Origin: an uncultured Chloroflexia bacterium
GTDB lineage: Bacteria > Chloroflexota > Limnocylindria > Limnocylindrales > CSP1-4
Direction: 5' to 3'
Length of the DNA: 64,000 bases
Assembly (NCBI GenBank): GCA_963768655.1
Contig: CAVYIM010000005.1
Coordinates: 288,001 to 352,000 of the forward strand
Both the position numbers and the translations under genes were made by a program. Below the pieces are notes generated by a model. It had not been told where the DNA came from. It searched no databases and worked only from the letters and a program-made list of their open reading frames with translations. This document shows, piece by piece, positions 1 to 64,000 of the stretch (the stretch's first letter is position 1; every line of letters begins with the position of its first letter).

Positions 1-1048
1 CCTCGCGCGCCAGCGTGTCGACCGCGTGGCCGAGCTCGCCGCCGACGATCGACTTCGACATCAGCCGCGCCTGCTCGGCGCTGAGGCCCTTGGCCTGGTA
101 GATCAGCGTCAGCTCCTCCTCTTCCTCGTCGGGGACCTGGAGGACCTCCTCGCGCTCGACCTTGACCTGGTGGGCGTACAGCTCGCGGGCGCTCTGGACG
201 GACAGCCACTCGCCGATCGCCATCGAGAGCGCGCCGGCCAGCATGCCGGCGAACCCCGCCACGAGAACGGCGTGGCCGCCGCCCGACGCCCCGGCGACGC
301 CCATCGAGAGGCTCAGGTTGGAGACCAGACCGTCGTTCGCGCCCAGGACGGCCGCGCGTAGCTGATTGCCGCCGCTGCCGCGGTGCCGCCCTTCGATGCG
401 GGCGATGGCGCCGCCCTCGACGCCCTGCCCGCCGGCCAGCTCGCGGAAGAGCCGGGCGTGGGAGCGCTCGTCGCCGGGCATCCGCGCCAGCGCCTCGGGC
501 TGGTCGTCGTACATCGCCTCGTCGGCGGCCTCGCGCTCGGCGATCGTGGGCACCACCAGCTGTGGTCCGAAATGGCGGGCCACGAACATCAGCGCTCGCG
601 CCCGCCAGGCCGGGTGCATCCGGCTCGTGTCGACGCCGGCCGCCGCGAGCCGCTCGCGCCAGACGCCTTCGTGGACGCCCTCGATCTCGACCATTCGGCC
701 GTAGAAGTCCTTGAGCGTCTGGCTCGGCTCTTCCTGGGCCAGCAGCCCATACAGGGCGACGGCGTCGATCTCGCCCTGGAGGTTCTCGCGGTAGCGGGCG
801 ACGTCGGCTTTGGCGGCGGTCTCGGACGGTGTCGGCGTCCCCGCGGTCGTGGGCGGCTTGGGCGCCTCCGGCGTCGTCGGCGGCTTCGGACCTTTGGGCG
901 TCGCCGGCGGCTTGGGCGACTTCGGCGGCTCGGGCGACGGCTTGCCGGCGGCAGGCGCGACAGGGACGGGCGCCGCGCTCATCTCGGCGGCCTTCGACTT
1001 GTTCTTGGCCTTCGACCTGCCTGGCTTGCTCTTCTTGCGAGCGCTCAT
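1..1048 (-). CDS. VIT1/CCC1 family iron/manganese transporter with N-terminal rubrerythrin/ferritin-like domain (3' end runs off window)
   Basis: Not in ORF track. Manual translation from ATG at 1048: Lys/Pro-rich tail, then ENLQGEIDAVALY...EIEGVH...DERSH (di-iron ExxH motifs), then LRAAVLGANDGLVSN...GALSMAIGEWLS (VIT1 signature). Confidence 0.88.
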   Translation of the reverse strand, partial: MSARKKSKPGRSKAKNKSKAAEMSAAPVPVAPAAGKPSPEPPKSPKPPATPKGPKPPTTPEAPKPPTTAGTPTPSETAAKADVARYRENLQGEIDAVALYGLLAQEEPSQTLKDFYGRMVEIEGVHEGVWRERLAAAGVDTSRMHPAWRARALMFVARHFGPQLVVPTIAEREAADEAMYDDQPEALARMPGDERSHARLFRELAGGQGVEGGAIARIEGRHRGSGGNQLRAAVLGANDGLVSNLSLSMGVAGASGGGHAVLVAGFAGMLAGALSMAIGEWLSVQSARELYAHQVKVEREEVLQVPDEEEEELTLIYQAKGLSAEQARLMSKSIVGGELGHAVDTLARE

Positions 1049-1180
1049 GGGCGTAGTGTCGCCGGTCTTGCCCGGCAGGACAACGTCGCCGCGTCAGGGA
1101 CGTCCGACGGCGGGATCGCCGATCGCGCGGAACGCCACAGGCAGGCTGCGGCTGGGAGCCCGCCTCGCCCGCCTGGAACC

Positions 1181-1801
1181 CTAGCCGCGCTTGCCGATCA
1201 GGTCGCCGGCCGGGCGATGGGCGATCGTGCCGGGAGTCGGGGCGGGCGTGGGCACCCAGGCCCGGAACCGGTCGCCCAGCTTGGAGCGCCGATCGGAGCC
1301 CCAGACGAACACATCCGCTCCACCGCCGTACGGGCAGAATGCGTCGCCGGTGGCGGGCGCGAAGAGAGCGACCCGCCCGACGCGATCTCGGGCCACGGCG
1401 AGCCACACGCGGTCCAGGAGTCCGCGCTGCCAGCTCAAAGTCGTGGCCACGAACTCGGCGTGGCTGGAGCCTGGCAGGTAATCGCGCAGGCTCTCGATCC
1501 AGGCCGGCGGCGGTTCGATCGGCGTCGCACCGATGGCCCGGAGCTCGCCGGTCGCCTCGTGCCGCGGATCGAGGTGGATGGCCAGAATCAGCACCGTGGT
1601 GCCGGTGAAGAGCGCACTGGCAACGGCATCGAACCGCGACGCGGTTCGCTCGTCCTCCTCACGCGTTGCCGGCTCGGCGCTGTCGCGCAGGTAGTGGACA
1701 CGCGTCCAGACCGCCTCGTGGGTGAAACGCAGCATGAAGCCGACCGGCGGTTGGCCCGAGTACTGCGCCTGCCACGCCTCCAGCGCTTCATGAACGTCCA
1801 C
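1181..1801 (-). CDS. DUF3885-like hypothetical protein
   Basis: WTRVHYL and CPYGGGADVF motifs resemble DUF3885 (WxRFH / PYDGGxD). Confidence 0.6.
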   Translation of the reverse strand: MDVHEALEAWQAQYSGQPPVGFMLRFTHEAVWTRVHYLRDSAEPATREEDERTASRFDAVASALFTGTTVLILAIHLDPRHEATGELRAIGATPIEPPPAWIESLRDYLPGSSHAEFVATTLSWQRGLLDRVWLAVARDRVGRVALFAPATGDAFCPYGGGADVFVWGSDRRSKLGDRFRAWVPTPAPTPGTIAHRPAGDLIGKRG

Positions 1802-2029
1802 TGCGTCAGATCGACCCCGCTATGTCGGCAAGACCGGTCGCCACGCCGGAGCGCTCCCAGGAATAGGCGTCAACCACTCCACCTGGTCCGTACGCCGAAT
1901 GCAGGAGCCGAGCGTGGGCATACCGTACCCGTTATCGGGCTGGCAGACAACAGGATGAGCCACCGATCACGAGACGTCACCCGGTCAACGTTCGCAGTCG
2001 AGAGATTCCGGTGCGGCGGGGCAACCGGA

Positions 2030-2380
2030 CTAGGACGCGAACGCGGGGCGCACGGCGTCGACTAGCTCCTCGCAGGTAAGCGGGTCGACGACCTCGTAGT
2101 GCTGGATGTCGAAGTAGGAGAAGACCTCAGGCGCGTCGCCGGCGATCATAGGGGCATTCAGGAGATCGATGCCTCCGACCCAGTCATAAACCCCCTTGAG
2201 GTCGTTCCAGACGCTCAGGAAGACGATCTCCTCCGAGCCGTCCTTGTGAGTCTGGCGACCGACCTGAGCGTAGGAGCAGCCCTCATGGCTGCGCGTCCTC
2301 GCCAGGGCCAGCGCGGACTGTTCGCGAAACAGGCCCAGGGCGTCGGCCTTGACGCGACCTTGAAGCACTCGAACGATCAA
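2030..2380 (-). CDS. ABM (antibiotic biosynthesis monooxygenase)-like dimeric alpha-beta barrel protein
   Basis: MIVRV..G.VK, FLSVW.DL..V..W.G and HYEV pattern; GAGG RBS before TTG start. Confidence 0.65.
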   Translation of the reverse strand: MIVRVLQGRVKADALGLFREQSALALARTRSHEGCSYAQVGRQTHKDGSEEIVFLSVWNDLKGVYDWVGGIDLLNAPMIAGDAPEVFSYFDIQHYEVVDPLTCEELVDAVRPAFAS

Positions 2381-2641
2381 GTCTCATCCTCGCGCTTTCC
2401 TTCCCTCCCGCCGTCGATTGTCGGGAGCGCTCGAGCGTTCGGCAATACCAGGCGCATAACAACGCGGCGCCGAGACGTCGCCAATGCGTCAAAGTGGTCG
2501 ACCGGCGCACCAGACGGGGCGGTTCGACACGGACGGTCGAAGCCGGATCGGTGCCCGGCGAGGGGCGATCGCCGGGCCGACTGCGGAAGACGGGCGTGGC
2601 CCGCAACCGGATCGCCGCGGCGCGGGAACGGCTGGTCCGGA

Positions 2642-2663
2642 CTTACACGGGCCTTACGTGGGC
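2642..2663 (+). promoter_or_regulatory. 11-bp direct repeat, possible OmpR/PhoB-family operator
   Basis: CTTACACGGGC-CTTACGTGGGC tandem about 75 bp upstream of the 2738 start. Confidence 0.35.
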
Positions 2664-2737
2664 CTCGTACAGGTCGTAGCCGGCAGCCCGAGGATCTCCT
2701 CGTCAACTCGACAGAGTCCGACTAGGAGACCAGCCAG

Positions 2738-3118
2738 GTGAACCGTCAGACCCGCTCCGTCGCAAGGCTCGCCGGAACGCTTCTCATCGTCGGCCTCGTC
2801 GCGGTCGCATGCGGCCGCCACGATGCCGGCCAGGGAACGCCGCCGGCCGGGCAGAATCCAACCGCAGCCGCCACCGCCCAGGCCGCGACCCCGGCCGCTG
2901 CTCCGACAGCCCTGACATCCGACGCTCCGGCATCGCCGGCGGCCTCGGCATCAGTGGCTCCGGCCGCCTCGCCATCGGTGGCTCCGGCCGCCTCGTACTC
3001 ACCTCCCACCACAGCCGACGATCCCGTTCCCGGAGAGATCCAGTCTGTCGACCAACTCCTGAACAGCATCGCCGGATCGATCTCCGGCGCCGACTCCGGC
3101 ACCAACGGCGGCGAATAG
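2738..3118 (+). CDS. Pro/Ala-rich lipoprotein
   Basis: AGGAG RBS; signal peptide with lipobox AVA-C-G. Confidence 0.7.
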   Translation: MNRQTRSVARLAGTLLIVGLVAVACGRHDAGQGTPPAGQNPTAAATAQAATPAAAPTALTSDAPASPAASASVAPAASPSVAPAASYSPPTTADDPVPGEIQSVDQLLNSIAGSISGADSGTNGGE

Positions 3119-3145
3119 CCGGCCGCATCCAGACAGGAGAACACC

Positions 3146-3910
3146 ATGAAGACCCACGCCCGCACTATTCTCGCCGGCCTCGCGGTCGCCGCCATGCTCG
3201 TCGTCTCGTCCGCGGCCGTCGCCTCGGCCGCCGCCCCGGTCGTCTCCGGCGGTCCCGCCGGCAAGGGCGTTTGCGCCAAGGAGGCCGCCGCCGTCCGGGC
3301 CGGCGTCTCGATCGACACCCTGCGCGCCTTCGGCGATTGCGAGATCGCTCGCCGCTTCACGACCCTCGACGCCCTGGCCACGAAGATCTCGAGTTCCAAG
3401 GCCCTGACCAGCTCTGACGCAGCCGCGCTGTCCAGCGAAGTGGCCTCGACGACGAGCGGTCTGACCGCCCTCAAGGCCGAGATCGACTCCGAGACGTCCC
3501 TGCTCGCCCTGCCTGCGGAGATTCGCCAGATCGCGACCAACTATCGCGTGTACCTGCTGGTCGTGCCACAAGTGAACCTCGTGAACGGCGCCGACATGGT
3601 CGGGCTCGCCAACACCGCGTTCGAACAGATCTCGACCAACCTGACCGCCCGCATCGCCGCGGCCAAGGCCGCCGGCAAGGAGACCACCGCGGCCCAGGCC
3701 GACCTCGACGCGATGAATGCCGCCGTGGCGCAGGCCGTCGGCCTGGCCGAGCCGCTGCCGGCAGCGCTCCTGCCGCTGACCCCCGCCCAGTACAACGCCG
3801 GCACTGCCGGCCCCGTGATCAGGAATGCGCGGGCGGCCCTGGTCCAGGCTCGCGGCCTGCTCCTGTCGGCCCGCCAGGATGCCGTGGCCTGCCGCGCCGC
3901 TCTCGAGTAG
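3146..3910 (+). CDS. Secreted alpha-helical hypothetical protein
   Basis: AGGAG RBS, Sec signal peptide, Ala-rich amphipathic helices, strong GC3 codon bias. Confidence 0.8.
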   Translation: MKTHARTILAGLAVAAMLVVSSAAVASAAAPVVSGGPAGKGVCAKEAAAVRAGVSIDTLRAFGDCEIARRFTTLDALATKISSSKALTSSDAAALSSEVASTTSGLTALKAEIDSETSLLALPAEIRQIATNYRVYLLVVPQVNLVNGADMVGLANTAFEQISTNLTARIAAAKAAGKETTAAQADLDAMNAAVAQAVGLAEPLPAALLPLTPAQYNAGTAGPVIRNARAALVQARGLLLSARQDAVACRAALE

Positions 3911-3936
3911 CGAACCGTTCCTCGCGGCCCCGAATC

Positions 3937-3978
3937 GCGCGGCTCCCGACCTCCGGGTCGGGAGCCGCGCTTCTCTAT
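3937..3978 (+). terminator. Intrinsic terminator-like hairpin
   Basis: 15-bp stem GCGCGGCTCCCGACC/GGTCGGGAGCCGCGC followed by TTCTCT, between convergent genes. Confidence 0.7.
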
Positions 3979-4025
3979 CTGGCGGGCCGCGATCCACAGG
4001 ACGCCGGCGTGGCCTCAGCCCCGGC

Positions 4026-4499
4026 TCAGACCCGGCCCCAATCCCGGTACGGGTGATTCACCAGGCTGGCGTTGAAGTAGCGCGGGTCACCGGTGACCTC
4101 CTCGCCGATCCAGTCGGGCAGGATCACCGCCGTGGCTTCGGACGGTAGCTCGACCTCGGCGACGACCAGTCCGTCATTCTCACCGCCGAAGACGTCGATC
4201 TCCCAGACCAGGCGGCCGGCCGTGACGCGGTAGCGCGTCTTCTCGATGAGCGGCCGGAGCGCCAGCTGATCGAGCAGTTCCTCCGCCTCGGGCACCGGGA
4301 TCTCGTACTCATATTCGGCCCGGCTGGCTCCACTCTCGGAGGAGGCGCCTTTGATCGTGACGAAGGCACGCACGCCGGAGACCCGGACGCGCACCGTGCG
4401 CTCCGGATCGATCGACAGATAGCCCTGCCGCATCGCCGTGCCGGCCAGGCTCGCGACGACCGACCTGTCGGCGACCAGGAACTTACGCTCGATCTCCAT
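4026..4499 (-). CDS. CYTH domain protein (triphosphate tunnel metalloenzyme)
   Basis: MEIERKFLV, VRVR, EYEYEIP, EKTRY, WEIDVF and AEVEL motifs; start trimmed to ATG 4499. Confidence 0.93.
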   Translation of the reverse strand: MEIERKFLVADRSVVASLAGTAMRQGYLSIDPERTVRVRVSGVRAFVTIKGASSESGASRAEYEYEIPVPEAEELLDQLALRPLIEKTRYRVTAGRLVWEIDVFGGENDGLVVAEVELPSEATAVILPDWIGEEVTGDPRYFNASLVNHPYRDWGRV

Positions 4500-4506
4500 T
4501 CCCACG

Positions 4507-6837
4507 TCAGCCGTCCTCGTCGACCGTGGGGAGAGTGAAGCCGAACTCGGCGCCGGGGCCATCGGCGCGTGGCCGGGCCCAGATCGCGCCTTCCATCGAC
4601 GCGATCAGTCGATGCGCCAGGAAGAGCCCGATCCCGGAGCCCGCGGTCGTGGCCGTGCGGTCGGACCTGTAGAAGAGCTCGAAGAGCCGGTCCGCCTCCT
4701 CGGGATCGACGCCGGGCCCGCGATCGAGGACGCGCACGCGCGGATGGCCGTCCTGCGCGTCGGCGATCACGTCGATCTCGCCGTCGGGGGGGCCGTACTT
4801 GGCCGCGTTGCCGATCAGGTTACGAACGATCTGTTCGACGAAGGCCGGCTCGGCCTTGGCGACGGGCGGGTTGCCGACCACCTTGAAGTCGATCCGCCGG
4901 CCCTGCCAGCGAGCCTGCTCCTGGGCGCAGACCTTGCGCAGGATGTGGGGCAGCAGGACCGGCTCGGTCCGAATCTGGATGGTGCCGCGCTCCACCCGGG
5001 CGAGCACGACGAGATCCTCGACAAGCCGCCGCAGCCGCTCCAATTCCTGGTTGATGTCGTCGAGCAGCTCCGCCCGTTGCGAATCCTCCAGCCCGGCACG
5101 GCTCAGGAGGGTGCTGGCCGCATGTATCGAAGTGATCGGAGTTCGAAGCTCGTGCGACAGGATGCCGGCGAAGGCCTCCCTGAAGGCCTCGGCATCCCGG
5201 CGGTCGGTGACGTCGAGGTTGATGCCGGCCCAGCTGGTGAACCGCCCGTCGGCTTCGACGATCGGAAAGCCGCGCGAGAGGATCGTGTGCGACCGGTTGT
5301 CCGTGCCCCGGACCGTGAACTCGAAGCTCCAGGGGCGCCGGGCCGAGACCGCGACCTTCCAGTCGCGCAGCGTCGCCTCGGCCGTGTCGGGCGCCAGGGC
5401 CTCCAACCACCCAAGTCCCTGGGCTTCCTCCTCCGTCCGCCCGATCAGTGACAGGAAAGACTGGCTCATGTAGCGCATTCGACCGTCTGCGTCGGCCGTC
5501 CAGAAACCGAATGGGACGGAATCGCTGATCACCTGGGCCTGTTTGCGCAACTCGGACAGCGCCGTCAGCGCTTCTTCGCGGCGCTTGCGCTCCGTGATGT
5601 CGACGACGCTCAACGCCAGACCGATCGCCTCCCCGGTCTCATCGCTGAGTGCCTTCGCACTCAGCAGCCAGGTCCCGGGCTCGGCCCCGGCCGCGGCATT
5701 GCCGCTGACTTCCAGGTCCTGTATCCCACTTCCCGAGACGAGCACGCCCTCCAGCGTGGCCGCCGTGTCGATCCCGAGCTCGGGCGAGACCCGGTCGACG
5801 CGTTGCCCGAGATGAGCCAGCGGGCCGAGCCCGTCGATCGAAGCGAGCGCCGGGTTGACGTACAGGTATCTGAGGTCGCGGTCCAGGACGGCGAGGCCGA
5901 TCGGCGCCGTCTCGATCAGCGGCGTCGAGACGGCCGAGCCCAGGCGGACAAGGTCCAGCTCCGCCTGCCGGCGCTGTTCCACGAGACGCCTGACGCTGGC
6001 CGTGGTCCACGCCCCGATCGCCACGAGCACGAGCGCCTCGAGCGTGACCAGGATCGAGAGGCCGACCGACTCGTCGTACAGGCCGGCCCGCTCGCCCATC
6101 AGGCGAAGCCACGCGCCGATGGGCACGATCAGGAGGGCGGCCGGAAGGATGCGGCGAATGACCTGGCCGGCCGGGCCGGGATCGGTCACCTGGCGGGCCA
6201 GCGCGTGCTCAGGATCGACGGCGATCAGGCCTACAGCCAGAAGCGTCAGGGCGACCGCGGCCGGCAGCGCGACCTGGTTCGCGGACGTCGGGCCGATCAG
6301 CGTCTCCGCCCCATACATGTAGCCCATCAGCGAAACCCCCCCGATCGCGGCAGAGACCGCAGCGAGCAGTTCAGTCGGGTGGACGCCGCGCACGCGACGA
6401 CCCATCAAGAGCACGGCCATGGCGGCGGCCAGGAACCCGAACGCCGTCAGGATGGCGAACCGGCCGGGGTGGGGCGAGCCGGCGCTGGTCAGGTCTCTGA
6501 CAAAGAACTCGTCTATGCCGAGGTTGACGCCGGCGAAATGCTCCGCGAGCGTCACCAGGGCGATGGCTGCCACCACGAGCGCGGCCACGGACGCCCAGAG
6601 ATGGCTTTCCCCGGGACGGGAGGCGAGGACCAGGGCGATCGCCAGCCCGAGAAGGCAAACGGCAGCATTGACCTTCGTGGCGACCTCGCCGGGCACCCAC
6701 GAAGTCAGGTCCGAGAGGCCCGACGCCCAACCGACCAGGATGCCGACCGCGATGAGGCCGACGACGACGCCGATGCCCTGCGCGAAGCCGGCCAGCGTCA
6801 GCCGCGGTTTCCGAAGGGGCGGAATGGTGCCTGTCAC
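4507..6837 (-). CDS. Membrane-bound PAS-domain sensor histidine kinase
   Basis: Multiple N-terminal TM helices, two PAS domains, SHELRTP H-box, NAAKY N-box, DRGPG and GSGIGL G-boxes. Confidence 0.93.
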   Translation of the reverse strand: MTGTIPPLRKPRLTLAGFAQGIGVVVGLIAVGILVGWASGLSDLTSWVPGEVATKVNAAVCLLGLAIALVLASRPGESHLWASVAALVVAAIALVTLAEHFAGVNLGIDEFFVRDLTSAGSPHPGRFAILTAFGFLAAAMAVLLMGRRVRGVHPTELLAAVSAAIGGVSLMGYMYGAETLIGPTSANQVALPAAVALTLLAVGLIAVDPEHALARQVTDPGPAGQVIRRILPAALLIVPIGAWLRLMGERAGLYDESVGLSILVTLEALVLVAIGAWTTASVRRLVEQRRQAELDLVRLGSAVSTPLIETAPIGLAVLDRDLRYLYVNPALASIDGLGPLAHLGQRVDRVSPELGIDTAATLEGVLVSGSGIQDLEVSGNAAAGAEPGTWLLSAKALSDETGEAIGLALSVVDITERKRREEALTALSELRKQAQVISDSVPFGFWTADADGRMRYMSQSFLSLIGRTEEEAQGLGWLEALAPDTAEATLRDWKVAVSARRPWSFEFTVRGTDNRSHTILSRGFPIVEADGRFTSWAGINLDVTDRRDAEAFREAFAGILSHELRTPITSIHAASTLLSRAGLEDSQRAELLDDINQELERLRRLVEDLVVLARVERGTIQIRTEPVLLPHILRKVCAQEQARWQGRRIDFKVVGNPPVAKAEPAFVEQIVRNLIGNAAKYGPPDGEIDVIADAQDGHPRVRVLDRGPGVDPEEADRLFELFYRSDRTATTAGSGIGLFLAHRLIASMEGAIWARPRADGPGAEFGFTLPTVDEDG

Positions 6838-7066
6838 GACCGGGCTGTCGTGGGCTTCAAGGCGTCGGCCGCGCGGCCGCGTTCGACGACGGATCGGATG
6901 CCAGTCGCGCGTGACTCATCGCACCGCTCCAACTGCCTTGACGTTGGATATGGTACGTCGCCGCCGGGACCGATTGAAGGGGCGAGGTCAGGCGTGCCGA
7001 ACGACCCGCCGGGCGTCGCACGTCGCTATGGGCGCCATCCGGCGACGGCGGGCAGGCCTGAGACCG

Positions 7067-7927
7067 TCAGGGCATCCAGGTCCGCGGGCGCTTCGTCTCG
7101 TGCTCAGCCGGCTCGGGCAACTCCCAGACCGGTCCGCCCTCGGCCGGCTCCGCGGACCTGGCCGCGGCCGCCGGGTGAGCAACCGGCGCGGCCGGCGCCT
7201 TGGGAGCGCCGGGCTTCGCCGCGGGCGGCTGCAGGCCATGTGGCGCGGCCGGCGTCGGGGATTGCGGGGCGGGCAGCCCGATCGGATGCGGAGCCACCCA
7301 TGCCGCGGCCCGGGTCTTGCCGCCGGGGGTCTTCGCCGGCCGGCGCGCGGGCGGTTGGTCGGCGGCCGCGGGCGCTGCCTCGGCGGCCTCCCTGGCGGCC
7401 TTCTTTGCGGCCGTCGGCGCCGCGGCAGCCGGAGCGGGAACGGCCTTGAGGCTGGCTTTCGCAACGACCGTGGGCGCCTCCGGCTTGACGGCGGGAGTCT
7501 TGGCAATCGCCACGACCTGGGGGGCCGCCTGCACCGGCACGGGCGCGGCCACCTGGAAGGCGCGACCGTCGATACCGGCCAGCAGCCCGATGAGGAACTC
7601 GCAGATCCTGTCGGCCTCGTCGTCGACGCCCTTCAGAACCTGGCCTTCGACCTGCACTGCCACGATCCGATGGCCGTCGGAAGCCTCCACTCCCAGCTCG
7701 CTGACCTGGAGCTTGCCCCATCTGACGAGCTTGCCCGTCGCCCGCGGACCTTCGGCTCCGGCCCCGCCGACGCGGACGGCGACCGAGATCAAACCGGCCT
7801 GGGTCGGCGCCATGACCGAGTAGCGGAACTCCGGGTCTTCACCCCACAGCACCCAGCAGGCCGGATCGCCATCCGCGCCCAGGTCCGCGAGCACCGGTTT
7901 CAGCACCGCGAGGATCTTGTTGCTCAT
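7067..7927 (-). CDS. Hypothetical protein with globular N-domain and Pro/Ala-rich C-tail
   Basis: ORF 7067..7972 with high-GC codon bias from MSNKILAV (ATG 7927); start uncertain. Confidence 0.7.
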   Translation of the reverse strand: MSNKILAVLKPVLADLGADGDPACWVLWGEDPEFRYSVMAPTQAGLISVAVRVGGAGAEGPRATGKLVRWGKLQVSELGVEASDGHRIVAVQVEGQVLKGVDDEADRICEFLIGLLAGIDGRAFQVAAPVPVQAAPQVVAIAKTPAVKPEAPTVVAKASLKAVPAPAAAAPTAAKKAAREAAEAAPAAADQPPARRPAKTPGGKTRAAAWVAPHPIGLPAPQSPTPAAPHGLQPPAAKPGAPKAPAAPVAHPAAAARSAEPAEGGPVWELPEPAEHETKRPRTWMP

Positions 7928-8287
7928 GCACTCGCGGTTAGGGGCCGTCTTCCTCCACTCGCTCAGAAGCATCGACTGGCCTCCCCAATGACATCCGGCA
8001 CGGGACTGTGCCGGCGGTTGGTCTCGTCGCCGATGAGGCTATCACGCTGGAAGGCCACGTGAAACCAGACGGCGCCATCACTCTCACGAAGGATACGGAC
8101 GCTACCGCGGAAGGACACGACCGCATCCGAAGGAGTAGTCGGTTGGAGCCCCCGGAATGATGTGCCGGCGGGAACGTGGCGCGTATTCTCACGCTGACAC
8201 CGACCTGGCGCTGGAGCGGGAAGTCGGCTGGTCGCTCCGGGCGGCAACCGGGAGGGCCCGAGCGAATGATGCAGGAGAGGACGGCTT

Positions 8288-9247
8288 ATGAAGCTGAACC
8301 GTGGTCGACTCAATTGGGGAGTCTTCTTCATCGTCCTTGGAGCCGTCCCCCTGGCCTACCATCAGGGGGCCGTTTCGCTGACCGCTCTCGGCGATGCCTG
8401 GCGACTCTGGCCGCTCGTCCTGGTCGGCATCGGGCTCGGGTTCGTGCTTTCGCGAACACCGGCCTACTTCGTCGGCGGCCTGGTGGTCGCCGCCTGCCTG
8501 GGCCTCGTGCTGGGCAGCCTCTTCGCCGTCGGGCCTCAGCTCGGCTGCGGCAATCCGAGCGGCACGGGCGGCTCAGTCTCGCGCGACGGCACTTTCACAG
8601 GCGCCGCGCAGGTCGAGCTCAACCTGCAATGCGGTCGCGCCGACGTCTCCACCTCGCCTGACAGCCAGTGGCACGTCAGCGCGACCAACACGGGCACGAA
8701 CGACCCGGAGGTGAACTCTTCCCCCAACTCGCTGACGGTCAGCTCGGGCGACAGCGACGGCTGGTGGCTGCAGCGTGGCGAGGAGGACTGGAACGTCGAG
8801 CTGCCGTCGGGTCAGTCGATCGGGCTCGACGTCTCCATCGATGCCGGCGACGCTCACGTCAGCCTCGCCGGAGCGAGCCTCTCTTCCGCGAGCTTTTCGC
8901 TCAACGCCGGGTCGCTCCATGCGGATCTGACCGGCGCCCGGATCGGCAGCATCACAGTCTCGACCAACGTCGGGGCGTCGGCGCTGTCACTCGACGGCAA
9001 CTCCAGCGTATCGGGCACTCTCTCGACGAACGTCGGGGCGCTCGACCTGTGCGCGCCGAGCCAGCTGGGGCTCAGCCTGAAGTCGAGCGAGAGCCTGGCA
9101 TCGAGCAACTTTTCGAGTGCCGGTCTGGTCCAGGTCGGCGAAGCCTGGCAGACGCCCGGCTATGACACCGCGGCCAACAAGGCCGATTTCACCGTCAGCA
9201 CGAGCGTCGGAAGCCTGACGCTCAACCCCGCAGGAGGCTGCAAGTGA
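8288..9247 (+). CDS. LiaF/LiaI-like membrane protein (DUF5668-type N-terminus) with beta-solenoid extracellular domain
   Basis: WGVFFIVLG...WRLWPLVLVGIGL motif followed by repetitive beta-strand repeats; overlaps start of pspC. Confidence 0.75.
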   Translation: MKLNRGRLNWGVFFIVLGAVPLAYHQGAVSLTALGDAWRLWPLVLVGIGLGFVLSRTPAYFVGGLVVAACLGLVLGSLFAVGPQLGCGNPSGTGGSVSRDGTFTGAAQVELNLQCGRADVSTSPDSQWHVSATNTGTNDPEVNSSPNSLTVSSGDSDGWWLQRGEEDWNVELPSGQSIGLDVSIDAGDAHVSLAGASLSSASFSLNAGSLHADLTGARIGSITVSTNVGASALSLDGNSSVSGTLSTNVGALDLCAPSQLGLSLKSSESLASSNFSSAGLVQVGEAWQTPGYDTAANKADFTVSTSVGSLTLNPAGGCK

Positions 9248-9875
9248 ACCCTCGTCGTCTCTATCGATCCTCCGACGACCGCTGGATCGCGGGCGTGGCG
9301 GCCGGCGTCGCCGACTACTTCGACGTGGATCCGATCCTGGTCCGGATCGTCTGGCTCGTCTCGGTCCCGCTGACGGGATTTCTCTCGCTGCTGGCCTATT
9401 TCATCATGATGGTCGTCGTGCCCCTCGGGCCCCAGGAGTGGTCGCAGCCCTCACCCTGGCAGCCGGGCGGCGCGCCCGTCGGCTACGGTGCCCCCGGTAT
9501 GCCGCCCGCCACGCCTGAGAGTGGCGGGCCCGGTCCGGCCCCGGACCCCGCTGCCGGCGCTCCGGCGGGCGCGCCCGCGCCCGCCCCATGCCCGGCCCCA
9601 TGCCCGGCCCCATGCCCGGACCGACGCCCGGATGGGACTGGCGCTGGCAGGCGCGTCAGGATCGCTGGCAGAGGCGCGCGGAACGCTGGGAGCGCCGCGC
9701 GGAACACCGCGGCTCGGGCGGCATCGTCTTCGGCGCGCTTCTGATCGTGGTCGGCGGCGTCCTCGCCTGGCACACGATCGACCCGGGCCTCGACCTGAAC
9801 CTGGCCTGGGCGATCGCCATCATCGCCTTCGGCGTGTTCCTGGTGATCTCGTCAGTCGAGCGCCACGGGGCCTGA
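9244..9875 (+). CDS. PspC domain membrane protein (apparent 1-bp deletion near 9583)
   Basis: RRLYRSSDDRWIAGVAAGVADYFDVDPILVRI PspC signature; C-terminal TM pair lies in a different frame (9588..9875); one G missing in the first CCCGGCCCCATG unit. Confidence 0.8.
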
Positions 9876-9940
9876 CACCTCGCGCGATCTATGCCCTGGC
9901 CCGGCGCATCCAACGCCCGCGGCCCCTGACTGTCGCGGGC

Positions 9941-11059
9941 TCACCTGCTGGCGAGCTGCCCTCGAGGGCGGCGCCGTTTGAGCGACAGCAGCAGCCCGTA
10001 GAAGAGGCTGAGGATGGCCGTGATGGCGCCGGCGGCGACACTGAGGTTGCGCGGCGTCGCCGGCACACTGACGTCCCCGCTCGGTGCGTCGCCCCGCGAC
10101 CCGCCCCCGAGCGTCCCGCCCAGGAGTGCGTCCGGGCCGGGCGACGGGCCGTTGACGCCCTGGGCACGATCGATGCCGGCGGCTGGCGCGGCAGTGGGCG
10201 TCGCCGCCGGCTCTGTCGACGGCAGGGCCGGCTCGGCCGGCGAGCCCGACGGGCCAGGGGCCGTGGGGACGGAGAACGTCGGCGTGGGCGCTTCCGCGGA
10301 CGTCTGGGCGATTTGCGCGGGCGTAGGCGCGGATCTTGGCCCAGCTGTCGGCACAGCCGTCGGCGCCGCTGCCGGGCGCGCGGTTCCGGTCGGCCGCGGG
10401 GTCGCCTTCGGTACGGATGGACCTCCCTGGCTGAACAGGCAGTCGTAGAAGTAGGCGCCGTTCGAGCCGATCCACGCCCCGCAACCCACCCGATCATAGC
10501 TGCCGATGATGATCGCGTAGTGAGTCGCGCTCGATGTCCAATCCCACATGGCCCTGTCGGTCGTGTAGTAGGTTTGGGTTGTCGATCCCGGGCAGGTACG
10601 CAACGAAGGCGTGCAGCCGTACTTGTAGTCCACCATCGAGGTTCCGTAGCCGCCGTTGAGAGCCGTTATCTCACCGCGTGAGCCCGTGTAGCCCCAGGAC
10701 GCCATCGCATCCATCGACGTGTAGGTGGGGCAGAGTCGAAGCTGGTGCGCGTTCGCGGGGAACCCGAACACGGCGAAATCCTTGGCTCGCCCCTGCATCA
10801 CCTTGCTGGCGTCGTTGGGACAGGTGACCGCGCCGTCCCTGGCCTTCGAGGCCAGGAAAGTGTCGACACGCAAGGGCGCCTTGCCCAGATAGGCCCGCTC
10901 GCCGTTGATCAGGCGAACGAGCTCGTTCGCCTGTGCGTTGGCTGGACCGGCCGCCAGGACGGCCGGCACGGACCAGGCCAGCGACAGCGCCAGCACAAAC
11001 GCGCTCAGGGCCAGAACGGCAGGCGCGAGGACATAAGGCGGCTGGCGGCGGTTCGGCAA
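9941..11059 (-). CDS. CAP/SCP-like secreted protein with Pro/Thr stalk and C-terminal membrane anchor
   Basis: LVRLINGERAYLGKAPL and W..S.TH..II..SYDRVGCG CAP motifs; signal peptide; C-terminal TM plus basic tail. Confidence 0.8.
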   Translation of the reverse strand: MPNRRQPPYVLAPAVLALSAFVLALSLAWSVPAVLAAGPANAQANELVRLINGERAYLGKAPLRVDTFLASKARDGAVTCPNDASKVMQGRAKDFAVFGFPANAHQLRLCPTYTSMDAMASWGYTGSRGEITALNGGYGTSMVDYKYGCTPSLRTCPGSTTQTYYTTDRAMWDWTSSATHYAIIIGSYDRVGCGAWIGSNGAYFYDCLFSQGGPSVPKATPRPTGTARPAAAPTAVPTAGPRSAPTPAQIAQTSAEAPTPTFSVPTAPGPSGSPAEPALPSTEPAATPTAAPAAGIDRAQGVNGPSPGPDALLGGTLGGGSRGDAPSGDVSVPATPRNLSVAAGAITAILSLFYGLLLSLKRRRPRGQLASR

Positions 11060-11098
11060 GATGGTCTCCTCCGGACGGTAGAGGCTGACGCGTCAACG

Positions 11099-11197
11099 CC
11101 TTGCGACGATCCCTCCGGGCTCCCAGGGTGAGGCTGGAACCGGAGCGTTCATTCTCTGTTGTGGCGACAACCACCCTTTCGGACGGGATCGGCGAGG
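11099..11197 (-). ncRNA. Candidate structured 5' leader RNA of CAP gene
   Basis: Closing stem CGAUCCC/GGGAUCG encloses a GAAA-capped hairpin, a GUUGU/ACAAC hairpin and a CUCCGG-UUCCAG/CUGGGA-CCGGAG hairpin, just upstream of the GGAGGAG RBS. Confidence 0.35.
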
Positions 11198-11332
11198 CAA
11201 CCTGCCTGTGACATGCTTCGTTCACGAGGACATCGTCCGGCCGACTGATTCTGGCGGCGTCCCAAGGGTGAAGGAAACCGAACCATCGGTCCGCCTCTCC
11301 TTCACTTTCGTAACTACCCGTTCGCGCGGTGC

Positions 11333-11422
11333 CTACCGCGATCCGAGCTCCACGAGCCCGTCGACCGCGACCATGCGGCCGAACCGTTTGGTCAATGCTT
11401 CGATCGCGATGGCGGCTGTCAT
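11333..11422 (-). pseudogene. N-terminal remnant of an ABC transporter ATPase
   Basis: MTAAIAIEALTKRFGRMVAVDGL then stop; AGGA RBS upstream. Confidence 0.55.
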
Positions 11423-11712
11423 GGCTGTCCTGTCGTGCGGGCTGACAGTGATGAAGCCAGGCGCCGACTCGCCGCCGATCATCAACAGATGTCCCGATTC
11501 GGGGCCGCCGAAATGTGGACGGCGGAGGGCCACCTCTCGTCGGAGGCCCGGGCCTGGGCCGGCGCGGACCGCGGGGCGGCCCTCCGGGCGCGTCGTCGCG
11601 GCAGGTAGGCCATGCAGATCCTCTTCAGCATAATCTCAGGGAGCGGGCTTACGTTCCGGGCGCGTCCGATCTTGCGGACACAAGGCGCGCGCCCAGCGCC
11701 GCGGAGGCACAC

Positions 11713-12483
11713 ATGACCGCTGACAGCTCCCCCACCCCGCCGGAACCGGTGAGGCGAACGCACACCACTCGCAATCTCCTGATGGTGCTCATAGCCCTCG
11801 TCGTGGTCGCCGGCGTCGCCGTCGGCGGGTACGGCGTGTGGTACCTGTTCTTGAGCCCGGCCGGCCCCGCGGCCGTGGCCTCGGGCGCGCCGGTGGTTCC
11901 CTCCGGTGCAGGCGTGCCCGCGCCCTCCTCGCTCGACGGCACGTGGAACGTCAACACAAGCCTCGGTTCCATGACCGACTTCTCCGCCTCGTGGGTCGGC
12001 TATCGGGTCCAGGAGCAGCTCGTGGGCGTCGGCGCGAACACCGCCGTCGGGCGCACGCCCCTGGTGAGCGGCTCGATGACCCTGACCGGAGCCGTCGTTT
12101 CCAACGTCTCGATCACCGCCGACCTGACGGGCCTCAAGAGCAGCGATCCGAACCGCGACAACCAGCTGCGCCGTCAGGCGATCGACACCGACCAGTTCCC
12201 GAACGCGACATTCACGACGACCCAGCCGATCGACCTCGGAACGCTGCCCGCGGAAGGCCAGACCGTGTCGGTGGTCGCGAACGGCTCCCTCACTCTCCAT
12301 GGCGTCACCAGGAGCGTGAACATCACTCTCGCGGCCGTCCGCCAGGGTGGCGTCATCGCCGTGACGGGAACCCTGCCGGTCACGTTCGCGGACTACGGGT
12401 TCAGCGGGCCCACCAGCTTCTCGGTTCTGTCCGTCGACAACAACGGGATCATGGAACTGCATCTACTGTTCACTCACGCCTGA
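11713..12483 (+). CDS. YceI family polyisoprenoid-binding protein with membrane anchor
   Basis: VGYRVQEQL, AVGRT, L.S....RD..LR, FP.ATF and G.LTLHGVT motifs; GGAGG RBS. Confidence 0.9.
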   Translation: MTADSSPTPPEPVRRTHTTRNLLMVLIALVVVAGVAVGGYGVWYLFLSPAGPAAVASGAPVVPSGAGVPAPSSLDGTWNVNTSLGSMTDFSASWVGYRVQEQLVGVGANTAVGRTPLVSGSMTLTGAVVSNVSITADLTGLKSSDPNRDNQLRRQAIDTDQFPNATFTTTQPIDLGTLPAEGQTVSVVANGSLTLHGVTRSVNITLAAVRQGGVIAVTGTLPVTFADYGFSGPTSFSVLSVDNNGIMELHLLFTHA

Positions 12484-12523
12484 TGCTCACCCAGGCCTGA
12501 GCGGGGCGGGTAAGGAGGAGTCA

Positions 12524-13072
12524 ATGTCCTTCATGCGGTTCCTCGGCGGCCATCCGGCTGCCGGCGCGTCGGCCTCCCAGCCCTTGCCGACCGACAACGA
12601 GACCGAGGCGGTGCGCAGGATCGTCGCCCGCCTGGAGGCGCTGGAGCCCGGCAAGGCCCGGCTTCTGGCCGGCATGGCGTACGTCCTGGCCAGGGCCGCC
12701 AACGCCGACATGGAGATCACGGACGTCGAGACGCAGGCAATCGAGAGCGTGCTCGTCGAATACGGGCTCGATCAATCCCAGGCCGTCCTGGTCGCGGAGA
12801 TGGCCAAGCTCCAGGAGCGGACCAGCGGCGGCACGAGCGACTATCTGGTGACGCGCGAGTTCCGCGAGGATTCGAGCCCCGACCAGCGCCTGATCCTGCT
12901 CCGGGCCTGCTTCCAGGTCGCGGCGGCGGACGGCGCGATCAGCGCGGTGGAGAGCGCGACTCTCGACGAGATCGCAAGCGAGCTCGACATAGAGCGCGGC
13001 CAGGCGACCGCGGTCAGGGCGCAGTATGCGGACATGTTCACCGCCAGGCTGAGCTATCGGCCGAAGACCTGA
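12524..13072 (+). CDS. TerB family (tellurite resistance-like) protein
   Basis: LARAANADMEITDVE and FQVAAADGAISAVE duplicated TerB motifs. Confidence 0.85.
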   Translation: MSFMRFLGGHPAAGASASQPLPTDNETEAVRRIVARLEALEPGKARLLAGMAYVLARAANADMEITDVETQAIESVLVEYGLDQSQAVLVAEMAKLQERTSGGTSDYLVTREFREDSSPDQRLILLRACFQVAAADGAISAVESATLDEIASELDIERGQATAVRAQYADMFTARLSYRPKT

Positions 13073-13145
13073 CGCGAGGCCGCTGCCAGTACCGGCTCGA
13101 CCGGCAATGTCCGCCGGCGGCGACGGTATCGAAGGCTCGGCGGCC

Positions 13146-14471
13146 TCAGCGGGTGTGGACCGGCTGACTCGACCGGCCGGCGGACTGCGAGGTCAACCTG
13201 TTGAGCAGGTCGCGGACGGGCCGCACGAACCATCGCGGGAAGCAATTCGTCCTGCCCGGTTCGTCCCTGGCCGCGATCAGCCTGTCGGCCAGGGCCTCGA
13301 TGTCGCCGATCACCTTCGCCTTCGGATATGCCTCGACCGCCGAGCGATGGCTGTTGGCCGCGCGGACGAAGAGCATGCCGGCGGACCGGATCCGGGCTAT
13401 GGCCGCGAACCCGACGACCTTCTCGACGTCGCTCGCCGAGACGCCACTGTTCGAGCGGTTGATGATGAGGGACAGGCGATCGCGAATCTCCAACTCCACC
13501 GCAACCTCGCGGAACTGCACCGCAGCCCGGATAGTCGGCACATCCGGCGTGACGGGCACAAGGATCTGGTCGGCCATGGCGAAGATGCCCTGGTTGAGCG
13601 GCCCGTAGTCGGGATGCATGTCCACGATGATCCAGTCGAAGGCGTCGCGGGCGGCGCTGATCGCCTGGGCAACGCGCTTGGGCTCGAGGACTTCGGTGTG
13701 GAGCGGCGACCTGGACATCGTCAGAACCTCGACGCCGCTGCTGTGGGCCGAGGCGATCTCCGCGAGAGAGTGGTTGGCGTTCGTCTCCAGGTCCGTGCCC
13801 CAGACATCCACGACCGTGGGGATCTCGTCCATGCCCAACGAAGTCAGGACGTGGCCGGTCACGGTGTCGCAGTCGATCAGCAGCACGCGCTGGTTCTTGC
13901 GCATCTGCAGCACCGCCGAAGTGTTGATGGCGATCGTGGTCTTGCCGACGCCACCCTTCGGGTTGAAGACCACGACGATCTGGCCGCGGTGAGCGACGGC
14001 CGATGACGAGACGCCGACTTCGCCCTCGAGGATGGCGGCGCGGGCATCGTCGCCCAGGGCCTCGGCCCGAATGAGCATCGTTTCGGCCCGAATGAGCATC
14101 GCCTCCACGCGCCAGCGAAGCGAGGCGGCTGAATAGGGCCGGTTGACGAACTCGCCGTTGACGCGGGCACGGCCGGCGAGGCTGAGCCGATCGACCGCCG
14201 TCGACGAAACGATCATCAGCGACGCGACGTTGCGCTCCCCTTCGTGCAGGAGGGAGTACATCTCGATCGTCGCGTCGAAGTCGCTCTCGCCATCGAGGAC
14301 AGCGAGGCCGACGTCGGGCCGGCGATCGAGCAGACCCTCGAGCTCGTCGGCGTTGGAGACAGCGAGGACTTCGTATCCGGCTTCTGTCAGCTCCGCGTTC
14401 ACTGCCGAGAGCTCGTCTTCGGGCAGGTAGACGGCGACAGCTGATCGCGGCACTACGCTGTAGCCTCCCAT
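13146..14471 (-). CDS. Receiver-like domain plus ParA/MinD ATPase (CpaE/TadZ-like)
   Basis: N-terminal REC-like fold; KGGVGKTT deviant Walker A, VLLIDCD, IIVDM and NR motifs. Confidence 0.85.
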   Translation of the reverse strand: MGGYSVVPRSAVAVYLPEDELSAVNAELTEAGYEVLAVSNADELEGLLDRRPDVGLAVLDGESDFDATIEMYSLLHEGERNVASLMIVSSTAVDRLSLAGRARVNGEFVNRPYSAASLRWRVEAMLIRAETMLIRAEALGDDARAAILEGEVGVSSSAVAHRGQIVVVFNPKGGVGKTTIAINTSAVLQMRKNQRVLLIDCDTVTGHVLTSLGMDEIPTVVDVWGTDLETNANHSLAEIASAHSSGVEVLTMSRSPLHTEVLEPKRVAQAISAARDAFDWIIVDMHPDYGPLNQGIFAMADQILVPVTPDVPTIRAAVQFREVAVELEIRDRLSLIINRSNSGVSASDVEKVVGFAAIARIRSAGMLFVRAANSHRSAVEAYPKAKVIGDIEALADRLIAARDEPGRTNCFPRWFVRPVRDLLNRLTSQSAGRSSQPVHTR

Positions 14472-14631
14472 TTGGAACGAAGGTACTGCCCCCAGTCTAG
14501 CCGAAGGTCATAGCTTCGTGCCGGACGTTGAGCGCCGAGTGGGGCGGCGACGCAACACTCGTTCCCGGCCGCCGGCCACGCGGCCGTCAGTGCGGCCCTC
14601 GGCGCGGCCGGATGCCGGTATCGCTTAAGCT

Positions 14632-16695
14632 ATGCCGTCCGTCACTCCGGTTCAGGATTGCCCGCCCGTGAAGACCTACCTGCGAGGCGTCTTCGACGTC
14701 TTTCGCTCCTACTTACGCATCGCCATGCTGGTTCCATCCGGCGGGACCGGCCTCGTCGCGATCCTGATCGCGCTCAACGTCGCGTTGGGGCTGCTGCCGA
14801 TCGTCTTCATCGTGGCGACGAGCGTCATGATCGGGCGTGTGCCGGACGCGGTCGCCGGCGGTGTCGGCTCGGCCCAGTGGCACTCGCTCGTCGTCGCTTT
14901 CGCCGTAGCCGCCACGGCCTTCGTCGTGCAGCAGATCATCGCCCCGCTGCAGGCGGCCCTGGGCGAGCTGCTGGCCCGCCAGGTCGACGGCCGCGTCTTC
15001 GATCGGCTCATCGCCGCCGCGCTGCAGAGCAGCGGGATCGGCCCGCTGGAGGACCAGGGCCTGCTCGACGAACTGACCCAGGCCGCGACGACGCTGGAGC
15101 AGAGCTTCCGGACCCCGGGCCTGGCTTGCGCCGGGCTCCTCGCCCTGGTCGCCCGCTACACTCAGCTGCTCGGAGGCGCCGCGCTGGTCGGGCTCGTCTT
15201 CTCGTGGCCCGCGGCGCTGGCCCTCGTAGCCACCACGATGGTCTTCCGGAGAGGCAATCGCGGTGGCCTGCGAACGTACGGCAAGCTCTTCGGCCGCAGC
15301 ATCGGGATCAGACGGGAGTCGTGGTATTACCGGGCCGTCGCGCTACGAGCCGGCGCCGGCAAGGAGATCCGCGTCTTCGGCCTGGCCGGCTGGCTCTCCA
15401 CGCACTACCGCGAGCTGCAGATGAAGTTGCTGGCGCTGGTCTGGGCCGAGCGCCGGCGGATCTACCTGCGCCCGTACCTCGTGTACACGGCGATCGGGTT
15501 TGCCATCGCGGCGATGGCTCTGGCGGCCCTGGGCCGAACGGCTGCGGCCGGCAGCCTCTCGCTGACGCAACTCGCCCTGGGCCTCCAGGCGGCCATCGCG
15601 GCGCTTCGTCTGGGCGAGGCGTGGCCGGAGTGCGACACCCAGACACAGTTCGGGATGTTCGCCTACGACGGCGTCCAGGGCTTCGAGCGGGGCGTCGCAG
15701 CCTTCGACGAGAGAGCGCTCCAGCTCGAACCGCGTCAGGACCCGCGCGGCCTGCCCCGGCGCGAGATCCGCTTCGAGGGCGTCGACTTCCACTACCCCGG
15801 CTCGGAACGGCCCGTTCTCGACCATCTCGACCTGACGCTGCCGGCGGGACGCTGTACGGCCATCGTCGGGCTCAACGGCGCCGGCAAGACGACGCTCGTG
15901 AAGCTGCTCTCGCGGCTGTACGAGCCGACCGGCGGCCGCCTGCTGGTCGACGGCATCGACGTCCGATCCTTCGGCGTCGACGACTGGCGCCGCCAGATCG
16001 GCGTCATCTTCCAGGACTTCAACCGCTACGAGCTGACTGCCGCGGAGAACATCGGCTTCGGCGCCGTGGAGCTGCGCGACAACCGGGCCCGGATCCGCGT
16101 CGCCGCCCGGCGGGCCGGCGTCCTGGCCACGCTGGAGCGGCTGCCGCGCGGCCTCGACACTCCGCTCGCCCGCCAGTACAAGGACGGCGCCGAACTGTCC
16201 GGCGGGCAGTGGCAGCGCGTCGCCATCGCCCGGGCGCTCTTCGCTCTGGAGAACGGGGCCTCGATCCTGGTCCTCGATGAGCCCACCGCCGCCCTGGACG
16301 TGCGGGCCGAGGCCGCCTTCTTCGACAAGTTCGTCGACGTCACGCGCGGGGCCACGGCGCTCCTCATCTCACATCGCTTCTCCAGCGTCCGCCACGCCGA
16401 CCACATCGTCGTCCTGGCGGGCGGCCGGGTGATCGAGCAGGGCAGCCACGACGAGCTGCTGGCGGCCAACGGCCGCTACGCCGAGCTCTTCCGCCTCCAG
16501 GCCGAACGGTTCGTCGAGGACGAAGAAACCGAGACGGTGAACGCGGCGGACCTGGCCGGCGACAGGACGGCCGAGGACGAGGGCGCCGAAGGTGGGGCGG
16601 CGGATGCGGCCGACGCCGCCGGGGCAGCCGAACGGGCCGAGGCGACCGAAGGCCCGGCTTCGAAGGCGGCCGGTCGGTCGGAGACCAGCCGATGA
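14632..16695 (+). CDS. ABC exporter, fused permease/ATPase (heterodimer subunit 1)
   Basis: TMD plus GLNGAGKTT, LSGGQWQR, LDEPT and SHRFS. Confidence 0.95.
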   Translation: MPSVTPVQDCPPVKTYLRGVFDVFRSYLRIAMLVPSGGTGLVAILIALNVALGLLPIVFIVATSVMIGRVPDAVAGGVGSAQWHSLVVAFAVAATAFVVQQIIAPLQAALGELLARQVDGRVFDRLIAAALQSSGIGPLEDQGLLDELTQAATTLEQSFRTPGLACAGLLALVARYTQLLGGAALVGLVFSWPAALALVATTMVFRRGNRGGLRTYGKLFGRSIGIRRESWYYRAVALRAGAGKEIRVFGLAGWLSTHYRELQMKLLALVWAERRRIYLRPYLVYTAIGFAIAAMALAALGRTAAAGSLSLTQLALGLQAAIAALRLGEAWPECDTQTQFGMFAYDGVQGFERGVAAFDERALQLEPRQDPRGLPRREIRFEGVDFHYPGSERPVLDHLDLTLPAGRCTAIVGLNGAGKTTLVKLLSRLYEPTGGRLLVDGIDVRSFGVDDWRRQIGVIFQDFNRYELTAAENIGFGAVELRDNRARIRVAARRAGVLATLERLPRGLDTPLARQYKDGAELSGGQWQRVAIARALFALENGASILVLDEPTAALDVRAEAAFFDKFVDVTRGATALLISHRFSSVRHADHIVVLAGGRVIEQGSHDELLAANGRYAELFRLQAERFVEDEETETVNAADLAGDRTAEDEGAEGGAADAADAAGAAERAEATEGPASKAAGRSETSR

Positions 16696-18476
16696 ACGAG
16701 ACGCTGCGCAGCGCGGCCTGGCTGCTTCGAATCTCGTGGCAGCAGAATCGCATCAAGACGATCGCCGCACTGGTGCTCGTGCTCGGCAGCGCGGTATCGG
16801 CGCCGTTGCTGGCTCTTTCGATGAAGTGGCTGACCAACGCCGCGGTGGCCGGCGACGCCGGGACCGCGACCGTGGCCGGGATCGCCGTGGCGGCCTGCGT
16901 GATCGGCGTCCTGACGCTCGGCCACTTCGCCCACATCGCCTACTACGAGCTGTCCGAGATCAACACCCTGTCGGCCGAGCTGAGGCTCATCGCCATGGCC
17001 AACGGTTCGGCCGGGGTCGAGCATCAGGAGCGAGCCGAGTACGCCGACCGTGTGGCCGTCCTCGAGCAGGAGCTCGGCCAGATCCAGGACGGCTTCTATG
17101 CCGTCCTGATGCTCTCGAGCCTGGCCGTGGCGATCGTGATGACCGGTGTGTTGCTGGCCCTGATCAACCCGCTCCTGCTGCTGCTGCCGCTCGTCGCGTT
17201 TCCGCCGCTCATCACCGGCCGCCGGGCCCAGCTGCTCGTCGATCGGGCGCGCGAGGAATCGGCAGCGGACACGCGCCTGGCGCTGCACCTCTTCCGCCTG
17301 GCCACGGGCGCCGGCCCCGCCAAGGAGCTGCGCGTCTTCCGCCTGCAGGGCGAGATGCGGCGCCGCCACCGCGAGCTGTGGGAGAAGACCACTCGCACCC
17401 TGTGGCGGGCCCAAATCAGGGCGATGGTTCTGCGCACGGCCGGGCAGCTCTGCTTCGCGGCCGGCTACGTGGCCGGCGTCCTGCTCGTCGTGAGCGACGC
17501 CATCAGCGGGCAACGCAGCGTCGGCGACGTGGTCATGGCGATCACCCTCGCCGCCCAGGTCAACCAGCAGGTCGCGGCCGCCGTCTCGCTGCTCAACGAC
17601 CTGCAGCGCATCGCCCGAGCCTACGCTCGCTTCGGGTGGCTGGAGGCCTACGTCGCCGAGCGCGAGCCCAGGGGCGCCGATCAGCCCGTTCCCGAGCGTC
17701 TGGTCGAGGGCGTCCGGTTCGAGAACGTGACCTTCCGGTATCCGGGCACGGACCGGACCGTGCTCGAGGGCGTGAACCTGGATCTGCCGGCTGGCTCGAC
17801 CGTGGCCATCGTCGGCGAGAACGGCGCCGGCAAGAGCACCCTGGTCAAGCTCCTGTGCCGCTTCTACGAACCAACGGCCGGCCGCATCACGGCAGATGGC
17901 GCCGACCTGTCGAGGATCCCGCTCGACGCCTGGCGTACCCGCATCGCGGCCGGCTTCCAGGACTTCGTCCGCTTCGAGTTCGTCGCCCGCCGCACGGTCG
18001 GCGTGGGCGATCTGCCGTTGGCCGACGAGCTGCCGGCAGTGGAGGCGGCCCTGGAACGCGCCCACGCCATGGACGTGGTCGGCCGCCTGGAGGATGGCCT
18101 CTCGACGCAGCTGGGCAAGTCCTACGCGGAGGGCACCGAGCTCTCCGGCGGGCAGTGGCAGAAGCTGGCCCTCGGCCGGGCGATGATGCGCGAGCTGCCC
18201 CTGGTCCTGATCCTCGACGAGCCCACGTCCGCGCTGGACGCCGAGGCCGAGCACGCCTTGTTCGAGCGCTACGCGGAAGGGGCGCGGCGCGTCGGCCAGG
18301 CGACCGGCGGCATCACCGTGCTCGTCTCGCACCGCTTCTCGACGGTCCGCATGGCGGACCTGATCGTGGTCGTGGCCGACGGCCATGTCGTGGAGGCCGG
18401 GCCGCACACCCAGCTGATGCGCAACCGCGGCCTCTACGCGGATCTGTATGACCTGCAGGCCAGCGCCTACGAGTGA
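16692..18476 (+). CDS. ABC exporter, fused permease/ATPase (heterodimer subunit 2)
   Basis: TMD plus GENGAGKST, LSGGQWQK and LDEPT; ATGA overlap with the preceding gene. Confidence 0.95.
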   Translation: MNETLRSAAWLLRISWQQNRIKTIAALVLVLGSAVSAPLLALSMKWLTNAAVAGDAGTATVAGIAVAACVIGVLTLGHFAHIAYYELSEINTLSAELRLIAMANGSAGVEHQERAEYADRVAVLEQELGQIQDGFYAVLMLSSLAVAIVMTGVLLALINPLLLLLPLVAFPPLITGRRAQLLVDRAREESAADTRLALHLFRLATGAGPAKELRVFRLQGEMRRRHRELWEKTTRTLWRAQIRAMVLRTAGQLCFAAGYVAGVLLVVSDAISGQRSVGDVVMAITLAAQVNQQVAAAVSLLNDLQRIARAYARFGWLEAYVAEREPRGADQPVPERLVEGVRFENVTFRYPGTDRTVLEGVNLDLPAGSTVAIVGENGAGKSTLVKLLCRFYEPTAGRITADGADLSRIPLDAWRTRIAAGFQDFVRFEFVARRTVGVGDLPLADELPAVEAALERAHAMDVVGRLEDGLSTQLGKSYAEGTELSGGQWQKLALGRAMMRELPLVLILDEPTSALDAEAEHALFERYAEGARRVGQATGGITVLVSHRFSTVRMADLIVVVADGHVVEAGPHTQLMRNRGLYADLYDLQASAYE

Positions 18477-18496
18477 CCCGTCGGGCAGGCGCGGCG

Positions 18497-19822
18497 TCAG
18501 CCGACCAGCAGCAGGGCCACGTCCTGCCCTTGAACGAGACAGTCGACGAGGACGCCCGATCCGTCCGGCGACACAACGGGATCGTAGCGGACCGGTCCTG
18601 GCACGGCGATCGTTCGCGACTCGCCGTTGCGGATGAGTGTCATCGGCCCGGTGTCCGGGGCGTAGTCGAAGGAGAACACGATCGTCGATCCGTCGGTCGA
18701 GGCGACGGCGGTGTCGCCGACTCCGGCTTGGGCCACACCCGGACCTCCCGAGATCGGGTAAGTGGTGACCGCCGAGCCATCCAGAGCTGGAGCCACGAGG
18801 TTGCTCGCGCTATCCCAGACTGCGGATCCAACCTCGGCTCCCGTTGGTCCAATCAGCTGTCCAGTGGTCGTGTCGACGATCGCGTGGCTCCCGACGCCCG
18901 CCCGGAGATAGCGACCCGACGGATCGAAGCTCATCCATCGGCTGAAGGAAGCGCTCTTGATCGACACCACGGTATGTAGGTCGGGCCAGCTGAGGACCTC
19001 GAGCCAGCCCGGTGGTTGGCTCCCGACACCCTGCGGCCCGACTGGCTTGACGTAATGCCACACCGCGAGCTTGGTTCCGTCCGGGGACCATGCCGAGGCG
19101 TAGCCGGACAGAACCCGGCTCGTTCCGGCCTGCGTCCAGACCACGAAGCTGTCCTTTGCCTGGTCGGACGCGAGAGTGGCAACAGCGACCGCGCCGTGGT
19201 CGTTGGACAGGTCGCCCTCACCGATGTCAGCCGCGATCGGGGTCAGGTCGGCCGAGGTAACGGATCCGAGGAAGCTCGAACTGCCGCTCAAGAGCACGAA
19301 TTGCGTTGCGTCGAGCCAGATGAGGCCCTGGCCGTCGAGTGCGCGGACCAGGTTGCCCTCTGTGTCGAACAGGCCGAGTTGTTGCGGCACCTGCATTCCG
19401 GTCGCGACGTCGTCCGGCACAGCCAGCCAGCTCCCGTCGGGCGACCATGACGCGCCGACGGTGTCGGCAGAGGCGTCGAGGACTTTCCAGTCGCCGAGCT
19501 GCGTGGGCGACGCGAGCGGCGACGGCGCCGGCGACCCGGTGGGAAGCGGCATTGAGGGCGACGCGACGGCGGCGGCCGTCGGCGACGACGTGGCGGCTGG
19601 TGCCAACATCGTCGGCAGCGCGAACGGCATCAGCGCCAGCGCCACCACGAGCGCGCCCGCGACCGCGACGGCTACCAGCTGGCGCCCCAGGCCCGGGGCC
19701 GTCCTCCCCTGCCGCCTCTCTTTGATCGCCGCGGCGACTTTCGCCATGGCCCGGTGCGAACTGGCCGGCGTGATCGACTCGAAGTAGTCGCGAAGACCCT
19801 CGTGGAGGTCGTTGTCGTTCAT
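18497..19822 (-). CDS. Putative anti-sigma factor: TM helix plus extracellular TolB/PD40-like beta-propeller
   Basis: Overlaps ECF sigma stop; short cytoplasmic N-terminus, TM, P/S/T linker, WSPDG repeats. Confidence 0.75.
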   Translation of the reverse strand: MNDNDLHEGLRDYFESITPASSHRAMAKVAAAIKERRQGRTAPGLGRQLVAVAVAGALVVALALMPFALPTMLAPAATSSPTAAAVASPSMPLPTGSPAPSPLASPTQLGDWKVLDASADTVGASWSPDGSWLAVPDDVATGMQVPQQLGLFDTEGNLVRALDGQGLIWLDATQFVLLSGSSSFLGSVTSADLTPIAADIGEGDLSNDHGAVAVATLASDQAKDSFVVWTQAGTSRVLSGYASAWSPDGTKLAVWHYVKPVGPQGVGSQPPGWLEVLSWPDLHTVVSIKSASFSRWMSFDPSGRYLRAGVGSHAIVDTTTGQLIGPTGAEVGSAVWDSASNLVAPALDGSAVTTYPISGGPGVAQAGVGDTAVASTDGSTIVFSFDYAPDTGPMTLIRNGESRTIAVPGPVRYDPVVSPDGSGVLVDCLVQGQDVALLLVG

Positions 19823-20346
19823 CGTCCGGGTTCCTCGGCGCGACGCTCGGCGGCCAGCGCGGAGCGCAGGTGTTCGAGCGAATGATGAAGCCTCGACTTG
19901 ACCGTGCCTTCGGGCAGCCCGGTCTGCGCGGCGATCTGAGGCACTGTCAGGTCGCGACCGAAGCGGAGGCCGATGACGAGCTGCTCGTCCGCGGTGAGGC
20001 GCGCGATCGCCCGTCCGATCTCGTCACGGACGGCCAGCCGCTCGGGCGAATCTCCGATCGCCGAGCCGAACGGCGGCCGCGGCGTCTGCCGTCGACTGCG
20101 GCGCCGGAGCTCGTCCCGACAGACGTTCACCACGATCGTGTTGAACCAGCCCGTCGGGTTGTCCGCATGGCGAAGCTTCTTGCGGGCATCCCACGCAGCC
20201 AGAGCCGCTTCCTGGACGGCATCCTCCGCGGCGATCGGATCGCGCAGGATCCATGTCGCCAGCCGGTGCGCATCGGGTGTCCGCGAGACCAGCAGCTCGG
20301 CGATGTCATCGTCGTTGAGGGCCAGGACTGCGGCGTCTGCTAACAA
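19819..20346 (-). CDS. ECF RNA polymerase sigma factor
   Basis: AEDAVQEA, W...IVVN.CRD (region 2) and IA...GLPEGTVKSRL (region 4); TTG start after GAGGTGGAG. Confidence 0.92.
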   Translation of the reverse strand: MLADAAVLALNDDDIAELLVSRTPDAHRLATWILRDPIAAEDAVQEAALAAWDARKKLRHADNPTGWFNTIVVNVCRDELRRRSRRQTPRPPFGSAIGDSPERLAVRDEIGRAIARLTADEQLVIGLRFGRDLTVPQIAAQTGLPEGTVKSRLHHSLEHLRSALAAERRAEEPGR

Positions 20347-20513
20347 GTCTCCACCTCGGCGATCGATCCATCGCTGCACACCATCAACGAATTGGGCCGT
20401 CGCATCGTTCAATCTCGCAGATCGGGGAGCCTCGGTCGAGAGCGATTGCGACTGGGATTCTCGGCAGATGAGTTCCGCCACATGGAGACGGTCGCGCCGG
20501 TCGCGCCGCTCGA

Positions 20514-21482
20514 CTACGCCGCCCGGCGCGGCAAGCCGACCGCGTCGGTCCCGAACCACGTCCCCGACGCGCCCTTGACGATCGCCACCGCGTTCTCCAG
20601 GGCGCCGATCGCGGCGAAACGGCCGCCGCCCTGGACGAACTGGGCGCACGCCCGAACCTTGGGCGCCATCGAGCCGGCCGGCCACGCGCCCGCGGCAAGA
20701 CCTTCCATCGCCTCGTCGACGGAGAGGCGCAGGATCGCCTCCTGGCGCGGCGTGCCCCAGCGGCGATACACGGCGTCTACGTCGCTGAGGAGCAGCAGGC
20801 CGTCCGCCTCCACCGAGCGGGCGAGAACGACCGCGGCGAGGTCCTTGTCGATGACCGCCTCGACGCCGACGTACCGCCCGTCGGCCCCCTCCACGACGGG
20901 CACTCCGCCACCGCCCGACGCGACAACCAGCACGCCCGCCTCCACGAGAGTTCGGATCGCGCTCGCCTCTACGATCCGGATCGGCGGCGGCGAGGGAACC
21001 ACCCGACGCCAGCTCTTGCCGTCGGGGGCGATGCTCCAGCCGCGCGTTCGGGCGTGCTCGCGGGCCGTCTCCTCGTCGTAGATCGGGCCGACCGGCTTGG
21101 TGGGGTTGGCGAACGCAGGATCGTCGGCCGGGACGACTGTGCGGGTGACAACGACGGCGATCTCGCGCCGCCGGCCGCGCTCCAGGAACGCGTCGTTGAG
21201 GGCGTTGGCCAGCAGATAGCCGATCTGGCCCTGCGTTTCCGCGCCCAGGACGTCGAGCGGCGGCGCCGGGACCACGGAGGCGGCCATCTCCGCTCCGATT
21301 GCCAGGAAGCCGACCTGCGGGCCGTTGCCGTGGGTGATCACGATCTCGGCGCGACTGCCTTCGGCGAGCGTGACCAGACCCCGCGCCGCCGCCACGAGGT
21401 TGCGGCGCTGGACCTCGGTAGAGCCGGCTTCGCCTCGCCTGATCAGGGCATTGCCGCCCAGAGCGATGGCGAGGCGAGTCAC
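20514..21482 (-). CDS. arcC: Carbamate kinase
   Basis: ALGGNAL, THGNGPQVG, PTKPVGP, RRVVPSP, GGGGVPV, VIDKD and GSMAPK. Confidence 0.96.
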   Translation of the reverse strand: MTRLAIALGGNALIRRGEAGSTEVQRRNLVAAARGLVTLAEGSRAEIVITHGNGPQVGFLAIGAEMAASVVPAPPLDVLGAETQGQIGYLLANALNDAFLERGRRREIAVVVTRTVVPADDPAFANPTKPVGPIYDEETAREHARTRGWSIAPDGKSWRRVVPSPPPIRIVEASAIRTLVEAGVLVVASGGGGVPVVEGADGRYVGVEAVIDKDLAAVVLARSVEADGLLLLSDVDAVYRRWGTPRQEAILRLSVDEAMEGLAAGAWPAGSMAPKVRACAQFVQGGGRFAAIGALENAVAIVKGASGTWFGTDAVGLPRRAA

Positions 21483-21531
21483 CGAAGTTGCCCGCACCGA
21501 GGGGCGAAGTCCGAGGCGACGCCCACGATCT

Positions 21532-22473
21532 TCATGCCAGGCGCTCCCCCGATTCGTCGCCGGTGATGAGCAGGTACAGCAGCGCCTGCTCGGTGTACCA
21601 GCGGTCCTCGGCCTCGTCCCAGACGCGCGACTGCGGTCCGTCCATCACCTCGTCGGTGACTTCGTCGCCGCGGTGCGCCGGCAGGCAGTGCAGGAAGATC
21701 GCCCGCGGCGCGGCAAGCGCCATGAGAGCGCCGTCCACGCAGTACCCGGCGAAGGCGCGAGCCCGCTCTTCGCGTTCCTTTTCCTGGCCCATGCTGGCCC
21801 AGACGTCCGTGTAGACGGCGTCGGCGCCACGTACGGCTGCCCGGACATCGTGGCCCAGCTCGATGCCGCCGCCGTTGACGCGGCAGTTGGCCTGCGCCGC
21901 GGCGACGATCTCAGGTTTGGGCTCGTAGCCGGGCGGCGTGGAAATGGCGAGGGTGAAGCCCATGTGGCCGGCCGCCTGGATCAGCGAGTGGCAGACGTTG
22001 TTGCCGTCGCCGATGAAAGCCAGGCGGACGCCAGCGAGCGACCCGAACTCGTCCTCGATGGTCATCACGTCGGCCAGGGCCTGGCAGGGATGGTGGTCGT
22101 CGGTCAGGGCGTTGACGATCGGGATAGTGGCGTGGCGGGCCAGCTCTTCGACCCTGGCCTGCTCGAAGGTTCGGATCACGAAGGCGGACAGGTAGCGCGA
22201 CAGGACGCGCGCCGTGTCGGCGATCGTCTCGCCGCGGCCGATCTGAAGCTCGTCCGAGCGAAGGGCGATCGGCAGCATGCCGAGGCCCCATATGGCCGCC
22301 TCGAAGCTGACGCGGGTCCGCGTCGACGGCTTGTCGAAGAGGAGGCCGACGCGGCCCCCGGCCAGGGCGTCGCGGGTCATGCCCCCGCGGCTCTTGATGC
22401 GGGCGGCCAGGTCGAGGGTGTGGCGGATCCCATCCCGCCCCAGGGAATCCAGAGTCAGCAGGTGCCGGGTCAT
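21532..22473 (-). CDS. argF: Ornithine carbamoyltransferase
   Basis: STRTR, HPCQ, YTDVWASMG and HCLPAHRG motifs. Confidence 0.96.
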   Translation of the reverse strand: MTRHLLTLDSLGRDGIRHTLDLAARIKSRGGMTRDALAGGRVGLLFDKPSTRTRVSFEAAIWGLGMLPIALRSDELQIGRGETIADTARVLSRYLSAFVIRTFEQARVEELARHATIPIVNALTDDHHPCQALADVMTIEDEFGSLAGVRLAFIGDGNNVCHSLIQAAGHMGFTLAISTPPGYEPKPEIVAAAQANCRVNGGGIELGHDVRAAVRGADAVYTDVWASMGQEKEREERARAFAGYCVDGALMALAAPRAIFLHCLPAHRGDEVTDEVMDGPQSRVWDEAEDRWYTEQALLYLLITGDESGERLA

Positions 22474-22486
22474 CGGAGTGCCTCCC

Positions 22487-23860
22487 TCAGCGATGAGCCG
22501 CCGGCGTCGAGCCGGCGCGAGCCTTCTCCACGATACCGCGCAGGAGGTCGATCAGCTTTGGCTGGGCCGCCTGCCCGGGCTCGGCCGTCATCTCTTCGAG
22601 CTCATAGCCAACCCGCACGACCGGCTTCGTCAGCTTGAGGACGCGGGTCAGGTCGATCGGCGTGGCCGAGAGGACCAGGTCGGCCGGCATGGCGTTCAGC
22701 GTCGTCTCCAGCTCGTGCATCTGGCCCTGACCGTAGCCCATCGCGGGGATTAGATGCTCGAGGGCCGGATACTTGTGGAGCGTCGCGGCGAGCTCACCCA
22801 TGGCGTACGGGACCGGATCGACGAGCTCGGCCGCGCCGAAGCGCCGCGCGGCCACGACTCCCGCCCCGAAGGTCATGCCGCCGTGAGTGAGCGTCGGGCC
22901 GTCCTCGACGACCGCCACCTTCTTACCCTTGATCTCGCCGCCCTGGAGCGTCAGCGCCGACCGCGCCAGGATCACCTTTGCGCGCGGATTCATCTCCGCG
23001 ACGTCGGCCTTCACTTCGGCGACCTGCTCTTTGGAGGCTGAGTCGACCTTGTTGATGACGACCACGTCGGCCAGGCGGATGTTCGTCTCGCCGGGGTGGT
23101 AGTGAAGCTCGTGGCCGGCCCGCAGCGGATCGGCGACCACTACGAACAGGTCCGGCTTGAAGAACGGGAAGTCGTTGTTGCCGCCGTCCCACATGACGAC
23201 GTCGGCCTCGGCTTCGGCCTGGCGCAGGATCGCCTCGTAGTCGACGCCGGCGTAGAGGACGCGGCCGGCATCCAGGTGCGGCTCGTACTCTTCGCGCTCC
23301 TCGATCGTAGTGTCGTAGCGGTCCAGGTCGGCGTAGGTGGCGTAGCGCTGGACGCGCTGGGCGAGGAGATCGCCGTACGGCATCGGGTGGCGAGCGACGA
23401 CGACACGCAATCCCAGCTTCTCGAGGAGAGCGGCGATGTAGCGCGTGGTCTGGCTCTTGCCGGCGCCGGTGCGAGTCGCGCCAGTGGCGACCACCGGCTT
23501 CGCGCTCACGAGCATCGTCCGCGCCGGACCGAGCAACTCGAAGTCGGCACCGGCGGCGAGGGCCCGACTGGCCATGTGCATGACGTGCTCGTGGGTGACG
23601 TCGCTGTAGGCGAAGACCACGAGGTCGACCGACTTCTCGGCAAGCACGCGCTCCAGGTCCGCCTCGGCGACGATCGGGATGCCGCTCGGATACAGCGGCC
23701 CCGCCAGCTCCGGCGGGTAGTTGCGTCCGGCGATCCCGGGAATCTGGGTCGCGGCCGTAAACGCCACGACCTCGACGCTCGGGTCGTTACGATAGGCAGT
23801 GTTGAAGTCGTGGAAGTCGCGACCAGCGGCTCCCATGATCACAACTCGGGTGCGATCCAT
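22487..23860 (-). CDS. arcE: COG2403 P-loop protein, arginine synthetase (ArcE) / cyclic 2,3-DPG synthetase-like
   Basis: MGAAGRDFH, TQIP.I.GR.YPPELAG, RTGAGKSQT, RHPMPYG, EEREEYEP, WDGGNND and EDGPTLTHG; clustered with OTC and CK. Confidence 0.85.
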   Translation of the reverse strand: MDRTRVVIMGAAGRDFHDFNTAYRNDPSVEVVAFTAATQIPGIAGRNYPPELAGPLYPSGIPIVAEADLERVLAEKSVDLVVFAYSDVTHEHVMHMASRALAAGADFELLGPARTMLVSAKPVVATGATRTGAGKSQTTRYIAALLEKLGLRVVVARHPMPYGDLLAQRVQRYATYADLDRYDTTIEEREEYEPHLDAGRVLYAGVDYEAILRQAEAEADVVMWDGGNNDFPFFKPDLFVVVADPLRAGHELHYHPGETNIRLADVVVINKVDSASKEQVAEVKADVAEMNPRAKVILARSALTLQGGEIKGKKVAVVEDGPTLTHGGMTFGAGVVAARRFGAAELVDPVPYAMGELAATLHKYPALEHLIPAMGYGQGQMHELETTLNAMPADLVLSATPIDLTRVLKLTKPVVRVGYELEEMTAEPGQAAQPKLIDLLRGIVEKARAGSTPAAHR

Positions 23861-24144
23861 GGTCTTCCGGCCCTTCCGCAGTCGCGCCGTAGGGCAATCC
23901 CCGGCAGCGAACCTGGAGCTGACGAGCCGGTTCCGCTTCTGGTCCAGCGGTCGTCCAGCAACAGGTAGTGTCTCCGGCGCGGCGTCCGCGCGCAAGACCC
24001 GAGTCGCCCGGTCGTGCGACAGCCCATCAGGCGGGCCTGCGGGCGGGGCGCCGGAGTCTGCGGGCGGGTCGCAGCGCCTGCGGGCGCGTGGCCGGAGCCG
24101 CGAGCGGGTCGCCGGGGCCGCGGGCCGTCGCCGGGGCAGCGCGC

Positions 24145-25161
24145 CTACTCGGTCGAAGTCGCCTCCAGCATCACCGGACCGGCCGTCCGCCCACCCACGC
24201 CGGGCCGGGCCGGCAGGTCGGTCCGCCGGATCTGGCCGAACCCGGCGCGGCCGAGAAGCTCCTCGATCCAGCCGACGGTCGGAGCCCTCCAGGCCGGATC
24301 TGCGAGGGTCCGCACGAGTGCCCAGGCACGGCGCGACCGATCCGCCGAGGCCTCATCCGGTAGCAATTCGTCGACGATGACGAACCGGCCGCCCGGCCGT
24401 AGCGTTTCACGGATTCTGCGGAACAGCGCCTCCGAGAAGACCGCGACGTCGCATTCCAGTACGGCGTCGAAACCGCCGGGCAGGGGATCGCGCAGGAAGT
24501 CAGCGCCCTGGAACAGGATGCGGTCGTCGACTCCCTCAGCCGCCGCGATCTCCCGGCCGGCAGCGCAGACGGTGGCGATGTCGACGATGGTGACTTCGAG
24601 CTTCGGCCAGCGTTTCGCCAGGGCAATCGCGACCACGCCCGACCCGCCGCCGAGGTCCATCAGGCGCCGTGTGCCGCCCAGGTCCAGCGCCGCGGCGACG
24701 TCAGCGGCCAGCGGCTGGTGGATCTCGTAGAGCATCCGCGTGAAGCGGCGCGCCCGTTCTGGATCGGCCGCCATCTGTTCCACGTAGCCGGCCGTTCCGA
24801 CCCATTTCTCGCCCGGTGCGGCCCGCAGAGCGCCGGGAAGATCCACGACGGCGGCCAGTCGCTCCCTCGCCTCTTGCGCCAGCAAAGCCCACGTGCCCGC
24901 CGTGTACCCGCCCAGGATCGACGCGCGGGCCGCTTGCGTGGGCCGCCAGCGGGAGCCCAACTCCTCGACCACGCCGATCGCCTCGAGGACACGGAGCCAG
25001 GCTTCACAGCGTCCGGGACAGATTCCGAGGCCGCGACCGACGCTTGCCGTGTCCGCCGGCTCGGCTTCGAGCGTCGGGATGAGCCCGAGCTCCAGCGCCG
25101 CGCCCAGCGCGGCGCCCTCGACCGGTCGGTCCAGCAGGGCGATGAACTCGTCAGCCGACAT
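24145..25161 (-). CDS. SAM-dependent O-methyltransferase (dimerisation + Methyltransf_2)
   Basis: ALELGL dimerisation helix, MDLGGGSG motif I, ADFLRDPLP and LRPGG. Confidence 0.88.
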   Translation of the reverse strand: MSADEFIALLDRPVEGAALGAALELGLIPTLEAEPADTASVGRGLGICPGRCEAWLRVLEAIGVVEELGSRWRPTQAARASILGGYTAGTWALLAQEARERLAAVVDLPGALRAAPGEKWVGTAGYVEQMAADPERARRFTRMLYEIHQPLAADVAAALDLGGTRRLMDLGGGSGVVAIALAKRWPKLEVTIVDIATVCAAGREIAAAEGVDDRILFQGADFLRDPLPGGFDAVLECDVAVFSEALFRRIRETLRPGGRFVIVDELLPDEASADRSRRAWALVRTLADPAWRAPTVGWIEELLGRAGFGQIRRTDLPARPGVGGRTAGPVMLEATSTE

Positions 25162-25220
25162 GAACACACCTCCCCGGCTACATCCTACGCTGCATGCGAC
25201 GGGTCCCTCCCGACGGGCCG

Positions 25221-26483
25221 TCAGGTCAGGTACTGGAACATGCCGAAGAGGCCGGCGAGCAGAAGTGCGGCGGTCAGCAGCCACAGGACCGCGCTGTGGA
25301 GCCCGGAGTTCGCCAGCTCGCCCAATAGCCTGCGGTCGCTGGTCAGCCGAACCAGGAAGGCGAGCGGCAGCGCCAGCACGACTACGTTGAAGACCATCGC
25401 ACCCACGCACAGCCGCACCAGGTCGGCGGAGAAGAGCGCCACGGCGGCGGCCGGGAGCACCTCGGCGAAGTAGACGGCGTAGAACTTGCGAGCCTCATTG
25501 GGTTTTAGGTTGAGGCTGTGGGGCCAGCCCATCAGCTCCCCGATCCCCCACGCCGCCGAGAGCGAAACCACCACGAGCGCGAGCAAGCCCGAGCCCATCA
25601 GGCCGATGGCGATGAGCCAGCCCGTCCCGCCCGTCGCCAGGCGAGCCAGCCCTTCGGGCAGCGCAGAAAGGCTCGCCGAGGCAGCGGCCGCCGGCGCAGA
25701 CTCCATCGCCGTCGCGGCCGCGATAACGATGGCCGCCATCAACGCCTGACTGGCGATGGCGCCGACCAGCGTCTCGATCCGCGAGCCGCCCAAGTCTTCG
25801 CGGGTCAGGCGCTTGTCGACGCTGGCGGACTGCTGGTAGAAGAGCATCCACGGCATGATCGAAGCGCCAACGATGGCCACCACCAGGGCGAAATAGTCGT
25901 GCGGCGCGTTGCTCGGGATCGGGCTCAGGTCCGAGACGAGATGAGCCAGGTTCGGGTGTCCGACAACCGCCAGTACCACGAAGCTGAACAGCGCCAGCGA
26001 CAGCACCAGCGCACCGCGTTCGAAGACCGAGTAGCCGCCGGTCAGGACCGCGCCGGCGTGCAGAGCCAGCGCCCCGATTATGGCCACCGGCGCGGGAATG
26101 CCGAGGATCGCCGCGCCCAGAGCGATGCCGGCGAACTCCGCCACGTAGGCAACGAAGTTGATGACGGCCATGCCGGCGACCGAGACGGCCGCCCAGCCCG
26201 GCCCGTATCGCGCCCGGACCAGCTCCGCGTGGCCCTTGCCGGTGGCCAGTGCCAGCCGGGCAGTCATCTCCTGCACCAGGAAGAGGATCGGCACGATGAC
26301 GAAGATGGGGAGCACGAGAGCGTAGCCGGAGACCGTCCCGCCCTGGCCCGCGGTCACGACGCTGGGAGCGTCCACGTCGGCGAGCATCACCACCCAGGCC
26401 GGCCCCACGACCCGCAGCCAGCGCGCCAGCGCCGGGGAGCGGATCGCTCCGGCCATGGAGCGGATGCCGCCGATGACAGTCAC
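25221..26483 (-). CDS. NRAMP-related divalent metal cation transporter
   Basis: GPAWVVMLADVDA, QEMTARL..ATGKG, AEFAG and GASIMPWMLFYQQS; about 11 TM helices. Confidence 0.9.
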   Translation of the reverse strand: MTVIGGIRSMAGAIRSPALARWLRVVGPAWVVMLADVDAPSVVTAGQGGTVSGYALVLPIFVIVPILFLVQEMTARLALATGKGHAELVRARYGPGWAAVSVAGMAVINFVAYVAEFAGIALGAAILGIPAPVAIIGALALHAGAVLTGGYSVFERGALVLSLALFSFVVLAVVGHPNLAHLVSDLSPIPSNAPHDYFALVVAIVGASIMPWMLFYQQSASVDKRLTREDLGGSRIETLVGAIASQALMAAIVIAAATAMESAPAAAASASLSALPEGLARLATGGTGWLIAIGLMGSGLLALVVVSLSAAWGIGELMGWPHSLNLKPNEARKFYAVYFAEVLPAAAVALFSADLVRLCVGAMVFNVVVLALPLAFLVRLTSDRRLLGELANSGLHSAVLWLLTAALLLAGLFGMFQYLT

Positions 26484-26554
26484 GCCTATATCCTAGCTGA
26501 TAGCTAGGCTTTCCCGGCGGCCATTCCGACCGTGAACGCGGACCGCCCGGAACC

Positions 26555-26640
26555 TCTGGCCCAGACCTCGTGGTCCTGGCGACGAGCCCGCTTCGCGGGA
26601 GCGGACGCGCCCCGGCCATGACTCGGGGCATCTGGTCAGA
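26555..26640 (-). ncRNA. Candidate metal-sensing riboswitch-like four-way junction (NiCo/czcD-like ends)
   Basis: P1 UCUG-AC-CAGA/UCUG-GGC-CAGA encloses three hairpins (GCCCCG/CGGGGC, CCGCU/AGCGG, CUCGU/ACGAG) in the 5' UTR of the NRAMP gene. Confidence 0.4.
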
Positions 26641-26898
26641 CTTGCCCCACATGAAAGTTGCCGCGGATGGACGGCCGACGGCGGCCCCGACGCGGTCCCC
26701 GCCCGGTCATTGCCCGCTCATCGAGCCCCCGCCCGAGCGTGAATCCCGCGCCCGGGCGGTCTCCCGGCACCCCACCGCGCGCTGGCGAGCCGCGATCAGA
26801 TGGCCAACTCTCACTCCAGGCAAGTTGGACCGGAAGGCATGCGGGCCGGCCGCGGCATCCGGCCGCGACTACTCCGTGTCCCCCGCGACCCGCCGCGA

Positions 26899-28746
<1,848 letters not shown>

Positions 28747-28788
28747 TCAGGTAAGGAGCAGGCTGCTGTCGAAGTGATTCCTTTTCAC
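28747..28788 (-). CDS. Leucine attenuator leader peptide MKRNHFDSSLLLT
   Basis: GTG start, three tandem Leu codons CTG CTC CTT, TGA, then a hairpin and terminator before leuA. Confidence 0.75.
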   Translation of the reverse strand: MKRNHFDSSLLLT

Positions 28789-28911
28789 GGTGCCGCACAG
28801 TGTAGCCCGTGGCGGCGGATTCGGTAACCACCAATTGCATGAGAAGCAGTTAGTGGACCTGCAGGCCCGCATCCGGCGAACCAATCGACCTGTGCCGGAC
28901 GTCTCGACGGC

Positions 28912-29946
28912 ATGAGAAACCCGACCGGCCGCGGCCATCGCCCCTCGCGCGGCCGATGGCGCCCCTCGCGCTGGGATCTGCTGGCCGTGCTTCCGATCGC
29001 GCTGGTCGCGTTCGCCGTGGTTGCGTTCGTCCATCCGCCCCAGTCCGGGCCGCTTGCGCTGGCGCTGATGCTGGAAGCGGACCTCTTCATCGCCGTGTTC
29101 GTGATCCTCGCTCCAATCGCGCTGCTGGCACGGGCGCGAGTCCTGGGAGCGGCCCTCCTGATCGTCTTCATCGGCGGCGGCGGACTCTTCGGCTCGGAGT
29201 GGATTTCGCTGCCGGCGAGCGGCGCCGCCCGCCACGACTTCTCGGCCATGAATTGGAACCTGGAATACGGAGAACGCACGCCCGCCGCGGCGGCGGCCCA
29301 GCTCGAGCACGTCACCGTCGACCTGATCGCGTTGCAGGAGCTCGAGCCCGACGCCGCGGCCGCAATCGAGGCCAACCTGACGATCACCGTCGGGTATCCG
29401 TACCGAGCGATGGTCCCGCGCTGGGGTGCCGGCGGACTCGGTGTCCTCAGCCGCTATCCCATCGAGAGCGTGAGCTCGTCCGAGGACCCACCTTGCCTCG
29501 AGCTGACCGTGGACACTCCCCGCGGGAAGGTTCAGGTCATCGATGCCCACCCGACGCACGGTGAGATCGACAAGGCCACGCGGTTACGCCTCCCGATCGA
29601 CTTCAACGCGTCGGATCGAAGAGCGGCCATCGCGACGCTTCGCAAGCGCATCGACCCCGTGCTCGCCAGCGGCCAGCGGCTCCTCGTCCTCGGCGACTTC
29701 AACACCGCCCCGTCCGACCCTGAGAACCGAATCCTCACGAACGGGCTGCGCGATACCCATGTCGAAGTCGGAGAAGGGCCGGGCTGGACGTGGCGGCCCC
29801 GCCGTCTTGCCTTCCTCCCGGTCGCGTTCGTACGGATTGACCGACAGCTGACGGCCGGTCCGATCCTGCCGTCTTCGACCTGGGTCGATTGCTCGCTTCC
29901 GGGCGACCACTGCCGCCTATTCGGCACCTACGAGATCGACGGCTGA
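28912..29946 (+). CDS. Endonuclease/exonuclease/phosphatase (EEP) family membrane protein
   Basis: N-terminal TMs; WNL, LIALQE, VLSRYPI, GDFN, RID and GDH motifs. Confidence 0.9.
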   Translation: MRNPTGRGHRPSRGRWRPSRWDLLAVLPIALVAFAVVAFVHPPQSGPLALALMLEADLFIAVFVILAPIALLARARVLGAALLIVFIGGGGLFGSEWISLPASGAARHDFSAMNWNLEYGERTPAAAAAQLEHVTVDLIALQELEPDAAAAIEANLTITVGYPYRAMVPRWGAGGLGVLSRYPIESVSSSEDPPCLELTVDTPRGKVQVIDAHPTHGEIDKATRLRLPIDFNASDRRAAIATLRKRIDPVLASGQRLLVLGDFNTAPSDPENRILTNGLRDTHVEVGEGPGWTWRPRRLAFLPVAFVRIDRQLTAGPILPSSTWVDCSLPGDHCRLFGTYEIDG

Positions 29947-30347
29947 CGGGGCACCCCAGCCGGCGGGGCGCGGCGCGTGGTCGATCCTGGAGGGGAAATG
30001 GCTCCGACGGTCCGGCCCCGGGCGCCTGCTGAATTCGGCTCGCCCTTCCGCCGATATCTTGCTCCCCCAACTCGCTCGCTCGCGCGAATCGCTGGCAGCC
30101 GGGCGTCTGGAGTGCGCCACCTGTCACCAGATCGTCCCGCGTCGGTTCCCGGTTCAACGCAGCTGCGGGGACTGCCGGAAGGCCCGCAACCGCACCCGGA
30201 GCCGCGAGGCGGTGGCACGCAAGCGGCGGAATGCCCCCAAGCCGAATGAGACGTCGATCTGCTGGACGAGTCATGAGATGGTTGGTGAGGTGACGACGGA
30301 TCCGACCAGCCTGACTCCGGCACCAAATCGCTGCCCCTTGCTGGAGG

Positions 30348-30370
30348 TGCTACTATCGATGTGATATCAC
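30348..30370 (+). promoter_or_regulatory. Putative operator of SPFH operon
   Basis: Perfect palindrome GTGATATCAC (30361-30370) and related GTGCTAC just upstream of an operon encoding an Arc/RHH protein. Confidence 0.4.
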
Positions 30371-30389
30371 CAAGCTAGCGGAGAATGAC

Positions 30390-31277
30390 ATGATCCAGGA
30401 GCGGAAGGGCCCGGCACTCAATGGATTCCCGGTGCTGTTCGCGTTGCTCGTGGCCACAGTGGTGCCGTCCGGCGCAATCGTCTACAACGTCGCGAACATC
30501 GGCAGCCAGGTGGAGACCGGCCCCGTCTACCTCCAAATCGGGCTCGTCGTGTATGCCGTGCTCGTCGCCCTCGGATGGGCCGGCCTGACGGTGGTGAACC
30601 CCAACGAGGCGCGCGCGCTGGTGCTGTTCGGCCGCTACTCCGGGAGCCTCAAGCAGCAGGGCTTCTGGTGGGTCAACCCGTTCACCCGCCGTCGTCGCAT
30701 CTCGATCAAGGTGCGCAACTTCGAGAGCCAGAAGCTCAAGGTCAACGATCGCGACGGCAATCCGATCGAGATCGCCGCGGTCGTGGTGTGGCGCGTGGCC
30801 GACACCGCGGAGGCGCTCTTCGAGGTCGATGACTACGAGCAGTTCCTGAAGGTCCAGACGGAAGCGGCGATCCGCACGCTCACCACCTCCTACCCATACG
30901 AACCCCACCTCCAGGAGTTGTCGCTGCGCGGCAACCCCCACGAGGTCGGCGAGCAGCTGCAGGCGGAGGTGCAGGGTCGCCTCCAGAAGGCCGGCATCGA
31001 GGTGATGGACACCCGTATCAGTCACCTCGCCTATGCCCCCGAGATCGCCAACGCGATGCTGCGGCGTCAGCAGGCGAGCGCGGTCATCGATGCTCGGACC
31101 CGGATCGTCGAAGGTGCCGTGAGCATGGTCCAGATGGCACTCGACCAGCTCTCCGAGAAGCACATCGTCGACCTCGACGAGGAACGCAAAGCCACCATGG
31201 TCAGCAACCTCCTGGTCGTGCTCTGCAGCGAGCATGACGCGCAGCCGGTCGTGAACACGGGCACGCTGTACCAGTAG
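30390..31277 (+). CDS. SPFH/band 7 domain protein
   Basis: [40 protein letters not shown] and [10 protein letters not shown]. Confidence 0.93.
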
Positions 31278-31293
31278 CCGGCCGCGGAACGAG

Positions 31294-31545
31294 ATGATGG
31301 AACGCAAGTCGTTCCTGCTGCGGCTCGATCCGGCCACGATGGAGGCGCTGCGCGTTTGGGCGGGCGACGACCTGCGCAGCCTGAACGGGCAGATGGAGTT
31401 CCTGCTCCGGCGTGCGTTGCGGGACGCCGGCCGCGTTCCTGACGCTAAGAGGGCGCGCCCTACGAAGCCCGATAGCACAGAGCAAACAGACGCTGACTCG
31501 TCGGCCACGCGCGGACGTGCGGCGATTGCACCGGAGGACAGATGA
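31294..31545 (+). CDS. Arc-like ribbon-helix-helix DNA-binding protein
   Basis: [10 protein letters not shown]...[16 protein letters not shown], typical SPFH partner. Confidence 0.85.
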
Positions 31546-32450
31546 GCACTCAGCGCAGTCTCGAAATCAGAGGGATCTCGAAACGATACGGGGAGACAAT
31601 CGCCGTACAAGACCTGAGCTTCGACGTCCATGCCGGCGAGTTGTTCGGCTTCGTCGGGCGCAACGGCGCGGGCAAGACCACCACGATGCGGATCGTGCTC
31701 GGCGTCCTCGCTGCCGACGCAGGCGAGGTGCGATGGGATCGAAGGCTGCTCGACCTTGAGGCGCGCAGGCGGATCGGATACATGCCCGAGGAGCGGGGGC
31801 TGTATCCGAAGATGCGACTGGCCGAGCAGCTGGCATACCTGGGCGAGCTTCACGGCATGACCGACTCAGAGGCACGCGTTTCGGCCGCGCACTGGATTGA
31901 TCGCTTCGGCCTGAAGGACCGGGCAAACGACGATCTGCAGGCGCTCAGTCTTGGCAACCAGCAGCGCATCCAGCTGGCTGCCGCACTGGTCTTCGGTCCG
32001 GACGTTCTCGTGCTCGACGAGCCGTTCGCCGGGCTCGACCCGGTCGCCGTCGACGTGATGGCTGACGTGCTCCGCGAACGGGCCGACGCAGGAGTCCCCG
32101 TCATCTTCTCGAGCCATGAACTCGAGCTCGTCGAGCGGATCTGCGACCGCGTCGGCATCATCGATCGCGGCAAGATGGTCGCCTGCGGCACCGTGGACGA
32201 ACTCCGGGCCGGGGGGCAGGAGCGCCGCTGGGTCGACGTCCCCGGGGCCCCGGGCGACTGGGAAGCCGGCCTCCTGGGCGTCCGGCTCGTGCGGACCGAC
32301 GGCACGCGGCGGCTCTTCGAGCTGGATCCGGGCGTCGACGATCAGGCGCTGCTCCAGGCGGGGTTGAACACCGGCCCGGTACGCGAGTTCGAGCGTGTCG
32401 AGCCCACCCTGGGCGAGATCTTCCGGACGGTCATCGAGGAGGCAGCATGA
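31542..32450 (+). CDS. ABC-2 type transporter ATP-binding protein
   Basis: GRNGAGKTT, GYMPEERGLY, LSLGNQQR and LDEPF. Confidence 0.95.
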   Translation: MSTQRSLEIRGISKRYGETIAVQDLSFDVHAGELFGFVGRNGAGKTTTMRIVLGVLAADAGEVRWDRRLLDLEARRRIGYMPEERGLYPKMRLAEQLAYLGELHGMTDSEARVSAAHWIDRFGLKDRANDDLQALSLGNQQRIQLAAALVFGPDVLVLDEPFAGLDPVAVDVMADVLRERADAGVPVIFSSHELELVERICDRVGIIDRGKMVACGTVDELRAGGQERRWVDVPGAPGDWEAGLLGVRLVRTDGTRRLFELDPGVDDQALLQAGLNTGPVREFERVEPTLGEIFRTVIEEAA

Positions 32451-33634
32451 ACCCGCGATCTTTGAGTTCAGGAACGCGCCGCCTGCCGGCCACCGTCCTC
32501 GTCGCTCGCCGCGAGGTCCGCATGCGTCTGCGCTCGCGGGTCTTCGTTGGCGGCACCATCGTAATGACCGTCCTCGTCGTGGTCGGCATCATTGCGGCGG
32601 CGCTGCTCGCCGGCAAGACCAACCCGGTTCGGGTGGGCTTCAGCGGCGGATCGCAGGCGCTCGAGCCGACCTTCACGGCGACGGCCGCTGCCCTGGGTGT
32701 GCCAGTGACAGTCAGCGACATCGCCGACGTCACTGCCGGGGAGGCGCAGGTAACGGCGGGCACGCTCGACGTGCTCGTCATCGGGTCGTCGACCGCGCCG
32801 ACGGCCGTGGCGAACGATGCGGTCCCATCGAGCGTCGAGTCCGCCCTATCGCTGACCGCAGAGGCCGCCCGTCTTTCCGACGCCGGCCTCTCACCGACGG
32901 CCGTCAAGTCGGCCATGGCCCTGGTGCCGGTCCAGCTTCTGGCGCCCCCCAATCCCAAAGACACCCAGAACCTGTTAGCCAGCCTGGCCCTGGGAATAAT
33001 CCTCTGGATCGCGCTCGGCCAGTACGGGAATATGGTGGCCCAGGGCGTGGTCGAGGAGAAGGCGACGCGGATCATGGAGATCCTGCTCGCCACGATCCAG
33101 CCGAGCCGCCTGCTCGCAGGCAAGGTCATCGGGGTCGGCCTCGTCGGTCTCCTGCAGGTCACGATCGTGGGCGCGGCCGCGCTCGTGGCGGTCCACGTGA
33201 CCAATATCGCTGCGATCCCGGCCCTGGACGTGGCCTCGATCCTGGCCGATATCTTGTGGTTCCTGCTCGGATTCCTCTTCTATGCCACTGCCTACGCTGC
33301 GGTCGCCTCCCTCGTCTCGCGCCAGGAGGAGATCCAGAGCGCGGTCGCCCCGATCTCGATCTTCCAGATCGCGGGGTACCTGCTCATGTACGCCGCGCTG
33401 CCGAATCCGAGCGGCCCCCTGGCCACGGCGTGCTCGCTGTTTCCGCCGTTCGCCCCAATCGTCATGGCCGTGCGGATGGCGAGCAGCGACGTGCCGGTCT
33501 GGCAGGTCGGCCTGGCGATAGCGCTAATCGTTGCATCCATCGTCGGCCTGACCTGGCTGGCCGGCCGCATCTACACCAACGCAGCCATGCGCATCGGGGC
33601 CCGGGTACGGTTCATGGATGCGTTTCGTGGGTAA
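32447..33634 (+). CDS. ABC-2 type transporter permease (NatB/YhaP-like)
   Basis: GVVEEKATRIMEILL..I.P..LLAGK motif; six TMs. Confidence 0.93.
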   Translation: MNPRSLSSGTRRLPATVLVARREVRMRLRSRVFVGGTIVMTVLVVVGIIAAALLAGKTNPVRVGFSGGSQALEPTFTATAAALGVPVTVSDIADVTAGEAQVTAGTLDVLVIGSSTAPTAVANDAVPSSVESALSLTAEAARLSDAGLSPTAVKSAMALVPVQLLAPPNPKDTQNLLASLALGIILWIALGQYGNMVAQGVVEEKATRIMEILLATIQPSRLLAGKVIGVGLVGLLQVTIVGAAALVAVHVTNIAAIPALDVASILADILWFLLGFLFYATAYAAVASLVSRQEEIQSAVAPISIFQIAGYLLMYAALPNPSGPLATACSLFPPFAPIVMAVRMASSDVPVWQVGLAIALIVASIVGLTWLAGRIYTNAAMRIGARVRFMDAFRG

Positions 33635-33698
33635 CGCTCGCAGTCAGGTCCAGCATGTTCAGGCCCCATCGGGCCGATAGATCGGAAGGAACAAGGCA

Positions 33699-33863
33699 AT
33701 GTCCCGTGGGACTCATCCACTGGCGGCCCTGTTGGCGGTCGTCTCCGCGATCCTCATCGTGTTCGGCCGGGTCAACAAGAACAGGTGGTGGGGCAACTGG
33801 GTCGCGGTCGCCGGGTTCGCGGTGCTCGTCATGGCCGCCCTCGTCTTCCTTGTAGAAAGGTGA
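33699..33863 (+). CDS. 54-aa two-TM microprotein (GRVN..WWGNW), copy 1
   Basis: Manual translation MSRGTHPLAALLAVVSAILIVFGRVNKNRWWGNWVAVAGFAVLVMAALVFLVER; AAGGA RBS; paralogue downstream. Confidence 0.7.
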   Translation: MSRGTHPLAALLAVVSAILIVFGRVNKNRWWGNWVAVAGFAVLVMAALVFLVER

Positions 33864-34072
33864 CGGAAACGACCTCTCCGGTGCGACCAGTGGCCGTAGC
33901 GCTGACCCTGGCCCGCATCGGCGGCCTGACCTGGCTGGCCCGCCGCATGTACACCAACGCAGCCATGCGCATAGGGGCCCGGGTGCGGTTCATGGATGCG
34001 TTCCGTGGGTAACGCTTGCAGCTGGGTACAGTACGTTCAGGCCCGATCGGGCCGACAGATCGGAGGAACTAG

Positions 34073-34249
34073 ATGCCGTCTCGTGTGATGGCCCATCCAT
34101 TCTTGACCCTGATGGCGGTGGTTTCCGCGATCCTCATCGTGGTCGGCCGGGTCAACCGCGACATGTGGTGGGGCAACTGGGTCTTTGTCGCCGGAATCGC
34201 GGTCCTCGTGGTTGCAGGCGCCCTCTTCCTCCTCCTGACCAAACGGTGA
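34073..34249 (+). CDS. 58-aa two-TM microprotein (GRVN..WWGNW), copy 2
   Basis: Manual translation MPSRVMAHPFLTLMAVVSAILIVVGRVNRDMWWGNWVFVAGIAVLVVAGALFLLLTKR; GGAGG RBS. Confidence 0.7.
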   Translation: MPSRVMAHPFLTLMAVVSAILIVVGRVNRDMWWGNWVFVAGIAVLVVAGALFLLLTKR

Positions 34250-34884
34250 TCGAAACGACCTCGTTTCGGCCCGACGCGCACCCGACATTGGCCAGCACGG
34301 GCGCAAGCCCTTCAGCTGAGCTTCCCTTTTGGAGCGCCTCTCCGCCGCCGGTCGCATCAGGGTGACCCGGGGTCTGGGGGCGGTCCAGATCGCATCGTGG
34401 GCCTGATCGCCTGTCTTCCCGAGGTACGCGATCACCGCCCTACGGTGGCTTCGTCGCAAGCGTGGTCGTCTAGGAAGCGTCGACCCGCATCGTCCCCGCC
34501 AACTCAAGCGCGTGTCCAATGTCCAGGAGCCACGGCCGAGGCTACCGTGAAGGACAGGCAGCTTGCCTGCTCGGATGAATGGCTCCGGCGGTAGGGAGCC
34601 GGATGTCGCCTACGAGATTGCGTCCACTCTTCGTCCGGGGTAACCCTCCCCGCCTCACTCGCTCTCGCGAATGGCTCGCCGACGCGCTTTTGGAATGCGC
34701 CATCGGCCACCAGTCCCACGTGGGTCGCCTTCGCAACGACATTGCGCGGATTGCCGAACGGTTCTCGAGCGAACCCGGAGTCGCGAGGCGGTCGCGGCGC
34801 GACGTCGCGCGGGCCAACGCATCTCGCAGACCTGAACGTCTGGGTTGGATGGCGACGCATCGACGATGCGTGAATCGAATCCGC

Positions 34885-35397
34885 TCACCCGAGGTCAGGC
34901 CGGGGCTTCTCGATCGCCTCGGGAATCATCACAGACCTCGCCGACAGGATCGGCGCGGCGAGCCTCTCGTCGCCCTCGATGTCGGCTAGTGCGTAAGTCT
35001 CCTCGGTCGACCCGAAGTTGAACAGCGAACGCCAGGCCTCATGGACATCCATTGAGACCGCGGCGACGGGCCGGTCGGCGGCCCCGTCGAGCAGGACCCA
35101 GCCGGCGGCCCCGCGCGTGACCGTCCACGCATGGGCCCAATCGCCCCGGACGCGGAGCACGAGCGACGTGCCAGGCGTGGCTTCCACCTCAGCGTAGGCG
35201 CGTCGGAGGGCGAGCACCGAGAGCCGCAGGATCGGCTCGACCCACCGGCGGCCGGTCAGGCCGGAGCGCCGACGGCGTCGCGGACCCGCATCTGGTGGTG
35301 CCAGCGCTCCGTGAACTGGAGGGCAATTCAACTCACGGTGGAGTGGGCGGAAGAGCCGGGTCGTGTGGACCGGTTGGACTACCCGCAAGGTAGCCAT
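34885..35397 (-). pseudogene. Maleylpyruvate isomerase (MDMPI/DinB-like) family remnant with internal deletion
   Basis: N-terminal LFRPLHREL joined directly to out-of-frame FTERWHHQMRVRDAVG, then C-terminal SCP2-like part; the middle domain is missing. Confidence 0.65.
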
Positions 35398-36447
35398 CAG
35401 TAGGTAACCCAGATGCGCCGATTGACCCCGTCCATTCGGATCCGGCCGCCGATGGGGACGATCAACTGCGGGTCGGTGTGCCCGAAGTCCACGTTGAACA
35501 CGATGGGCGCGTTGGGCGCATAGCGAGAGACGGCGGTGATGACCGATGCCTCGAATTCCAGGCGCGTAGGCAGCCCGGTTCTCCAGAACGCGCGCGGCAG
35601 CCGTCATGGGACGACCCACGAGCACCGCGGCGAAGCGACCGAGGATCCCGCGTTCGCCAAACGACTGGAGCGCGTAGCCAACCTCAGCAGGCGTGGGCAT
35701 CTCCTCCGAGGTCTCCATCACGAAGATGCAGCCTTCGTATGCATCCGGCGCCGCGATTTCTCGATCCGCAATCGCCATCAACGTCAGCACGTCGAAACAG
35801 CCGCCCCAGGTCGTCCCCTCGACGACGCGATCCGCGTTGTGCCACTTCCAGCCTTCGGCGGGCTTCATATTCGGCTCGCGTTCGAACGTCGCGGGTTCGG
35901 CCCAGTCGCTGTCCTCGTCGCGCCAGGTCGTTGCCGCGGTCAGCTCGTATTCGCCGCTCGTGAACAGCGCGGTGCGTAGCGATTCGGTCGAAAGCGGGTG
36001 GAGCGCGCCGGGCCGGCCGAGGTGGTACATCACTGAGCCGCCGTAGTAGCCGACGATGCCCGTGTTCCACAGGTAGACGAGGAGGTTGGTGTTGTCGCTA
36101 TAGCCGAAGAACGGCTTGGGGTTGGCGGCAATCAAACCGCGGTCGAGGTGCGGCAGGATCCGGATCTCGTCGGCGCCGCCGATGGAGGTCATTACGGCCT
36201 TGATCGACGGGTCGGCGAAGGCCGCCATGACATCCCGAGCCCGATTGCGCGGATCGGCGCCCATCTGCCTGGTGGTCGGGTACTCGACCGGCACGAGGCC
36301 GAGGTCCTCGCGCAGCCTCCGCAGCCCCAACTCAAACGGCAGCGGCAGTTTGCCCGGCAAGCCACTCGCCGGAGACAGGATCGCAACTCGATCCCCCGGC
36401 ACCGGCTTGGACGGGTACGTGAGCACCTTGGCCGACTGAGTTGTCAT
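35397..36447 (-). CDS. S66 family peptidase (LD-carboxypeptidase/MccF-like), +1 frameshift near 35565
   Basis: GDRVAILSPA, IGG.D, GYSDNT and ETSEE; C-terminal VDFGHTDPQ..VPIGG in a shifted frame. Confidence 0.85.
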
Positions 36448-36490
36448 AGGCTCCCCTCGCTTCTCAAGCACTTGCCTCATCGATGTCCCC

Positions 36491-37837
36491 TCAGCTGCTG
36501 AAATCCGGCTGGGCGAGCCGGAACTCCTCGAGCACCCTCCACGAGCGCGGTTCGCGCCTGCCTGCCATAAGCAGGATCCGGTCGGCGGTATCCCTCAGCG
36601 GCAATCGCCCGATGAGCGCAGCCTCGGCCGCCCGCAGCTCGTCGACCGAAGCGAGCCCTTCCGCCGCCTCGCTGCTGTCGACCGTGAGGTGCGGGATGAT
36701 CGTCTCAAACGCGCCTCCATAGGGCTGCCATTGCGGGTACGCGGCCACCACCGCCTCGGTCATGGCGACAAACGGACCCGAGTCCTCCGGGGCGAGCCAA
36801 AGGACATCATTGCCAAACCATCGGATACACCGGAACTCCACCGCAAACGGCCGGTGTGCTGCAAACAGCCGTCGGAGCCGAGAGATCACTGTGGTGTCGA
36901 TCTGGTCCACCGGGCCGAAGGGATAGAGCAGGGTCACGTGCGCCGGCAGCCCGAACTCGACTGCCGGGTCGAGGTGGCGCAGGTCGTCGATCTGCTGGTC
37001 AACCTGGTTCATCGGCACGAGCAGCGCGGTGAATTCCATTTGGTGGGTACTCCGCGGGGGCGACGAGGGCATGTCCTGGCTGATGGTCAGGATCGCGTCA
37101 CCAACGAGGGCGACAAACGACGCGGCGGCCCCGGTCACTCTATCGTCCGCGAGGCCCAAGCGCCCGCCCGACAGCCGGCAGCGTTCCGCCTCATCGATGA
37201 GCCAGGCCCACTCCGGCATCCACGAGCGAACCAGGGCCGCGCCCTCCTGTTTGGAACAGGGCCTGTCGTTCCGGATTGTCGCGAGCGCCCGACACATCGT
37301 CAGCACGCAATAGGCACGGTTGCCCGGCGTCGCACTCGGCAGATTTCGAGACCGCACCTCGTCCGCGTAGCGCCGGATCTCTGTGAGGAAGTCCGTCCAA
37401 GACACCGGTGGAATCGTATCGGCGGGCGGTGGCCCGAATAGCGTGACGCCGGTCTCGCGTACCAGGTAGAAGTTGTTGATCCACAGTTCAACGCCATCGC
37501 GCAGGTGAAATGGTTCGCCGGGGCTGATGACTCCGAGCCCTCCGCCGGACCGAAAGTGGGTCAGCGTGTCCCGTCCCACATACACGAGCTCGAGCCGGTC
37601 GTCCCATTCGGGATGACGCTTCACGAACTCCGAATGGAGGGCCTCGAGCCGTTCGGCAACGGCGGCGTCCAGATCGCGTTGTGTCACTACCAGCAAGTCA
37701 ATGTCACTGACATCCGCGACGAAGCCGCCGACGGCCGCCGAGCCATACAGATACACCGCGACCAGGTCAGATCCGAGGGCGGACTGAAGCCCGTTCGTCA
37801 AAACCTGTCCAAGGGCGGCGGGGAGTCGATCGGACAT
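36491..37837 (-). CDS. AadA-like nucleotidyltransferase (with DUF4111) fused to 2H phosphoesterase (2'-5' RNA ligase-like)
   Basis: YLYGSA..G....SDIDLLVV, VLTMCR and SK.EGA; then PAHVTLLYPF and PHLTV (two HxT motifs) in the same frame. Confidence 0.85.
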   Translation of the reverse strand: MSDRLPAALGQVLTNGLQSALGSDLVAVYLYGSAAVGGFVADVSDIDLLVVTQRDLDAAVAERLEALHSEFVKRHPEWDDRLELVYVGRDTLTHFRSGGGLGVISPGEPFHLRDGVELWINNFYLVRETGVTLFGPPPADTIPPVSWTDFLTEIRRYADEVRSRNLPSATPGNRAYCVLTMCRALATIRNDRPCSKQEGAALVRSWMPEWAWLIDEAERCRLSGGRLGLADDRVTGAAASFVALVGDAILTISQDMPSSPPRSTHQMEFTALLVPMNQVDQQIDDLRHLDPAVEFGLPAHVTLLYPFGPVDQIDTTVISRLRRLFAAHRPFAVEFRCIRWFGNDVLWLAPEDSGPFVAMTEAVVAAYPQWQPYGGAFETIIPHLTVDSSEAAEGLASVDELRAAEAALIGRLPLRDTADRILLMAGRREPRSWRVLEEFRLAQPDFSS

Positions 37838-38991
37838 TACGAAGCCTCCTCGGTTGGATGCCCGTAGACAACGAGGATGTGCCACAGGTCCTTGAGACGG
37901 GTCAAGGCATCTTCCGAGTCGCGCCAGGGCTGCCACGCGCCTGTGTCGTTGACGACGGAAACAGCGGCCCAGCCGAGGACCCTCGCGTCCAGATGCCGTC
38001 CGTGGGTTGGGAAGCGGTCGACCACCGTCCGAGCGAACGCCGCCGCACGACCGGCGGCACAGAACGCCGCCCAACGCCTCGGCTCCGGAACCGGTGGCTC
38101 TTCGAGCGGGACCTCGTCAACGGTGAGCTGGCTGCCGGCATTCCAACTTACCCCAACCTGGTAGCGCTCGGCAGTGTCAAGGAGAGCGTCACCCGTCGCC
38201 GACCCAAGGAACGAAGGATCGATGACCATCTCCGCGACGTCGTCATGGAGGGTGACTGGGCCGTGTATCTGGGACTCCAGGAAGGCGTCGAGCGCGTGGC
38301 TCATGACGGGCGCGAGCCGCGGTCGCTCGGGATTGAGCAGGCGCTCGACAAGCGTTGGGACGGTCAGCGGCCGGCCCAGGTCGTCGCCCTTCGCCACCCG
38401 CTCCAAGAGTCCGGCGAGCACGGGTTCCAGCCGATCGACGACACCACCGTCATCGGGCAACGTCACGCTGTCGCCAACGAAGAACGTTGTGCGGGTGAGG
38501 CTCGCCGGTCCCAGCCGGAGGTGGCAGGAACCGAATCGTGGACACGCACCGTTGGCGAGCTGCAGAACATCGAGGCCGCCATAGCGCGGGCGTTCCGCGG
38601 CGCCGACGCCTGCAGCTTGATAGGCCGCGCCGAAGAGCCGATCCTCCCATCGGTCGCGCTCTCCGCCGGGACGTGCGGTGAGGCCGCCATTCGAGATACC
38701 CGTCTCGAACTGGCTTCGGTAGATCCCATCGGCCAGCAGGACCTCCGCCACCGATCGGCCGTCGCCGGCGATCCGATCGGGATGGAAGTTGATCGTCAAC
38801 GTCGCGACACGGCGAAGACCCGCACAGAGCTCGCCGATATCGGCCGAGAGCCCGGCATCTCCCAGCGCGCTTCGAATTCGGTCCTCGTCACGGCGGCGGT
38901 TTCGTTCCGCCTGGGCACGCACGTGGGCGAGCGCAGCTCGGTTTGCGGGGCTCGACCTGGACCCGGATCCGAACGTTGTTTCCTCGTCCAC
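37837..38991 (-). CDS. DUF3626 domain protein
   Basis: TINFHPDR, YRSQFETGISNGG, ERPRYGGL, PRFGSCHLRL and ESQIHG. Confidence 0.85.
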   Translation of the reverse strand: MDEETTFGSGSRSSPANRAALAHVRAQAERNRRRDEDRIRSALGDAGLSADIGELCAGLRRVATLTINFHPDRIAGDGRSVAEVLLADGIYRSQFETGISNGGLTARPGGERDRWEDRLFGAAYQAAGVGAAERPRYGGLDVLQLANGACPRFGSCHLRLGPASLTRTTFFVGDSVTLPDDGGVVDRLEPVLAGLLERVAKGDDLGRPLTVPTLVERLLNPERPRLAPVMSHALDAFLESQIHGPVTLHDDVAEMVIDPSFLGSATGDALLDTAERYQVGVSWNAGSQLTVDEVPLEEPPVPEPRRWAAFCAAGRAAAFARTVVDRFPTHGRHLDARVLGWAAVSVVNDTGAWQPWRDSEDALTRLKDLWHILVVYGHPTEEAS

Positions 38992-39278
38992 GATGCAATC
39001 ATGCCCCGGCGTTGCCCGCGGCGGTACTCGCTGATGAAACTCGACTGGCAGCACCACTTCCCGTCCTCCTCGTCCAGCCGTGAAGCGGTGGCACGCCGGG
39101 GGCGACATTCTCCGTAAGGGAGGTGGACGTCGACGAACACGCATGGTTCTCCGCGAAGCTTCGGGGGACAGGCTGCGGAGACCGCTTCGACGCCGATCTA
39201 GACAGCGGGCCGGAGAGGAGAGTACGAACTCCTGCGTGATGACTGATCAATGGCACCCACGCCCTTGACCACCCGAAT

Positions 39279-39288
39279 AGACTAGTCT
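39279..39288. promoter_or_regulatory. Palindromic TA operator candidate
   Basis: AGACTAGTCT perfect palindrome between TTGACC and the antitoxin RBS. Confidence 0.5.
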
Positions 39289-39315
39289 TAGACCAGCTGA
39301 CAGGAGTTTAGTGAC

Positions 39316-39558
39316 ATGCGCCAGGTCGGGGCCTACGAGGCCAAGACTAATCTTCCCCGACTGCTCGACGAGGTTGCCTCCAGCGGGGAACCAATCGCCA
39401 TCACCAAGCACGGAGTCGCGGTGGCAGTGCTCGGCCCCGCGTCTACGCGCGCGAACTTGACGGCGAGCGAGGCGATTGCCGGCTTGCGTGCCTTCCGAGA
39501 CGGCCATCGATTGGACGGGCTTTCGCTTCGTGAGCTCATCGACGAGGGCCGGCGGTGA
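39316..39558 (+). CDS. Phd/YefM-type antitoxin (VapB)
   Basis: VGAYEAKTNLPRLLDEV..GE.I.ITKHG. Confidence 0.92.
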   Translation: MRQVGAYEAKTNLPRLLDEVASSGEPIAITKHGVAVAVLGPASTRANLTASEAIAGLRAFRDGHRLDGLSLRELIDEGRR

Positions 39559-39965
39559 GCTTCGTCATCGACGCCTCGGTGGCTCTCGCATGGTGTTTCG
39601 CCGACGAAGTCTCTCCCGTCGCGGACGCGGCCCTGGGTCGGCTCACCAACGAGGAAGCGCTCGTTCCCTCCATCTGGCCGCTCGAGGTCGCCAACGCCCT
39701 CAGGACGGCCGAGCGCCGCGGCCGTCTCGATCTGGCCGATCTCGCACGCATCCGCGAGCTGCTGATTTCTCTGCCGATCCAGATCGAGGCAATCGACCTG
39801 GACCTGGCTCTGGGTGAGGTCTCCGATCTCGCGCGCAACCTGAACCTGACCGCCTACGACGCTGCCTACCTGACCCTGGCCGCTAGGCGCGGGCTCGTCC
39901 TGGCTACGGTCGACGAGAGTCTCAAGAGAGCCTGCAATTCGGCCGGCGTCAAGCTCGTCGAGTAG
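39555..39965 (+). CDS. vapC: PIN domain toxin
   Basis: FVIDAS, EVANAL, LTAYDAAYL and LATVD; overlaps antitoxin stop. Confidence 0.92.
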   Translation: MSFVIDASVALAWCFADEVSPVADAALGRLTNEEALVPSIWPLEVANALRTAERRGRLDLADLARIRELLISLPIQIEAIDLDLALGEVSDLARNLNLTAYDAAYLTLAARRGLVLATVDESLKRACNSAGVKLVE

Positions 39966-40071
39966 GTCGGGCAGCCAGTACGGAGGGTTTTCGCCTGGGC
40001 GGATTCCGCAAGGCCATCCAGGCAACGACGCGAGCCGACCGGGCGGATAGCCGCAATTCCAACCGAGTGAT

Positions 40072-40146
40072 TGGCTCCGGCGGTAGGATTCGAACCTACG
40101 GCCAAGCGGTTAACAGCCGCCCGCTCTACCACTGAGCTACGCCGGA
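40072..40146 (-). tRNA. tRNA-Asn (GTT)
   Basis: TCCGGCGTAGCTCAGTGGTAGAGCGGGCGGCTGTTAACCGCTTGGCCGTAGGTTCGAATCCTACCGCCGGAGCCA: cloverleaf, TTCGA T-loop, encoded CCA. Confidence 0.97.
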
Positions 40147-40317
40147 GCGAGTCGATCGCCAAAGCGATCGACTCAGGCGATCGCTCGCGATCCGTGGCGC
40201 CGTCGCGGCGCCGCGCGACAGAATAGCACGGCACCGCCCGGCCGTTACGGGTGCGTGGCGCACCGGTTGGGGCGGCCAATCGAGGCCCACGTGCGGGCCA
40301 TCCCACCAGGAGGACCA

Positions 40318-42816
40318 GTGACCAGGCAGTCTCTCAGCGGCGCATGGCAGCTCCGGCAGGCCGGCTCGAACGAATGGCTGGCCGCCCGGGTCCCCGGCGG
40401 CGTCCACACAGATCTGATGGCCGCGGGCAAGATCGCCGACCCCTTCGTCGGCGACGAGGAGCTGCGGGTCCAGTGGGTTGCCGAGGCGGATTGGGAGTAC
40501 CGGTGCAGCTTCCGCGTCGACGCCGCCACCGCCGCCGAGGAACACCTGGACCTCGTGTTCGACGGCCTCGACACGCTGGCCGAAGTCCGTCTCAACGGGG
40601 AGCTGCTGGGCAGCGCCGACAACATGTTCCGGACCTGGCGCTGGGACGTGACCGGCCGCCTGGCGGCCGGCGACAACGAGGTCGCGTTGCTGTTCCACTC
40701 CGCCGTGCGCCGCGGGGCCGAGCTGAACGCCGTCCGGGCCCTCGACCGGCCCAAGGAGACGCTCCCCGGCGGGCCGTACCTGCGCAAGGCGCCCTGCCAC
40801 TTCGGCTGGGACTGGGGTCCAAAGCTCCCGAACGTCGGTATCTGGCAGGACGTGCGCATCGAGGGCTGGAGCGCCGCCCGGCTGGCGGACGTCCGAATCG
40901 AGCAGGCGGTCGAGGTCGAACGCGCTCGGGCGAGCCTGCACGCTCGCGTCGAAGTCGAGCGGACGCAAGCCACCAACCCTGCGGCCATCGAGGCGCGCAT
41001 TCGAGTCGTCCACCCGGGCGGTCGGACCGACGTCGCCCGGGCTGTCATCCCCGCCGGGGAGTCGGGCGCAAGCCTCACGCTCGAGATTGCCGAGCCCGAG
41101 CTGTGGTGGCCCAACGGCCTCGGCCGCCAGCCGCTCTACCGGGTCGAAATCGAGCTGGCCGCGAGCGATCGGACGCTCGACTTTCGCTCCTACCAGGTCG
41201 GCCTGCGGACGCTCGAGCTTCGGCGCGTGCCCGACGAGTGGGGCGAGTCGTTCACGCACGTCGTGAACGGCGTGCCCATTTTCGCGAAGGGCTCCAACTG
41301 GATCCCCGCGGATTCATTCCCGGCACGGGTCACGCCGGAGCGGCTCGAGGCGCTGCTCGGCGCCGCCGCGGCCACGAACCACAACATGATCCGGATCTGG
41401 GGCGGCGGCTACTACGAGACCGAGGCGTTCTACGACCTGTGCGACCGCTTCGGCATCCTGGTCTGGCAGGACTTCATGTTCGCCTGCAGCGTCTACCCGC
41501 TCACCGACCCCGGGTTCCTGGCGAACCTGGAGATCGAGGTCCGCGAGCAGGTGCGGCGGCTACGGCATCGGGCCTGCCTGGCGCTGTGGTGCGGCAACAA
41601 CGAGATGGAGCGAGGCTGGACGAACTGGGGCTGGAGCCGGCCCGAGAACGAAGACCTCCGCGCGGCCTACCTGCGCTTCTTCTCCGAGACGCTGCCGGCC
41701 TGGATCGCGACGCAAGACGCCGCCACTCCGTACTGGCCGAGCTCGCCCTCGTCGGGACGGCCGCTGGCGGAGCCGATCGGCGGCAACCGCGGCGACGAGC
41801 ACGAGTGGATCGTCTGGCACGCTCTCGCACCCTTCTCGGCCTATGGCCACGAGACCTACCGGTTCGTCAGCGAGTTCGGCTTCGAGTCGCTGCCGGCGCT
41901 GGCCACTGTCGCCGCCTTCGCGCCCGACCCGGCCGAATGGAACCTGGGCTCGCCGCTGCTCGACCATCATCAGCGCTGCCCGGTCGGCAACGCCCGGATC
42001 CTGTACTACATGGCCCAGCAGTTCCGGCTGCCAAAGGACTTCCCGTCGCTCGTATACCTGAGCCAGATCCTCCATGCCGAGGCGATGCGCGTGGGCGTGG
42101 AGCACTGGCGGCGCCAGCGGGACCGCTGCAGCGGGGCCCTGTACTGGCAGCTCGACGACTGCTGGCCCGTGTCCTCCTGGGCGAGCGTCGACTACTTCGG
42201 CCGCTGGAAGGCCCTGCAATACGCCACGCGGCGGTTCTACGCCCCGGTGCTCCTGGCCGCGGAGGTGGAGTCGGATGACGTGTCGCTGGCCGTCACCAAC
42301 GACACGGCCGCGGCCTGGCGGGGCGAGGTCCGCTGGTCGCTGGAACGTCTCGACGGCGAGGTCGTGGCGTCCGGGGGCGGCCCGGTGGAGGCGCGGGCGC
42401 TGACCACGACTTCGGTCGGTCGCGTCGCCCTCCCCGACTCGGCGTCCGAGCGGCGATCGCTCGTCCTGGTGTCGGAGCTGATGGAGGCAGGCTCCCGGCG
42501 GGCGCTGGTCGTCACGCCGTTCGTCCCCGACAAGCAGCTGGCGCTGGGCCGGCCGGCGGTCGACCTGGCGGTCGAGGCGGCGGCGGGTTCGGCCGAGACC
42601 GCGCCGGACCGAGCGACCGTCCGACTCCGGTCTGACACGCTTGCGCGCTGGGTCGAGCTCTCGCTCGACGGCGCCGACGCCGTCCTCGACGACAACTACT
42701 TCGACCTGCCGGCCGGGCGCGAGGTGGTGGTCGGGTTCGACGTGCCCGATGGCTTCGACCTTGCTCGTGTGCGGAAGGTCCTTCGCGTTCGATCGGTCGT
42801 CGACACCTACCCGTAG
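40318..42816 (+). CDS. GH2 beta-mannosidase
   Basis: VPG.VHTDL, FGWDWGP, KGSNWIP, RIWGGG, WQDFMFAC, WCGNNE, SEFG and YWQL.DCWP; AGGAGG RBS before GTG. Confidence 0.95.
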   Translation: MTRQSLSGAWQLRQAGSNEWLAARVPGGVHTDLMAAGKIADPFVGDEELRVQWVAEADWEYRCSFRVDAATAAEEHLDLVFDGLDTLAEVRLNGELLGSADNMFRTWRWDVTGRLAAGDNEVALLFHSAVRRGAELNAVRALDRPKETLPGGPYLRKAPCHFGWDWGPKLPNVGIWQDVRIEGWSAARLADVRIEQAVEVERARASLHARVEVERTQATNPAAIEARIRVVHPGGRTDVARAVIPAGESGASLTLEIAEPELWWPNGLGRQPLYRVEIELAASDRTLDFRSYQVGLRTLELRRVPDEWGESFTHVVNGVPIFAKGSNWIPADSFPARVTPERLEALLGAAAATNHNMIRIWGGGYYETEAFYDLCDRFGILVWQDFMFACSVYPLTDPGFLANLEIEVREQVRRLRHRACLALWCGNNEMERGWTNWGWSRPENEDLRAAYLRFFSETLPAWIATQDAATPYWPSSPSSGRPLAEPIGGNRGDEHEWIVWHALAPFSAYGHETYRFVSEFGFESLPALATVAAFAPDPAEWNLGSPLLDHHQRCPVGNARILYYMAQQFRLPKDFPSLVYLSQILHAEAMRVGVEHWRRQRDRCSGALYWQLDDCWPVSSWASVDYFGRWKALQYATRRFYAPVLLAAEVESDDVSLAVTNDTAAAWRGEVRWSLERLDGEVVASGGGPVEARALTTTSVGRVALPDSASERRSLVLVSELMEAGSRRALVVTPFVPDKQLALGRPAVDLAVEAAAGSAETAPDRATVRLRSDTLARWVELSLDGADAVLDDNYFDLPAGREVVVGFDVPDGFDLARVRKVLRVRSVVDTYP

Positions 42817-42846
42817 CGGCTCGGGGTCGGTCGCCTCGGCGCCCGG

Positions 42847-43722
42847 CTACTTCTCGACGGGCAGATCCGGGCGGTTGCCCCACTCCTCCCACGACTCGGC
42901 GTAGTTGCGCACTCCGCTCAAGCCAGCCAGCTCGTGGAGGACGAACCAGACCAGCGCTGCCCGGACGCCGCCCTGGCAGTAGGTGGCGCGCACATCTTCC
43001 GGAGTCACGCCGGTCCCTCGGAGGATCGCCAGCGCCTCGGCGCCGGTTCTGAGGCGCCCGTCCGGCGCCACGAAGTCGCTGAAGAGCCGATGCTTCGCGC
43101 CGGGAATCCGGCCGCCCCGGGCCGCCCGCACGTCCGTGCCGAGGAACTCATCGATCAGCCTGACGTCCAGCAGACGCGTCGGGCCGCCCGGCGCGCTCGA
43201 CTCCTTGCTCCATGCCAGTACCTGCTCGGCGGTGGCGATGAGCGAGTCGTCGCGCTCGTGAAGCGGCTCCGTGGCCGCGACGGGCCGGGGCGCAGTCGCG
43301 TCCGCCGCGGTCGGTCGTCCCTGCGCCTGCCAGACGGTGAGCCCGCCGTCGAGGACGTGGATTCGTTCGCTCGGGAAGCCGAACAGGCGCAGCAGCCAGT
43401 AGCCGCGGATCGCCTGGCGATTCAGGCCCGCATCGTCGTAGAAGACGATCCGGGCGCCCGGCGCCACACCCCAACGGCGAAGCGACGCGGCCACTTCCTC
43501 GCGGCCCGGCACCACGTACAGCCGCTTCACCGAACCGGTGTCCGCGCGCGTGCCCGCCTTCGCCAGATCGACGTGCGTATCCACGAAGATGGCGCCGGGT
43601 ACGTGCGTCTCGTCGTAGATCTTGCGGTCGAGCGCGACATGCACGATCCGGAGATCCGAGTCGCCCAGGTGGGCCGCCAGCCACTCGGCCGATACGAGGG
43701 GTCCAGGTCCGGCAGCGTTCAT
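42847..43722 (-). CDS. Tandem-domain sulfurtransferase (rhodanese/SseA)
   Basis: LVSAEWL, HVPGA, LDGG, GRIPGA, YCQGGVRA and Y..SWEEW. Confidence 0.92.
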   Translation of the reverse strand: MNAAGPGPLVSAEWLAAHLGDSDLRIVHVALDRKIYDETHVPGAIFVDTHVDLAKAGTRADTGSVKRLYVVPGREEVAASLRRWGVAPGARIVFYDDAGLNRQAIRGYWLLRLFGFPSERIHVLDGGLTVWQAQGRPTAADATAPRPVAATEPLHERDDSLIATAEQVLAWSKESSAPGGPTRLLDVRLIDEFLGTDVRAARGGRIPGAKHRLFSDFVAPDGRLRTGAEALAILRGTGVTPEDVRATYCQGGVRAALVWFVLHELAGLSGVRNYAESWEEWGNRPDLPVEK

Positions 43723-44094
43723 TCGTCTCCTCCCGAGTGCGGCCACGATGCCGCCTAGAGTACCCGGCAGCCGGGCCGCGAGCTTGGACCGCTCTGCCCC
43801 GTCCGCGGCATCGACAACTCGCTCCGCCGTGTCGACCCTGCCGCCACCCTCGATACGTCGATCATGCCCAGTTGCGGATACTCCTCTGACCGACACAGCC
43901 GGGACGGCCGGTCGTTGCTCGCCCGGTGAGCGAGTGTGACTGCACGGCCATCCGGACGCCCCGCGCAGGTCGAATCTGAGCGCTACGAGGTACAGCTGCG
44001 ACTATCCACGGGCTCAGCCGGCCAGTGAACGACCCCCGACGGCCGAACGTATACGCGCGGTTGAGCAAGCTCGACGGCTAATGCTTCGCCTGGC

Positions 44095-44427
44095 GTGGCG
44101 CGGCGGTTCGAGGCGCCAGTCGGAGGATCGGGAGACCAGCGGGCCTGGGATGCGGTCCTCCTCGTCGGACCTTCGGAGATGGCGGTGGAAGCGGAAACGC
44201 GGCTGAGGGACGTCCAGGCGGCCCAACGGCGAATCATCCTGAAGCGCCGAGATGACCCCGGCGTCTCAGGTGTGATCCTTCTCCTGTCGAACACGCGCCA
44301 CAACCGCGCCCTGGTGCATGAGTATGGAGCCGCGCTGCGCGCCGACTTCCCGGTCCAGGCGGACAGGATGCTCCGGGCGCTCTCGGAGGGCCGCGACCCG
44401 GGTGGAAGTGGCGTAGTCCTGTTGTGA
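44095..44427 (+). pseudogene. Truncated PD-(D/E)XK nuclease-like domain protein
   Basis: E...RAWDAVL....AVEAETRLRD pattern; no clear start, with stops upstream. Confidence 0.5.
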
Positions 44428-44534
44428 GGCGGCCGCCGTCGATGGCCAAACAGCATGCGGCCCGGACCGCGGCGACGCCGGCCCGGCCGGCCCCGCGCCA
44501 CTCCCCGCCGCGCGCGCCACTCCCTCGACGCGCG

Positions 44535-46255
<1,721 letters not shown>

Positions 46256-46259
<4 letters not shown>

Positions 46260-48280
46260 CGGTGTCCTCCAGCGGATGTCAGGTTGCTCACGGCTTCGCG
46301 CCGTCGGTCGAGTGAATTGCGAGCTTCATACAAGTTGCGTTGCGTTTCGAGCAGTCGAGCGATTGCCTGCGGGTCGACGGCGGCCTGCGCCTCCATCAAC
46401 TCACCGGCGTTGAAGCGGATCTCGTCTTCGAGGCGATCGGCCTCCAGAGCCAGGAGGCACTGGTCCACGCCGTTGCGGACGTGGTCGGTGTCGAGCGTGG
46501 TCGGATCGTTGGGCCCACGGTCCGCATAGAGGGCGATCGCCAGGCTGTGCAGCTCCGGCGGCAGCGAGTCGAGGAAGCGCATGCGCTTGAACTCGCCGGA
46601 ACCGCCGGCTTCGCGGTCCAGGTCGCGGTCGGCCACCATCGCCACCAGTAGCTCGCGCGCCGGAGTGCTGGGAAGCCGCGCTCCCTGCGCCGCTAGAGTC
46701 GCGGCGACCCGTTCCTGCTGTTCGGGCACGAGAAGGAGCAGCCTCAGCAGGCGAGCTTCCTCGCGCGTCAGAGACTTGAGCTCGGCCTTCGTGTCGATCG
46801 TATCCGGGGCCGACATGACGGCATCAGCAGTGAAGCGTCCCGAGCCGGCACCGGCCGCGCCACTCGACCCCCCGCGCCCGTCCGCACCGACCTGACCCAC
46901 CGGCACCGGCGCCCGCATGGCCTCCAGGAGGACCCGCTCCTCCACACCGGTGCGACGCGCCAGCGTCTGGAGATAGCTGTCGCGCACGACCGGGTCGCGG
47001 ATCTCGCGCAGCATCGGCACCAGCGCCCCGACGGCATGGCGCCGGCCCTCGGCAGTCCGGATCGGGAAGGCCGTGGCGTAGTAGTCGATCAGGAACTCGA
47101 TGATCGGCTGGGCCGTGCGGATCGCCTCCCGCCAGAGATCGGGCGTGTCGCGGATGACTTCGTCGGGGTCCTTGCCCTCCGGCAGCCTTGCGACGCGCAC
47201 GCGTGTGATCTCGACGCCGGTCTCCTCCGCCGCCAGCGAGCCGATCAGCCTGAACAGCTCCGCGCCGCCGATCGAGCCGGCGTGCTGGCCGGCCGGGTCG
47301 ACGTCGTAGGCGAGCACGATCTCGCGGGCGTAGCGGGCGATGAGCGCGACCTGGGCTGGCGTGAGCGCCGTGCCGAGGCTCGCGACCACGTTCTCGAAGC
47401 CGGCCTGGTGCGCCATCAGAGCGTCCGTGTACCCCTCGACGAGAACGGCCTCTTCCGACCTGCGCATCTCGCCCCGGGCCCGCTCGATGAGATAGAGCGT
47501 GCGGCTCTTGTCGAAAAGTGCCGTCGCCGGTGAGTTGAGGTATTTCGGCGCGTTGGGGTCGGTCGCGCCGTGGCCCGCCTCGGCGCCGTCGCCCGCGCCC
47601 ACGGCCACAGCCACGGCCACGGCCACGGGCAGGATCCGTCCGCCGATCCCCACCGCGTTCCCCGCCGCATCGCGGATCGGGAAGATGATTCGCGAGCGGA
47701 ACTTGTCGTAGGCTCCTCGCCCGCTCGATCGCTGGCTTGTCAGGCCCACTTCCGCGAGCTCCGCAACCGTTACGTTGCGCCGGCTCTGGAGCATTCGAAT
47801 CATCTGGTCCCAGCCGCCTGGCGCCCAGCCGAGCTGGAAACGTTCGACCGTCTCGTCGGTGAAGCCGCGGCCGTGCAGGTATTCGAGCGCGGGCGCGCCG
47901 GTCTTCGATTGCGTCAGGACGACGTGGTAGAAGGCGATCGCCTGCTCCAGCACCTCGCGCAGTCGAGCCTTTCGGGCGTCCTCGCGGCTCGTGCGCTCGT
48001 CGACCTCGATGCCGGCCCTCGCCGCCAGGCGCTTGAGGGCTTCGGGGAAGCTCAACCCTTCGCGGCGCATCACGAAGCTGAAGACGTCGCCGCCCTCGCC
48101 GCAGCCGAAGCAGTGCCAGCTATCGCGCGCCGGGGTCACGACGAAGCTCGGGGTCTTCTCGCCGTGGAACGGGCAGAGCCCCTTGTAGGTGGTGCCGGCC
48201 TTGCGCAGCTCCACCTGCTCGCCGACGATCTCCAGGACCGACAGCTTGCTCTTGACTTCTGCGGCTACCCCAACAGCCAA
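46256..48280 (-). CDS. dnaG: DNA primase
   Basis: CPFH.EKTPSF zinc finger, PKYLNSP, VEGY.D, D.DPAG and KDPD Toprim motifs. Confidence 0.97.
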
Positions 48281-48439
48281 ACGCTTCTCCTGCTCAACAG
48301 ACGGCCGACGAGACTCCGACGTTCACTCTTCGCCACCTCCGGCCCGTCCCGACCGACCGAACGACCGCCCAGCCGAACCGCCCGAATGATCGAACGCCTT
48401 GCGCCCGAGCCCTCCACGAACCACCCTGACACGACTAAG

Positions 48440-48462
48440 GGCCTGTCAAGTCTTGACAGGCC
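48440..48462. promoter_or_regulatory. Perfect 11-bp inverted repeat upstream of dnaG
   Basis: GGCCTGTCAAG-T-CTTGACAGGCC. Confidence 0.5.
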
Positions 48463-48500
48463 TTTGCCGGCCAATTCTTACCACTTTTCGCCGCGTTTGT

Positions 48501-48517
48501 ATACCCCTGGGGGGTAT
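48501..48517. promoter_or_regulatory. CsoR/RicR-like operator palindrome
   Basis: ATACCCC-TGG-GGGGTAT matches the TACCCC-n-GGGGTA C/G-tract operator type. Confidence 0.45.
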
Positions 48518-48568
48518 TGACATGTCCGGGGTTGTATACTTGACACAAGGCCCCGAACCTGCTAGTGT

Positions 48569-48730
48569 TCATGGCATGGACGACCGGTCGAGCTTCGAAC
48601 CCTTCACTTCAGCCTCGCGGGCATGCTTCTTCGCATGCTCAACGACCTGCGGATGGAAGAGCTTCGCGACGGCTTCCTCGGTCGTCAGTTCATGCGCCTT
48701 CTTCGGCGGTTGGGGTTTCTGAGATGTCAC
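48569..48730 (-). CDS. 53-aa small protein divergent from the transposase
   Basis: Manual translation MTSQKPQPPKKAHELTTEEAVAKLFHPQVVEHAKKHAREAEVKGSKLDRSSMP; protein-like composition. Confidence 0.5.
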   Translation of the reverse strand: MTSQKPQPPKKAHELTTEEAVAKLFHPQVVEHAKKHAREAEVKGSKLDRSSMP

Positions 48731-49647
48731 GTCAGCCTACTTTCACCCAAGAGGTCAACCTCGTTGCTCTGATCGACTCGTTTGGTAGCGAGGACAAGTG
48801 CCGGGCCTACCTCGAAGAGCTTCGATGGCCCGAAGGTGTGCGCTGCCCGCGCTGTGGGTCCGCCAAGATCAGCCGTATCGCCAAGCGCCATCAGTTCGAC
48901 TGCGACACCTGCCGGTATCAGTTCAGCGTTACCGCCGGAACGATCTTCAACGACTCCCACCTGCCACTGTGGAAATGGTTCCTCGCGGTGTACGTCATGG
49001 GCGAGTCCAAGAAGGGGATCAGCGCGAACCAACTCAAGCGAATGCTCGGCGTTTCCTACAAGACGGCTTGGTATCTCTGCCATCGCATCCGCGAGACCAT
49101 GACCTCCGAAACCGCCAGGCAGCTTCGGGGGATCATCGAAGCCGACGAGACGTTCATCGGCGGCACCAAGACTCACTTCGGCCGGACGCCTGCCGAGAAG
49201 GTCACCGTCCTGGGTGCCGTCGAGCGTGGCGGGAACGTCCGCGTTCGGGTGAGCGACCATACGGGCAAGGTCCGCAAACACGACGTGTACAGCTTCCTCG
49301 CGGCGACTGTGGCCCCGGACGCCGAGGCGATCTACACGGACTCGGCTCAGGTCTACGACGAACTGGCCGACGGGGACACCCGCCACGAGTCCGTCAACCA
49401 CGGCATCGGGCAATGGGTGCAGGCCGACGTTCACACGAACACCATCGAGTCCGTGTGGTCGCTCTTCAAGCGATCCGTGGTCGGTTCCTACCATCACCTG
49501 TCCGCCAAGCATCTTCAGGCATACCTCGATGAGTTCGCGTTCCGGTATGACAACCGGGAGAACGCGTATCTCTTCCGCGACACGCTGCTGCGGCTCATTG
49601 GTTCGGAGCCTCTTCAGTACGCTGAATTGACGGCTGAAACCGCCTGA
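48724..49647 (+). CDS. IS1595 family DDE transposase
   Basis: RWP.G..CP.CG Zn ribbon, GISANQL..LGVSYKTAW HTH, EADETF, YTD, HTNTIESVWS and YLDEF.FR. Confidence 0.96.
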   Translation: MSRQPTFTQEVNLVALIDSFGSEDKCRAYLEELRWPEGVRCPRCGSAKISRIAKRHQFDCDTCRYQFSVTAGTIFNDSHLPLWKWFLAVYVMGESKKGISANQLKRMLGVSYKTAWYLCHRIRETMTSETARQLRGIIEADETFIGGTKTHFGRTPAEKVTVLGAVERGGNVRVRVSDHTGKVRKHDVYSFLAATVAPDAEAIYTDSAQVYDELADGDTRHESVNHGIGQWVQADVHTNTIESVWSLFKRSVVGSYHHLSAKHLQAYLDEFAFRYDNRENAYLFRDTLLRLIGSEPLQYAELTAETA

Positions 49648-50377
49648 GATCGGGGTCCTGAACTTCGGACCATCTCAGCGGTACTGGCACAAACTCAACG
49701 ACTAAGCGGCGCACCCTGTAGCCCTGCGCCTCCACGTCAATGTCCGCGCGATATTTCCCTTGTGAACCCAGGCTCCAATCCGTTGTTGATCTGCGCAGGG
49801 TGACCATGTTAGATCGGGACCGGTAGGAGATACAAAGCACAACCCGCTCGGCTCCCGCTCTAACGGCATGGTCCTTTCCGCCGTCATCCCACGCCAACTC
49901 TGCGGGTCTGAAGCCAGGCAGTGGGTGCCATTGGCGGCCATCATCCGAGTTTATGCGCAAGTCTTTGATGCGAAAACAACATTCCGCGATTTCCTTCGGG
50001 CCAGCGACACAACGAAATGCCAGAGTCTTACCAACCAAGTAGAGCGACACATCGTGCCAGTCCTCGTGCTCGACGCACTGAATACTGAGAGCGTCCTCGG
50101 ATAGGTCCGGATCGGCAGGTGTCGATGCCTTCGACCAGATGCGCCAGTAGCCTTGGATATTGGCCGAGATCAGCGCCATGGCGAAAACTCGTAAAGGCGT
50201 AACTGCGAACGGCGTGGTGGGAGGATGAGGGTCGAAGATGAGTAAGAAAGCGATTGCCGCTGCCCCGAGATTGACCACGGTCCAAAGCCCAAGGCCCAGT
50301 ATTTCCCGCAGGTACTGCCAGACGAACAGCCTGATCCGAGAGTGCCACGCGCGACCCACCGCTGACGCCATGCCCAC
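49595..50377 (-). CDS. IS passenger membrane protein, hypothetical
   Basis: 260-aa ORF with N-terminal TMs, lower GC than flanks, AGGAGG upstream. Confidence 0.6.
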   Translation of the reverse strand: MGMASAVGRAWHSRIRLFVWQYLREILGLGLWTVVNLGAAAIAFLLIFDPHPPTTPFAVTPLRVFAMALISANIQGYWRIWSKASTPADPDLSEDALSIQCVEHEDWHDVSLYLVGKTLAFRCVAGPKEIAECCFRIKDLRINSDDGRQWHPLPGFRPAELAWDDGGKDHAVRAGAERVVLCISYRSRSNMVTLRRSTTDWSLGSQGKYRADIDVEAQGYRVRRLVVEFVPVPLRWSEVQDPDLRRFQPSIQRTEEAPNQ

Positions 50378-50449
50378 CTCCTAGTGGGCACCATCGTAGC
50401 GCCCCCAGACGGGCCGTCTAGGGGCGCATACTGGGCCTGACGCGCGTTC

Positions 50450-50704
50450 ATGCGTCACCACCAGAGGGACATTGCGATGGATCAGGCACAGAGATCTGCC
50501 CGTGGCCTGGATGCGCGGAAGAATGATTACCCGTACCACACGAAGGATTTGACGAAGCCTCGTGTCTACCACGTGCGCGGGGCGTGCGAGGCAGGGGGGA
50601 GGATCGAGCCGGAGAACATTCGGACGGGTGGTTTTGGTCGTGAGCTGTGCAAGGAATGCATAGACCTGATTGTGGCGGCTCGCGCCGCAGAAACTCCCAG
50701 ATAG
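50450..50704 (+). CDS. IS passenger small putative Zn-binding protein
   Basis: YH....C ... CKEC motif (VYHVRGAC...LCKEC); the start may be ATG 50477. Confidence 0.55.
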   Translation: MRHHQRDIAMDQAQRSARGLDARKNDYPYHTKDLTKPRVYHVRGACEAGGRIEPENIRTGGFGRELCKECIDLIVAARAAETPR

Positions 50705-50907
50705 GACCACGCTTGTTCTTTCTCGGCCAGTAGGCGATCAGGTCTCGGCCGAAGTCGAAGAGCCGCGGCTCGTGGGCACATTTGCAATGCCGCTTCCTCG
50801 CACTCACAGCGCGGCCCTGCCAGCCTGTCGAGAAACAGGGTAGGGCCCGGCCTGCCTTGTGTCAAGTATACAACCCCGGACATGTCAAGAGGGCCGCCGA
50901 GTACGCG

Positions 50908-51618
50908 CTACCCTCCGCGGAGCCAGCCAGCTCGCACCTCGCCGGGTGACAGCCGGGCCAGGAGGTCGAGCAGCGGGACGGCGGCGGCGAACGTCTCGGT
51001 GAGGGTGGCCGGCAGGTTCGGCGAGAAGACCTCGTCGTCGGACAACGGGCGGCCGAAGGTCACGTCCTTGAGCTTCAGCAGCTCCGCCCCGGGATGGTCG
51101 GGCGGGAAGCCGCTGGGGACTCGCTTGAGGCTCTCGCCGCTGACCGTGCCGAATGTCGAGGCGAACCTGGGATCGTCGAGCACCGCCCGCACAGGAGGCA
51201 GGTCGTTCGCCACCGTCTGCCGCCACGCCGCAAGCTGAGCCGGATCCGGGTGCCACATCCCACCGCCGGCGAACATCTCGCCTGGCTGGAAGTGGAAGTA
51301 CGCACCCACGCCGCCGCCTTCGCCGGTCCACGGGAAGCTGGCCGATATGTGCGTCTTGTACGGCGACTTGTCGGCGGAGAACCGGATGTCGCGGTAGATC
51401 CGGAACGGCGAATGCGCAGGATCGGCTCGAAGCGGGAGGCGGTCACCCTCGAACCGCTCCGCGAGGGCGCGGCATAGCGCCTCCAACGGCTCCTTGAGCA
51501 CTCGCTCGTACTCGGCCTTGCGAGGCTGGAACCACGACCGCTCGTTGTGCAGCGCCAGCTCGACGAGGAACTGGACGGCGTCGCGCGAGAAGCCGGCGAA
51601 CGGTGCTGCCACGGCCAT
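50908..51618 (-). CDS. DUF2461 (TIGR02453) family protein
   Basis: N.RSWF, FRIYRDIRFS.DKSPYKT, GGGMW and LKRVP.GF. Confidence 0.92.
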   Translation of the reverse strand: MAVAAPFAGFSRDAVQFLVELALHNERSWFQPRKAEYERVLKEPLEALCRALAERFEGDRLPLRADPAHSPFRIYRDIRFSADKSPYKTHISASFPWTGEGGGVGAYFHFQPGEMFAGGGMWHPDPAQLAAWRQTVANDLPPVRAVLDDPRFASTFGTVSGESLKRVPSGFPPDHPGAELLKLKDVTFGRPLSDDEVFSPNLPATLTETFAAAVPLLDLLARLSPGEVRAGWLRGG

Positions 51619-51740
51619 CGGTTCACCTCCGAAGGGCTATTGAGGAGCAGCGGGAATCCTCCCACTGTCCCCGCAGCGCGGACAACGCCGCGCTCGACGT
51701 CCCATCTGCGCGCCCAGACGGCGCCCTTCCGCCAGCCTAC

Positions 51741-54632
51741 TCACTCGGGCCCGGGCCCGTCCAGGACCTCGCGGACCTTGCGGGCAAGGCGCTCAGGCGT
51801 GAACGGCTTGGGCAGGAACGCGCTGTGCGTGGCAGTCTGCTGGGACAAGACGGTCGACTCGGCGTGGCCCGACATCAACACGGCCCGCGCCTGCGGAGCG
51901 ATGGCCGACAAACGCTTGAGCAGCTCGGGCCCGCTCATGCCCGGCATCATGACGTCGCTGACGATCACGTCGATGGCCGAGCCGACGAGGCCGGCGGTGC
52001 GGATGGCCTGGGCTCCGTCCGCCGCCTCGAGCACGACATAGCCATGGGCCCGCAGGCCGAGCACAGCCAGGCGACGCACGCGCGGTTCGTCCTCGACGAC
52101 GAGCACCGTCTCTGTGCCGGTGGGCATCGGCCGCGGCGGCGCCGGAACGGGCTGCGGGTCCGCGGCACCGTCCTTTCGGGGCAGGTAGATGCGGAAGGTC
52201 GTGCCCTGGCCGGGCTCGGAGTACACCCGAACGTGGCCGCCAACCGACCTCACGATACCGTGGCACGTCGCCAGACCGAGGCCCGTGCCCTTGCCCAGCT
52301 CCTTCGTGGTGAAGAATGGCTCGAACAGGTGTGAACGCACCTCCTCGGTCATGCCCACTCCCGTATCGGCCACCGCAAGCAGGACGTACGGCCCGGGAGT
52401 GGCGCCCGGGTTGGCAAGGGCCGACTCCTCGTCGATCGTCTCCTCGGCCGTCTCGATGAGCAAGCGACCGCCGTCGGGCATGGCGTCGCGGGCGTTGACG
52501 GTCAGATTCACCAGCAACTGCTGTATCTGGCCCGCGTCGGCTTCCACCATCCCCGCATCGGGATCGAGCGCGGTCTCGATCTCGATGTCGTCACCGAGCA
52601 GCCGTTGGAGCATCTTGAGCGAGTCGGAGACCAGTGCGCTCAGATCCAATCGCACCGGTGCGACGATCTGCCTGCTCGCGAACGTCAGCAGCTGCCTGGT
52701 CAGGCTGGCCGCCCGTTCGCCGGCCGCGGCCACCTCCTGCAGGTCGAGCTTGGCTGGATGGTCGGCCGGCAGGTCGGGCGGGAGATCGAGCTTGCACATC
52801 TCGACGTAGCCGAGAATCGCCGTCAGCAGGTTGTTGAAGTCGTGAGCCACGCCACCGGCAAGACGTCCGATCCCTTCCATCTTCTGCGATTGCAACAGCT
52901 GCTCCTGGAGGGTGCGCCGCTCGGTGATGTCCTGAATGACCCCGTCGTAAGCGATCGGCACCCCGTCGGGACCCAGCCGAAGGACCGGCGTGTCGCGGAC
53001 CCACCGGACGGCCCCGTCCTTGCGGAGGATCCGGTACTCGAGCGACCCGGTTGGCTCGCCCGCCAGGATCCGTCGAACCTGATCGGCAGCGACTTCCCGG
53101 TCCTCTGCAACCACCAAACTCAGCCACAACCCCGGGTCGGTGGACAGCTCTTCCGCCGTGTAGCCGGTTACCGCGACGCAACCGGGCCCGTGACTGACGC
53201 TCACAGCCTTGCCGTCCTCGATCTTCACGCTCATCACGTAGTCCGTGATGGTGTCGATGATGTGGCGGTAGCGCTCCTCGCTCTCGCGCCGCGCCTCCTC
53301 GGCCATCTTGAGATCCGTGATGTCGTCCGAGATCCCGAGGACGTACCGTGGTTGGCCCTGGTCATCGAAGATGGGCATCTTCGTCGTGTGGAAGATCCGC
53401 CGCCCATGGTGCGGCGTCGTCAGGGCCTCTTCGGGCACTACGATCGTCTGTCCCGTCTGCAGCACCTGCCGCTCCACCGACGCGAAGAACGCCGACTCGT
53501 CGGCCGGCGCAAGGCCCTGGTCATCCTGCCCGACCAGCTCGTCCCGTGTGTAGCCCAGCGCGTATTCGGCGGCTCGATTCACGCGCGCGAACCGCAGGTC
53601 GCGGGCGTCCTTCACGAAGACCATGACGGGGATGTTCTCGAGGATGTTGGCCAGGAAACGCTCGCTCTCCCGCAGCGCATCCTCGGCCCGGCGGCGATCC
53701 GTGACGTCCTCGAATGTGCCGAGGAGCCCGACCACGTGGCCTTCTCCGTCCAGCAGCGGCATCTTGCTGACGTGCACCCAGGTTGGACTGCCATCGGCCC
53801 GAACCTGGGCCTCGTCGTAGCCGAGCTTGGGCTGACCGCTGCTCATGACCGCGCGATCGTCGGCTACGTATGCGTCGGCGAGTTCCCGCCAGGGCAGATC
53901 GTAGTCGGTCTTGCCGACCAGGTCGGTCGGATCGGCAACGCCGGCGTCACGGGCGAACGCCGCGTTGCATCCGACGATGACCGAATCGGTGTCCTTCCAG
54001 AAGACGCGCTGCGGGACCGTGTCGAGTACGAGCCGGAGCATCTGCTGCGAGCGGAACAGTTCCTGCTCGGCGCGTCGGCGGGCGACGATGTCGTGCAGCG
54101 TGGCAATGTAGCCGTCGCCCAGCTTGGTGACGCTGACCTCGAAGTCACGCCCAAATCCCTCCGGGTCGCTGCGCCCGGCGACGTCGTGGTCCCGGACCGA
54201 GCTTCGAAGGAGGGGATCCCCGGTCTCGACCACTCGGACATACGCGTCGAACTGGCCGTTGGTGCGCCGGCCCGGGAAGAGATCGAGAATGGTGTGGCCG
54301 AGAAGCTCCTCGTGCGTCACACCGCTGATACGACTGGCGGCCTCGTTCGCATAGACGATCTGGAAGTCCACGATGCGGCCGGCCTCGTCGCGGATCGAGC
54401 GGTTGATCAGAACGCCATCCATCAGCCCATCGAAGAAGGCCGTGGATCGCCCATCGGCGCTCGAGAGACGCGCCTCAGCCTCGAGTCGCCGGCGTTCCGA
54501 CTCGTCGAGCCGGTGCGACAGGTCCGACAGCTGCAGACCCAGACTCTCGCCCTCCCCGGCCGGGTCGCGCGCCCCGCCCTGGACAGACACATCCGTCTCA
54601 CCGGTGGTCGGCTTTCGGTTGTGTGGGCTCAT
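51741..54632 (-). CDS. Cytoplasmic multi-PAS hybrid histidine kinase/response regulator (CckA-like)
   Basis: Four PAS domains, QKMEGIGRLAGGVAHDFNN, NARDAM, EPFFTTK..GKGTGLGL and REC (SDVMMP...KP). Confidence 0.95.
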   Translation of the reverse strand: MSPHNRKPTTGETDVSVQGGARDPAGEGESLGLQLSDLSHRLDESERRRLEAEARLSSADGRSTAFFDGLMDGVLINRSIRDEAGRIVDFQIVYANEAASRISGVTHEELLGHTILDLFPGRRTNGQFDAYVRVVETGDPLLRSSVRDHDVAGRSDPEGFGRDFEVSVTKLGDGYIATLHDIVARRRAEQELFRSQQMLRLVLDTVPQRVFWKDTDSVIVGCNAAFARDAGVADPTDLVGKTDYDLPWRELADAYVADDRAVMSSGQPKLGYDEAQVRADGSPTWVHVSKMPLLDGEGHVVGLLGTFEDVTDRRRAEDALRESERFLANILENIPVMVFVKDARDLRFARVNRAAEYALGYTRDELVGQDDQGLAPADESAFFASVERQVLQTGQTIVVPEEALTTPHHGRRIFHTTKMPIFDDQGQPRYVLGISDDITDLKMAEEARRESEERYRHIIDTITDYVMSVKIEDGKAVSVSHGPGCVAVTGYTAEELSTDPGLWLSLVVAEDREVAADQVRRILAGEPTGSLEYRILRKDGAVRWVRDTPVLRLGPDGVPIAYDGVIQDITERRTLQEQLLQSQKMEGIGRLAGGVAHDFNNLLTAILGYVEMCKLDLPPDLPADHPAKLDLQEVAAAGERAASLTRQLLTFASRQIVAPVRLDLSALVSDSLKMLQRLLGDDIEIETALDPDAGMVEADAGQIQQLLVNLTVNARDAMPDGGRLLIETAEETIDEESALANPGATPGPYVLLAVADTGVGMTEEVRSHLFEPFFTTKELGKGTGLGLATCHGIVRSVGGHVRVYSEPGQGTTFRIYLPRKDGAADPQPVPAPPRPMPTGTETVLVVEDEPRVRRLAVLGLRAHGYVVLEAADGAQAIRTAGLVGSAIDVIVSDVMMPGMSGPELLKRLSAIAPQARAVLMSGHAESTVLSQQTATHSAFLPKPFTPERLARKVREVLDGPGPE

Positions 54633-54825
54633 CGATGACTCCGGCCGCTCGTCCCTGCCAGCACGGTCGCCGGCGGGACGGCGTCCCGGCCCCCAGGCGT
54701 CCCTGCGAGGGATCGGTCGGGAGGCAGGGATTCTACACAGGCGTCGGGGTTGGTCTGGCCGCGCGCCCCGGCGCGGCCACCGGGACACGTGACGACCCAT
54801 CACGGCGCCGCCACGTCCGGGGCCA

Positions 54826-55455
54826 TCAGGACTTCAGCGTGAACGAGTTGAAGAAGACCCCTGCACCGTTCGGGTCGTCGTTCGGGCCGATGATCGCCTC
54901 CAGCAGGTACATCCGCGTCGCGACCAGGTAGGCGCGACACTCTACGGTCCCGCCGGAGTAGAGCACTGACCAGGTACGTCCCGGGTGACCGTTCAGATCG
55001 ATCTGCGACTGGCTGACGATCTGACCGCCGCTCGAGCCCGCGACCTGACTGGCCTGGCCCTCGGCCAGCAGGGAGTCCGCCGACTTTCCGGCGAGAGAGG
55101 CGGCCGTGTAGTCCACCCATGCGACGAGATAACCGGTCTTGCCACCCGGATTCAGGACCATCTCGGTCGTCTCGGGCACGGTCGCGCCACCGCTCACGGT
55201 GAGCGTCTTCTTCGTCTCGGTTGGGACCGCCGGCATCTGGATCTCGAAAGATTGGTCGGCAGGCGTGAAGGTGATCCACGCGCCGCTCGGCCGGGGCGTG
55301 ACTCCCGGCGCCAGAGTGACCGTCGGGATCGACGCGGCGGCCGACTGCGGCGTCAACGCGCCATTCGTGGCCGTGCCGTGCGGGGTACCGGAGGACCCCG
55401 CGCAGGCGGTGACCAGGAGCGCGAAGCCGAGGATGGCCAGGCGACGGGAAGCCAT
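54826..55455 (-). CDS. Lipoprotein, PsbP/Mog1-like fold suspected
   Basis: Lipobox VTA-C; F.IQMP..P and FFNSF.L termini; GGAGG RBS. Confidence 0.75.
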   Translation of the reverse strand: MASRRLAILGFALLVTACAGSSGTPHGTATNGALTPQSAAASIPTVTLAPGVTPRPSGAWITFTPADQSFEIQMPAVPTETKKTLTVSGGATVPETTEMVLNPGGKTGYLVAWVDYTAASLAGKSADSLLAEGQASQVAGSSGGQIVSQSQIDLNGHPGRTWSVLYSGGTVECRAYLVATRMYLLEAIIGPNDDPNGAGVFFNSFTLKS

Positions 55456-55543
55456 GCGCGTCCCTCCGTGGACATGCCGCGTGACGGCGGCTGCGGTTGA
55501 GCTGGACGTTGTTCGGTCGCTTACGTCTGCTGTCAAGGTCGCC

Positions 55544-57148
55544 TCAGCTGTTCGGGTTGGGACTGGGGCTGACACTTGGGCTGGGGGTCGACAGCGGGGG
55601 CGGAGTCAGCAATGGCATACCTCCTACGACCACATTCGTAATCCCTTGAAGAGCGTCGTCCACAAGGGCCACCTGCTCGTCCACCGTCGTGGTGTCGGTC
55701 TGGTCGGTCGTGTCGGTCGTGGTCGTGTCGAAGAAGTCGTCACCGCCGGCCACGTCGGGCACGGAGTCGGTGGCATCGACAGGGTGGACTTCCACGATCG
55801 TGTCGCCGTGCTCGTCGATCGCGATCGGAGCGCCGTTGACCATGACCCAGCCGTTGAGCAGGTCGTCGGGGCCGACGTAGTGGTAGGTATTGGTGGCGGG
55901 GTCGTAGGTCCACCACGGCGAGTTGGTGTTGGTGCCGCCCGTGCCGGACCCGGCGGTGGTGTCCTCGCCGCTGGTCGTGGTGTCGGTCTGGTCGGTCGTG
56001 TCGGTCGTGGTCGTGTCGAAGAAGTCGTCACCGCCGGCCACGTCGGGCACGGAGTCGGTGGCATCGACAGGGTGGACTTCCACGATCGTGTCGCCGTGCT
56101 CGTCGATCGCGATCGGAGCGCCGTTGACCATGACCCAGCCGTTGAGCAGGTCGTCGGGGCCGACGTAGTGGTAGGTATTGGTGGCGGGGTCGTAGGTCCA
56201 CCACGGCGAGTTGGTGTTGGTGCCGCCCGTGCCGGACCCGGCGGTGGTGTCCTCGCCGCTGGTCGTGGTGTCGGTCTGGTCGGTCGTGTCGGTCGTGGTC
56301 GTGTCGAAGAAGTCGTCACCGCCGGCCACGTCGGGCACGGAGTCGGTGGCATCGACGGGGTGGACTTCCACGATCGTGTCGCCGTGCTCGTCGATCGCGA
56401 TCGGAGCGCCGTTGACCATGACCCAGCCGTTGAGCAGGTCGTCGGGGCCGACGTAGTGGTAGGTATTGGTGGCGGGGTCGTAGGTCCACCACGGCGAGTT
56501 GGTGTTGGTGCCGCCCGTGCCGGACCCGGCGGTGGTGTCCTCGCCGCTGGTCGTGGTGTCGGTCTGGTCGCCGAAGAATGCGTCGTCGCCGAACGGGTCG
56601 GGCTGGTCTGCGGTCTGCTGGCCCGGGTTGGTGTTGGTGCCCCCGTTGTCGCCCGGGTTCGTGTTGTCGCCGCCGTTGTCGCCGCCGCTGGACCCGCTCT
56701 GGTCGGTTACCCGCATTGCCTGAAACGTGCCGTTGTACAGACTCCCGCCCTTCTCCGACTTCCATGTGACCGTCATCATCCGGCCATACGGAGTGAGCAC
56801 GAGCGTGCCCGCACCGCGGTCTTCGGGATCGGACTTCTGGTAGGTGGCGCCATGCCAGAAGGTGAAGGTGCCGTTGAGCCCGTTCAGCGTGCCCGATATC
56901 TCCAGACCCTCGGGCGATGTTCCGGTGAACGCCTTGCCTTTCTGGACGATGTCGATGCTGCCCAGCCCGAGGGCGTCCCAGTGGCCGGCCAGGCTGAACG
57001 CGACCGGCGTGGGTGTCACACTCGGTGTAGGCGTCGACAAGACATCCGCGGCTCGCACCGACCCGGCTCCGGCGGCGGCCAACAGGCTCGCAAGGAGAAC
57101 GGCAGCGGCGCGGGCGCGCAGGCCCGACCACTTGACGGTCATCGGCAT
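55544..57148 (-). CDS. Secreted acidic protein with three 96-aa tandem repeats
   Basis: Signal peptide, beta-rich N-domain, D/T/G-rich repeats. Confidence 0.8.
   Translation of the reverse strand: MPMTVKWSGLRARAAAVLLASLLAAAGAGSVRAADVLSTPTPSVTPTPVAFSLAGHWDALGLGSIDIVQKGKAFTGTSPEGLEISGTLNGLNGTFTFWHGATYQKSDPEDRGAGTLVLTPYGRMMTVTWKSEKGGSLYNGTFQAMRVTDQSGSSGGDNGGDNTNPGDNGGTNTNPGQQTADQPDPFGDDAFFGDQTDTTTSGEDTTAGSGTGGTNTNSPWWTYDPATNTYHYVGPDDLLNGWVMVNGAPIAIDEHGDTIVEVHPVDATDSVPDVAGGDDFFDTTTTDTTDQTDTTTSGEDTTAGSGTGGTNTNSPWWTYDPATNTYHYVGPDDLLNGWVMVNGAPIAIDEHGDTIVEVHPVDATDSVPDVAGGDDFFDTTTTDTTDQTDTTTSGEDTTAGSGTGGTNTNSPWWTYDPATNTYHYVGPDDLLNGWVMVNGAPIAIDEHGDTIVEVHPVDATDSVPDVAGGDDFFDTTTTDTTDQTDTTTVDEQVALVDDALQGITNVVVGGMPLLTPPPLSTPSPSVSPSPNPNS
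55686..56570. repeat. 288-bp tandem repeat, three copies plus 21 bp
   Basis: Units start at 55686, 55974, 56262 and 56550 (partial); one substitution seen (ATCGACAGGG vs ATCGACGGGG near 56357). Confidence 0.95.
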
Positions 57149-57404
57149 TGCTCCGCGGGACGCTGAGCTTCGCCCCCCTGGACCCGATGGTTGCTCCCCG
57201 GCCGGAATTCTCTCACGCTGTGGGAAGATCTGCGGGCCGGCCCTGTTCCCGGGAACGCGTCTTGCGGTACTCCGCGCCTCAAGCCGCCGGCGCCGATCGT
57301 CGTTGTGCGTTCGACGCCGTAGCCCGCCCGCCCCGGGCGTGGTTGCGCGTTTTTCGATCCCTGGCTCACACTTCCCGTGCTACGGATACGGAGGAACGAC
57401 CCCT

Positions 57405-59807
57405 TTGGACGAAGTGACGCCTCAGCCCGGCCAGCCTTCGGAGCAGCCTGGCGGAGAGGTTGGACGGCGTCGGGCCGGGCCATCGGGCGGGCCCGACGCG
57501 CCGAGCCTCCGGGCGCGCATCCGAACGGTCGCGCAGGCTTCGCTCCCGAGGGGCGCCCTGATCCTGTCGTCGATCACGGCTATCGGCGTGATCCTGGGCC
57601 TGCTCGAAACCAAGGTGCTGGCCCACTTCTTCGGCGCCGGTACCGACACCGACGCCTTTTACGCGGCCCAGGTGCTCCCCAGCCTCGTGCTCGAGATTCT
57701 GGTCGTAGGCGGGGTCAGCGCCTCGTTCGTGCCGCTCTTCGTGGGGCTTCGGGACGAGGATCCGGCCGATGCGGTGGCGTTCGGGCGAACCCTCCTGACG
57801 CTGGCGATCCTGGCGATGACGGCGGCGACGGTGGTAATGACCGTCTTCGCTCCGCAGTGCGTGTCATTCGTAGCGCCGGGGTTCAGCGGCCAGCAACGGG
57901 ACGAGTGCATAAGCCTGTTCCGGATCCTGAGCGTCACCCAGATCATCTTTGCCGCGACCTGGATCCTGGGCGAGATCCTGATCGCGGAGAAGCGCTGGCT
58001 CACCTACGCCATCGCGCCCCTCATGTGGTCCGGCGGGATCATCGCCGGGACTCTGGTGCTGCAGGGCCCGCTCGGGATATACGCGTCGGCGATCGGCGCG
58101 GTTGCTGGAGCGCTGGCCTATCTCGGGATCCGCCTGTTCGGCGTCTTCCGGGCCGGCTTCCAGCCCTGGCCGAGCCTCAACCTTCGGGCGAAGGGCCTCC
58201 GCCAATACGCCTGGCTGATGCTGCCCAAGATGCTCAGCCAGCCGCTCAAATCGTCGGTCATCGTGCTCTACTTCACCGCACTCGCATCGACCCTCCAGAC
58301 CGGCTCCGTTGCCGACCTGACCTGGGCGCGCAAGTTCCAGACGAACCCGGAGCTGGTAATCGGGGCCCAGTTCGCCATCGCGGCCTTCCCCGCCCTCGCG
58401 GCCGCCGCAGACCTGGGCGATCGACGCGCCTTCCGGCGGGTCTTCAGCAGGAACCTGGCGACGATTGCCGTGCTGTCGACTGCCGTTGCGGTCGGCCTTC
58501 TTTCCCTGGGCTGGCTGGCGGTCCGGATCGTGCTGGGCGGCGGTGCCTTCAACGCCAATGACATCAGCATCACGACGATTCTCGTGGCCGTGTTCGCCGT
58601 CTCGATTCCTCTCGAAAGCGTGGTCGAACTGCTGGCCCGCGCCATCTACGCGACCCGGAACACGCTGATACCCACGCTGGCCTCTGTCGCCAGCTTCATC
58701 GCCCTGTTCATCACAGCCCAGGGCCTGGCCCCGACAGCCGGTCTGGTGGCTATCCCAGCCGCCTACGGAGTAGGGCAGGGCGTCAAGCTCGTGATCCTCG
58801 CGATCGCGCTCGCTCCGAGGATGGATCGCATCGGCCGGCCCGCGCCGGCGCCCGCGTGGACACCGCCACGCGTGCAGGTGCGCCTGGCGGAGAACCGGTC
58901 GGGAAGTGCATATGCGAGCCGCGGCATGGGACGCGCCCAGAAGGTGGCGCTGGGCGTAGCCGTGACCGCCTGCCTGACGGTCGGCGGATTGTACACGGCG
59001 GCCCAGGCGCTCAATGGAGCCAGCTTCGGCTATGCGCCTCTGGTGACTCCAAGGCCGCGGGTCCAGCCTACCGAGGACATCGCCGTCGCGACGCCCGCAC
59101 CCTCGGGCATCGCCTCCGCGAGCGCGACCGCAACCGCAACCGCAGGCGGGACGCAGCTGGCGACGGCGGCTCCGTCCGGACCGGCGTCGACTCCCACGCC
59201 GCCCGGCCAGTTCGCCATGGACCTCTATCAGCCGGGTGACTTCGTCGGGGAGATGGAGAACACGTGGTGCATACCCGCGGCGATGCAGACGATGGAGAAC
59301 ATCATGAACGCCGGCGCCGACACCTCTGAGACGACGCAGGCCTACCTGTACGACCTGGCCAATCAGATCTCCGAGGCCCGCAACGGCAGCCCGAACCCGG
59401 AGGGCCTGACGGGCGGCCTGCAGCAGGGCGGCTACGGCAACTATGCGATCCAGACCAAGCCCACCATGGCGGCGGCCATCAACGTGGTCGTCAAGCAGAT
59501 ACGCCTCACGAACCGGCCGGCCGCGCTCTTCGTCTGGTACGGCTGGCACACCTGGGTCGTCTCTGGGTTCGTCGCATCGGCCGACCCGGCCCTGACGGAC
59601 AACTACACCGTCCTCTCGCTCTATGTCGAGGACGTGTGGTACAACCGGCACTCCACCTTGTGGAACAAGACCCGCGGCGGCTACTCGCGCCCGCCCGACT
59701 CGCTGGTGCCGTACAACTTGCTGTCGCAGGACTACCTGAAGTGGGACCAGGCGGTCTACTACGCCGGCAAGCAGAACCAGTACGTGTTCGCCGTACCGGT
59801 CACGTAG
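57405..59807 (+). CDS. murJ: MurJ/MviN lipid II flippase fused to C-terminal papain/C39-like domain
   Basis: FGAG..TDAFYAA..LP, SFVP.F and RA.YA..NT..P MviN motifs; extra TM, P/T/A linker, then WCIPAAMQTM, GWHTWVVSGF and VEDVW. Confidence 0.85.
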   Translation: MDEVTPQPGQPSEQPGGEVGRRRAGPSGGPDAPSLRARIRTVAQASLPRGALILSSITAIGVILGLLETKVLAHFFGAGTDTDAFYAAQVLPSLVLEILVVGGVSASFVPLFVGLRDEDPADAVAFGRTLLTLAILAMTAATVVMTVFAPQCVSFVAPGFSGQQRDECISLFRILSVTQIIFAATWILGEILIAEKRWLTYAIAPLMWSGGIIAGTLVLQGPLGIYASAIGAVAGALAYLGIRLFGVFRAGFQPWPSLNLRAKGLRQYAWLMLPKMLSQPLKSSVIVLYFTALASTLQTGSVADLTWARKFQTNPELVIGAQFAIAAFPALAAAADLGDRRAFRRVFSRNLATIAVLSTAVAVGLLSLGWLAVRIVLGGGAFNANDISITTILVAVFAVSIPLESVVELLARAIYATRNTLIPTLASVASFIALFITAQGLAPTAGLVAIPAAYGVGQGVKLVILAIALAPRMDRIGRPAPAPAWTPPRVQVRLAENRSGSAYASRGMGRAQKVALGVAVTACLTVGGLYTAAQALNGASFGYAPLVTPRPRVQPTEDIAVATPAPSGIASASATATATAGGTQLATAAPSGPASTPTPPGQFAMDLYQPGDFVGEMENTWCIPAAMQTMENIMNAGADTSETTQAYLYDLANQISEARNGSPNPEGLTGGLQQGGYGNYAIQTKPTMAAAINVVVKQIRLTNRPAALFVWYGWHTWVVSGFVASADPALTDNYTVLSLYVEDVWYNRHSTLWNKTRGGYSRPPDSLVPYNLLSQDYLKWDQAVYYAGKQNQYVFAVPVT

Positions 59808-59871
59808 CCCGAACCCACAGGTCACGCCGCGCGGATCACCGGGCCGGCGCAGAAACGGGACAGTCGTTGAC

Positions 59872-59891
59872 AGGTGACCCATGAGTCACCT
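59872..59891 (+). promoter_or_regulatory. ArsR operator within promoter
   Basis: AGGTGAC-CCATGA-GTCACCT inverted repeat between TTGACA and TATTGT, immediately before the ArsR start. Confidence 0.7.
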
Positions 59892-59902
59892 ATTGTCGGT
59901 CG

Positions 59903-60673
59903 ATGGACGAGGTCTTTCGGGCGCTGGCGGACCCAAGTCGCCGGTTGCTGCTGGACAGTCTCTTCGAGCGAGACGGCCAATCGCTCCTGGAGCTGACGGC
60001 GCACCTGCCGATGAGCCGCTTCGGCGTCATGAAGCACCTCCGAGTCCTCGAAAGCGCCGGCCTGGTCACCGCTCGCAAGGTGGGGCGCGAGAAGCGCCAC
60101 TACCTGAACCCGGTCCCGATCCGGCTCATCCACGATCGCTGGATCAGCAGATACGCCGAGCCGATCGTCGCGCAACTCACCGCGCTGAAGGCTCACCTGG
60201 AGGAAGAACCGATGGGCGTCCCACCCCGCCATGTCTACGAGATCCTCATTCGCACCACGCCGGAACGGCTGTGGCGAGCCATCACCGACCCGGCGGACAC
60301 GCAGCTCTACTACTACGGCACGAAGGTCCAGTCCGATTGGAAGCCCGGATCGCGTCTCGTCTACCTCGACGGCGACCAGGTCACGCTCGACTGCAAGATC
60401 GTCGAGATCGAGGCCCCCCGCCGGCTGGTCCACACCTTCACGATGGTCTACGACCCGGAGATGGCGGCGGAGCGACCGTCACGCGTTTCGTGGGTGATCG
60501 AGAAGCAGGGCGAGCTCTGCCGGCTGACGCTGGTCCACGACGACTTCGACGGCGAGACGAAGACCTACCGCGAGGTCGAGCACGGCTGGGCCGAGATTCT
60601 GTCCGGCCTCAAGACGCTGCTCGAAACCGGCCAGCCGCTGCACATCGGCGTGGAAACGGAGATGCCCGCCTAG
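59903..60673 (+). CDS. ArsR family HTH regulator fused to SRPBCC/AHA1 domain
   Basis: VFRALADPSRR..LD.L, MSRFGVMKHL.VLE.AGLV, then I.IRTTPERLW.AITDP and GW..ILS.LKTLLETG. Confidence 0.92.
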   Translation: MDEVFRALADPSRRLLLDSLFERDGQSLLELTAHLPMSRFGVMKHLRVLESAGLVTARKVGREKRHYLNPVPIRLIHDRWISRYAEPIVAQLTALKAHLEEEPMGVPPRHVYEILIRTTPERLWRAITDPADTQLYYYGTKVQSDWKPGSRLVYLDGDQVTLDCKIVEIEAPRRLVHTFTMVYDPEMAAERPSRVSWVIEKQGELCRLTLVHDDFDGETKTYREVEHGWAEILSGLKTLLETGQPLHIGVETEMPA

Positions 60674-60787
60674 ACAGCCTGTCAGTTCGGGGTCGTGGCA
60701 ACGTCCACGGCCCCGAATCTTCGCGCCCGCTTAGGCTAGAGTGGCGCTGTCGCCGTCCGGGAGGTCCAGCAGACAACGGAGGGAGCA

Positions 60788-61507
60788 ATGCCTGGCGAGC
60801 TGTTCGAACGCGCCACCACCGAAACGCCCGTCGTCGCAGCGTCGGAGATGGAGGTGGCCTCCCGCGACCGTGGCTATGGCGGCGTGGCGATCCTGCTCGC
60901 GGTCGCCGCGGTCGTGGCCGCGATCATCGGCGCTCGCGCTTCGATGGTCTCGAGCGACGCCAACGACTCGTGGCAGTCAGCCTTGCGCACCGAGGTCAAA
61001 CGTTCCGCCGCAGCGATGAACGACGTGCAGGCTCTCTATCAGAGCGACCTTCCGACGGCAATCGAGGTTCTCAAGGCCCAGATCCTGGCCAGGGAGCTGC
61101 AGGCCGCCGAAGCGGGCCAGAGCCCGGCCGTCCAGCAGGCGCTCGAGGTCGAAGCCAGCGTTCAGAGCCAGCTCGCGGTCGCCCTGGCGTCCGGCGCCGA
61201 GCTTGCCAGCGACCCGGCGTACGCCCTGCCATCGGGAGGCTTCGACCTGGGCAAGAGCCTGGCCGATATCCGATCCACCAACCCCCAGCTCTTAGCCCTC
61301 GATCCGGATAGCCAGGAGGCGGCCGGCGACTCGCTGGCCCAGAAGGCGCTGCTCCTGACCCTCGCTCTGATACCGACGGGTCTGTGTGCCCTGCTCGGTG
61401 TCCTGGCTCAACCGCTACGGCGCTACCGCAAGGTCCTGCTTGGCAGTGGCGTCGTCGCTCTCGCGGTCGGAGTGGTGATGGCGATCGGCGTGGAGGTGCT
61501 CGCATGA
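60788..61507 (+). CDS. DUF4337-like membrane protein (TM, helical ectodomain, 2 TM)
   Basis: VAILLAVAAVVAAI TM, A.D.W motif, C-terminal TM pair. Confidence 0.6.
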   Translation: MPGELFERATTETPVVAASEMEVASRDRGYGGVAILLAVAAVVAAIIGARASMVSSDANDSWQSALRTEVKRSAAAMNDVQALYQSDLPTAIEVLKAQILARELQAAEAGQSPAVQQALEVEASVQSQLAVALASGAELASDPAYALPSGGFDLGKSLADIRSTNPQLLALDPDSQEAAGDSLAQKALLLTLALIPTGLCALLGVLAQPLRRYRKVLLGSGVVALAVGVVMAIGVEVLA

Positions 61508-62166
61508 TCGCCCCCGATGCCGCCGCAGACCTGCGGGCGGAGCGGCGCTTCGATCTTCTGGCCGCCGTCCTGATCGGCGCGATCGCCATCCTGGCGGCTG
61601 TGCTGGCGGTGATCCAGATCGAGACCGGGCAGGCGTCCACGCGCGCCCAGATCGAGGCGGCCCGTCTGACGGCCGATCTTTCGGCCCGCCTCCAGGTCAG
61701 CGGCACAGCCCAGACTGCGGCCATCGTCGACCAGCAGGAGGCCCTGGCACTGTCGATGCAGGCCACGGGTCGGGGGCTGGCAGCGCTGCAGTATGGAGAC
61801 GACGGCGCGGCAGCCATCGGCGAGGCGGAGACGCAGGCCGCAGCCGATCTCGGGACCGCCCTGGCCGCCACATCGGCCACCAGCGGCGGCGCGCCCCTCG
61901 ACTCCTACACCGCCGGCTTGCTGAATGCGACGACGCCGCAGCTGCTAGCTGAGCTCGGCGAGCAGAACCGTCAGGTCGACCTGGCCAACGACGCCGGCAC
62001 CCGCAATTCCAGGTCGATCCTCGGGCTCTCGTTGCTGGCCCTGGCCGGCGTCCTGACCGGTCTTGCGGCCGTGCTGCGGGAAGGGCGCGCCGGCTGGATC
62101 GCCCTTCTGTCCGCGGTCGGGATGGCGGGCGCGGCCGAGCTCCTGGCGGTGCTGGCCGTGATCTGA
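61504..62166 (+). CDS. Second membrane protein of similar topology
   Basis: ATGA overlap with the previous gene; same TM-helix-2TM layout. Confidence 0.65.
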   Translation: MIAPDAAADLRAERRFDLLAAVLIGAIAILAAVLAVIQIETGQASTRAQIEAARLTADLSARLQVSGTAQTAAIVDQQEALALSMQATGRGLAALQYGDDGAAAIGEAETQAAADLGTALAATSATSGGAPLDSYTAGLLNATTPQLLAELGEQNRQVDLANDAGTRNSRSILGLSLLALAGVLTGLAAVLREGRAGWIALLSAVGMAGAAELLAVLAVI

Positions 62167-62243
62167 CACGGGCCCGGCCGAAGGCGCTCGGCGGTACACT
62201 CGGCCTGGGCGGTCTGCCCTGGCACGGGAGCGAGAGGCGCAAC

Positions 62244-63464
62244 GTGAGCGACGGCACCAGGGCGTGCAAGTACGGCGTTCTGGGCGCGGGACGCCAGGGA
62301 ACTGCGGCGGCGTTCGATCTGGCGGTCCGTGGCCAAGCCGCATCGATCGTGCTGGCTGATCTGGACGGAGCGCGAGCCGACGAAGCGGCGACGCGTGTCA
62401 ACCGGCTGGCAGGCGCCGCCATCGCGAAGGGTGTGGCGCTGGACGCCACCGACTCCCCTGCCCTGGTGGAGTTCCTGCGGCCCCTCGATGCCGCTATAGG
62501 TGCCATCAGCTACAAGCTGAACCTCGGGTTCACCGAGTCGGCCATCGAAGCCGGCACCAACTGGTGCGATCTGGGCGGCAACACGTCCGTCGTGCTCGGC
62601 CAGCTCGCGCTCGACGCTCGAGCGAAAAGGGCCGGTATTCGGATCGTGCCCGATTGCGGCGAGGCGCCGGGTCTGGCGAGCAACCTGATGGCCTACGCCA
62701 TGTCTTTGCTCGACGAGCCGGAGGACCTCCTCCTCCTCGACGGAGGCTTGCCGCTCCACCCGAGCCCGCCGTGGAACTACCGTCTCACCTTCTCGATGGA
62801 CGGGCTCACCAACGAGTATGCGGGTGGAAGCACGTACATCCGCGACGGCAAGCCGGTCGAGGTCGCCTCCTTCGACCCGGCCGAGTACGAGCTGGTCGAC
62901 CTGGGCGAGCCGGTCGGCCTGCTCGAGGCATTCTCGACGGGCGGCGCCTCAACCACTCCGTGGACGCTGGGCAAGCGGCTGCGCTCGATGCGCAACAAGG
63001 TGGTTCGGTATCCGGGCCACGTCGTCGTCTGGAAGGGCTTCATGGAGGCGGGGCTCTTCTCCGAGGAGCCGATCCGCGTCGGCGACCAGGAGGTCGTGCC
63101 GCGCCAGGTCTTCCACGCCCTGATCGAGCCCCGGATCCGCGCCGACGAGAAGCTCGACGACATCGTCATCGCCCACGTCATCGTGACCGGCCGCAAGGCC
63201 GGGCAACCGACGCGCGCGGTCGTCGACATGCGCGTCGTCCGCGATCACAAGCTCGGCTTCTCCGCCATGGAGGAGACCACGGGCTGGCACGCCGCGATCG
63301 TCGCCCACCTCATGGCCCGGGGTCGGATCGCCACCGGCGCGGCCCCGGTGGAACTCGCCACGGACAGCGCCGAGATCGTGGCCGAGCTACGCGCCCGCGG
63401 CTTCCCGGTCACGGAGTCAGTGGAACCGATCGCGCCGAGCGCGCCGGCTGAGGCGGCCGAGTAG
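62244..63464 (+). CDS. Saccharopine dehydrogenase / lysine 6-dehydrogenase family oxidoreductase
   Basis: VLGAGRQG Rossmann motif, DLGGN, PDCGEAPG, GGLP, FS.DGL.NEY, RYPGH and AM..TTG. Confidence 0.9.
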   Translation: MSDGTRACKYGVLGAGRQGTAAAFDLAVRGQAASIVLADLDGARADEAATRVNRLAGAAIAKGVALDATDSPALVEFLRPLDAAIGAISYKLNLGFTESAIEAGTNWCDLGGNTSVVLGQLALDARAKRAGIRIVPDCGEAPGLASNLMAYAMSLLDEPEDLLLLDGGLPLHPSPPWNYRLTFSMDGLTNEYAGGSTYIRDGKPVEVASFDPAEYELVDLGEPVGLLEAFSTGGASTTPWTLGKRLRSMRNKVVRYPGHVVVWKGFMEAGLFSEEPIRVGDQEVVPRQVFHALIEPRIRADEKLDDIVIAHVIVTGRKAGQPTRAVVDMRVVRDHKLGFSAMEETTGWHAAIVAHLMARGRIATGAAPVELATDSAEIVAELRARGFPVTESVEPIAPSAPAEAAE

Positions 63465-63516
63465 CGGAACTGCGGACTCGGCCGCCGCTCGGCCGGGACC
63501 CCCAGGCGGCAACAGG

Positions 63517-64000
63517 TCAGTGGCGGAACGACGTCACGAGCGTCCTGTCGATCGGTTCCGCCTGGCGCTCCAGCTCGGGCAGCAGCCGCTCCAGGTCGGC
63601 CATGAAGAGGCCCGCCAGGTCGTGGGAGAAGCCGTTGCGAACGACTATGCGCAGAACCGCCAGATCCTCGCGATCGGCCGGGAACGTGTAGGCGGGCACC
63701 TGCCAGCCGCGCTCCCGAAGCCGCCGCGAGACGTCGAAAACGCTGAAGTTGTCGATCTCCGCCTTGACGCGAAACGCCACCACGGGCAACTCGCTACCGT
63801 CGGTGATCAGCTCGAACGGGCCCAGCTCGGCCAGCTTCCTGGCGATACTGCCGGCCACGTCGCGGCAGACGGAGTGGACCAGTCGATATCCCTCGCGGCC
63901 GAGGCGCAGGAACATGTAGTACTGGGCCACGATCTGGGCGCCGGGGCGCGAGAAGTTGAGGGCGAAGGTCGGCATGTCGCCGCCGAGATAGTTGACGTGG
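63517..64000 (-). CDS. gadB: Glutamate decarboxylase (3' part; start outside window)
   Basis: HVNYLGGDMPTFALNFSRPGAQIVAQYY.FLRLG.EGY, GWQVPAYT and RIVVRNGFS. Confidence 0.93.
   Translation of the reverse strand, partial: HVNYLGGDMPTFALNFSRPGAQIVAQYYMFLRLGREGYRLVHSVCRDVAGSIARKLAELGPFELITDGSELPVVAFRVKAEIDNFSVFDVSRRLRERGWQVPAYTFPADREDLAVLRIVVRNGFSHDLAGLFMADLERLLPELERQAEPIDRTLVTSFRH

Follow-up and report, generated by a model that had tools for sequence, protein, structure and literature searches.

A shortened MurJ paralogue fused to, or encoded beside, a papain-fold domain in Limnocylindria: a likely wall-editing module

Introduction

The flippase MurJ is normally single and essential. In a 64,000-nucleotide stretch of DNA from an uncultured Chloroflexia bacterium of the order Limnocylindrales (the window), one gene joins a MurJ-family transporter to a C-terminal domain that resembles papain/C39-type cysteine peptidases. 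We asked whether this gene is genuine, whether its transporter half works as a lipid II flippase that feeds the attached enzyme, as the original prediction had it, and what the pairing might otherwise do. The open literature, searched by title and abstract with most subscription papers outside its coverage, yielded no prior description of such a fusion, and none is given in the accessible parts of PMC12419801, PMC10608941 and PMC10318531. The parts themselves are known; what this analysis adds is the unfused pair, together with the loss of helices and the erosion of the cavity.

Results

The fusion gene and its layout

The MurJ transporter, extra helix, stalk and domain of about 200 residues that had been proposed from the DNA alone were all found in one 800-residue reading frame (Table 1), with the motifs KVALGV at residue 513, NTWCIP at 619, GWHTWV at 713 and YVEDVW at 740. 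Pfam family PF03023 (MurJ) covered residues 72-473 (profile 1-403 of 451) with 186 bits against a cut-off of 27.4. A search with residues 595-800 against targets of 440-1400 aa gave 185 matches, 120 of which were listed, including the window's own protein. PF03023 was present in 120/120 of these listed homologues, and the organism-labelled ones among the matches listed were all Ca. Limnocylindrales. The fusion is a genuine, conserved architecture, and the occurrence of both parts in 120/120 listed homologues excludes an assembly artefact.

Table 1. Positions in the window of the fusion gene and its parts.
Feature	Position	Strand	Basis or remark
MurJ2, anchor helix, stalk and C39-like domain fusion gene, 800 aa	57405..59807	+	TTG start, TAG stop at 59805-59807; P0002 among the listed homologues
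GGAGG ribosome-binding-like site, 10 nt upstream of TTG	57390..57394	+	sequence
12-helix MurJ-derived MOP core, residues ~46-473, without TM13-14	57540..58823	+	PF03023 at 72-473; E. coli MurJ alignment; model and fold search
TM1 cavity positions, Val62 and Glu68 at the E. coli Arg18 and Arg24 sites	57588..57608	+	alignment
Arg-rich loop 3' of TM12, predicted cytoplasmic	58824..58940	+	charge count
Lone extra transmembrane helix, anchor of the peptidase part	58941..59003	+	hydropathy (one helix in 120/120 listed fusions); helix in model
Pro/Thr/Ala stalk, low confidence in model, beginning with conserved P-x-x-T-P-(W/R)-x-R	59004..59201	+	Thr548 in 120/120 listed fusions
Papain-fold C39-like domain, residues 600-800, predicted extracytoplasmic	59202..59804	+	model, fold search
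Glu616 (likely oxyanion site) and Cys622 (predicted nucleophile)	59250..59270	+	Gln at the Glu616 site in 79/86 wider-family rows
His715, predicted catalytic	59547..59549	+	120/120 fusions; 85/86 family rows
Asp743, predicted third triad residue	59631..59633	+	120/120 fusions, 77/77 partners, 60/86 wider-family rows

The MurJ part ends after TM12, and the extra helix occupies the place of MurJ TM13-14. Exactly one hydrophobic helix separates TM12 from the peptidase domain in the 120 listed fusions, and the average charge around it is biased (a mean of 3.8 Lys/Arg before and 0.3 after the helix, in 15-residue flanks). Since TM12 of MurJ ends on the cytoplasmic side, the single helix and the bias before it predict that the peptidase domain lies outside, in agreement with the extracytoplasmic location first suggested. 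The stalk varies from 54 to 90 residues across the fusions and measures about 65 in the window protein. The full-length model (pLDDT 82.6, pTM 0.66) agreed with this layout: the helical core is followed by one more helix, then by a stalk modelled at low confidence and, set apart from the rest, a domain modelled with confidence.

The transporter half and the canonical MurJ

Like the MurJ/MviN lipid II flippases (PF03023, TIGR01695; 6CC4, 5T77, 7WAW), the transporter half has a 12-helix MOP core by sequence and fold, with MurJ structures at the top of its fold matches, and keeps the gates. It differs in lacking TM13-14, R18 and, within the window's genus, R24, in scoring 188.5 against the TIGR01695 equivalog cut-off of 235.55 (profile 4-430 of 506), and in being a second copy beside a canonical murJ. 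We counted residues on an alignment to E. coli MurJ, using the 118 of the 120 listed fusions that have a near-complete core. The R18-R24-R270 sites are V62, E68 and K310 in the window protein; R18 was kept in 0/118 fusions and R24 in 15/118. TM13-14, R18 and R24 were all present in 22/22 canonical copies and likewise in 7/7 from a small-genome family, and the canonical copies of the group themselves lack R52, E57 and R270.

R24 and R270 have been called essential in MurJ (PMC6465408; PMC13661225), and so has the R18-R24-R270 set in E. coli (PMC13661225); stops between TM12 and TM13 of E. coli MurJ are reported not to be tolerated (10.1101/260596). Monoderm MurJs are described as relocating the R24 charge to another helix (PMC13661225), and none of the fusions had a basic residue at that position (E. 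coli 171). The window protein carries K70, K275, R309 and K310, which might compensate for the lost arginines. The gate residues (D39/S263; F64-P66/P289) were largely retained in the fusions, with D in 115, T or S in 111, P66 in 118 and P289 in 113 of the 118 copies, and two acids, E190 and E404, were newly conserved in 118/118. Since it fails three tested MurJ features, we filed the fused copy as a MurJ-derived paralogue and not as a MurJ flippase.

The separate canonical murJ was found as a second PF03023 match of 277 bits on contig C7; it has 14 helices and lies tail-to-tail with a transpeptidase-domain gene. The genome also encodes a wall pathway with Mur ligases, PBPs and two SEDS genes. 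Of 24 genomes of the genus, 21 had a full canonical copy, two had pieces only, and one (G010, 94% complete, 120 contigs) gave only the fused copy. With a 14-helix murJ elsewhere and TM13-14 and Arg18 lost, the fused copy is probably not the housekeeping flippase. The proposal of a working lipid II flippase that feeds the enzyme was not supported: the cell has its canonical 14-helix murJ, and the fused copy lacks TM13-14, Arg18 (0/118) and, in the genus, Arg24 (0/15).

The papain-fold C39-like domain

The predicted papain/C39-like fold of the C-terminal domain and the order of its Cys, His and Asp were borne out by modelling. The domain model (pLDDT 95.2) showed a papain alpha/beta core in which the triad positions fit the secondary structure, with Cys at a helix start, His at a strand start and Asp ending the next strand, and Cys622, His715 and Asp743 were kept in 120/120 listed fusions. 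Foldseek returned only two matches that reach E 0.001, both to the ComA C39 domain. With VIA-align the best match was 6MPZ (Z 14.5, rmsd 2.6 A, 133 aligned), followed by ComA (5XE8, Z 13.9), PCAT1 (8VP3, 13.6), the C39-like 3ERV (13.0), PeiR (8Z4H, 12.5) and the phytochelatin synthase Alr0975 (12.1), all at 11-14% identity; the best 50 rows were, judged by title, overwhelmingly papain-fold proteins. The best structural matches are thus leader-peptide proteases, with wall hydrolases scoring lower. The C-terminal domain has a papain/C39-type fold, in the model, with a conserved predicted Cys-His-Asp triad, and it may be catalytically active. The shared fold says nothing on substrate.

The PCAT peptidase is cytoplasmic and carried on an ABC exporter. 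The PCAT/AMS C39 domains (5XE8, 6MPZ, 8VP3) resemble the window domain in fold (Z 13.6-14.5, rmsd 2.6-2.8 A over 131-133 residues), in the order of Cys, His and Asp and in being joined to a transporter, and PCAT-type C39 peptidases are reported as fusions to ABC transporters (PMC10318531). The window domain differs in its low identity, larger size, C-terminal place and predicted location outside, in having Glu at the usual Gln site, and in belonging to a MOP-type transporter with no ABC domain. This Glu, six residues before Cys, was found in 120/120 fusions; Gln stood there in 79/86 family rows. Peptidase_C39_2 (PF13529; 3ERV), PeiR, the lysin N5 domains and Alr0975 share the same fold (Z 12.1-13.0); the window domain differs from them in having no Pfam match of its own and no phage match.

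Sequence searches returned little for the domain itself. The last 200 residues matched no Pfam or NCBIfam family, PF13529 had no match in the window domain or elsewhere in its genome, and PDB searches with domain profiles gave nothing significant; the Cys motif of phytochelatin synthase aligned at a non-significant E of 0.77. Among relatives, PF13529 matched 14 of the 85 family members scanned (of 150 listed), seven of them above the family cut-off; in five homologues the match stops at a D-P-W aligned with D743, and the Atlas neighbours of a stand-alone homologue (P0134) were Peptidase_C39_2 clusters (0.95). The family comprises 899 clusters at E 0.001. Neither the window domain nor the partner domain described below gave a tblastn match in phages, and PHROGs had none for the window domain. 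Short stretches of two homologues gave weak PHROGs endolysin matches (E 0.003-0.004), which we did not count as support.

The family is expanded in these genomes, with six matches in the window's own. Its members are secreted or anchored and carry PKD, fn3 and ankyrin accessory domains; no wall-binding Pfam family occurred among the 85 scanned of 150 listed. The expansion, and the PKD or fn3 domains in place of wall-binding ones, would suit a protease or acyltransferase that matures or sheds surface proteins, with the transporter half sensing the status of the lipid carrier and switching the enzyme accordingly. We regard this as very improbable: the transporter has no signalling domain, and no conserved target gene was found among 41 loci of its clade.

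An unfused form with an adjacent peptidase gene

A search of 251 genomes of the class with the MurJ part separated one group of copies (at least 38% identity, more than 200 bits) from the next score of 152, and we call this clade MurJ2. It is present in two of the five families of class Limnocylindria, and the best match outside the class, among 401 genomes of the phylum, reached 168 bits; MurJ2 is therefore a Limnocylindria-only clade among the genomes searched. We crossed MurJ2 positions with searches for neighbouring genes and fused domains, setting score cut-offs at gaps seen afterwards, and counted 249 genomes, leaving out two unpublished MurJ2-bearing ones. These held 115 MurJ2 copies in 113 genomes, and 23 copies had the fused-type domain directly downstream.

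Of the remaining 92 unfused copies, 88 adjoin a gene for a membrane-anchored protein from the peptidase family of the fused domain. The two genes are tail-to-tail in 85 cases and head-to-head in three; in three the partner is on another contig, one of which proved adjacent across the contig break, and one copy is at a contig end. The 18 unfused loci that we read comprised 16 convergent and two divergent pairs. The partner occurred without MurJ2 in two genomes, once at a contig end, and 0/23 fusion-type genomes keep the partner clade, nor does any have an unfused MurJ2, such that the fused and unfused-partner arrangements are mutually exclusive in the genomes searched. Neither gene was present in 134/249 genomes (132/247 without the unpublished G119 and G203). 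We give this co-occurrence as a pattern with no test statistic, since kin are not independent and the genomes are incomplete. The original prediction would have taken separately encoded parts in relatives as evidence against it; they do occur, yet their adjacency in 88 of 92 cases strengthens the link between them.

The partner protein has a single helix, a membrane-proximal motif (G-x-G, an amphipathic helix and P-x-P-D-R) and a Pro/Thr stalk, and keeps Cys-His-Asp in 77/77. Unfused MurJ2 ends after TM12 in 18/18 copies read, and no helix follows; it has R18 in 0/77, R24 in 77/77, E49 in 76/77 and D53 in 70/77.

The pair was found in many different gene contexts, with no other neighbour common to more than 12 of 41 loci. 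No recurrent glycosyltransferase, polymerase or glycan locus was found beside MurJ2 in these loci (76 of 123 called neighbours scanned), and among ORFs of at least 90-100 aa no small-peptide or recycling gene turned up repeatedly in the vicinity. In the window's own genome, the rarA-aminotransferase interval, which is the pair's site in several relatives, holds a PIN-domain gene instead.

These data bear on the possibility that MurJ2 is a permease for a soluble substrate, which imports wall peptides or muropeptides released by the enzyme or exports a small peptide that is matured outside. What MurJ2 lost is the groove for the lipid tail (TM13-14) and the portal residue R18, with the deep-cavity residues and gates staying in the unfused form; the best fold matches of the domain are transporter-linked peptidases, and C39_2 genes are described as lying near transporters in a review of papain-like families whose accessible part does not mention MurJ (PMC10318531). 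Against these stand the lack of a recurring peptide or recycling gene and the cytoplasmic, ABC-borne position of the PCAT peptidase, and we consider a permease quite improbable.

History of the pairing

In a tree rooted on the long E. coli branch, MurJ2 formed a single long-branched clade (SH-aLRT 100). Its 14 fused rows grouped together as a clade (SH-aLRT 99), nested among 18 unfused rows via nodes of 82-93; with nesting nodes no higher than that, the unfused form only likely came first. In a tree of 68 of the 187 rows, the fused domains made up one clade (98-99) and the partner domains another (99). Placing them in one group was rejected (p-AU 8e-5 in the strict test, 0.038 with five partner-like rows added); the choice of these five rows, and of one stand-alone row placed in the fused group, was made after the first tree. 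Stand-alone anchored proteins of the fused type also exist (six matches). Since the fused domain is the other paralogue and no fusion-type genome keeps the partner, MurJ2 most likely became associated with two distinct paralogues from a single enzyme family.

A fusion by read-through into the neighbour was considered and rejected: the partner lies on the opposite strand, so read-through cannot yield the fusion, and it is another paralogue. More generally, an accident, be it a lost stop, an assembly error or the neutral joining of two unrelated adjacent genes, could account for the frame break in 3 of 23 fusion-type loci, one of which falls between the two parts, and would gain from the kinship of the genomes counted. 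It is largely refuted by the 120 listed homologues with both parts and by the persistence of the pair through changes of neighbourhood and orientation, and we give it hardly any weight.

Probable cavity drift within the genus

Fusions outside the window's genus keep the R24, E49, D53 signature of unfused MurJ2 (7/7 readable). Within the genus, R24 was found in 0/15 fusions, the sub-lineages differ at cavity sites, and two glutamates, E276 and E368 in E. coli numbering, have arisen. When the sets were thinned at 75% identity (28 fused and 40 unfused copies), nine cavity positions named in papers, two of them mapped by offset from T. africanus numbering, were 1.43 bits more variable in fused than in unfused copies. 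Random helix positions, drawn within approximate helix limits, differed by 0.09 bits, and 0/20,000 draws matched the cavity value. We infer that the transporter cavity drifted in this genus after fusion. Its variability fits relaxed or diversifying selection alike.

MurJ2 might still be a flippase, in a version of the original proposal with a different substrate: an altered form of lipid II, or some other unit linked to undecaprenyl, whose flipped product the enzyme would trim or transfer on the outer face. Such transport would be in keeping with the retained gates, with R24, E49 and D53 in the unfused copies (77, 76 and 70 of 77), with the new acids E190 and E404, and with the presence of acyl-transfer enzymes in the fold, phytochelatin synthase being one (Z 12.1, with the Cys motif at its non-significant E of 0.77). 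A precedent is WzxE (9G9P), a 12-helix MOP flippase without TM13-14 that matched with a TM-score of 0.85 of the target and is reported to flip undecaprenyl-linked lipid III (PMC11706664). MurJ2 is closer in sequence to MurJ than to Wzx, and its neighbourhoods share no recurrent glycan locus, glycosyltransferase or polymerase (76 of 123 called neighbours scanned); the genome has a canonical murJ as well, and the cavity residues vary between sub-lineages of the genus. We therefore place a flippase of another substrate on the unlikely side.

Discussion

Rather than an ordinary flippase, the MurJ2-peptidase pair is likely a so far undescribed module for wall editing. The form of this idea that we favor, tentatively and at somewhat less than even odds, is an accessory module in which MurJ2 is a membrane scaffold that places or gates an outward-facing cysteine enzyme on peptidoglycan stems. 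MurJ2 would be this scaffold and not the cell's lipid II flippase; the tethered enzyme would sit outside, reach out on its stalk of ~65 residues and act close to the membrane on peptidoglycan stems, where it would cut or transfer a peptide or isopeptide bond. The ancestral state would have been two genes, from which one fusion swapped the old partner for a paralogue, with cavity drift following in the genus.

In favor of a scaffold we count the canonical murJ, complete with TM13-14, R18 and R24, beside a transpeptidase-domain gene; the absence of TM13-14 and R18 from MurJ2; and the 88/92 adjacency, 0/23 partner retention and cavity variability. A wall substrate is suggested, indirectly, by fold relatives that cut walls, namely PeiR, described as a C39-type wall-lytic enzyme (PMC6189367), and the C39-like domains of phage lysins, assigned by bioinformatics (PMC3314691, PMC8223927). 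We count against the scaffold the retention of both rocker-switch gates, R24 in unfused copies and non-genus fusions, which fits real transport, the flipping by 12-helix WzxE, the moving R24 charge of monoderms, and canonical copies that do without R52, E57 and R270. K70, K275, R309 and K310 might compensate, and G010 gave the fused copy alone; leader-peptide proteases top the fold list, with no phage match and no wall-binding Pfam domain.

The design has an analogy in S. aureus, where SpdC is reported to be a non-catalytic, polytopic membrane scaffold for the single-helix anchored wall hydrolase SagB (10.1101/2020.05.21.109470). There is no homology, the parts being a CAAX-protease fold and a glucosaminidase there and a MOP and a papain fold here. 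Mycobacterial MviN (Rv3910) is likewise a MurJ-family transporter with added C-terminal parts and an odd helix number, given as 15 (PMC11898655). Rv3910 is described as adding a phosphorylated pseudokinase to a working flippase (PMC11898655), whereas the window protein adds a papain-fold domain to a shortened paralogue, and the Pfam and NCBIfam profiles gave no kinase family match in it. We find it doubtful, if worth stating, that a pseudo-flippase binds a lipid-linked wall intermediate and controls the tethered papain-fold (trans)peptidase, with the enzyme family recruited twice and the cavity shed in the genus.

The series from canonical MurJ through unfused MurJ2 and the early fusion to the cavity-eroded fusion is a natural one in which the roles of TM13-14 and the cavity arginines can be tested, as can the path by which a transporter fold turns into a scaffold. 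For the large uncharacterised C39-like family (899 clusters) it supplies a concrete partner open to testing and a likely substrate class, and for wall biology in this widespread, genome-known Chloroflexota class a first point of entry. If the pseudo-flippase reading is true, MurJ2 would be the first case of a MOP-fold protein taken over for hydrolase regulation, and C39_2-type enzymes would gain a role in wall building; Limnocylindria would have turned a duplicate of an essential flippase into the membrane half of a two-part envelope machine.

Genes flanking the MurJ2-peptidase fusion

The genes on either side of the MurJ2-peptidase fusion gene are listed in the Table. The divergently oriented gene on its upstream side encodes a predicted secreted protein that is acidic and Thr-rich, with only weak Pfam matches, and carries 3.1 copies of a near-identical (99%) 288-bp tandem repeat, reflecting either a recent repeat expansion or an assembly effect. 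On the downstream side, the sigma-70-like promoter match suggests that the fusion gene is not co-transcribed with the ArsR-SRPBCC/AHSA1 gene. Neither of the two Ala-rich membrane ORFs that follow had a Pfam match; of 41 loci, 7 have the first of these ORFs adjoining the fusion. Elsewhere in the window, a lower-GC stretch neighboring a dnaG-like ORF holds an IS1595-family transposase.

Table. Features of the window and peptidase-family loci
Feature	Location	Strand	Remarks
IS1595-family transposase	window 48565-49647	+	PF12762, PF12760
dnaG-like ORF	window 46256-48280		
Predicted secreted protein, 534 aa	window 55544-57148	-	divergent from fusion gene
288-bp tandem repeats	window 55686-56570		within 534-aa protein gene
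Sigma-70-like promoter match	window 59867-59896	+	10/12; directly 5' of ArsR-SRPBCC/AHSA1 gene
ArsR-SRPBCC/AHSA1 fusion gene	window 59903-60673		
Two adjoining Ala-rich membrane ORFs	window 60788-62166	+	239 and 220 aa
Stand-alone peptidase paralogue, secreted	L004:7012-8601	+	529 aa; same genome
Stand-alone peptidase paralogue, single-helix	L005:7892-8779	-	same genome
More distant peptidase-family members adjoining MurJ2	L062:4558-6123, L063:3794-5239, L064:8859-9959, L077:8778-10676, L117:3852-4673		

Peptidase-family paralogues and MurJ variants

The genome contains six peptidase-family matches in total, including two stand-alone paralogues. The secreted paralogue has Gly at the predicted Asp site of the triad, and the single-helix paralogue, which is close to the partner clade, lies about 30 kb from the canonical murJ. 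Additional, more distant family members adjoin MurJ2 genes at five loci. None of 16 genomes of small-genome family f2 yielded a C39-like domain with the query used; members of this family (L031-L037; 1.0-1.4 Mb) have a single divergent murJ that keeps R18 and R24 (E. coli numbering).

Canonical Limnocylindria MurJ (L001 and L008-L028) lacks E. coli R52, E57 and R270, but R46, R236 and H364 are invariant in all 22 sequences. This is another arrangement of charged residues in what is presumed to be a lipid II flippase. The MurJ2 and partner pair was present twice in two genomes (L058 and G199, G205); each copy retains both genes, which suggests that the module is duplicated or moved as a whole.
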